From: Candidatus Hadarchaeum sp.
Lineage (GTDB): Archaea; Hadarchaeota; Hadarchaeia; Hadarchaeales; Hadarchaeaceae
Direction of reading: 5' to 3'
DNA length: 39,180 nt
Assembly: GCF_049969415.1 (NCBI RefSeq)
Contig: NZ_JBMFOX010000012.1
Coordinates: 1 to 39,180, forward strand
How positions within the stretch are numbered: the first letter of the stretch is position 1; each line of letters starts with the position of its first letter. The notes under the pieces are model-generated. The model worked only from the letters and a program-made list of their open reading frames with translations, was not told the DNA's origin and did not search any database. The position numbers were made by a program, and so were the translations under genes. Shown here in pieces: positions 1 to 39,180 of this stretch.

Positions 1-1
1 C

Positions 2-496
2 GGCGTGAGCGCCGAGGTGGCGAGGGAGCTGGTCGAGGCCGGGGCCTCGGCCATCGACGTCAGCGGCGCCGGTGGCACCTCCTGGGCGGGCGTGGAGTCG
101 CTGCGGCCGAACCAGGGCTCCTCAATAGGCCTAATCTTCTGGGACTGGGGCATCCCCACCGCCGTGTCCACCGCCGAGGTCTGCATGTCGGTCGAGGTGC
201 CGGTGATCTCGAGCGGGGGCATACGCTCGGGGCTCGATGCGGCGAAGGCCTTGGCGTTGGGCGCTGACCTCGTGGGAATCGCTTTGCCTGCCCTCCGTGC
301 CGCGGAGCAGGGCAAGGAGGCCGTCATCGATTTTCTCAATGATTTCATCGCGGAGTTGAAGGCGGCGATGTTCCTCACCGGCTGCCGGCAGCTGAGCGAC
401 CTGCGCAGGTCGAATTTCATCGTCACCGGGAGAACCCGCGAGTGGCTCACCGCCCGCGGCTTCAACCCGGACAAGCTGGGGAGGCGAGGTCCATGA
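2..496 (+). CDS. fni: Type 2 isopentenyl-diphosphate delta-isomerase (C-terminal part, truncated by the window edge)
   Basis: IDI-2 motifs [46 protein letters not shown]. Sits in the conserved fni-rnj-idsA-gltX order. Confidence 0.93.
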
Positions 497-1818
497 GCGT
501 CGAGATACTGCCCCTCGGCGGCCTGGGCGAGGTGGGCAAGAACATGACGGCGCTGGGCTTTGATGGGAACTACATAATCATCGACATGGGGATAAGGCTC
601 GACAGCATCATGGCCTTCGAGGAGGCGGAGATAGGCAAGATGAGCCGGGAGGAACTGATCAGCATCAACGGCATCCCCGACGACAACATCCTGCACGGAA
701 GGAAGGTCAAGGCGATCGTCCTCACCCACGGCCACCTCGACCACATCGGCGCCGTTGGCAAGCTGGCCTATGCCTACAATGCCCCCATCTACGGCACCCC
801 GTTCACGATTGAGCTGACCCGAAGGCTCCTGCGCGAAGAGAGCGGCCCTAGGTTGAAGAACGAACTCATCACGGTCAACCCCGGCGACTCGGTAAGGACC
901 CACGGGATCGATATTGAGTTCATCAACGCCACCCACAGCATCCTTCACACCGTTTTCGTCTTGGTCAGACGCAACGGTGATTCGGTGCTCTTCGCCAGCG
1001 ATTTCAAGCTGGACGACCAGCCGCTGCTGGGCGAGAAGACTGACCTGCCCCGGCTCAGGCGTCTGGCCAGCGACGGGCTCCTCGCCGCTCTGGTCGGCGC
1101 GGTCAGACTCGACGAGCCCGGCCCGACGAAGTCCGAGGCCTATGCCCGCCAGATGCTGAAGGAGGTGATGAGCGAGGCATGTGCCAACGACGGTCTCGTC
1201 ATCGCCACGACCTTCTCCTCGCACATCGTAAGGCTGAAGTCAATCGTGGACCTTGCCTTCGAGATCGGCCGCACCCCGGTCCTCGTCGGGCGCTCGCTGA
1301 GAAATTACTGCACCGCGGCGATGGATCTGGGGCTGGTGGACTTCCCCCCAGAACTGAGCATTCACGGACGCCCCAACGCGGTGCACAACCTGCTGCGGGA
1401 GATAGATAAGTCTCGCTCCGATTACGTGCTCATCTGCACGGGGCACCAGGGGGAGCCCACCTCAGTCCTGTCGAAGATAGCGAACGGCCAGCTGCCCCTG
1501 GACATCCGCGACGGCGATGAGGTCATCTTTTCCGCCAGCGTCATCCCGAACCCGATAAACGAGTCCAACCGGGAGCTGCTCGAGACGAAGCTGATGGCCA
1601 AGGGGGCCCATATATACCGGAACGTGCATGTTTCCGGGCACGCGGGCCGGGCGGATACCTCCGAGTTCATCCGGCTGGTCAAGCCCGACAATCTTGTACC
1701 CTGCCACAGCACCTCCGACAAGCTCCGAATGATGGTCGAGCTGGGCCGGGAGCTCGGCTACAGCGACGATCGGCTGCATCAGCTGCGGAACGGCACCTCG
1801 CTAGTCCTGGGTGATTGA
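493..1818 (+). CDS. rnj: Archaeal RNase J (beta-CASP metallo-beta-lactamase ribonuclease)
   Basis: [48 protein letters not shown]. The ATG at 493 overlaps the fni stop (ATGA) and follows a GAGGT SD. Confidence 0.92.
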
Positions 1819-2818
1819 TGTGGATGTCCTGAAGTACCTGGAGGAATGCGCGGCTTTGGTTGAGCCCGAGATCGATCGCTGGCTTCCAAGGCAGATCCAG
1901 CCCGAGGTCCTGACCAAGGCCATGCGGCACCTGATTGAGGCGGGTGGAAAAAGGCTGCGCCCCTGTCTGGCCCTGACCGCCTGCGAGGCGGTCGGTGGTA
2001 AGCGGGAGGATGCAATCGAGACCGCCGCAGCCCTGGAGCTGTTCCACAACTTCACCCTGATTCACGACGATATCATGGACCACGACGAGTTTCGAAGGAA
2101 CGTTAAGACCGTGCACGTTCTCTGGGGCGAGCCGATAGCGATTATCGCCGGTGATGCCCTGTTCGCTAAGGTCTTTGAAGCGGCGGCGGCGAACGCCAGC
2201 AGGCTGGGGATGAGCCGGGAAAAAACGGTGGAGCTGTTCAACACCCTGAGCCGGGCAAGTTTCGAGCTGTGCCAGGGACAGGCGCTCGACATGTTGTTCG
2301 AAAAAAGGAACGATGTCACTGAGGAAGAATACATGCAGATGATCAGCGGCAAGACCGGGGCCCTCACTGAGGCAGCCACCAAGGCCGGCGCCCTGCTGGG
2401 GAACGCTTCGGCGGCGGAGATTCAGGCGCTTTCCCGGTACGGCCGGCTGATCGGAATTGCTTTTCAGATGCAGGACGACGTGCTGGGAATTTTGGGCAAG
2501 CAGGAAAAGTTTGGAAAACCGATCGGCAGCGACATAAGGGAGGGCAAGAAGACGCTGATCATCGTAAAAGCGCTCGATCTGGCGCCGGGAGAGGAGCGAA
2601 GAGTTTTGTTGAGGGCCTTTGGCAGGAGCAACGCGACCGATGAGGAGATCCGGGAGGCGATAGCGGTTCTGAAGCGGGTGGGGGCCGTTGATTACGTCGC
2701 GGAGCGGGCTCGGAAGATGGTCGCCGAAGCCAAGATGGAGTTGAAGATTTTGCCTGACTCTAGGGCCAAGGAGGCGCTGCTTGGGATTGCCGACTTCGTG
2801 GTTGAGCGGGAGTTCTGA
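1811..2818 (+). CDS. idsA: Geranylgeranyl diphosphate synthase (short-chain polyprenyl synthetase)
   Basis: GGKRLRP, first Asp-rich motif HDDIMD, GQALD, KTGAL, FQMQDDVLG, GSDIREGKKT. Confidence 0.92.
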   Translation: MIDVDVLKYLEECAALVEPEIDRWLPRQIQPEVLTKAMRHLIEAGGKRLRPCLALTACEAVGGKREDAIETAAALELFHNFTLIHDDIMDHDEFRRNVKTVHVLWGEPIAIIAGDALFAKVFEAAAANASRLGMSREKTVELFNTLSRASFELCQGQALDMLFEKRNDVTEEEYMQMISGKTGALTEAATKAGALLGNASAAEIQALSRYGRLIGIAFQMQDDVLGILGKQEKFGKPIGSDIREGKKTLIIVKALDLAPGEERRVLLRAFGRSNATDEEIREAIAVLKRVGAVDYVAERARKMVAEAKMELKILPDSRAKEALLGIADFVVEREF

Positions 2819-2857
2819 TATTTTGACCCCGTTTTTCGGGACGGGTGGGGGAGACGG

Positions 2858-4546
2858 ATGGAGGATGTCAAAAGGACGGTGCTGAGGTGGGCCCTAGCCA
2901 ATGCGGCCGAGCACGGCGGAAAGGCCAGCCCGAAGGCGGTGCTGGGCAAGATACTCGCCGAATTGCCCGGGTGGAAGTCGCGGATCGCGGAACTGTCGAT
3001 TATCGTCGATCAGATCGTCGACGAAGTTAACCGGATGGGACCCGAAGAGCAGCAGTTCCAGATAAAAAAGGTGGGTCTGCCCGAGAAGAAGGCCGCGGAG
3101 CGGCGGGGGCTACCTGACCTGCCCGACCTGCAGGAATACGGAACGGTTGTCACCCGGTTTGCCCCCAATCCCAACGGTCCCTTGCACATCGGCCACATCA
3201 GGGCAGCGCTTCTCAGCCACGAGTACGCCCGGCGTTACAAGGGAAGGTTCATCCTCAGGTTTGAGGACACCAACCCGGAGAACGCCATGCTGGAGATGTA
3301 TGAGTTCATCAAGCGGGATCTGAGGTGGCTGGGCCTAAGCTGGGATGAGGAGTACTATCAGTCCGATCGTGTGGATATCTACTACAGTCATGCCGAGGAT
3401 CTCATCAAAAATGGGAAGGCCTACGTGTGCGCTTGCGATGTCGCGAATTTTAGAAAACTCCGCGATTCCGGAAAGCCCTGCCCCTGCCGGGATCTTCCCG
3501 CTTCGGAAAATCTGGCCAGGTGGCGGAAAATGCTTGCCGGCGGCTATGAGGAGGGCGCGGCCGTTGTTAGAATAAAGACCGACCTGAGCCATCTTAACCC
3601 CGCGGTGCGCGACTGGCCTGCGCTGCGGATTGTCAAAAGGCCGCATCCGCGGGTGGGATCCAAGTACTTCGTCTGGCCACTGTACAACTTCTCGGCCGGG
3701 ATCGATGACCACCTCATGGGAATAACCCACATCATCCGGGGCAAGGAGCACGAGGTAAATGAGGAGCGCCAGCGTTTCATGTACCGGCACTTCGGGTGGA
3801 GATATCCCACCGCTGTTCAGTACGGCCGGCTGTCGATGCCCGGTGTGGAGCTGAGCAAGACCCAGACGATGCAGATGATCAGGAGCGGCAGCCTGTCCGG
3901 CTTTGACGATGTCCGGCTAGCGACCATCGCCGCCCTGCGCCGGCGCGGCTTTCTGCCCGACACCATCAGGCAGATGATCTTTGATATCGGACTGACGCCC
4001 GTGGATTCTTCGCTCAGCTGGGAAACCCTCTACGCCTACAACCGGAAGGTTTTGGACCCCATCGCCGGGCGTTATTTCTTTGTGGCGCGGCCGGCGAAAT
4101 TGCTCGTTCGCGGCGCCCCCAAGCTGAAGGAGGTCCGCCTGCGCCTGCACCCCAGCAGGCCCGAGCTGGGGGAGCGGGTGCTTCCGCTAGGAACTGAAAA
4201 TGGTGACATGGTTTTTTACATCTCCGGCGAGGACGCGAAGGATTTGAAGGTCGGTGACATCTTCAGGTTGAAGGACCTGATGAACGTCAGGCTGGAGAAG
4301 CCGGGCCCCGTGCTCGAGGCCTCTTTCCAGAGCCTAGAGGTTATGGACGTGCTGAAGTTCCAGTGGGTCTCCGCGGGTGCCGTTGAGCTCGAGGTGATAA
4401 AACCCGACGCCACGGTGGAAACCGGGCTGGCCGAGCCCTCGGTTGCGGCCCTGAAAGTCGGCGATATCGTGCAGCTGGAGAGATACGGCTTTGTCCGGAT
4501 CGACTCCACAGCGCCGAAACTGACCGCCGTTTATGCACATAGGTGA
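2858..4546 (+). CDS. gltX: Glutamate--tRNA ligase (archaeal type)
   Basis: RFAPNPNGPLHIGH, LRFEDTNP, THIIRGKEH, C-terminal QLERYGFVRID. Confidence 0.96.
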   Translation: MEDVKRTVLRWALANAAEHGGKASPKAVLGKILAELPGWKSRIAELSIIVDQIVDEVNRMGPEEQQFQIKKVGLPEKKAAERRGLPDLPDLQEYGTVVTRFAPNPNGPLHIGHIRAALLSHEYARRYKGRFILRFEDTNPENAMLEMYEFIKRDLRWLGLSWDEEYYQSDRVDIYYSHAEDLIKNGKAYVCACDVANFRKLRDSGKPCPCRDLPASENLARWRKMLAGGYEEGAAVVRIKTDLSHLNPAVRDWPALRIVKRPHPRVGSKYFVWPLYNFSAGIDDHLMGITHIIRGKEHEVNEERQRFMYRHFGWRYPTAVQYGRLSMPGVELSKTQTMQMIRSGSLSGFDDVRLATIAALRRRGFLPDTIRQMIFDIGLTPVDSSLSWETLYAYNRKVLDPIAGRYFFVARPAKLLVRGAPKLKEVRLRLHPSRPELGERVLPLGTENGDMVFYISGEDAKDLKVGDIFRLKDLMNVRLEKPGPVLEASFQSLEVMDVLKFQWVSAGAVELEVIKPDATVETGLAEPSVAALKVGDIVQLERYGFVRIDSTAPKLTAVYAHR

Positions 4547-4637
4547 CCGACTGAAGCATAGGACATGATTCGCCAAATTTAAAAGTGGAGATACAACAGT
4601 CTTTTAACGGCAGCCTGCATAATAGAGATTACCAAAA

Positions 4638-4672
4638 ACCGTTGAATGATGAGGTGTAAACTGAAGGAGGTG
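4638..4672 (+). promoter_or_regulatory. Box C/D-type kink-turn in the rpl7ae 5'UTR, adjoining the SD (putative L7Ae autoregulatory site)
   Basis: ATGATGA at 4646-4652, CTGA at 4661-4664, SD AGGAGGTG at 4665-4672, GTG start at 4679. TATA-like TTTTAAC at about 4602. Confidence 0.65.
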
Positions 4673-4678
4673 TTTGGA

Positions 4679-5050
4679 GTGGCCAAACCGATATATGTGC
4701 GCTTCGAGGTCCCGAAGGAGCTAGCGGACAAGGTGTACGAGGCAGTCGAGGTGGCTCGGGACTCCGGCAAGCTCAGGAAGGGGACCAACGAGGTTACCAA
4801 GGCGGTGGAGCGCAAGCAGGCGAAGCTAGTTGTCATTGCCGAGGATGTTGAGCCGGCCGAGATCGTGGCTCATCTCGTCCCCCTTTCCGAGGAGAAGGGC
4901 ATCCCCTATGTGTATGTTCCGAGCAAGCGGGAGCTGGGAGCGGCCGCGGGTCTTGAGGTGGGTTCGTCTGCCATCGCCATAGTTGACCCTGGACAGGCGG
5001 CGGCAGCGGTGAAGGACATAATCGAGAGCATCAAGCAGCAGAAGAAGTGA
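4679..5050 (+). CDS. rpl7ae: 50S ribosomal protein L7Ae
   Basis: [40 protein letters not shown] start after AGGAGGTG. Confidence 0.96.
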
Positions 5051-5055
5051 CCTCA

Positions 5056-5274
5056 ATGCCAGCCGAAGCGGATATGGGCTTTCCAGCTGAAGTGATAGAG
5101 ATCCGGGCGCGGACCGGCGTCACCGGCGAGATAATGCAGGTGAGGTGCCGGGTGCTGGAGGGCCGTGACAAAGGAAGAATTATCACGCGGAACGTGAAGG
5201 GCCCGGTCAGGGTGGGCGACATTTTGATGCTCCGGGAGACCGAGCGCGAGGCTAGGGAGATAAAGGTGCCTTAG
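5056..5274 (+). CDS. rps28e: 30S ribosomal protein S28e
   Basis: [45 protein letters not shown]. Confidence 0.95.
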
Positions 5275-5463
5275 ATGCCGGTGGCAAGAAAGTGTTCCTT
5301 TTGCGGCGGCCGGGTGGAGCCGGGCTCGGGCCTGATGTTTGTGAGGCGCGATGGCTCCATATTGTTCTTCTGCTCAAGCAAGTGTCGGCGCAACTTTTCC
5401 TTGGGGCGCAAGCCGGCCCATCTCAAGTGGACCCAGCGAGCGAAATCCGGTGGGAAGACTTGA
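5275..5463 (+). CDS. rpl24e: 50S ribosomal protein L24e
   Basis: [30 protein letters not shown]. Confidence 0.95.
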
Positions 5464-5858
5464 AAGAGAGAACCTTTGTGATGATCAAGCCCGATGGGGT
5501 CAGCAAGGGGCTGGTTGGGAAGATAGAGGCCCGCATCCGCCGAGCCGGGCTGCACATCGCTTCCCAACGCCGTCTGAAGCTGGACCGAGATCTGGCTGAG
5601 AGGCTCTACTCGGTACACCGTGGCAAACCGTTTTTCGAGAGGTTGGTCAATTACGTGCTTTCAGGTGAGGTCGTGGTCATGGCCGTGGAAGGGGAAAACG
5701 CCGTTGCTAAGATGAGGGAGCTGATAGGAGCCACTGACCCTGCCAAAGCCGCGAAGGGGACAATCCGGGGTGACTTCGGCTCCAGCGTTACTGAAAACGT
5801 CATTCATGCGGCGGATTCCCCGGAAAATGCCCGGCGTGAACTTTCGCTATTCTTCTGA
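5460..5858 (+). CDS. ndk: Nucleoside diphosphate kinase
   Basis: [44 protein letters not shown] start overlaps the rpl24e stop. Confidence 0.95.
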
Positions 5859-5911
5859 TTTCCGAATTTCCGTAGGTGAAAAGGGTCACGCTTTTTGGAC
5901 ATTTGTGAACT

Positions 5912-6127
5912 TCAGCCCCCAGCTAGGGGCACAACCCGAATCACCTTTTTTTTGTCGATGTTGACGAAGCCGAAGCTGTCGGCGTAGATCTTGTTACCTC
6001 TCACGCAGACCCCCTCACCCGGGACATATTCACCCTTTTTGGCCAGTTCCGTTCCCGGCGAGACCCAGACGTAGTCCGTTTCTGATTTTGGCAACCGGGT
6101 CAGTTTTGGTTTTCTTTCGGCCTTCAT
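5912..6127 (-). CDS. Small stand-alone protein resembling the N-terminal (ECR1_N) domain of exosome cap proteins Rrp4/Csl4
   Basis: VSPGTELAKKGEYVPGEGVCVRGNKIYADSFGFVNIDKKKVIRVVPLAG follows the Rrp4 NTD pattern VxPGxxL..xxPGxGxY..xxKIYAxxxGxV..IRVIPL. No S1 or KH domain. TATA box about 22 nt upstream of the ATG. Confidence 0.65.
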   Translation of the reverse strand: MKAERKPKLTRLPKSETDYVWVSPGTELAKKGEYVPGEGVCVRGNKIYADSFGFVNIDKKKVIRVVPLAGG

Positions 6128-6148
6128 CAATTAAAGCTCAGTTCCTTT

Positions 6149-6156
6149 TTTTATAA
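6149..6156 (-). promoter_or_regulatory. TATA box for the antisense ECR1_N gene (probably a leaderless mRNA)
   Basis: Minus-strand TTATAAAA ends about 22 nt before the ATG at 6127. Confidence 0.5.
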
Positions 6157-6224
6157 GGTGTTCCAATTCTCGTGGCAGGATCGGAAATGGGTCCTGTGCT
6201 TTAAACTAGCCCGCGTAAGATATC

Positions 6225-8030
6225 TTGGTGTCAAAATTGCAGAGACTGAGGATTAGACAGCCTTTGATAGCGGTGCTGGGCCACGTTGACCACGGCAAGA
6301 CATCGCTGCTGGACGCGATCAGGGGGACTAGAGTGGCTGCCCGGGAGGCCGGCGCAATCACCCAGCACGTCGGGGCCAGCGAGATACCGGTGGAGACAAT
6401 TAAGAACATTTGCGGCCGGCTCTTGGAAAGGTTCAAGATTGAGCTCACCCTACCTGGCCTTCTCTTCATCGACACACCTGGGCACGAGGCCTTTACCAAC
6501 CTTCGCCGGAGGGGTGGCTCGCTCGCCGATCTCGCCGCCCTTGTGGTCGACATCAACGAAGGGTTCATGCCCCAGACGCTGGAATCCCTGACGATTCTGA
6601 AGACATACCGGACACCGTTCATGCTAGTCGCGAACAAGATAGACTTAATTCCAGGCTGGCGGGCCTTTCCCCGTGCCTGTTTTCTGGAATCCTTCGCAAA
6701 GCAGCGATCCGAGGTGCAGCATGCGCTGGATGAAATGATTTACGAGCTCGTCGGTAAACTGCACGAGCTGGGATTTGAATCGGAAAGGTTCGACCGAGTC
6801 AGCGATTTTCGCCGGCAGGTTTCCATCGTCCCGGCGAGTGCCAAGACAGGTGAAGGAATACCGGAGATTTTAGCCATCTTGGCTGGTCTGGCGCAAAGGT
6901 ATTTGGAGAATGAGTTGAAGGTCGAGGTCACCGGGCCTGGGCGCGGAACGGTGCTCGAGGTGAAGGAGGAGGTCGGGTTGGGTAAAACAATAGATGTGAT
7001 AATCTACGACGGCGTGGTGGCGAAGGGCGACCTTTTCGCTGTGGGCGGTCTGGATAAGGTAATCACCTCCAAGGTCCGGAGTCTTTTGCGACCTAAGCCC
7101 CTCGATGAAATCCGTGACCCGGAGGACAGGTTCAGGCAGGTTGAAAGGGTCTATGCAGCCGCCGGGGTCAAGATCGCAGCGCCGAATCTGGAGGGTGCGG
7201 TGGCAGGGGCGCCTTTTTTAGTGATCAACGACATAGCTGCGGCGGAAAAACTCTGGCAGGAGATGCAGCGGGAGCTGGAGCGGGTCAGAATAAGCTCTGA
7301 CATCAACGGCGTGGTTTTGAAGGCGGATGCACTTGGCTCGCTTGAGGCCTTGGAGGGCCAGCTCAAGGCCAAGGGCATCCCGATTCGTAAAGCTGATGTT
7401 GGTGACGTTTCCAGACGGGACATCGTTGAGGCTGCTACGGTCGGCAAGAGTGATCCTCTGCGGGCAGTGGTGCTGGCCTTCAACGTCAAGATTTTACCCG
7501 ATGCTCAGGCGGAGGCCGAGCGCGAGGGTGTTCAGATCATCAGGGATGAGGTGATCTATCGGTTACTGGAGCAGTATGAGGGCTGGGTGAAGAGGAAGAG
7601 CGAGGAAGTGAGGGCCAGCCGCCTGCAGGGATTCATCAGGCCAGGTAAGATTGTCGTTAAACCTGGCTATGTCTTCAGGCGCAGTGACCCAGCGATTGTC
7701 GGAATCGATGTGCTGGGAGGGGTTGTCCGAACAAAGGCGCCGTTGATGAACAAGGAGGGCAAGCCGGTGGGCGTTATCCGTGAGCTGCAGAAGGACAAGA
7801 GGTCGATCCAGGAGGCGAGGCTGGGTGAGGAACTGGCGGTTTCGATAGACGGCCCGATGGTCGGGCGCCACATTCAAGAGGGAGAGGTTTTATATACAGA
7901 TGTACCAAGAAACCATGTGCTCGCGCTGAAGAGGGATCTGCGTGATCTTCTCTCAGGCGACGAGCTTTCGGTGCTTGATGAGATAATAGCCATCAAGCAG
8001 AAAATGGATCCAACGTATGGAGTGATGTGA
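6225..8030 (+). CDS. infB: Translation initiation factor aIF5B (IF-2)
   Basis: [50 protein letters not shown]. No intein. Start is TTG 6225 or GTG 6228. Confidence 0.96.
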   Translation: MVSKLQRLRIRQPLIAVLGHVDHGKTSLLDAIRGTRVAAREAGAITQHVGASEIPVETIKNICGRLLERFKIELTLPGLLFIDTPGHEAFTNLRRRGGSLADLAALVVDINEGFMPQTLESLTILKTYRTPFMLVANKIDLIPGWRAFPRACFLESFAKQRSEVQHALDEMIYELVGKLHELGFESERFDRVSDFRRQVSIVPASAKTGEGIPEILAILAGLAQRYLENELKVEVTGPGRGTVLEVKEEVGLGKTIDVIIYDGVVAKGDLFAVGGLDKVITSKVRSLLRPKPLDEIRDPEDRFRQVERVYAAAGVKIAAPNLEGAVAGAPFLVINDIAAAEKLWQEMQRELERVRISSDINGVVLKADALGSLEALEGQLKAKGIPIRKADVGDVSRRDIVEAATVGKSDPLRAVVLAFNVKILPDAQAEAEREGVQIIRDEVIYRLLEQYEGWVKRKSEEVRASRLQGFIRPGKIVVKPGYVFRRSDPAIVGIDVLGGVVRTKAPLMNKEGKPVGVIRELQKDKRSIQEARLGEELAVSIDGPMVGRHIQEGEVLYTDVPRNHVLALKRDLRDLLSGDELSVLDEIIAIKQKMDPTYGVM

Positions 8031-8425
8031 TGCCGTTCAAGATGGTGGTTGCGGACCCGAAGACGGGGAAGAGCTACAAGCTGGAGGCCCGGGAGCCGGA
8101 GGCCCGCAGGCTGGTCGGGATGAGGATCGGAGATAAGTTCGATGGCGGAATTGTAGGCCTACCCGGCTACGAGCTGCAGATAACCGGAGGGACCGACCGG
8201 GATGGTTTCCCGATGCGTTCCGACATCGCGGGCCCGGGGCGGGTGAGCGTCCTTCTGGCTAAAGGACCGGGTTTTTCCCCGAAAAGGCCGGGTGAGCGCC
8301 GCCGGAAGATGGTGCGCGGCTGCAGGGTCTCCGACGACATCGTGCAGCTGAACGCGGTGGTAATAAAGTGGGGCGAGAAGCCCATTGAGGAGATAGTTCA
8401 ACCTAAGGAGGCCAAGCAGACCTGA
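8030..8425 (+). CDS. rps6e: 30S ribosomal protein S6e
   Basis: FKMVVADPKTGKS, ITGGTDRDGFPMR, GERRRKMVRG. Confidence 0.95.
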   Translation: MPFKMVVADPKTGKSYKLEAREPEARRLVGMRIGDKFDGGIVGLPGYELQITGGTDRDGFPMRSDIAGPGRVSVLLAKGPGFSPKRPGERRRKMVRGCRVSDDIVQLNAVVIKWGEKPIEEIVQPKEAKQT

Positions 8426-8491
8426 AGTTAACTCCAGCTTCCAAATCGCTGCGCTTTTTAATGTTGTAGTCGAAGTGGGACAAGGTGGAAG

Positions 8492-9706
8492 ATGCCCCAA
8501 GCAGAAGTCAACATCGGTCTCGTGGGCCACGTGGATCACGGCAAGACGACGCTGACGGAAGCGCTTTCAGGTATCTGGACGGATGTTCACAGCGAGGAAA
8601 TTCGCCGCGGCATATCAATTCGGCTGGGATACGCTGACACCTCCTTTTATAAATGCAAGCAATGCAGCCGGTACACGACCAAGGAGAAATGTCCTTACTG
8701 CGGGGGCCCCACCGAATTCCAGCGCCGGGTTTCCTTTGTTGACGCGCCCGGGCACGAGATGTTGATGGCGACCATGATCTCCGGTGCCGCGATCATGGAC
8801 GGCGCGATACTGGTGGTTGCGGCGAACGAGCCCTGCCCGCAGCCTCAGACTAAGGAGCATTTGATGGCCTTGGACATAATCGGTGTAAAAAACATCGTGG
8901 TTGCTCAGAACAAGGTCGAGCTAGTTTCCCGCGAAAAGGCCATTGAGAACTACAAACAGATAAAGGAGTTTCTAGCGGGCACTTCGGCCAAGGATGCACC
9001 GATAATCCCAATCTCCGCCATCCACCGGGCCAACATCGACAAGCTGATAGAGGCGATTGAAAGGGTAATCCCGACGCCAAAGCGGGACGCGACCAAGCCA
9101 CCACGCATGCAAGTAGCTAGGTCCTTTGACGTTAACCGACCCGGGACAAGGCCGGAGAATCTCCGCGGCGGTGTCGTGGGAGGATCCCTTCAGCAGGGAA
9201 GGCTTAGGGTCGGAGATGAGATAGAGCTCCATCCCGGCATAAAGACGAGCCGAGAAGGCAGGACGGTTTGGCAGCCCCTGAGCTCCAAGGTGGTCAGCCT
9301 GCATGCCATGGATAGCTCCCTAGAGGAGGCCAAGCCGGGCGGTTTGATCGGCGTGGGCACTCTGCTTGACCCCTCCTTAACAAAGGGCGATTCACTGGTG
9401 GGCTCGGTCCTGGGACTGCCGGGAACGCTCCCAGAGGTCCTCGACTCGCTGGAGCTGGAGGTCGCTCTTATGAAGCGCGTCGTGGGTATGGAGGAGGAGC
9501 TGGAGATAAAGCCGCTAGTTACCGGCGAGGTCCTTATGTTGAACGTAGGCACAACGATGACTGTGGGCACCGTCGCCAGCGCCCGGGGAGATAAGGCCAC
9601 GGTCAGGCTGAAATTGCCCGTCTGCGCCGAGAGGGGGGCACGGGTAGCGCTAAGTCGCAGGATTGCCAGCAGGTGGCGGCTGGTCGGGTATGGCATCATC
9701 AAGTGA
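8492..9706 (+). CDS. eif2g: Translation initiation factor 2 subunit gamma
   Basis: [27 protein letters not shown], Zn-knuckle CxxC/Cxx[23 protein letters not shown]. Confidence 0.97.
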
Positions 9707-10100
9707 GGGTCGGCGTTTACCCGTTATTGCCGATACAAGTTTTCTCATGATTCCCGGGATGTTTAGGGTCGATCTCTTTGGCGAGCTGGACAGACTTCTG
9801 GATGGCTCCTATGAGCTCTTGGTACCTAGCCCGGTAGTTAAGGAGCTGGAGAGGATTTCCGAGCAGGGCAAACCCAAGGAGAGGACGGCGGCAAAGTTGG
9901 GCCTCAGCTTGGTCAAACGGGGCTCCGTGGTAAATGTTGAAGGGGAGGCGGATGAGTCGATAGTTAAGCTCGCGGTCGAGAGGAAGTGCTTGGTCGGGAC
10001 CTCTGATTTTAACCTGCGAAAAAGGCTTCGTGCTTCGAGGATTGGCGTAATCTATTTAAGGGGTAAGTCACACCTTGCTTTAAACGGCCAGTTAAGGTGA
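9690..10100 (+). CDS. PIN-domain protein (Fcf1/Utp24-like)
   Basis: [28 protein letters not shown]. Conserved position after eif2g. Confidence 0.88.
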
Positions 10101-10104
10101 AACT

Positions 10105-12078
10105 TTGTCGTTGGAGATCCTCCCCCTGCTGACAGCGGTTGCAGCACTTTTGGTGGCAGCGATAGCGGCAAGGACGGTACTTAAAGAGGATCAAGGTTCT
10201 CAGCGGGTCAGGGAGATTGCCGGCGCCATACAGGAGGGTGCTTCGGCCTTTTTGAGGAGACAGTATACCACCATCTGGGTCGTGATCATCATAATTGCCG
10301 CACTTCTCTCCGTCGCTCCCGGCTGGGGATGGCAGGCCTCCCTGATTTACGTGGGCGGGGCCCTGTCATCGACCGCTGCCGGTTTCATCGGTATGTCGAT
10401 CGCGGTTAGGGCCAATTCCCGGACGGCCACGGCCGCGCTCTCCGGCATAAGCAAGGCGTTGAAGGTGGCCTTCCGCGGCGGGCTGGTGATGGGAATGTCG
10501 GTGGTTGGAATAGGCCTTTTGGGCATCTACTTGTGTTTTTCTTGGCTGGGAAATCCAACCTTGATTATACCTTACAGCTTCGGGGCCAGCACCGTGGCAC
10601 TCTTTGCCCGTGTTGGTGGCGGCATCTTCACCAAGACGGCCGATGTAGGCGCCGATCTGGTGGGTAAGGTCGAAAAGGGAATACCTGAGGACGATCCCCG
10701 CAATCCGGCCGTTATTGCGGACAACGTGGGCGACAATGTCGGCGATGTCGCCGGGATGGGTGCTGACCTTTTTGAGTCTTATGTTGCCAGCACCGTGGCG
10801 GCGATGGTGGTTGGCTTTGTCGCCTATGGTTCCAACGGTGTTCTGCTGCCGTTGTTGATCTCGGCGCTGGGAATAGTCGCCTCGATCATCAGCGTTCCCT
10901 TCGTCCGCGTTCGTGAGGGCAAAAACCCGAGCTATGCCCTCAACACCGCGACCATAGTTTCGGTCATCGTCACCGCCATCTTTGCCATTCTGATATCGTC
11001 GAATATTTTCGGCTGGAGCCTTGGCTGGAACCTGTTCATTGCTGTTTTGGTGGGGCTGGTCTCCGGACTTGTGATCGGTCTAACCTCCGATTACTTCACC
11101 AACAACCTTCGCCGGCCCGCCCAGCGGATAGCTGAATCGGACCAGTCGGGGACGGCGATTGGAATTTTGACCGGGTTTTCCTTCGGCCTGATCAGCACCT
11201 TTTTACCCATCATTTCAATAGCGGTGGCGGTGGTGATTGCCTATCTTGCCGCAGGCTTCTACGGGATCTGCCTAGCCGGGGTGGGCATGCTTGCGGTCAC
11301 CGGCATCGTGGTGGCCTCGGACGCCTACGGCCCGGTCGCCGATAACGCCGGCGGAATTGTGGAGCAGTCCGACATGCCGGAGGAGGTCAGAAAGATCACC
11401 GACTCCCTTGATTCTGTGGGCAACACCACCAAGGCGATATGCAAGGGCTTCGCTATAGGTTCAGCCGCCCTGACCGCGGTGGCGCTCTTCGCGACTTATC
11501 AGGAGGTGGCCAAGGTTTCGAGCTTGGATCTGTTGAGCCCAAGTGTGATGGCGGGTGTCTTCATCGGTGCCGGTGTTGTGGCGCTGTTTTCCGCGCTGGT
11601 GATCTTGGCCGTCGGCAGGAACGCCTTTAAGATGGTGGAGGAGGTCCGGAGGCAGTTCCGGGAAATACCGGGATTGATGGAGGGCAAGGCCAAGCCGGAT
11701 TACGCCAGATGTGTGGACATTGCTACCAAAGGGGCGCTGAAGGAGTTGATGTTATCCGGCGCGCTAGCCTTGGTGATACCGATCGTGGTGGGTTTGGTAT
11801 TGGGCAAAGCTGCTTTAGGCGGGTTCCTTGCCGGCAGCATCGTTACCGGGCTTATCTTTGGTCTGCTGATGGCCAATGCCGGCGGGGCTTGGGACAACGC
11901 CAAGAAGTACATCGAGATGGGCCACTTTGGCGGAAAGGGCACCCCAACTCACGCGGCCGCTGTGGTGGGCGACACGGTCGGTGACCCGTTCAAGGACACC
12001 GCAGGACCCTCGCTGAACATACTGATCAAGCTGATGTCAATGGTGGCCCTGATCTCAGTACCTTTGCTGCTGCTGTAG
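10105..12078 (+). CDS. hppA: Membrane-integral pyrophosphatase, predicted K+-independent H+-pumping type
   Basis: GGGIFTKTADVGADLVGKVE, IPEDDPRNPAVIADNVGDNVGD, DNAGGI, GNTTKA, GDTVGDPFKDT. Many hydrophobic helices. Confidence 0.95.
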   Translation: MSLEILPLLTAVAALLVAAIAARTVLKEDQGSQRVREIAGAIQEGASAFLRRQYTTIWVVIIIIAALLSVAPGWGWQASLIYVGGALSSTAAGFIGMSIAVRANSRTATAALSGISKALKVAFRGGLVMGMSVVGIGLLGIYLCFSWLGNPTLIIPYSFGASTVALFARVGGGIFTKTADVGADLVGKVEKGIPEDDPRNPAVIADNVGDNVGDVAGMGADLFESYVASTVAAMVVGFVAYGSNGVLLPLLISALGIVASIISVPFVRVREGKNPSYALNTATIVSVIVTAIFAILISSNIFGWSLGWNLFIAVLVGLVSGLVIGLTSDYFTNNLRRPAQRIAESDQSGTAIGILTGFSFGLISTFLPIISIAVAVVIAYLAAGFYGICLAGVGMLAVTGIVVASDAYGPVADNAGGIVEQSDMPEEVRKITDSLDSVGNTTKAICKGFAIGSAALTAVALFATYQEVAKVSSLDLLSPSVMAGVFIGAGVVALFSALVILAVGRNAFKMVEEVRRQFREIPGLMEGKAKPDYARCVDIATKGALKELMLSGALALVIPIVVGLVLGKAALGGFLAGSIVTGLIFGLLMANAGGAWDNAKKYIEMGHFGGKGTPTHAAAVVGDTVGDPFKDTAGPSLNILIKLMSMVALISVPLLLL

Positions 12079-12239
12079 CCCGCTGATAGAGTTTTTATGG
12101 AAGGGCTAAGGACACCTTTCATCCCACAGGGGCGTGATTGGTTTAGAGTTTATAAGGAAAAAGATGTTAAGAAATAGAGGTGCCGGGGTCAGGCCTAGTG
12201 CTTTTACTCTGGCGTCAAAACGGTAAGTTTGGTGGAATG

Positions 12240-12794
12240 ATGTATAAACTGCTGACGATTGAAGACACAGTCCGTGTGCCGCCGGACAGGTTCTCCGAGA
12301 AGCTGGAGGACGTCGTCTTGGACCTCCTGAAGAAGAACTACGGCGGGATCACGGACAAGGACGTGGGGATGGTCTTGGTGGTGACCAAGGTGCTGGACAT
12401 CTCCGTAGGCAAGTTGATCATGGGTGATGGCGCGAGCTATCATAACGTTACCTTTGAGGCCTTGGTGTACAAGCCGGAGATAAATGAGGTGGTCTTTGGT
12501 GAGATAGTAGAGATAGTTGAGTTCGGCGCGTTTATCCGGCTAGGCCCCATCGATGGTCTGGTCCACGTTTCCCAGGTGATGAACGACTTCGTCGGTTATG
12601 ACAAGAAGAAGGGAGTTCTCTACGGCAAGGAGTCCAAGCGTTCGGTGAAGGAGGGGGACAAGGTCCGGGCACGCATCGTCACCGTCAGTCTCAAGCGAGG
12701 AACCAAGGCCGGAAAAGTGGGCCTTACCATGCGTCAGCCGGGGCTGGGCAAGCTGGAGTGGATTGAGGAGGCCAGAAAGGAGGCGAAGTCTTGA
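12240..12794 (+). CDS. rpoE1: DNA-directed RNA polymerase subunit Rpo7 (E')
   Basis: DTVRVPP, GDGASYHNVTF, FGAFIRLGPIDGLVHVSQ, KVGLTMRQPGLGKLEW. Confidence 0.96.
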   Translation: MYKLLTIEDTVRVPPDRFSEKLEDVVLDLLKKNYGGITDKDVGMVLVVTKVLDISVGKLIMGDGASYHNVTFEALVYKPEINEVVFGEIVEIVEFGAFIRLGPIDGLVHVSQVMNDFVGYDKKKGVLYGKESKRSVKEGDKVRARIVTVSLKRGTKAGKVGLTMRQPGLGKLEWIEEARKEAKS

Positions 12795-12976
12795 AGCTGC
12801 TCGCCTGCCGTAACTGTAATTATCTCACCGAGTCCAGCATCTGCCCGAACTGCGGCGGTGCCTCACTTTCCGAGGATTGGACCGGTTACGTGATAGTTTT
12901 GGACGTGGAAGATTCGGAGATAGCTAAGCGGCTCAATATCACCAAGCCGGGGAAATATGCCCTGAAGGTAAGGTAA
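12791..12976 (+). CDS. spt4: Transcription elongation factor Spt4 (RpoE'')
   Basis: ACRNC..CPNCG, SEDWTGYVIVLD, SEIAKRL..PGKYALKVR. Confidence 0.95.
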   Translation: MKLLACRNCNYLTESSICPNCGGASLSEDWTGYVIVLDVEDSEIAKRLNITKPGKYALKVR

Positions 12977-12978
12977 GT

Positions 12979-14616
12979 TTACTCCAGATCAATCTCAAAG
13001 ACAGCTACCGGATTTTCCAGCTCGAAGTTGACGATGACCTCAGGGTGGATCTCTCCGACCGCGCCGATTTTTTTGTCCCTTAATCTAAATTCGGCGACCC
13101 GCCCCTCGATGAAGCTGGGGTGGGAGGAGGGTCTTACCTCCCACTGTTTGCCAAGTTCCCGGAGTAACGATTCGGCGGCGGCTTTCATATAGGTGAACCC
13201 GAGCCCTTCTCCGGTCACCGCCGCGGCCGCCCTCCTCACGTTTCTAGCCCCAGTTTCCGATTCTTCATCCAGCAGCACCACGTCCCCGATTTCAAAAATT
13301 TTTTGCGGCAGCGGATTGCGGCGGTTCTCCCTCATCACCGAAAGCAAGGAGGGTATTAAGGAATCCCTGAGTATCGTGTACTCCTCGGAAATCGGGTTGG
13401 CAATCTCCACCGCTTCCCCTTTCCGCCTCATGAGGTCGAAGTTGGTCTTGGGGTTGGTCAGGGTATAGGTCATCACTTCCATAAAGTTCAATCCGGTGAG
13501 AACCCGTCTTGCCTTTCCGCTGATTTTTTCAATAGGTGCCCGTTCCCCGATGGTCAACACCTTGGGGAGGGTGGGCTTCAGATTATCGTATCCATAACCG
13601 ATTGCGATATCCTCAATGATGTCTATTTCATGCATGATGTCGCAGCGGTACGGAGGCACCAGCAATTTCAGTGAATCTTTGCCGACCCGCTCCACCCCGT
13701 AGCGCATTGCCATCGCCAGCTTGGCGATCTGCTTCGGGCTGATCTCGATGCCGATGGTCTTATTCGTGTTGCGGACGCCGAGGTTCAATTTGCGCGGCCT
13801 TAGATCCGGGGTTGTAGCCCATCGTTTGGGATATTTTATCGCAACGGTTTCCAACCCAAATCCCCTTTCCCCCAACCCCGTCATGATTATGTTAAGCACC
13901 TGGTTGACGGTGCGTTCGTCGTGGCCGGTAACGTCGATGAAGAGGGAATCGGTTTTTTCGGTCACTCGGGTGTCCTCGCTGTTGATGATGGGGGGCAGGG
14001 ACAGCACCGTTCCCTTTTCATCAATCAGTAGCGGAAATCGGGGCAGACCTTGGAGCAACCACCCGTACTCAATGCCTTTTGGGTGCTCGCGCAGGATCTC
14101 CGCCGGGGTGAGCTCGCGGTTGAAGTCCAGCGGCAAAAAGCGGATGCCTTCGGGTGCCGTGGTGGTGTAAATCACCTTGGGCGCGATGGTTTTGAGGTCG
14201 TAGATGCCGATAGAGGCTTTGTCGCGCTTCCTGCCCAGCGAGGCATGCAGTTTTTCCTGGACCTGCATCATGGAGGCGACGATGTCGTCGGTCATCTTGA
14301 CCTTTTTAACGACGCCGGCGACGATGAATGGGCGGACCGCTTCAACACTGGGTTCGACCTCAACGGTGATCTTTGAAGTTCTGATCTTGTACTTCGGCAA
14401 TCCGGTCTTAATCCTGAGAAATCCTTGTAGCGCCCGAGCGACGCCTTCACAGCTGAGCAGATCGGGACGGTTGTGAGCAATTTCTAGTTTTATCTCTTCA
14501 CCTTTTGCCTCGGCCTCAATCCCCAGCATACTCAGCCGTTCGCAGAGCCTCTCGATCTCGATGGTCTTGCCGAGCAGGCTGCAGAGGTCTTGGTAGCGGA
14601 CGCTAATGGAAGGCAC
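12979..14616 (-). CDS. pheT: Phenylalanine--tRNA ligase beta subunit (archaeal type)
   Basis: NRPDLLS.EG, QEKLH..LGRKR, LSLPPIINS, VPPYRCDIMHEIDIIEDIAIGYGY, GEIHPEV. Confidence 0.95.
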   Translation of the reverse strand: MPSISVRYQDLCSLLGKTIEIERLCERLSMLGIEAEAKGEEIKLEIAHNRPDLLSCEGVARALQGFLRIKTGLPKYKIRTSKITVEVEPSVEAVRPFIVAGVVKKVKMTDDIVASMMQVQEKLHASLGRKRDKASIGIYDLKTIAPKVIYTTTAPEGIRFLPLDFNRELTPAEILREHPKGIEYGWLLQGLPRFPLLIDEKGTVLSLPPIINSEDTRVTEKTDSLFIDVTGHDERTVNQVLNIIMTGLGERGFGLETVAIKYPKRWATTPDLRPRKLNLGVRNTNKTIGIEISPKQIAKLAMAMRYGVERVGKDSLKLLVPPYRCDIMHEIDIIEDIAIGYGYDNLKPTLPKVLTIGERAPIEKISGKARRVLTGLNFMEVMTYTLTNPKTNFDLMRRKGEAVEIANPISEEYTILRDSLIPSLLSVMRENRRNPLPQKIFEIGDVVLLDEESETGARNVRRAAAAVTGEGLGFTYMKAAAESLLRELGKQWEVRPSSHPSFIEGRVAEFRLRDKKIGAVGEIHPEVIVNFELENPVAVFEIDLE

Positions 14617-16151
14617 TAGATCATCTCCCTCGTTTGAAGCCAGCTGATGTCGTTGTTGTACAGGTCGCGGATGTCGTCAATCCCAAGCCTCAGCATGCTC
14701 AGCCTTGAGAACCCGATTCCCCAGGCTAGGACGGGATAGCGGATGCCGAGTGGGCGAAGCAGCTCCGGTCTGAACATTCCCGCGCCCAACACCTCGAGCC
14801 ACTCCCTTTTTTCCGGGAAATAGACGTCGGCCTCCACCGACGGCTCGGTGTAGGGGAAGTAACCGGGTCGGAACCTTATTTGAGGCAGACCGAGCTTGAC
14901 CATGATCTGCTTCAGATAGCCGAGCATGTCCCGAAGCGTGAGACCTTCGTCCATGACAATCCCCTCGGCCTGATAGAACTCGGCCAGGTGTTTGTAGTCG
15001 ATCTTCTCGTGCCGGTAGACCCGATCTATGCAGAAGACCTTTATCGGTGGGTCAGGATGGGACGAGAGGTATCTGACGGTGGCGGCGGTGGTCTGGGAAC
15101 AGAGGACGAGGCGGCGACTCACCTCTGGGTTGAACTTGTATCCCCAGCCGGTGGAACCAGCCACGCCTCGCTCATGCGCTCTGGCCACGCGGCTGAGCAG
15201 GTCGGAGGGAAGGGTGCTAGCCTGTCTCGGTTTGGCCAACGAAAAGCTGTCGTGAATTTCCCGGGCAGGATGATTCTGGGCTTGGAATAGGGCATCGAAG
15301 TTCCAGAATTCTGATTCCACTATTCTGCTCTTTATTTCCGCGAATCCCATCTCCAGGAGGATTTCCCGGATTTCCTCGATAAGCTGTTGCAGCGGGTGTG
15401 CCTTTCCGGGATAGATGGGCACTCCCGGTGCGACCACATCGTACTTTTTTAACCTGACTTCCCGCCACCTGCCGCTCAACAGCATCTCTCGAGTGAGTTC
15501 ACTTACCTCCTCAATCAGCTCGATGCCCATCTCTACGGCCCGCCTGCCCAGATCAGAAAGTTTCAGCTCTCGTCTAGATTCTTCCTTAATTTCCACCAGT
15601 TTTCTTTCCCTCAGCAAGCGCAGCATTTCTCTGTCTTCTGCAGAAAGTTCCTCGAGATGATGCTCCTTAGAAGCGAGCGATTCCAGCAATTTTTCGTCAG
15701 CGGATTTTTGAGACAGTGCTTTTTCTCCGATTTCAGTAATTTTCAAAACGGTTTTTTCGTCTTTTTTGATGAAGCTGACCCAACTCCGGCGCTTGAGCCA
15801 CGTAATTGCGATTTTCTTCAGCTTTCCTTCTAATCCGGCACGGCTTGCCGCTTCGTCCACAGTTATTTGACCGGATTGGGAAAGTGTCTGCAACATCCTC
15901 CTTTCGGGAAGACCATTGCGTGCATACTCTTGACCTTCTGGGGTGAGCGAGACTTGAGACATCTTTTTCCCATCGATCATCACAAGGCCAGACTCGGAGA
16001 GGGTGAGAGCGGCCCGCATGATGGTGGCTTGATCGAGTCCCGTTGCTTGGACCATTTTTTCGATAGTTGACCCATCGCCTAGCTGTGCCAGCTCCCGCAT
16101 TACTTTTCTCTCGTGAAAACTCATTTTTTCAATGATTTCTTCTAGCCTCAT
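14616..16151 (-). CDS. pheS: Phenylalanine--tRNA ligase alpha subunit
   Basis: FWNFDALFQAQNHPARE, DRVYRHE..HLAEFYQ, FPYTEPS, GAGMFRPE. Long archaeal/eukaryal-type N-terminal extension. Confidence 0.95.
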   Translation of the reverse strand: MRLEEIIEKMSFHERKVMRELAQLGDGSTIEKMVQATGLDQATIMRAALTLSESGLVMIDGKKMSQVSLTPEGQEYARNGLPERRMLQTLSQSGQITVDEAASRAGLEGKLKKIAITWLKRRSWVSFIKKDEKTVLKITEIGEKALSQKSADEKLLESLASKEHHLEELSAEDREMLRLLRERKLVEIKEESRRELKLSDLGRRAVEMGIELIEEVSELTREMLLSGRWREVRLKKYDVVAPGVPIYPGKAHPLQQLIEEIREILLEMGFAEIKSRIVESEFWNFDALFQAQNHPAREIHDSFSLAKPRQASTLPSDLLSRVARAHERGVAGSTGWGYKFNPEVSRRLVLCSQTTAATVRYLSSHPDPPIKVFCIDRVYRHEKIDYKHLAEFYQAEGIVMDEGLTLRDMLGYLKQIMVKLGLPQIRFRPGYFPYTEPSVEADVYFPEKREWLEVLGAGMFRPELLRPLGIRYPVLAWGIGFSRLSMLRLGIDDIRDLYNNDISWLQTREMI

Positions 16152-16278
16152 TTTTAGTTCCCTCAGAGAAATAAGGAAAGTTGAAGTTATGAGGGTTGCG
16201 GATGGGACAGGTTTTGTCGTTCACCTCAGGATGTTTCCAGGGTTTTGTTTAAAGCTTGAGAGAGGTTCTTTAATTAAG

Positions 16279-17403
16279 GTGGCGGGGGCGGAAAACCTGA
16301 AAAAGCTGGGCCTTGTGGTGAACCCCATCGCAGGGATGGGTGGTCGAGTCGGCTTGAAGGGCACGGATGGGCCGGAAATTCTGGCCCGGGCCAGGGCGCT
16401 GGGAGCTGAGCCGGTGGCGCCTGCTCGAGCGGTGAGGTTTTTGCGCGCCTTGAAGGAGCTTTTGCCCGATGTGCTGCTGCTGACCTATCCCGCCGAGATG
16501 GGTGAGAACGAGGCCAGAGAGGCGGGATTCGGGGCGAGGGTTATCGGGAGGATAGCTTCCGGCAGCACGACCTCGGAGGACACCAAGCGGGCCGCCCAAG
16601 AGATGTTGGCGGAAAAAGTTGATCTTTTGGTCTTCGCTGGTGGCGATGGCACGGCTTCAGACGTTCTTTTAGCGGTTGATTCAAAGGTGCCAATTTTGGG
16701 AGTGCCCACGGGCGTGAAAATGCATTCGGCCGTCTTTGCTAACACTCCTGAAGCCGCCGCACAGGTTGCCGCGAGGTTCCTGCAGGATGGATTGCCGTTG
16801 CGCGAGGCAGAAGTGATGGACATCGATGAGGAGGCCTTTCGCGAGGGTCGTTTGACAGCAAGGCTGGTGGGTTATGCTCTGGTGCCCTATGAGCCCTCGA
16901 TGGTTCAGGCGACCAAGGAGGGAAGCACGGGCCATGAGCTGGTCGATCAGAAGGCGATTGCTCGCTGGGTCGTTGAGATGATGGAGAGGGGGTGCATTTA
17001 TATCCTTGGCCCTGGCACCACCACGCGGGCAGTTGCGGAGGAACTGGGAATTTACGATTCGACGCTGTTGGGGGTCGACCTGATCGAGGATTACCGGCTT
17101 TTGGCTAGGGATGTTAATGAGGCAATGATTTTGGATGCCATCAAGTCCAAACCGGCGAAGATCCTCGTCAGCCCCATAGGGCGGCAGGGATTTATCTTAG
17201 GTCGGGGGAACCTGCAGCTCTCACCGCGGCTTTTGAGGCGTGTAGGTAAAAACAACCTCTGGGTGCTTGCAACCCCTCAAAAGCTGTCGATCACACCCAC
17301 GTTGAGAGTTGATACCGGAGATCCTGAGCTTGACGCGGAGTTTCGGGGTTATATCAAGGTCATTACGGGTTACAGACAGTCAAAGATGGTGAAGGTGATT
17401 TGA
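16279..17403 (+). CDS. ATP-NAD kinase family protein (COG3199-like)
   Basis: LVVNPIAGMGGRVGLKGTDG, FAGGDGTA, GVKMHSAVFA, GQ/RQGFILGRGNLQ, LRVDTGD. Start codon uncertain. Confidence 0.85.
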   Translation: MAGAENLKKLGLVVNPIAGMGGRVGLKGTDGPEILARARALGAEPVAPARAVRFLRALKELLPDVLLLTYPAEMGENEAREAGFGARVIGRIASGSTTSEDTKRAAQEMLAEKVDLLVFAGGDGTASDVLLAVDSKVPILGVPTGVKMHSAVFANTPEAAAQVAARFLQDGLPLREAEVMDIDEEAFREGRLTARLVGYALVPYEPSMVQATKEGSTGHELVDQKAIARWVVEMMERGCIYILGPGTTTRAVAEELGIYDSTLLGVDLIEDYRLLARDVNEAMILDAIKSKPAKILVSPIGRQGFILGRGNLQLSPRLLRRVGKNNLWVLATPQKLSITPTLRVDTGDPELDAEFRGYIKVITGYRQSKMVKVI

Positions 17404-17494
17404 ACGAGTTTTCCTTGTCAGGGCAATAAAATCAGGTTTATAAGTCGGTGGCAAATTAGATATGTACTACGTGGTTTGTTTTGGAAGTGAGATA

Positions 17495-17968
17495 ATGCCC
17501 AACGCGAAGAGACCCGCGGGACCAACCAGCCCTCGCAAGTTAATGGAGATAAAGGTCGGCGAAGTCATGAACAAAAGGCCGCAGGTGGTCCATGAGGATA
17601 CCTCGATCGAGGGCCTTATAGAAAGGATGGTTGGGCAGATACAGGAGTGTTTCCCTGTTGTTGATAAGGATTTCAGGTTGTTGGGCATAGTTACTGAGAG
17701 CGACCTCTTCCAAGTGCTATATCCTCAACTTCCCTCGGAGACCGTAGGAAGCACGAAAATAAGGGAGGTTCTTAAGTACTCGGCCAAGACTGTGGGTGAT
17801 ATCATGACTAGGCGTCCCATCACGGCCACTCCGGGGATGAGTCTTCGCGAGGCCATGGGTTTGATGGCAGCCCACAAGCTACGGCGCCTGCCCGTTGTCG
17901 AGGGCGAAAGGTTGGTTGGACTTTTGTCGTTGAGGGACATAATAGAGCTCTATCGAATCATCAGATAG
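17495..17968 (+). CDS. CBS-domain (Bateman module) protein
   Basis: Two CBS repeats: VGEVM..FPVVD..LLGIVTESDL and VGDIMT..RRLPVVE..LVGLLSLRDI. Confidence 0.9.
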   Translation: MPNAKRPAGPTSPRKLMEIKVGEVMNKRPQVVHEDTSIEGLIERMVGQIQECFPVVDKDFRLLGIVTESDLFQVLYPQLPSETVGSTKIREVLKYSAKTVGDIMTRRPITATPGMSLREAMGLMAAHKLRRLPVVEGERLVGLLSLRDIIELYRIIR

Positions 17969-17976
17969 GTGGTTTC

Positions 17977-19188
17977 ATGGAATTCGAAGTTTCAGCGATA
18001 TTGCTTTATTTGGCGGTTTTTCTGATTGCAGCTAGGGTCGGTGGCGCGTTGTCTTTAAAACTGGGCCAGCCCGAGGTTTTTGGTGAACTTATCGCCGGCA
18101 TCTTGATTGGCCCGTCAGTAGCTGGCGCGATTTCACAGAGCATTTTAGGTTTTTCGCTATGCGTTGTTCCCGGCACTCCAGCAGGGCAATTCATGAGCCT
18201 GTTGGGGGAAATTGGTATCATAATGCTGATGTTTATCGCCGGACTTTCAATCGAAGTCGAAGAATTTCGTAGGGCCGGTAGACCTTCGACCGTAGTTGCA
18301 GCCAGCGGGGTTGTGGTGGCGTTCTTGCTAGGTTTCGGGGCAGCCTCATTTTTCGGTTGGACCACACTGGAGGCCGGTTTTGCCGGCGGGGTCTTGGTTG
18401 CCACCAGCGTTGGCATAACCGTGAGGACGTTAATGGAGTTACATGTGCTTCACACCAAAGTCGGATTGACGATCCTCGCCGCCGCCGTGATCGATGACGT
18501 TTTGGGCATAATAATCCTGAGCGTTCTTTCCGGGATGGCTTTTGGCGGCATATCATTTATGGGGATGGCCGAGGTTATTGCTTTAATGGTAGTTTTTTTC
18601 CTAGCAGTTATCTTGTTAGGGTTCAGAATTGTGCCGCGAGTCCTCTCCTACGCCAGCAGATTTGCCGCTGATGAGATCGTCCTCTCGGTCGCGTTGGCGA
18701 TAGTTTTCGTGATTTCCGCGATGGCTGAGAAGGTGAGAATTGCGGCCATCACCGGCGCTTTTTTGGTAGGGCTAATTACCAGCCGGTCCCAGTTTGCTGA
18801 CTCCATCAGAGGAAAGGTCGCCACGGTTGGCTACGGGCTGCTCATCCCGTTGTTCTTCGTTAATATGGGCGTTGAAACCGACCTCCAAGCTCTCGGGGCG
18901 GTTAGCGTTCTTGCAGTTGTTTTCTTAGCCATTGCCATGTTTAGCAAAATAGCCGGCTGTGGGCTGGGGGCGCTTCTGAGCGGTTTCGGGGTTAAAGATT
19001 CCCTGAGGGTCGGTGTGGGGATGATGCCGAGAGCGGAGGTCGCTTTGATCATGGCTTCCATCGGTGTGAAGGCGGGTGTTGTGGGCCAGTCACTGCTTTC
19101 GATGACGGTGATGGTGGTCCTGCTGACTTCTTTAGTCACCCCCGTGCTGGTCAAAATCGCCTTTAAAGGAGCCGAAAGGGAGAAGTAG
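17977..19188 (+). CDS. Cation:proton antiporter (CPA2, NapA/Kef-type)
   Basis: GQPEVFGELIAGILIGPS, ATSVGIT, AAVIDDVLG, PLFFVNMG, GMMPRAEV. Confidence 0.9.
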   Translation: MEFEVSAILLYLAVFLIAARVGGALSLKLGQPEVFGELIAGILIGPSVAGAISQSILGFSLCVVPGTPAGQFMSLLGEIGIIMLMFIAGLSIEVEEFRRAGRPSTVVAASGVVVAFLLGFGAASFFGWTTLEAGFAGGVLVATSVGITVRTLMELHVLHTKVGLTILAAAVIDDVLGIIILSVLSGMAFGGISFMGMAEVIALMVVFFLAVILLGFRIVPRVLSYASRFAADEIVLSVALAIVFVISAMAEKVRIAAITGAFLVGLITSRSQFADSIRGKVATVGYGLLIPLFFVNMGVETDLQALGAVSVLAVVFLAIAMFSKIAGCGLGALLSGFGVKDSLRVGVGMMPRAEVALIMASIGVKAGVVGQSLLSMTVMVVLLTSLVTPVLVKIAFKGAEREK

Positions 19189-19277
19189 AATCTGGCGTGG
19201 TTTAGTTCCAGGAAGGCCGGTACCATTGGTTACATAGGATTAATTATTTGCCGGCTAAAAGATTGACTGGGGTGCCG

Positions 19278-20471
19278 ATGTACGGCGACATCTTTGAAGA
19301 GGAGATGGGCAGGGACACGGTTTTTCGAGACGCCAGCAAGCTGATGCCGGAATACGTACCACAGGTGTTGGTTCATCGAGATGAGGAGTTTCGACAGCTG
19401 ACCAGGTTTTTCAAGCCGGTGCTCGAGAACCGGGCGAGTCAGCGGGTTCTGGTTACCGGGAGCGTTGGGGTCGGCAAGACGGCCCTGACGAGAAGATTTG
19501 GTGCCGAGCTCGAGAAGGCGGCGAGCGCTCGGAGGATGAGCCTGAGCTATTTGCACATCAACTGCCGCAAGGACAGAACCATCTACTCGGTGATCTCCAA
19601 GATTCTACAGCACTTCAACCCGCGGTGGCCCTACCACGGTCTTGGCCCGGAGAAGCTTCTCAATGATGTCGTTACTTATCTCAACACCCGCGATGCCTAT
19701 CTGACGGTTGCGCTCGATGAAATTGATTTCTTTGTGCAGCAGAACGGTCCAAACCTCATTTATTCCCTGACGAGGACGGCCGAGGAATCCGGCGGTCCCA
19801 ATCGCATAAGCATCATCGCGATCGCCCGCGATAAGAGCTTTCTGAGGTCTCTGGATGCAGCCACGCAGAGCACCTTCATGCACAACGTCATCTCGCTGGA
19901 CCGGTACAGCGCCTCGCAGCTGAGGGACATCTTGGCGAGCAGAGTAAATGAAGCTTTCAAGCCGGGCGTTGTCGAGGAGGACACGATTGACCTAATTGCC
20001 GATATCGCCTCCAGATGGGGTGATGCCCGCTTTGCGTTGGAGCTGCTCTGGCGTGCCGGGATGGCCGCCGATGCCGAGAATGTAAGAGCGGTTACCCCGG
20101 AGCACGCGCGGAAGGCGAAGGCGGAGGTCTATCCAGAGATTAAGCGGGAGACTTTGCAGGATCTTCAGTTGCACGAAAAACTGGTCCTGCTCGCCGTGGC
20201 CCGCAAGCTGGTCTTGTCCCAGCGAGCCTATGCCTTCACCGGGGACGTTGAGAGAACGTACCGGGTGGTCTGTGAGGAGTTCCATGAGGAGGCTCGGAAA
20301 CACACGCAGTTCTGGGAGTATCTCCAGAGGCTGGGGGCGTTGGGCTTGGTGGATATTAAGCCGTCGGGGGTGGGGCAGCGCGGCCAGAGCCTCAAGATAG
20401 GCATTCAGGAAGTGCCCGCGGAGTGGCTGGAAAAAGAGATTGAGAAGTTGATCCGAGGAAGGAAGAATTAG
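19278..20471 (+). CDS. cdc6: ORC1/Cdc6 replication initiator family protein
   Basis: L.PEYVP..LVHR, Walker A GSVGVGKT, HINC, Walker B LDEID, GDARFALELL, C-terminal winged helix. Confidence 0.93.
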   Translation: MYGDIFEEEMGRDTVFRDASKLMPEYVPQVLVHRDEEFRQLTRFFKPVLENRASQRVLVTGSVGVGKTALTRRFGAELEKAASARRMSLSYLHINCRKDRTIYSVISKILQHFNPRWPYHGLGPEKLLNDVVTYLNTRDAYLTVALDEIDFFVQQNGPNLIYSLTRTAEESGGPNRISIIAIARDKSFLRSLDAATQSTFMHNVISLDRYSASQLRDILASRVNEAFKPGVVEEDTIDLIADIASRWGDARFALELLWRAGMAADAENVRAVTPEHARKAKAEVYPEIKRETLQDLQLHEKLVLLAVARKLVLSQRAYAFTGDVERTYRVVCEEFHEEARKHTQFWEYLQRLGALGLVDIKPSGVGQRGQSLKIGIQEVPAEWLEKEIEKLIRGRKN

Positions 20472-20479
20472 TTTCAAGC

Positions 20480-20487
20480 TTTTTATC
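20480..20487 (+). promoter_or_regulatory. TATA box of the tRNA-Pro gene
   Basis: AAGC-TTTTTATC about 25 nt upstream of the tRNA 5' end. Confidence 0.55.
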
Positions 20488-20509
20488 GTAAAATACTAAG
20501 TTTGGTTTC

Positions 20510-20631
20510 GGGGTCGTGGGGTAGCTTGGTCTATCCTTCTGGCTTAAGGTCCTCGCGTGACCTGCCGAACGGGGCTTAGACCATAAGCGTAAAAGCCAGA
20601 GACCCGAGTTCGAATCTCGGCGACCCCACCA
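20510..20631 (+). tRNA. tRNA-Pro(CGG) with two introns (33/34: 20546-20569; 37/38: 20574-20593)
   Basis: Acceptor stem GGGGTCG/CGACCCC plus ACCA; archaeal Pro-type D arm GGGTAGCTTGGTCTATCC; anticodon stem CTGGC/GCCAG; T arm CCGAG-TTCGAAT-CTCGG. Removing two BHB-bounded segments gives loop TT-CGG-GA and a 78-nt mature tRNA. Confidence 0.85.
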
Positions 20632-20820
20632 CTATCTCCTGGAACTTCTGCGCCTCAGCGGCTTGATGCGGTTCAGCCTCCGCAGCAGCAGCCACAGGAT
20701 CACTGCAATGATGACGTAGATGATCCCTTTGATCATGTTCCACAGAAATGATTCCAAGAGTGTCATCCGGATTTCGCTTGAGGCCAAAAGCAAGACCAGC
20801 AGAACCGAAAGTGCAGGCAA
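20632..20820 (-). CDS. Putative small membrane protein (about 62 aa) with a basic C-terminus
   Basis: TTG start after GGGGAG, with TATA-like TTTAAAA about 27 nt upstream. Hydrophobic segment IIYVIIAVILWLLL followed by RRLNRIKPLRRRSSRR. Alternative ATG at 20766. Confidence 0.4.
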   Translation of the reverse strand: MPALSVLLVLLLASSEIRMTLLESFLWNMIKGIIYVIIAVILWLLLRRLNRIKPLRRRSSRR

Positions 20821-20887
20821 CCTCTCCCCGGAATTACTAACCCACCGTTTTAAATAATTGTTTGAAGTATTATCCTGAGGGGATTTT

Positions 20888-21931
20888 TTGAAATCGAGCA
20901 GCAGGCTGAAGGTGGCCGAGGACCTCACCGGGGCTATAGGCAACACGCCGATAATCAAAATGAAAAAGATCGCAAAAGCCTTCAAGGTACCGGATCTAGA
21001 GCTTTTCGGAAAAGCCGAGTTTATGAACCCCTCAGGCAGCCTTAAGGACAGGATACTGTTTAAAATTCTGAGCAGCGCGATTGAAAAGGGTCAGCTCAAG
21101 AGGGGCATGACTATCATAGAGAGTACGACCGGGAACACCGGCATCGCCACTTCCATGATGGGTGCCCTGTTTGGTTTTCCCGTGGTCATTGTGATGCCTG
21201 CAGGCATGAGTGAGGAAAGGAAGAAGACCATGAGGATCTTTGGGGCCGAGATCGTGGAGGTGCCCGGTGCCGAATCTGACGTTGACTTGGCCCTAAACAA
21301 GGTGAAGGAACTCATTAAAAGGAATCCTAAAAAGTACTTTTTCGTGAACCAGTTCAACAACCCGGAGAATGTTCAGGCCCATTATGAGACCACCGCTCCC
21401 GAGATCTGGGAGCAGCTGCATGGCAGACTGGACGCCTTTGTCGCTACCGCGGGGACAGGGGGTACCATCACAGGGGTGGGAAGATATCTGAAGGAGAAGA
21501 ACCCAAAGATCAAGATATATCTGGTCGAGCCGTCCGAATGTCCGGTCTTGTCAAAGCAGCGCTGGGGAACGCATCAGATTGAAGGCATCGGCGATGGTTT
21601 CATCCCATCAATTATGGATATCTCCATACTGGACGGTGTTATTCTGGTGGATTCCAAGACCGCTATTGAGATGACGCGGAGGCTGGCCCGTGAGGAAGGG
21701 CTGTTTGTCGGAATCTCAAGCGGCGCCAACGTTAAAGCCTGCTTGGAACTGCATAAAAGGCATCCGGAGTTGAAACGCATCGTTACTATGCTTAACGATC
21801 ACGGCTACCGCTACTTCTCAACGGCTGTTTTCGGGAAGGTCAAGAAAGTTGAGATACCGGAGCGGCCGCACCCGATCGAGATCACGCCCGAGCAGATTAA
21901 AATTCTTTCCAGGCTAGAGATCATTGAATAA
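20888..21931 (+). CDS. cysK: PLP-dependent cysteine synthase family protein
   Basis: IGNTPII, KAEFMNPSGSLKDR (PLP lysine), ESTTGNTG, NQFNNPEN, GTGGT, HQIEGIG, EEGLFVGISSGAN. Confidence 0.85.
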   Translation: MKSSSRLKVAEDLTGAIGNTPIIKMKKIAKAFKVPDLELFGKAEFMNPSGSLKDRILFKILSSAIEKGQLKRGMTIIESTTGNTGIATSMMGALFGFPVVIVMPAGMSEERKKTMRIFGAEIVEVPGAESDVDLALNKVKELIKRNPKKYFFVNQFNNPENVQAHYETTAPEIWEQLHGRLDAFVATAGTGGTITGVGRYLKEKNPKIKIYLVEPSECPVLSKQRWGTHQIEGIGDGFIPSIMDISILDGVILVDSKTAIEMTRRLAREEGLFVGISSGANVKACLELHKRHPELKRIVTMLNDHGYRYFSTAVFGKVKKVEIPERPHPIEITPEQIKILSRLEIIE

Positions 21932-22012
21932 TCGAATTTTCAGCGGGTATGGGATGGAGCTGTCAAGATACTTATTTAGAGTAGATGGGCAGAACTTTAA
22001 AAGGTGGTGAAT

Positions 22013-22354
22013 TTGAGAGGGGACAGACTCACCGAATCCCTGCGAACGTTTCTCGAGAAGGGCAGCGACTGGGAGAGAAAACCGACATCGCTCCCGGGAG
22101 TTTTCATCGTCAAGCTTCCGCCCTATGGAAAATCACCGACCAGGCTGGTAGCGGAAATAAATCCCGTCGATTCTTCAGGTAAACCGTCCCGAAGGAGAGG
22201 CTTTATCATTCGAAATTCCGATGAGTTTATCAAGATCAGGGAGTTGTTTGCCGACGATAAACTTGCTGATCTCCTCAGAGGGATGGACGAGGTCAACCCG
22301 AAGGGTCCGGAGAGACCTAAACCTAAGCCCGCTGAAGAGATCATAGAGATCTGA
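22013..22354 (+). CDS. Hypothetical protein, possibly PC4/Whirly-like ssDNA-binding
   Basis: Clean ORF with SD GGTGGTGA, ending 7 nt before the helicase start. Segment LVAEINPVDSSGKPSRRRGFII resembles the PC4 pattern. GTG 22004 is an alternative start. Confidence 0.7.
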   Translation: MRGDRLTESLRTFLEKGSDWERKPTSLPGVFIVKLPPYGKSPTRLVAEINPVDSSGKPSRRRGFIIRNSDEFIKIRELFADDKLADLLRGMDEVNPKGPERPKPKPAEEIIEI

Positions 22355-22361
22355 TCTTTCA

Positions 22362-24476
22362 ATGTCGGTCGTTAATCCCTTGGTCCGGGCCGAGGCCCTA
22401 GAGGCGCGGGCCTATCAACTTAGGATTGCAGAAGAAGCGATAAAGAGGAACACCCTCGTGGTCCTCCCCACTGCATTGGGAAAGACGGTCATCGCCGCTT
22501 TGGTGGCAGCCCATTTTCTCTATAACTACCGTGATCTGAAAGTTTTGGTGATGGCTCCGACCCGGCCGCTGGTTCTGCAGCACCGCGACACCTTCCTGAG
22601 ACTGCTGAAGCTCCGACCGGATGATGTTCAGGTACTTACGGGCAAATACGATCCGGAGTACAGGTTGCAGGCCTGGCAGGGTAAGTCGAGAATCTACTTT
22701 GCCACGCCGCAGGTGGTGAACAACGATCACAGCCTCGGAATGAGCCTCAAAGACTTCAGCCTTCTGATCTTTGATGAATGTCACCGGGCCAGAAAGAATT
22801 ATGCGTACACGCGGGTGGCTCAGGCCTACATAAGCGAGGCCCCCTACCCCATGATTTTGGGGCTTACCGCCAGCCCTGGGGCCGACCGGGAGAAGATTGA
22901 GGAGATATCCAAGGCTCTCTACATCGAGCATATCGAGGCCAGAACTGAGGAGGATGAGGACGTCAGTCCCTATGTCAACCCGGTCGCCGTGGAGTGGAAG
23001 CTGGTTCGTCTGCCTGAGTCCCACCGGGCGGTCGAGAGAACCATCAGGCGCATGCTGGACGATAGACTGCAGAGATTGTCCGCTATGGGGGTAATAAGAA
23101 AAAATCCAAAATACATCTTTCGATCGGACCTGCTGGAGGCCGGGGAAGCCCTCAGGGTCAGGCTGGAGCAGACTCCGTCCCCAGAGGAACGAGGGCCGCT
23201 TTTTGCCGCCTTGGTTTTACAGTCCTCGGCCCTGACGCTTTACCACGCGCTGGAGCTATTGGAAAGCCAGGGGCCGCAGACCTTGAAACTTTTTTTAGAG
23301 AGGATAAAAAGCAGCGGTAAGGCGGGGCACAGGGCGATAGTCTCCGAGCTGGTTTTTAATGGAGTTTACCGGGTTCTCGAATCCAGTGATCTTGAAGATC
23401 ATCCTAAGGTGGAGGCTCTGGAGAAGCTGGTGCTGGAACAGCTGTCCTCCAACCCATCTTCCCGAATAATTGTTTTCACCCAATACCGCGACACCTCGGC
23501 TTACTTGGCGGCGAGGCTGTCCAAGCTAGGGGTGACGGTGGTGAGGTTCGTGGGACAGGCCGACCGCGGTCAGGATTTAGGCTTGACCCAAGACCAGCAA
23601 TCTTTGCTCTTGGATAGGTTCAGATCGGGTGATATCAAGGTCTTAGTGGCCACCAGCATCGGTGAGGAGGGCCTGGACATACCCAGCGTTGATCTGGTGG
23701 TTTTCTACGAGCCGGTGCCCAGCGAGATCAGGTACATCCAAAGGAAGGGAAGAACCGGCCGGAGGAGCTTTGGCCGGGTCGTCATTCTCGCTACGGAGGG
23801 CACGCTGGATGTCAACTACTTGGTGGCCAGCAGGAGGATGGCAGAGAGAATGAAAAAGATGGTAAAGGAGCTGAACTCGGAACTCCACCCCATTATCCGC
23901 TTGGGACCGGCTCCGGAGAAAAAACCGATTCCCGCCGACTGGATAGCCAGAGCGGAGCTACCACCGTCCTCCCCGGAAACAGCCGCGACTACTTTTGAAG
24001 CCGAGCTGGAGTCAGTAGAAAAGGAGAGGCGGGCGAAGTTCAACCGGGAGCTCAGGGAAACTGCCAGACGGGTTTTGAATTCAGTCCTAACTGCTGGCAA
24101 AAACGGGTTGCCCTTCGAGGAGCTCTGCACCGAGCTTGAGGAGGAGGGAAGAAACCCCGTCGCAATCAGATCGGCCGTGGAAAGGCTCCGGGCAGAGGGC
24201 CAGCTGATGAAAAAGGAAGGAAGGTTGTTCCCCGCCGGCGTCGAGGCAGAGATTCCGGGAGCCAGGCGCCATGTTTTTGAGGTTCTGAGGGTGCAGCTGG
24301 GTGAAGCCATCTTGCGCGTTGACGACAGCTTTAACGCAATCCTGCTTTCAGCCGATTACAACGGGCCCAGAGAGCTCCTCCGCCGGGGGAATAGGTTCAG
24401 CGCAATTTCAGAAATTTATGAAAATGATAAGGCGCGGCATGTCCGGATATATGCCGTTGAAGAGCTCTCAGACTAG
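22362..24476 (+). CDS. Hef/Mph1/FANCM-family DEAH-box helicase lacking a recognisable ERCC4 nuclease domain
   Basis: RAYQ, LPTALGKT, APTRPLVLQH, FDECHRA..NYAY, GLTASPG, IVFTQYRD, RFVGQA, ATSIGEEGLDIP, YEPVPSEIRYIQRKGRTGR. Confidence 0.9.
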   Translation: MSVVNPLVRAEALEARAYQLRIAEEAIKRNTLVVLPTALGKTVIAALVAAHFLYNYRDLKVLVMAPTRPLVLQHRDTFLRLLKLRPDDVQVLTGKYDPEYRLQAWQGKSRIYFATPQVVNNDHSLGMSLKDFSLLIFDECHRARKNYAYTRVAQAYISEAPYPMILGLTASPGADREKIEEISKALYIEHIEARTEEDEDVSPYVNPVAVEWKLVRLPESHRAVERTIRRMLDDRLQRLSAMGVIRKNPKYIFRSDLLEAGEALRVRLEQTPSPEERGPLFAALVLQSSALTLYHALELLESQGPQTLKLFLERIKSSGKAGHRAIVSELVFNGVYRVLESSDLEDHPKVEALEKLVLEQLSSNPSSRIIVFTQYRDTSAYLAARLSKLGVTVVRFVGQADRGQDLGLTQDQQSLLLDRFRSGDIKVLVATSIGEEGLDIPSVDLVVFYEPVPSEIRYIQRKGRTGRRSFGRVVILATEGTLDVNYLVASRRMAERMKKMVKELNSELHPIIRLGPAPEKKPIPADWIARAELPPSSPETAATTFEAELESVEKERRAKFNRELRETARRVLNSVLTAGKNGLPFEELCTELEEEGRNPVAIRSAVERLRAEGQLMKKEGRLFPAGVEAEIPGARRHVFEVLRVQLGEAILRVDDSFNAILLSADYNGPRELLRRGNRFSAISEIYENDKARHVRIYAVEELSD

Positions 24477-25849
24477 CCGCGGCGGTTCTGACCCGATTTC
24501 CTGATGATTCCTCTGGCCGCGAGCAAACCCGTCGCCGCGGCGGTGACAATCCCTCTGGAGAGACCAGCCCCGTCGCCTGCCACGAAGAGGTTGGGGACGC
24601 TTGTCTCCATATTCTGGTCGACGTTTATCTGCATGGCGTAGAGCTTGACTTCGGGAGCGTAAAGCAGCGTGGAGTCGGAGGCAACTCCCGGGACCACCTT
24701 GTCCAGACGTTCCAGCCCTTCGATGATGTCGGTCACGATTCTACCGGGCAGGGCCATCGAGATGTCTCCGGGCGTGACGCTTTTGAGGGTCGGGACCACG
24801 TGCCCTCTTTCGATCCTCTCCCAGGTCGAGCGTCTTCCCGCGCGGAGATCGCCCATGCGCTGGAGCAAGGGCCGCCCGCCACCTATTGTGGTCGCGAGAT
24901 AGGCGATGGACCTACCGTAGGCGTTGGTATCGGTGACCGGCTGGGTGAGTCCTACGTGAACTAGGAAGGCGAAATTGGTGTTTTTGGATTTCTTATTACG
25001 CAGTGATTGTCCGTTTACCCCGACGTGGTCGTCGTAGCGTTCTTCCATCACCCACCCTTCAGCGTTCGTGCAGAAGGTACGGACGAAGTCGTCGAAAGTT
25101 TTTGTTTGGATGTGGAATTTCGGATCCCGGTTCACCCTGACCACCGGTTCGTAGACCACCGCCGGCACTTCCACCCTGACCCCGATGTCTACGGGGAGAT
25201 GGGTTAGTTTGAGGCCCAAGGACTTTGCCTGCGCAGCGAACCAGTCGGCACCAACCCTGCCGGGTGCGGCTAGGATATACTCAGTTTTCACAGCAGTACT
25301 GTTGATGATGACCTTGCCCTGTCCGATGCTCTCGACCCTTGTGTTCAGCAGGATCTTGACCCCGCGCTTTTCAAGTTTTTGTCTGATTGAGTTGATCACG
25401 GCCGGAAGATATTCACTGCCGATGTGCCGCTGGGGAATAGGTATAAATCTGATACCTGCGGCGGCTGCCTTTCTAGCCAGCTCCTCAGCGCCGGCCGAGT
25501 CCTCCCCGTAAATTTCTTTCGGGGCACCATTTTCCACAAAAATTTCATCGACCTCCTTTACCAGTGCTTCGGCTTTTTCCACGCTTTTGGTGAGCTTGCT
25601 CAGGTCACCCCCGATGTCATACCTGAGGTTTAGGATACCGCTCGACATCCCGCCCGCACCGCCCAGTCCGGACATTATGTGGCAGGGCACACAACCGATG
25701 CATTTTCCCGTCTTGGTCGCCGGGCAGTACCTCCTGTTGATGTCGTTTCCCCAGTCAACTACAGTTACTGATAATTTTGATTTCCTGGACAGCTCGTAGG
25801 CGGCGAAAAGTCCCGCCGGTCCCGCTCCGATTATAATAACGTCTGTCGT
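24473..25849 (-). CDS. FAD-dependent oxidoreductase (COG2509-like) with an N-terminal Cys cluster; start appears to be non-canonical ACG
   Basis: The frame stays open upstream of the ORF-track start through CP..C..C.PC to the Rossmann motif DVIIIGAGPAGL. Also GLGGAG, VRTFC, LYAPEVK, AGDGAGLSRGI. Confidence 0.85.
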   Translation of the reverse strand, partial: TTDVIIIGAGPAGLFAAYELSRKSKLSVTVVDWGNDINRRYCPATKTGKCIGCVPCHIMSGLGGAGGMSSGILNLRYDIGGDLSKLTKSVEKAEALVKEVDEIFVENGAPKEIYGEDSAGAEELARKAAAAGIRFIPIPQRHIGSEYLPAVINSIRQKLEKRGVKILLNTRVESIGQGKVIINSTAVKTEYILAAPGRVGADWFAAQAKSLGLKLTHLPVDIGVRVEVPAVVYEPVVRVNRDPKFHIQTKTFDDFVRTFCTNAEGWVMEERYDDHVGVNGQSLRNKKSKNTNFAFLVHVGLTQPVTDTNAYGRSIAYLATTIGGGRPLLQRMGDLRAGRRSTWERIERGHVVPTLKSVTPGDISMALPGRIVTDIIEGLERLDKVVPGVASDSTLLYAPEVKLYAMQINVDQNMETSVPNLFVAGDGAGLSRGIVTAAATGLLAARGIIRKSGQNRRG

Positions 25850-25915
25850 CTTATCCCCCGATGTTTAACTCCGCCATTTTATAAAAGCCTTTTCAGTTGA
25901 TTTTACCTTTTGCCC

Positions 25916-26689
25916 TCATCTGAGCGTCTTGATTTTTCCCAAGAAAGTTCCGTCGAGCAGGTAGGCCTCGGCCTCGTCCAGCTTCACCGCGCCGGAGCGG
26001 AAGAGGGGCCCGATCAACTCCTTGGGCAGATCACGGTTGAGGACCGCACCCCCGACGAGTTCGCTGAAGGCCGGGACCACGATTAACTTAGGTAGCCTCC
26101 GGCCGGAAGGCGGGAGCAGCTTTTTGGGTAGTTTCTTTGGGTTCAGCTCTGCCCGAAGCCAGACGGGCTCGATTGACCTGCCACCGAGTTCATCCCTAAA
26201 CTCTATTGCTGGGTGGTTGTGCCCGGCGATGATAAGTTCAGTGTCGACGAGCTCCGGGGCCGGCCAAGTGTGTCCGTGCATCAGCCCCACCTTTTTCCTT
26301 TTTCCCAGGACAATTCCGTGCGGGTCGTGGATGGTGACCTCACGCGGCACCATACCTTCCAAGTCACCATCATGATTTCCTCTCACAATGTCAACTTTTA
26401 CCAGTCGGGCCAGCTTCTCAAATAATCCAGGCAGCTCACGCCATTCGTGCCAGGTCGTTTCAGGGACGTTGTGTTTGACGTCGCCCAGGATTATCAGGCG
26501 GGAGGCTCCCTTCCACTCAATGAGCGAGATCAGTCTTGCCTTCAGCGCTGGTATCTGACCGGGCAGGGAGATGCCCTTTTCTGCCAGTTCATGTTCGATG
26601 CCCAAGTGCAGGTCGGAGATCACGATTGTCTTCTCTTCCCCCTGCTTCAGCATGAGCGCCGGTGTCCCGCAGATGGGAACTGCTTTCAT
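25916..26689 (-). CDS. Metallophosphoesterase (calcineurin-like, COG1407-type)
   Basis: SDLHLG, LGDVKH, RGNHDG, MHGH, AGHNHP, VPAFSEL.GG. Confidence 0.9.
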   Translation of the reverse strand: MKAVPICGTPALMLKQGEEKTIVISDLHLGIEHELAEKGISLPGQIPALKARLISLIEWKGASRLIILGDVKHNVPETTWHEWRELPGLFEKLARLVKVDIVRGNHDGDLEGMVPREVTIHDPHGIVLGKRKKVGLMHGHTWPAPELVDTELIIAGHNHPAIEFRDELGGRSIEPVWLRAELNPKKLPKKLLPPSGRRLPKLIVVPAFSELVGGAVLNRDLPKELIGPLFRSGAVKLDEAEAYLLDGTFLGKIKTLR

Positions 26690-26756
26690 AAATCTAAATA
26701 TCTTTGCCGAAGTTATAGCTCTATTGAACTTTCAGTTGTTTTGCTTCGCTGATTCT

Positions 26757-27830
26757 TCAGCAATTTTGGTTTTCGAACTTGAACCTTAGGAATGCGGCGA
26801 TTCCACCCAACGCCAGCAGCTGTTTTCCGGCATCGTGCTCCGTACTTATCACGAGGACCTCGGCCCTTGTCTTTCTTGCCCTTTCCAGTATTTTTGAGAC
26901 GTTCTCCTGGTTTGACCTCAGCAATTCGTCGGCTACCAGAAGCCTTTCAACCGCCCCGGCGTCAACCGCTCGCTCCACTTCGTTTATCCCGTAGGTTGCC
27001 AGCCCTTCTTTGGCAATCTCGCCCATAAACTGTTCCATCAGCGAAGTCTCCAGTGAAAGCCGGTCTTCCTTTGAAACATACTCAACCAATCCCCGCCGCA
27101 CTATTTCATAGAGCCCAGCGCCCCCCCCGTAGCTTGCGTCACCGAGCCTAATGTCTTTGGCCAGTTCCGGAAAATTTTCCCGCAAAAAGGAAGCGAAGCT
27201 GTCCTTGGTGAACCCTGGTCCGGCCACGATGGTTGTCTTTATGTTTTCCCTAGAAGTGACATCTTTAATGGCTTCGGCCAAGCGGTGGAAAAATTTTTTC
27301 TCGTCGGCTTCATTTTCAACAGAGTATCTTTTTCCAGCGCGCGGGCGCGTGATGGTGCCGATTTCATCCAAGCCGTACTGTCTCACCACGGCCAGATCAG
27401 CCGAAGAGTCATCGATAGCGACGAGCAAGACCCGAGGCCGATGGGCAGCCTTGACCGCCTCCTGGACCCTTCGAAGATCCTCGGGGTTCCATTCTTTGGT
27501 GATGGTCAGGACTGAGCCCAGTTCGAAGCTGAAGGAATGATGTTTTCCTGTGTCCGGACCTTCTACTATTTTTCCTAGGACGCGCAAGCGGTTGCTGTGT
27601 TTATGGAATTCAACGTTTTCCACCTGAATCGAGAGCGTGACCGGTATTTTTTCCATCCTCTCAGGTCGGATTTTGTCACCCGTTTCCTGTTCCCTTCGAA
27701 AAGTGGTAGCCGTGACGATGTCTCCTTGGCGGATCAGATGTTGCAGGTGCCAGAGGTCGTCCAAAGTTTCCAGCGCCAGCTTGATTTTTCCGTGCTTCAA
27801 ATCTTTATGGATGATCTTCAAATTCATCAC
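26757..27830 (-). CDS. pelA: mRNA surveillance protein Pelota (aDom34)
   Basis: ETLDDLWHL, RLRVLGKI, GKHHS, VAGPGFTK, ATYG..EV, GAVERLLVAD, LGGIAAFLRF. Start is GTG 27830 or ATG 27827. Confidence 0.94.
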   Translation of the reverse strand: MMNLKIIHKDLKHGKIKLALETLDDLWHLQHLIRQGDIVTATTFRREQETGDKIRPERMEKIPVTLSIQVENVEFHKHSNRLRVLGKIVEGPDTGKHHSFSFELGSVLTITKEWNPEDLRRVQEAVKAAHRPRVLLVAIDDSSADLAVVRQYGLDEIGTITRPRAGKRYSVENEADEKKFFHRLAEAIKDVTSRENIKTTIVAGPGFTKDSFASFLRENFPELAKDIRLGDASYGGGAGLYEIVRRGLVEYVSKEDRLSLETSLMEQFMGEIAKEGLATYGINEVERAVDAGAVERLLVADELLRSNQENVSKILERARKTRAEVLVISTEHDAGKQLLALGGIAAFLRFKFENQNC

Positions 27831-27894
27831 TCAGGTGTCTTCCCGTTCCGCAAATGATTTTATGTCCGGTGGTTTAAACTTGGTGAGGGATTTT

Positions 27895-28350
27895 GTGGTA
27901 GCGCAGCAAGTGATAACTATCAGGGAAGTCAAGGCTGAGGATCTTAAATCGGTCATGTCAATCCAGTACAAGTGCTTTAAGGACCCCTATCCGCTCAGCC
28001 TGATAAGGCGGCTGCACATCATGCACCCTGATGGTTTCATCGTCGCCGATGTCGGCGGAATTGTCGCTGGCTACCTGATCGGGGTCATCCGTTGGAGCAA
28101 CATAGGCCACGTCCTCGCCATCGCGGTTGAACCGGCCTTTCAACGGCAGCGGCTGGGTACCCTACTGATGAACTACATCATCGATCTTTTCAGAAAAAAA
28201 GGAGTGAAATTGGTCCGGCTTGAGGTCAGGAAGAGCAACTTGGGGGCCCAGCAGTTCTATAAAAAACTGGGCTTTTTGGAAAGAGGAGAAATGCCCTTTT
28301 ACTACGAGGACGGCGAGTCAGCTATTGCAATGGAGCTGCCCCTGGAGTAG
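27895..28350 (+). CDS. rimI: RimI/Ard1-type N-terminal acetyltransferase (GNAT)
   Basis: GHVLAIAV.P.FQRQRLG, LEVRKSN..AQQFYKKLGF, YYEDGESA. GTG start after GGTGAGG. Confidence 0.88.
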   Translation: MVAQQVITIREVKAEDLKSVMSIQYKCFKDPYPLSLIRRLHIMHPDGFIVADVGGIVAGYLIGVIRWSNIGHVLAIAVEPAFQRQRLGTLLMNYIIDLFRKKGVKLVRLEVRKSNLGAQQFYKKLGFLERGEMPFYYEDGESAIAMELPLE

Positions 28351-29514
28351 CTATCGTTGATGTTTGGATCTGCGGAGGTCATCCAGCGTCAGCACCCGCA
28401 GGTTGGGAGGAACAGATTCCACCCTTGACCTCATCCCGACGATGTACTGAACTCCCTTTTCGGCAGCCAGTTCGGCGAGTTCTTGGGTTATTACACCATC
28501 AAATATTACCGCCTTCACATTTTGCGCTTGAGAGAGACGCTCCTTCAGCTCCCTCACTTGGATTTCCTCAATCAGCTCAAGTTTTTCGTTAAGCAGTTGG
28601 GCTTTGAGGGTGCCGCGCAACTTGTTGGTCATGTTTTCAAGCCCATGCAGTTCACTGTTCCCTGTTTCAGCCGGTTGAGCCACCGCTGGTTTTGCCCGGT
28701 ATTCAGCGGCCGCGAACTCCACGGGGACCTTGTTTCTGAGTGCCTTGATTATCTCCTTTTTGGATAGCTCCTCCACGCTTCTGCCCGGAGGAGGCCGGGC
28801 AACGAAGTCTATCTCAGCCACCTGGAGCAGTTCCTTCAGGATCAGGTCGCCGCCACGGTCGCTGTCAACAAATGCAGTGACGGTTTTGTCCTTGGTTAGC
28901 TCTATCACCGCCTTGGGCACGCTGGTGCCTTCTATGGCAATGGCGTTTCTGATTCCCGCTCTTAGCAGGTTGAGAACGTCGGCACGCCCTTCGACGATTA
29001 TTATGGCATCAGAGTCCTTGACACCCGGTCCCGCAGGTAGCCCCTCGTATTCAGATATCTCCTCGACGCGTACGGATTCCATCACCTTCTCCGTTATCTC
29101 TTGGGTCTCAGTGGCAACTTCCTCAAAAGCTCCGAGAAGCTCCTTGGCCCTCTCGACCACGAACTTTCTCTTGATGTCCCTGACGTCTTCGATGCGTTCC
29201 ACCTTGATGGTCGCTTCACAGGGTCCAACGCGGTCAATTGTTTCCAGAGAGGCGGCAATGATGGCGGTTTCCACCTTGTCCAAGCTTGATGGGATGGTTA
29301 TGGTGCCGGTCGACTTTCCTTGGCTCGAGTTAATTTCTACCTTAATCCTCCCGATTCTGCCGCTCTTTAGCAGCTCCCTCAGATCTAGGTCGTTTCCGAG
29401 CAGACCCTCCGTTTGCCCAAATATGGCGCCGACGACATCCGGGCGCTCGACCACGCCGTTAGCTTCTATTTTGGCGTGGATAAGATACTTGGTCGTACCA
29501 CTATCATCACGCAT
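28351..29514 (-). CDS. dnaG: Archaeal DnaG-type primase / exosome-associated protein
   Basis: GVVERPDVVGAIFGQTEGLLG, ETIDRVGPC, Toprim VEGRADV..DSDRGG, FDGVITQ. ATG 29514 follows AGGAG; TTG 29583 is an alternative start. Confidence 0.94.
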   Translation of the reverse strand: MRDDSGTTKYLIHAKIEANGVVERPDVVGAIFGQTEGLLGNDLDLRELLKSGRIGRIKVEINSSQGKSTGTITIPSSLDKVETAIIAASLETIDRVGPCEATIKVERIEDVRDIKRKFVVERAKELLGAFEEVATETQEITEKVMESVRVEEISEYEGLPAGPGVKDSDAIIIVEGRADVLNLLRAGIRNAIAIEGTSVPKAVIELTKDKTVTAFVDSDRGGDLILKELLQVAEIDFVARPPPGRSVEELSKKEIIKALRNKVPVEFAAAEYRAKPAVAQPAETGNSELHGLENMTNKLRGTLKAQLLNEKLELIEEIQVRELKERLSQAQNVKAVIFDGVITQELAELAAEKGVQYIVGMRSRVESVPPNLRVLTLDDLRRSKHQR

Positions 29515-29701
29515 ATTTGAACTCTCCTTCTTGCCGAGCTTTTCGGCCACTAAATCCTGCAAACTTTTTTCTTCCACGGGCAACAGCCCTCAATGGGCCA
29601 GAATTAGCTTGATAGTGATTCTGGCTTGATTTGATGATAATAAAAATATACTTCTTTATCTTAAAAAGCTGACGCTTGAACTCTCGATGGTTGGCTGGGC
29701 C

Positions 29702-30172
29702 TTAAAACCCGGTTATCCCCTGAATGTAGAGGATCCCCAGCGTTGCCAGCAACATTATCACGCTTGCCAGACATACCCCAATGGCAATTGCCAAGGAAGA
29801 GATCTTTCGGTCAAAGCCGGCAATATAGGCAATGAGGGCACCGCTGTAGGCACCTGTTCCCGGAAATGGGATACCCACGAAGAGGGCCAAACCTATCAGG
29901 CTCAAACTTTGATACTTCTTTGCCCGTTTGACCGATATCCGGAACAGCTTATCGATCAACTTTGATCTCATCCGGATCGGTGGCACAATTGTGTCGAGCA
30001 GGAGATAGGCTAACGGTATGGCGATGAGGTTGAGAACAACGCAGATGGCAAATATCATGGGTAGCGGCAGGTCGGGATTGTAGACGGCAGCGAGGGGCAG
30101 CGAAAAGCGTACCTCCAAAAAGGGCACCAGCGAGAGGAGAAAGGAAAGCCATTCCATCATTTCGAGACCCAA
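29702..30172 (-). CDS. Small multi-drug export family membrane protein (COG2426-like)
   Basis: SLVPFLEVRFSLP, GLALFVGIPFPGTGAYSGAL. About 4 TM segments. Confidence 0.85.
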   Translation of the reverse strand: MGLEMMEWLSFLLSLVPFLEVRFSLPLAAVYNPDLPLPMIFAICVVLNLIAIPLAYLLLDTIVPPIRMRSKLIDKLFRISVKRAKKYQSLSLIGLALFVGIPFPGTGAYSGALIAYIAGFDRKISSLAIAIGVCLASVIMLLATLGILYIQGITGF

Positions 30173-30266
30173 ATTCTCTCAGGCCCGGAGAATAAATCTC
30201 TTGAGAAAACGCGGGAAAAGGCATTCCAAGCTTATTATCGCTTCAGCTGAATCTATTCTGATTGGC

Positions 30267-30905
30267 ATGCGCTACAAACTTGTGGCTTTTGACATGGATG
30301 GGACTCTTATCTTGGAGGAGAGTTGCTGGGGCATGATTCACCAGAGGTTCGGCACCAGAACGGATGCGCTTAGAAATCTGATGGCGTATGAGTCAGGCCA
30401 GATTGATTACAAGGAGTTCATGCGCCGCGACATTGCGCTGTGGCGGCCAGTCCCCACCATCGAGGATATTAAGAAAATTTTGTCCAATTATACTCTAGCC
30501 CCCAACGTTAAAATGGTGGTCGAGGAGATCATTCGCCGAGGTTTTCAGACGGCAATCATCACCGGAGGCCTCGACGTTTTGGCGAGCAACGTCGCCCGAG
30601 AACTTGGCATCCCCCACGTGATTGCGAACGGGCTTGAGGTGGATGAGTCGGGTTATCTGGCTGGGGAGGGCATTCTCAGAGTTGAACCGCGGCAGAAGGA
30701 CAGGAATTTGGTTCGATTGGCAGAAGATTTGGGAGTTTCGCTCGAGGAATGCGTGGCGGTCGGTGATGGCAAATATGATGTTAATTTTTTGAAAAAGGCC
30801 GGTCTGGCGGTTGCTGTTGGAAATAACCCTGAGTTGGTCCGGGTTGCTGATGTGGTCATAGAAAGTTTTGATCACTTCCCCAGGCTGTTGGATTATCTGG
30901 GCTGA
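30267..30905 (+). CDS. HAD-IB family phosphatase (phosphoserine phosphatase-like)
   Basis: LVAFDMDGTL, AIITGG, ANGL, K, AVGDGKYD. Confidence 0.88.
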   Translation: MRYKLVAFDMDGTLILEESCWGMIHQRFGTRTDALRNLMAYESGQIDYKEFMRRDIALWRPVPTIEDIKKILSNYTLAPNVKMVVEEIIRRGFQTAIITGGLDVLASNVARELGIPHVIANGLEVDESGYLAGEGILRVEPRQKDRNLVRLAEDLGVSLEECVAVGDGKYDVNFLKKAGLAVAVGNNPELVRVADVVIESFDHFPRLLDYLG

Positions 30906-30957
30906 ATCCAGTGCAGCTTAAACACCTTTGGGAGAAAAGCGATAGTGGGACGTTTGT

Positions 30958-31566
30958 ATGAAAGATGTCCAGAGGCCGGTAAAATACGAAGTTCCGAGCT
31001 GGGAATACATCCATGAGCTCTGCGTAAAATTGGCCGAACAGGTGGAGAGAAGCAATTATAACCCCGATTTGATTGTCGCCGTTTCACGCGGCGGGTGGAT
31101 TCCGGGCAGGTTGATTTTGGATTTTTTGGGAGGACCGGATATCGCCACGATTAAGGTGGAACATTATGTGGACTTCTATAAAACTAGGGATAGACCGGAG
31201 ATAACTCAACCGCTTGCCGTGGACGTTAGGGGGAAGAAGCTACTGCTCGTTGACGACATCGTGGATACGGGCAGAAGCCTGAAGGTGGCTGTTGAGCACC
31301 TCAAGGATCGAGGGGCGAAGGAAATTAAAATTTGCGCGCTCTACCTCAAGCCATGGTCTGAAGTCATCCCCGATTTTTACGCCCGCGTGACCGATGCTTG
31401 GGTGTGTTTTCCTCACGAGACATACGAATCGATTAATCGAATGTACACCCAATTGCGAAGCGGGGGCAAGGGCAGCGAGGAGATAGTAAGAGCTTTATTG
31501 GAAATGGGCATCAGGCCTTTCCATATAGAGAAGTACTTGGCGAAAAAAGATCGGAAAAAAGAATAG
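30958..31566 (+). CDS. Purine-type phosphoribosyltransferase
   Basis: IVAVSRGGWIPG, PRPP loop LLVDDIVDTGRS, PDFY, WVCFPHE. Confidence 0.88.
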   Translation: MKDVQRPVKYEVPSWEYIHELCVKLAEQVERSNYNPDLIVAVSRGGWIPGRLILDFLGGPDIATIKVEHYVDFYKTRDRPEITQPLAVDVRGKKLLLVDDIVDTGRSLKVAVEHLKDRGAKEIKICALYLKPWSEVIPDFYARVTDAWVCFPHETYESINRMYTQLRSGGKGSEEIVRALLEMGIRPFHIEKYLAKKDRKKE

Positions 31567-31569
31567 CCT

Positions 31570-31959
31570 CTATCTTTCCCTTTCCTTTTGCAGGAACTTG
31601 GCCAACCCCTCCACGTCCTTCACGTTTCTGCGTACCAGCGGTTTCAGCCTCTCCCGGAATTCGGTTATCGGCTCGATGCCCAGCCTTTTAGCGTGTTTGT
31701 TGATAAATTTTGCCAGTTCTTCTCCCGTCCGGTCGAAGTCGGTTAATATCACTATTTCCCTAGACCCTGAAAGACGTTCAACGAAGTTCAGCAGGGAATT
31801 TCCGCTTGATATTCTGCAGAAACGGCCACTTACCCCCAACGTTTTCAGCGCCTTTTCGTCCTCTCTTCCCTCGACGACAATCGGTACACCGTCTGAGGCC
31901 AGCTTGTTTAACTCAATGAGCAGCTCGTTAATCTGTTCAAGAGTTTCCTCGGTTAACAC
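31570..31959 (-). CDS. Stand-alone Toprim-domain protein (RNase M5-like)
   Basis: IVVEGREDEKAL, IVILTDFDRTGEEL, KDVEGL. Confidence 0.87.
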   Translation of the reverse strand: MLTEETLEQINELLIELNKLASDGVPIVVEGREDEKALKTLGVSGRFCRISSGNSLLNFVERLSGSREIVILTDFDRTGEELAKFINKHAKRLGIEPITEFRERLKPLVRRNVKDVEGLAKFLQKERER

Positions 31960-31970
31960 GCCGATCCCTT

Positions 31971-32141
31971 TTATTCAGGACCTTTATCGCTGACCCAGAG
32001 ACCCTTTCGCAGACATCTGGTGCAGACGCCGATATCGCTGACAAAGTCGCGGGAGCAAACAGTGGCCCCACATATGCCGCAGCGGTGCATGTCGTAGCTG
32101 GTTCTTCCGCATATCGCGCAGGTGCCGGCTATTCTTCCCAT
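31971..32141 (-). CDS. Small Cys-rich zinc-finger protein (56 aa; absent from the ORF track)
   Basis: Translated by hand: MGRIAGTCAICGRTSYDMHRCGICGATVCSRDFVSDIGVCTRCLRKGLWVSDKGPE (CxxC, CxxC, CxxD, CxxC). Lies 11 nt upstream of the Toprim gene. Confidence 0.75.
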   Translation of the reverse strand: MGRIAGTCAICGRTSYDMHRCGICGATVCSRDFVSDIGVCTRCLRKGLWVSDKGPE

Positions 32142-32316
32142 GGTCCATCCGATAAACCTTCAAATAACTGAAATTAAAAGTTTGCATCCCCCTTTTGTCG
32201 ACTTCATTTATCCCAAACCGAGTTTCAAGTCGGAGTCATTTTTGCTTTGGCGCCGTTTAGCGAAAACTCAAAGTTGTTTAAGACGTTTCCGCAATCGATA
32301 ATCTTTGGAGCAGTAA

Positions 32317-33276
32317 TCACGTTTCTATATGATCGTTTGCATTCAGCGTGGCCCCGAATTTTTCCACCACTTTTTGAGCCACCCCAGCCCCGATTAGCCC
32401 GGCTTCTTTAAGGGACTTGCCCCTGCTAAGGCCGAATAAGACCCCGGCCGCGTAGAAGTCGCCGGCGCCCGTGGTGTCCACGACGTTGGCGGGAAAAGCC
32501 GGGATATGGAATTCTTCCCCCTTGGTGAATATCGATGAGCCATTTTTCCCCTTTTTTAGACAAACGATGTCTACCCTTTCAGCGAGTTCTCTGGCAGCTT
32601 TTTCATCGCTAGATCCCGTCAGTGCCGTGAGCTCTTCCTCATTGGTGAACAACACATCGGCGTGACTGACTATTTTCCAAATTCGCTCTTTCTTTTCTTC
32701 TACCAGCGGCGGGCTCTCGAGCGAGATTGCTATGCGAATCCCATTTCCTTCAGCCACATCCATGGCGTCCCGAGCACTTCTGGCCACAGCGCCATCGGTG
32801 AAAAGGGTGATTGAAGTTAGGTAAAGAAAACTTGAATTTTTTATCCCGTGGGCAGGCAATCCGGAGTAGTCTTTACCGTTGCCCAGATCCACGGCAAAGG
32901 TCCTCTGACCATCGCGCGTGATGAGCGCAATGATTTTTCCGGTTCGTCCCGGCCCTTTCTCGAGGAAAGAAGTTATGCCGTGCCTCCGGAGCGATTCTTC
33001 GAAGATCCTGCCTTCTTCATCATCCGCAATTCTTCCAGCATAGGCGGCCTTGCCACCGAGGTAGACCACACCCTCACAGGTGTTGCGGGCGTTGTCCCCG
33101 GGAAAACGGGCGAATATTGAGTCGGCTAGCCGCGATTGAATCTTTTCCAGCTTTTCTCTAGAGACAAAATTGGAGGCCCCTTTGATCAAGCCATTTTTTT
33201 CCAAGAAACCGTCAGTAGTTCTACAGAAGTAGTCCACTAGCGCTGTGCCGATTCCAAAGACATCGTACTTAGGCAT
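32317..33276 (-). CDS. PfkB-family carbohydrate/nucleoside kinase (adenosine-kinase-like)
   Basis: GIGTALVD, DGQRTF, FTNEEE, KKGKNGS, VVDTTGAGDFYAAG. Confidence 0.9.
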   Translation of the reverse strand: MPKYDVFGIGTALVDYFCRTTDGFLEKNGLIKGASNFVSREKLEKIQSRLADSIFARFPGDNARNTCEGVVYLGGKAAYAGRIADDEEGRIFEESLRRHGITSFLEKGPGRTGKIIALITRDGQRTFAVDLGNGKDYSGLPAHGIKNSSFLYLTSITLFTDGAVARSARDAMDVAEGNGIRIAISLESPPLVEEKKERIWKIVSHADVLFTNEEELTALTGSSDEKAARELAERVDIVCLKKGKNGSSIFTKGEEFHIPAFPANVVDTTGAGDFYAAGVLFGLSRGKSLKEAGLIGAGVAQKVVEKFGATLNANDHIET

Positions 33277-33286
33277 AGGTCCTCTC

Positions 33287-33796
33287 CTAGTAGGGCCGGT
33301 CCTTCAGCTTGAGCTTATGCCCGATGAAATTGGTCGCCAGATGTATCGGCGGTGTGATTATCAGGATAGTCAGGACCACCTCCCAAGTCGGAACCAACAC
33401 CGGACTGGCGAACACCAGCGCTAGGACCACGAAGCCGAGCTGGTCCAAGATGGGGGCGGGGGAGCCACGCTTCAGGTTGGCCCTCCTTTTGATGAAGCTC
33501 CCCAGAAGGTCCCCCATGAGGGCGCCTAAGGCGAGCAGAAACCCGAGCGCTGAGTAGAGGCTAAGCTGACCCGTTGCTAAACCCTGCAGAATACCGAGGA
33601 TGAACCCTGCGGCGATACCGGAGATGAAGCCGCGTATGGTTTTGCCCGGCCCGAAAATGGGGCGCCCGTCGATGAAGAGGCGACCTCCATCAATCGGTCT
33701 TCCCCCGCCGAGGACGACGGGCGTGGCATTGGCAACGTAGGCCGGCAGGATAAACCAAACCGCTGCAGCCAAAAGTTGAATCGGATCACCGTACAA
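33287..33796 (-). CDS. carS: CDP-archaeol synthase
   Basis: LPAYVANATPV..GGGRPIDGG, GPGKTIRG, GDLLGSFIKRR, PILDQL, HLATN, KDRPY. Confidence 0.92.
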   Translation of the reverse strand: MYGDPIQLLAAAVWFILPAYVANATPVVLGGGRPIDGGRLFIDGRPIFGPGKTIRGFISGIAAGFILGILQGLATGQLSLYSALGFLLALGALMGDLLGSFIKRRANLKRGSPAPILDQLGFVVLALVFASPVLVPTWEVVLTILIITPPIHLATNFIGHKLKLKDRPY

Positions 33797-33964
33797 GTCG
33801 AATCACCAATGTACGCCAATATTTACTCTTCCAAGGAGTATATTAAAAAAGCGAAGACAAAAAATGAAAACAACAGGTAGCAGCGTCGCTTGTCTTATTG
33901 GTGCTCTTAAATTTTTGACTGATATAAACCTTCGTAATATTAACAGTCCTGTGCAAGATGTTCC

Positions 33965-34372
33965 AGCTGCGAAGATTCACCAGAGTTTAAAAAGGTATTA
34001 AGGGCTCGGCGGGTTTATCCATCACGGCCAACCATTTTTTGAGGCGATAAATTTGGCCGTGGACCACCTCTCAGAGATAATGGGGGGAAAGCTATCGTTT
34101 GTCTCACAAAAACAGGTAAAAGTGTAAAGGCGTTCTCAGGTTCTAGGCACCTCCTTCCAATTATCGCGATCGCAGAAAATGAAAGGGTTGCGAAGAGCAT
34201 GATCCCGTTCTGGTGTGTTGTTGTTGAAATCGTGGAAGGAATGAAAGATTTTGCTTCTGTTTTAGAACGACTTGTTGAAAAGAATTTTTAAAAAAGAGGA
34301 GATTTGGTAATTTTCACCAGCGATATAAAAGAAGAGCCTCTAAATGCTGTTATTCGGGTGATGGAAGTCTAA
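33965..34372 (+). pseudogene. Degraded pyruvate kinase C-terminal (PK_C) fragment
   Basis: Hand translation: EAINLAVDHLSEIMG/KAIVCLTKTGKSVKAFSGSRHLLPIIAIAENERVAKSMIPFWCV...LVEKNF*KRGDLVIFTS...IRVMEV*. Frameshifts in the T6 run (34035-34040) and G6 run (34082-34087), internal TAA at 34289. No barrel domain upstream. Confidence 0.7.
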
Positions 34373-34753
34373 CCTGCGCCAACCTTTTGTAGTCAACGTA
34401 AATGATCAATTTTCAAACCTCAGTTGCCCCTCCGAGAGGGTGAAAAGCCCAAATTCATAAACACTTAGCGGAATGCTGTAAATGCATTCTGACTTTCCAA
34501 AGATATTTATTCAAGTTGTCATTGCCAGTATCTCTAAAGCCACCGACTAAAGATCCAAATTTCTATGTTTCAAGCCATTTTGACGCGTTTTATCGCATTT
34601 TTCTAAACAGGCTAACCATCAGAAACTGGCGAAAACGGGGCCCTGCTAAAACGCTCTGTAAACGGCGGGTATTTTGCCAAATAGATGCACTTTGGGAGCG
34701 GCTCAGCTTTATAGGTGCCATTGCCAGCGTTTTTAATTTTCGGTTATTTTGAT

Positions 34754-36109
34754 TCAGGCCCACAGTGTAAGTTCCGCAATAAAAGCTAGACACGTCACGA
34801 TTATTACGATAGGCATAACGAGCAAGCCGTATTTTGAAAATTGTGAAAAAGAGATCGTCACCCCCTTAGCGGCGAGAATGTTTATCCACATAATCCCCGC
34901 TAGGGCGCCGATTAGTGTGAAGTTTGCTCCGAAGTTGGCGCCTGAAATCAAGGCCAAGGTCGCACCCAGTCTTGAAGTATGAGAAACAGTAAAGGCGCTA
35001 CTTTGAAAAGTCTTGACAAAAAAGATAGACATTGGATGGTTATTCATAAATCCGGTTGCAAACCAAGACAGAAAGCAAACGCCGAAGACAGTAGCCATCA
35101 AGTTCCCCGTGATTTTCGAGAGCAGGGATGCAAAAAGATCGGTCCAACCGGTTGAGGCCAGTCCTTCGACTATGATGAAAAGTCCGGCGAGAAAAGGTGC
35201 TATTTTCCAGGGCATCCTCGTAACGATTTTTGAGATATTAGCACGATGAGTCAGGAGATCAAATAAAAACATTATTAGGGCAAAAAATAGGGCTATCATC
35301 CACAGGGGTATGCCCAAGGGCAGGCTCATAAATAGGATCATCAACCCCAACACGGTGGTACCGAATATTGCCCCGTTCCTGTCTTTCAGAGCGTGTTCTG
35401 GACTTATCTCACGTGTCCTGAATTCCCTTGAAACCCTACGCCTGAATATCAACCAAAGCAATAGCAGGCAAACAGCCGCGGCCGAGAAGGAGGGAATTAG
35501 CATCCACCTAGCAAACTCCTTAAAGGACAGTCCGTAGGCATCGGCTGCTATTATATTGGTTGGATTTCCTATGTAAAGCGCCATGCCCAAGATATTCACT
35601 GCGAAAAATTGCGAAATCAGAAATGGAATGGGATCCAGCCCGGCGTTTCTACTGATGTAAAAAATTATGAGGGTCATTGTTAGTATTACGATATCGTTGT
35701 CGGTGAAAAGGGTCAGAAAAGACGTGAGCAGAAATAGGTAGACAAAAAGCCTTTTGCCCGAGCCCTTTGAAGCTCTAGCAACGCGCAAAGAAACATACTC
35801 AAAAAAACCGGTAAAATCCAAAGACACGCAAATGTAAGAAAGGGACAGGATCATGATGATGATGGCGTAGGGCTTTACGCTGTCGGTCCCAAGGATGCCG
35901 CGCAGGATAGCCTCAATTCCTATTGACTGGGACAAAAACAGAAAACATGCGCCAAGCAGAGGCGCTAAGCCGTAGTCAACGTGTACGTACCTCCTTGTGA
36001 AGGGAATCCTCAAAATTGGATGCCTAAAAACTAGGAATATGGTTACAGCGAAGATCAATATTGATACAATTGAAACTGCATTGAGTGGTATCACATTGAG
36101 TAATATCAT
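34754..36109 (-). CDS. ArsB/NhaD (ion transporter superfamily) permease
   Basis: SLDFTGFFEY, FTDNDIVILT, YIGNPTNII, MPWKIAPF, MNNHPM, GANFTLIGALAGIMW. Many TM helices. Confidence 0.85.
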   Translation of the reverse strand: MILLNVIPLNAVSIVSILIFAVTIFLVFRHPILRIPFTRRYVHVDYGLAPLLGACFLFLSQSIGIEAILRGILGTDSVKPYAIIIMILSLSYICVSLDFTGFFEYVSLRVARASKGSGKRLFVYLFLLTSFLTLFTDNDIVILTMTLIIFYISRNAGLDPIPFLISQFFAVNILGMALYIGNPTNIIAADAYGLSFKEFARWMLIPSFSAAAVCLLLLWLIFRRRVSREFRTREISPEHALKDRNGAIFGTTVLGLMILFMSLPLGIPLWMIALFFALIMFLFDLLTHRANISKIVTRMPWKIAPFLAGLFIIVEGLASTGWTDLFASLLSKITGNLMATVFGVCFLSWFATGFMNNHPMSIFFVKTFQSSAFTVSHTSRLGATLALISGANFGANFTLIGALAGIMWINILAAKGVTISFSQFSKYGLLVMPIVIIVTCLAFIAELTLWA

Positions 36110-36137
36110 ATATTTTCACCAGCGCTGAGAAACACAT

Positions 36138-36548
36138 TTACACGATTTCTCCTGCTCTTCTGACAAGAACCACCGCGCTCGGCGCGTTTTTAACCAGGTA
36201 AGTGGAAACGTTTTCAGCTAGAACTCCAAGTAGCCGCTTACGCGGTATCGTGCCGGTCACGATGACATCGCATGAAATTTCTTTAGCAAACGAAATTATC
36301 GCCTTTCCAACGTCGGTGGATTCCAAGATTTCCATTTGGCTCTTAAGCCCAGCTTTTTTGAGAGATTCAAGAACCCAAGAGAACTTCTCCATGGCGTCTC
36401 TTCTCGTAAAATTTTTCAAAAGGTGCACCACGTGAAGCACGTACACCCTCGTATTTTTTGAACAAAGCTTGATCGCAACTTGAACTACTTCCTTAGGGGT
36501 GGCTTCGCTCACGCACAAGAGCATGCGTTTGTACACGGTAACACCCAC
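36138..36548 (-). CDS. Universal stress protein (USP)
   Basis: YKRMLLCV, VYVLHVV, AIISFAKEISCDVIVTG, NVSTYLVKNAPSAVVLVR. Confidence 0.85.
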   Translation of the reverse strand: MGVTVYKRMLLCVSEATPKEVVQVAIKLCSKNTRVYVLHVVHLLKNFTRRDAMEKFSWVLESLKKAGLKSQMEILESTDVGKAIISFAKEISCDVIVTGTIPRKRLLGVLAENVSTYLVKNAPSAVVLVRRAGEIV

Positions 36549-36731
36549 CTCTCTTCAACATTCAGCATTAAAATTCTTCTTCTGATGTTTTTACCTACAG
36601 GTCGTGAAGCGATTGTAAAGCAAAAGTTTCTCGCTCTCGATTTACCGCTTCTGTTATGGCCTGTTTGAAGAAGTTTACATGCTGTGCACCATTATTTATA
36701 TTTTTGTGGCATTTGAAATTTGGAGGATTGT

Positions 36732-38045
36732 ATGGAGGAAAAAATCAGGAAGAAAAGCTTGAAGTACAGTATAAAAGACGGCGTAGCTTGGTCGGTGAAC
36801 TCAGGCTTGGGAAACTCGTACATTGCGCCGTATGCTCTCGCTCTGAATGCAAACGCGGCGCAAATAGGACTGCTCACCTCTGTTCCCACATTGGTCGCCA
36901 GCCTCTCGGAACTAAAGGCACCGAAACTCATGGAAAAAACGAGCAGGAAACGCATCGTGACGACGTGCGCTTTGCTGCAAGCACTTTTTTGGATTCCAAT
37001 CTCGCTGGTTGCTTTGCTTTTTTTATTTTGTAGGGTCGACGGTATTATCGCCCCAACGCTGGTGATACTATTTTATACCGGCTACCTTCTCCTTGGCTCC
37101 CTTTCCACTCCAGCATGGTCTTCGTGGATGGGCGATCTAGTGCGTGAAAAAGAGAGAGGAAAGTTCTTTGGCAACAGAAACATGATTATCGGCATTTCAG
37201 GCATCCTAGCCATGTTAGCTGGAGGCTTCTTTTTAAACGCTTTGAGCAGCGATAAGGTGTTGTTCGGCTTTGTCACGCTTTTTTTAATCGCAATGGTCGC
37301 GAGGCTGATTTCGTGGTATTTCTTGAGTAAGCAGTACGAGCCGAGGTTCGAGTATAAAGATGAGTTCTACTTCAGCTTTTACAGCTTTGTGAGGAAGGCG
37401 AAAGATAACAACTTCGGCAGGTTCACGATATACATCACACTCATGACTCTCGTGGTTTACTTCGCTGCGCCGTTTTTCTCGGTGTATATGCTGCAAGAAC
37501 TGAAATTCAGTTATTTGAACTATGTCATCGTTGTTCTGAGTTCCTCGCTTACTCACGTGCTTTTTATGCCCATGTGGGGCAAGTTCTCGGACAAGCACGG
37601 AAATTTGTTGGTGCTGAAAATATCTGGCTATTTGATCCCGTTTGTTCCAATACTCTGGCTTTTTTCGACCAACCCCGTTTTTTTGGTCTTGGTTGAGGCG
37701 TTTAGCGGATTTGCTTGGGCGGGGTTCGACTTGGCCTCGGTCAATTTTATTTATGATGCAGTATCTAAACAGAGGATGGGTATATGCTTTGCTTATTTTT
37801 GGATGCTTAACGGCATAGGAACATTTGTTGGCGCAACTCTGGGAGGACTTTTTGCCACTTATTTTAAGGTTGGGTTCATTTCGATTTTTCTCTTTCTTTT
37901 TTTAATATCTGGCATATTGCGTCTGGCAGTTTCTGCGGTGATGTTGCCCCATTTAAAAGAAGTTAGAAAAGTGGCTCCGGTCCGACCCCTCTGGTATTTC
38001 GTCGGTGGGGTAATCAGGAGAAGGCCACCGTTGCGTTCACATTGA
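36732..38045 (+). CDS. MFS transporter
   Basis: About 12 TM helices; PAWSSWMGDLV..RGKFFG.RN, WGKFSDKHGN. ATG follows GGAGG. Confidence 0.9.
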   Translation: MEEKIRKKSLKYSIKDGVAWSVNSGLGNSYIAPYALALNANAAQIGLLTSVPTLVASLSELKAPKLMEKTSRKRIVTTCALLQALFWIPISLVALLFLFCRVDGIIAPTLVILFYTGYLLLGSLSTPAWSSWMGDLVREKERGKFFGNRNMIIGISGILAMLAGGFFLNALSSDKVLFGFVTLFLIAMVARLISWYFLSKQYEPRFEYKDEFYFSFYSFVRKAKDNNFGRFTIYITLMTLVVYFAAPFFSVYMLQELKFSYLNYVIVVLSSSLTHVLFMPMWGKFSDKHGNLLVLKISGYLIPFVPILWLFSTNPVFLVLVEAFSGFAWAGFDLASVNFIYDAVSKQRMGICFAYFWMLNGIGTFVGATLGGLFATYFKVGFISIFLFLFLISGILRLAVSAVMLPHLKEVRKVAPVRPLWYFVGGVIRRRPPLRSH

Positions 38046-38599
38046 GTTTGCCCGGTCGTACGATCGCGATGGTGCAAGTGTTCAGCCTTTGAAGGGGCCA
38101 TCTCTTACCAGTCGCAGTCGCTTCGCTTTATGGTTTCATAAACAATCAGCTGGCTAGTATATCTCTGGCGAAAATATTTCAAAGGTTTTCACAATATCAA
38201 TTCTACCTTTTCTTCGTTATGATTTTCAGACTACTTTGAAAACAGTTGTCGCCGATGGTCTTCAAGCTAGTCAGGGGTGGTTTAAAATATTGTTTAACAA
38301 TGGGTGACCAATCCCGTCCCCCATGTTTTTAAAGCGTGGCCCAGCAGTGATATCCATCGTAACTGCCGGGGCGCGTTTGTGGCTGGGCACGGAATGGATG
38401 CTTTCTCAGTCCATACCATCAAAAATGCCCCTTTCTAGAGGGCGCGGACGGTTTGTGCTCTAATGTGTGCGTTCATTTCAACATGAAGTGACGATTGGTT
38501 GGAAATTTGTAGCTAAGAACGCCGTTTGGCTTGGTCAAAGTAATAGCAAAAGTCTGCATCGTTTTGACTAACTTTTAAGACAGCTAGGAACATTATCCT

Positions 38600-39025
38600 C
38601 TAAAGCTTCTCCCTTATTTTCTTCTCCCTCCGAGAGCCATAAGTTGAATAGCCGATGCCAAATATCAGCATCAGTCCTCCGATTATGATGCACAATTTCG
38701 CCAAATAAGCTAAGGTCGTCAGTTGTTCTATAGTTTTGACATTATCCATTGCTAGAAAGATCGTCGGCGTAAGCATTATTAAAAGCCCAATGGCAATGCC
38801 GGCGACTCCCCACTTCTTTTTTCTTGATGCGCTTTTTAGCTTGAGTTTAAGTTTTAATTTCTCGTAGTTAGCAGGAGACAACTCTGGAGGCGTCTGTAGC
38901 CCAGCGCCCCTAACAAGCTCTTCTGCACCTTCCGAAACACTCGCTCTTGCGACTTCGCTTCCGCATCTTGGGCAGAACCTCGCGCCCTCGGGAAGCTCAT
39001 TGCCGCATTTTGTGCAGAATGGCAT
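38600..39025 (-). CDS. Zinc-ribbon-domain membrane protein
   Basis: MPFCTKCG..LPEGARFCPRCG, then two TM helices. Confidence 0.82.
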   Translation of the reverse strand: MPFCTKCGNELPEGARFCPRCGSEVARASVSEGAEELVRGAGLQTPPELSPANYEKLKLKLKLKSASRKKKWGVAGIAIGLLIMLTPTIFLAMDNVKTIEQLTTLAYLAKLCIIIGGLMLIFGIGYSTYGSRREKKIREKL

Positions 39026-39133
39026 AGGTTCACCAATCCAATGTCGTGAACTTTTGCACTAATAAACTTGTCAGCATAACTTCCCCTCTCGTCGCTGGAA
39101 ATCTGTTAAGCTGGTATGCAAGGCTAGCCTGAA

Positions 39134-39165
39134 TACCTCCGACAAGCCAAAAATGTTCGGAGGTG
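39134..39165 (+). promoter_or_regulatory. Hairpin sequestering the SD of a gene that starts at ATG 39173 and runs off the window
   Basis: ACCTCCGA (39135-39142) pairs with TCGGAGGT (39157-39164), which contains the SD GGAGGT. Confidence 0.45.
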
Positions 39166-39180
39166 GAAAAACATGCCCCA

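Follow-up and report, generated by a model that had tools for sequence, protein, structure and literature searches.

Multiple-intron tRNA genes of the Thermoproteales were reportedly described by Sugahara et al. in 2007/2008. Genes of this kind, with several introns bounded by bulge-helix-bulge (BHB) motifs, are now established, and the portions of the literature drawn on here place them mainly in the Thermoproteales (PMC4033280; PMC4090602). As described in those portions, they carry two to three BHB introns per tRNA, some of them non-canonical, that are removed by the endonuclease EndA and a ligase, and in these respects the gene reported below is like them. However, Thermoproteales hosts are described with an (alpha-beta)2 EndA bearing a crenarchaeal loop, whereas the Hadarchaeota host has one alpha4-like EndA, and, unlike in the Thermoproteales genes covered there, both Hadarchaeota introns lie in the anticodon loop and leave an exon of 4 nt. 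In the tRNAscan-SE 2.0 paper, some introns are stated to be so close that the second motif forms only after the first has been removed (PMC8450103). Its passages on close introns share the idea of ordered formation, but they concern detection, mostly in Crenarchaeota and Thaumarchaeota, and contain neither a Hadarchaeota example nor a 4-nt exon. Methanopyrus kandleri likewise has a two-intron tRNA in a euryarchaeal-type lineage, pre-tRNA-Glu(UUC), with one non-canonical and one canonical intron (PMC5829648); in the relevant text, its non-canonical intron lies in the D arm and has a relaxed HBh' motif, and its enzyme is (alpha-beta)2. The same paper assigns to Hadesarchaea YNP_N21 an 'L3-harbouring' alpha4 EndA and associates it with increased disruption of tRNA genes (Kaneta et al. 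2018; PMC5829648). Its text on Hadesarchaea describes no individual tRNA gene, and the word 'Hadesarchaea' is absent from one of its supplement files. A preliminary description of the present DNA had called multi-intron tRNAs rare in euryarchaeal-type lineages, which stands in general but is too broad for Hadesarchaea, whose tRNA disruption that text already reports. The archaeal splicing mechanism, sequential motif formation for close introns and tRNA gene disruption in Hadesarchaea are already known; what is distinctive here is the 4-nt exon, its phylum-wide conservation alongside natural controls that lack introns, and the single plain alpha4-like EndA of the host. A literature search outside the primary intron-position papers returned no description of the gene or of a 4-nt tRNA exon.

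The gene lies on the plus strand at positions 20510-20631 of the window (the whole 39,180-nt stretch of DNA that was analyzed) and belongs to a hot-spring Hadarchaeota archaeon. Sequencing runs on record for this DNA were three DNA runs from one hot-spring study, with no RNA run among them. We are highly confident, from its sequence and that of its relatives, that it is a tRNA-Pro(CGG) gene with two introns, of 24 nt at 33/34 and 20 nt at 37/38, separated by the micro-exon CGGG (Table 1). The tRNA frame is complete, with a D arm containing G18 G19, a T arm CCGAG-TTCGAAT-CTCGG and a variable loop of 4 nt, and the anticodon-stem strands are separated by 51 nt, that is, the 7-nt loop plus 44. For intron 2, the anticodon stem serves as the outer helix; for intron 1, the outer helix consists at most of C27:G35 and G-U pairs and is not conserved. 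Every coordinate and motif element given in the preliminary description was found at its place in the sequence. A/T-rich tracts also occur at a comparable distance 5' of both paralogous Pro genes of the genome. An Orc1/Cdc6 gene with Cdc6 lid and winged-helix domains (19248-20471, plus strand) stops 39 nt 5' of the tRNA, and a replication origin may lie near it.

Table 1. Features of the two-intron tRNA-Pro(CGG) gene, in window coordinates, and other host tRNA genes with a D-arm-region intron, in contig coordinates. Arrows mark predicted exon-intron boundaries.
Feature	Position	Strand	Basis or remark
Putative archaeal promoter, A/T-rich TATA-like box TTTTTAT	20480-20486	+	By eye; 24-30 nt 5' of tRNA position 1
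Exon 1, tRNA positions 1-33 (acceptor 5' strand, D arm, CTGGC, U32, U33)	20510-20545	+	Sequence; Rfam match
Acceptor stem GGGGTCG/CGACCCC, followed by A73 and encoded CCA	20510-16 / 20621-27	+	
Anticodon stem CTGGC/GCCAG	20539-43 / 20595-99	+	
Intron 1, 24 nt, between positions 33 and 34	20546-20569	+	Bulge-helix-bulge
Intron 1 central helix TGGC/GCCG, 4/4 pairs	20540-43 / 20564-67	+	Sequence
Intron 1 inner stem AGGTC/GACCT; bulges TT↓A and AA↓C	20547-51 / 20559-63	+	Sequence
Micro-exon CGGG, anticodon C34 G35 G36 plus G37	20570-20573	+	GGG invariant in 19 sequences
Intron 2, 20 nt, canonical position 37/38	20574-20593	+	Bulge-helix-bulge
Intron 2 central helix U32 U33 C34 G35 / CGTA, 3/4 pairs, one U-U	CGTA at 20588-91	+	Sequence
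Intron 2 inner stem CTTA/TAAG; bulges GG↓G and AA↓A	20575-78 / 20584-87	+	Sequence
Exon 3, positions 38-73 (A38, GCCAG, 4-nt variable loop, T arm, acceptor 3' strand, A73)	20594-20628	+	
Encoded CCA end	20629-20631	+	Sequence; CCA in 13/19 aligned homologues
Glu(ttc) gene with D-arm-region intron	C6:41388-41482		
Gly(tcc) gene with D-arm-region intron	C23:7755-7847		
Ala(cgc) gene with D-arm-region intron	C28:2180-2272		
Leu(gag) gene with D-arm-region intron	C6:18837-18940		

Standard tools pass over this gene or misname it. ARAGORN in default mode reports no tRNA in the 39-kb window, and Rfam at its gathering threshold returns no match there. The Rfam tRNA model RF00005 matches only under permissive filters, at 20510-20628 over the full model (43.9 bits, E 2.7e-8; gathering score 29), and its alignment puts a 49-nt insertion in the anticodon loop. 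When introns are allowed, ARAGORN -i names the locus tRNA-Leu(taa) i(37,44), a miscall as Leu that had been predicted. Because default finders miss or miscall the gene, Hadarchaeota annotations may seem to be without Pro(CGG). A canonical single-intron reading leads to an AAG anticodon, and an NGG anticodon is out of reach for any single excision; the sequence also agrees with the earlier remark that a single 37/38 intron fits no motif. Removing both introns in silico leaves a 78-nt product with a normal cloverleaf, called tRNA-Pro(cgg) by ARAGORN. MFE folds of the whole precursor contain no cloverleaf.

The two-intron solution also emerges from a blind excision screen, in which all over-long tRNA spans of the genome were taken, segments bounded by BHB-like motifs were removed in up to three rounds, and the products were submitted to ARAGORN. 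Results were taken from the stricter filter; the looser version yielded 62,825 candidates, with many spurious products accepted by ARAGORN. Under the strict filter, the top solution for this locus is Pro(cgg), with introns of 24 nt (4-bp central helix, 5-bp inner stem) and 20 nt (3 bp and 4 bp) at coordinates identical to those proposed earlier. Two weaker solutions are left, Val(aac) and Arg(acg), both with A34 and neither suited to the body. The usual traits of a tRNA-Pro are present, namely the NGG anticodon, G37, a short variable loop and a Pro body of the type found in the lineage. In the host genome (1.47 Mb, 138 contigs, 95% complete), there are three Pro-type bodies only, and the 5' and 3' halves of the tRNA match only the other two. 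These read as Pro(TGG) (C9:20430-20522) and Pro(GGG) (C6:34037-34129), each with an ordinary 18-nt intron at 37/38, so no other tRNA-Pro(CGG) is found among them and the present gene is the sole candidate for this function. CCG is the commonest proline codon of the genome (36%, counted in 558 ORFs of at least 300 codons), and the tRNA for it would be supplied by this gene.

Searching 41 related genomes at the DNA level found matches to nearly the whole gene and its introns in 18 relatives, which together with the window's gene form an alignment of 19 rows. Across these homologues, exon 1 is invariant or compensated. In intron 1, all of the sequences (100%) have a paired central helix, with an outer pair of UG in nine, UA in eight and CG in two, and the inner stem has both-side changes at four of five pairs (for example, GC in 12 and AU in seven). 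The covariation score of intron 1 is 0.198 versus 0.115 when shuffled, a value reached in 0 of 500 shuffles, and slid controls do not exceed 0.064; both motifs lie above all 500 shuffles and all slid controls. For intron 2 in the spliced register, base 34 and its intron partner are CG in 10 sequences, UA in eight and UG in one. This covariation means that the micro-exon is CGGG in some genes and TGGG in others, with intron 2 following. U33 is paired in 14 of the 19, and the five exceptions include the U-U of the window's gene.

The exact pattern drawn from this alignment was also scanned over a public collection holding one genome per species, which returned 75 loci. The entire two-intron gene is present at 28 of them, 26 in records labeled Hadesarchaea, Hadarchaeota, Hadarchaeum or Hadarchaeales, and the remaining two in records labeled 'Methanobacteriota archaeon' and 'Candidatus Hodarchaeaceae archaeon'. 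The other 47 are chance matches in which the tRNA context is absent; most are bacterial, and an 'uncultured archaeon' and a Bathyarchaeota record account for one each. The 'Candidatus Hodarchaeaceae archaeon' record (JASEGJ010000001.1) carries a Hadarchaeota-like two-intron gene of Pro(TGG) type, and its label or binning may be off. Within the phylum, 26 of 66 genomes have the pattern, representing 12 of 20 genera and four of six families (reversed control, 0); because the pattern was derived from these sequences, it is blind to the layout in other lineages, and diverged copies are undercounted as well. Altogether 27 distinct genes with the layout, nearly all from Hadarchaeota, were compared. 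The intron 1 helix has 4/4 pairs and both bulges are kept in 27/27, with an inner stem of at least 4 bp in every case. The inner stem of intron 2 reaches at least 3 bp in 22/27, with fewer than three contiguous pairs in the other 5/27 by a simple count. Of these genes, 13 have C and 14 have T as the first base of the micro-exon, and CGGG and TGGG copies occur together in three genomes. Searching the rest of the host genome with either intron by blastn found no copies, and there is thus no sign of intron transposition.

Orthologues with fewer or different introns occur in the same phylum. A genome of the same family (G016) has an intronless 75-nt Pro(CGG) gene with the loop TTCGGGA, to which the predicted mature tRNA aligns without gaps at 66/75 identical positions, the differences being mostly paired stem changes. 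In a genome of the same genus (G006), the loop is intact and an intron lies in the D arm instead. The Pro(CGG) genes of two relatives (G004 and G015) combine a D-arm intron with one at 37/38, and two more (G010 and G025) have the 37/38 intron only. From these forms, intron 2 can be regarded as the ordinary canonical intron of the tRNA and intron 1 as an extra insertion between U33 and C34, which therefore falls inside the exon strand of the intron 2 central helix. The Pro(GGG) genes of G004 and G015 (on their contigs C80 and C40, respectively) have, by eye, an intron between positions 32 and 33; its 3' part, GCTG, duplicates the 3' side of the anticodon stem, a decoy design shared with intron 1.

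The blind screen, the ARAGORN product, the loop TTCGGGA of intronless and single-intron orthologues and the covariation agree with the original proposal of a Pro(CGG) gene with two introns and a 4-nt micro-exon, and the other identities can be weighed against this evidence. That the locus is a tRNA-Leu (UAA or AAG) with one 44-nt intron is what the ARAGORN -i output says, but it is extremely improbable: the body agrees with both Pro paralogues, its variable loop is 4 nt long where Leu would have a long arm, the single intron fits no motif, the invariant GGG amid the supposed intron is left unexplained, and contig C45 already carries a normal 87-nt Leu(TAA) gene. Nor does the failure of default tools to see the gene make a convincing case for a decaying pseudogene with junk in its anticodon loop, which we hold to be very improbable given a layout kept through four families of the phylum, the compensatory changes, and the lack of any other Pro(CGG) candidate in a genome that uses CCG most often for proline. 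The run CGGGG would on paper permit shifted splice sites that give Pro(GGG) with a micro-exon GGGG at 20571-74; this shift, however, breaks the two-plus-one cut rule in both bulges and leaves the covariation of base 34 with intron 2 without a role. Moreover, the piece is TGGG in 14 of 27 genes and is often followed by A, which would give A37, and a separate Pro(GGG) gene exists, so that this reading too has only a very slight chance of being right.

For the two-intron Pro(CGG) gene, a splicing pathway can be proposed from its predicted structures. During transcription, U28 G29 G30 C31 would pair with the GCCG near the 3' end of intron 1, which is a copy of the genuine 3' side of the anticodon stem, and with the inner hairpin AGGUC/GACCU this would create a pair of 3-nt bulges, UU↓A and AA↓C, with 4 bp between them. 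A single alpha-type EndA would cut both bulges, and RtcB would join U33 to C34. Only then could the anticodon stem close and U32 U33 C34 G35 pair with the CGUA of intron 2, forming an ordinary 37/38 motif with bulges GG↓G and AA↓A and the inner stem CUUA/UAAG. This motif would be cut and ligated next, leaving the mature loop UUCGGGA. Taken as a whole, a Pro(CGG) gene with two protein-spliced BHB introns in its anticodon loop, spliced by a mechanism that we infer, is likely to be the best explanation of the data, nearly as firmly as the gene structure itself.

Whether intron 1 is always removed before intron 2 is a separate matter, and a fixed order appears somewhat more probable than a free one. 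The preliminary description had argued for ordered splicing and had noted that the intron 1 helix competes with the anticodon stem, a competition that is borne out, as U28-C31 are used in the intron 1 central helix and are otherwise anticodon-stem bases. The two motifs are mutually exclusive because C34 is bulged in that of intron 1 and paired in that of intron 2, and because intron 1 sits within the central helix of intron 2, which needs U32 U33 joined directly to C34 G35, removal of intron 1 probably precedes that of intron 2. Among the 27 genes, this helix has 4/4 pairs in 22 and 3/4 in five in the spliced register; in the unspliced register, in which the last two bases of intron 1 replace U32 U33, it has 2/4 in 17 and 3/4 in 10, and no gene reaches 4/4. 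The spliced register is better paired in 23 of 27 genes and tied with the unspliced one in the remaining four (the window's gene plus three close relatives), in which a pair between A20569 and T20590 is possible. The claim of ordered splicing thus draws on the structural inference and on the 22 of 27 genes with 4/4 pairs in the spliced register only, but for the window's own gene, with 3/4 pairs in either register, the helix count alone forces no order. In the unspliced state, a 22-nt hairpin would stand between the anticodon stem and the helix, putting the 3' cut site of intron 2 in a multiloop and not in a bulge. Transcription order may also favor intron 1, as transcription would finish its motif 28 nt ahead of the competing GCCAG strand. 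Nearest-neighbor energies count, in the model, against an intron 1-first conformer: it is calculated at -18.7 kcal/mol versus -24.3 kcal/mol with the anticodon stem closed, 5.6 less stable, and a forced intron 2 motif is at -8.5 versus -19.4 for the free fold.

The gene and its splice sites would be identical if the order were not obligatory, with EndA cutting the four sites in any order or almost at once and RtcB joining the three exons later. The 3/4 pairs that the window's intron 2 helix retains with or without intron 1 fit such a scheme, as does the arm fold, in which the intron 2 inner hairpin and 5' bulge can form in the unspliced precursor. It is nevertheless unlikely, while deserving more weight than any of the other identities, since motifs that need C34 bulged in one and paired in the other cannot coexist, the registers differ in 23 of 27 genes in favor of the spliced one, and the unspliced 3' site of intron 2 would be presented in a multiloop. 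A free exon of 4 nt would also need to be held through two ligations.

The enzymes expected for the proposed pathway are encoded in the host genome. EndA is represented by one gene (contig C9, 1246-1785; 179 aa), with N and C domains matching PF02778 and PF01974; residues 15-179 align to the M. jannaschii alpha4 enzyme 1a79 (E 8.9e-37), and Tyr115, His125 and Lys156 are kept. No second subunit was detected in the host genome, either as a further PF01974/PF02778 match at E up to 10 or by tblastn. A weak tblastn match to EndA on contig C44 (E 0.49) falls in a 334-aa ORF otherwise unlike EndA and was set aside as chance. Across the phylum, 59 of 66 genomes have an EndA match, and 56 of 66 have exactly one. 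RtcB is present as a PF01139 match on contig C4. The host EndA looks like an alpha4-type enzyme, the homotetramer being suggested by gene content. On contig C9, the EndA gene has as its gapless 3' neighbor a 367-aa ORF (1786-2889) that by eye resembles a class I aminoacyl-tRNA synthetase, and this pair is about 5 kb from the Pro(TGG) gene.

Compared with the host enzyme, the A. pernix alpha subunit has nine extra residues at the site of the crenarchaeal loop (CSL), ARMAN-2 EndA has five extra residues between Tyr and His, and N. equitans alpha has six more residues over the C domain. Because the host C domain aligns without gaps to residues 77-171 of M. jannaschii EndA and the insertions occur only in the other EndAs, none of the known specificity loops is seen: no L1/CSL, L2/ASL or L3 insertion relative to M. 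jannaschii EndA was detected, the L3 site being taken from the description in the published text. Typing of the enzyme, which the preliminary description had put forward as a check, thus gives a single alpha4-like gene and, as far as that text locates the loops, no insertion. The YNP_N21 EndA is described as having an L3 loop, but the L3 call is not reproduced for the gapless host enzyme; a figure or supplement of PMC5829648 may define the loop differently from the passages used here. According to those passages, alpha4 enzymes are strict (PMC5829648), and this, with no specificity loop visible in the host EndA, counts against the proposed pathway. A strict enzyme might suffice for the present gene, since both motifs keep the two-bulge core of 3-nt bulges 4 bp apart. 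The earlier view that the host needs an endonuclease with relaxed specificity is therefore not upheld: the gene does not require one, only the outer helix of intron 1 being weak, and the EndA is plain and alpha4-like.

A bolder proposal is that Hadarchaeota splice non-canonical, mutually exclusive BHB motifs in an obligate order by means of a plain alpha4 EndA without known specificity loops, which we regard as tentative and rather doubtful. If it were true, neither subunit architecture nor loop insertions would explain which archaea can carry disrupted tRNA genes, and the 4-nt anticodon exon, seen phylum-wide, would rank with the shortest internal exons that any tRNA has. With intronless, one-intron and two-intron versions of the gene together with one alpha4-like EndA, the phylum is a natural test set, open to the questions of whether alpha4 enzymes need strict motifs and whether RNA structure fixes the order of splicing.

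Disrupted tRNA genes are common in the host genome, given that the strict screen found well-formed introns of 18-21 nt, each with a central helix of 4 bp, in the D-arm region of four other tRNAs (Table 1), which matches the 2018 statement on Hadesarchaea. The strict screen gave no solution for several long tRNA spans, including those on C1, C2, C7, C10 and C18:10090. Two Arg-like spans without a strict solution, C10:21631-21735 (105 nt) and C7:29818-29924 (107 nt), appear by eye to have two introns, with one insert in the 5' strand of the anticodon stem and one at 37/38. A 153-nt span on the minus strand, C18:4353-4505, is named Pro(tgg) by ARAGORN -i and is by eye a tRNA-Trp(CCA), with a long 37/38 intron containing box C/D-like motifs (GATGATGA, CTGA) and a second insert, roughly 21 nt long, ahead of the anticodon stem. 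On contigs C74 and C136, tRNA-Ile(gat) and tRNA-Ala(tgc) genes of bacterial type stand side by side, the arrangement of bacterial rRNA operons, and these contigs are probably contaminants in the bin.
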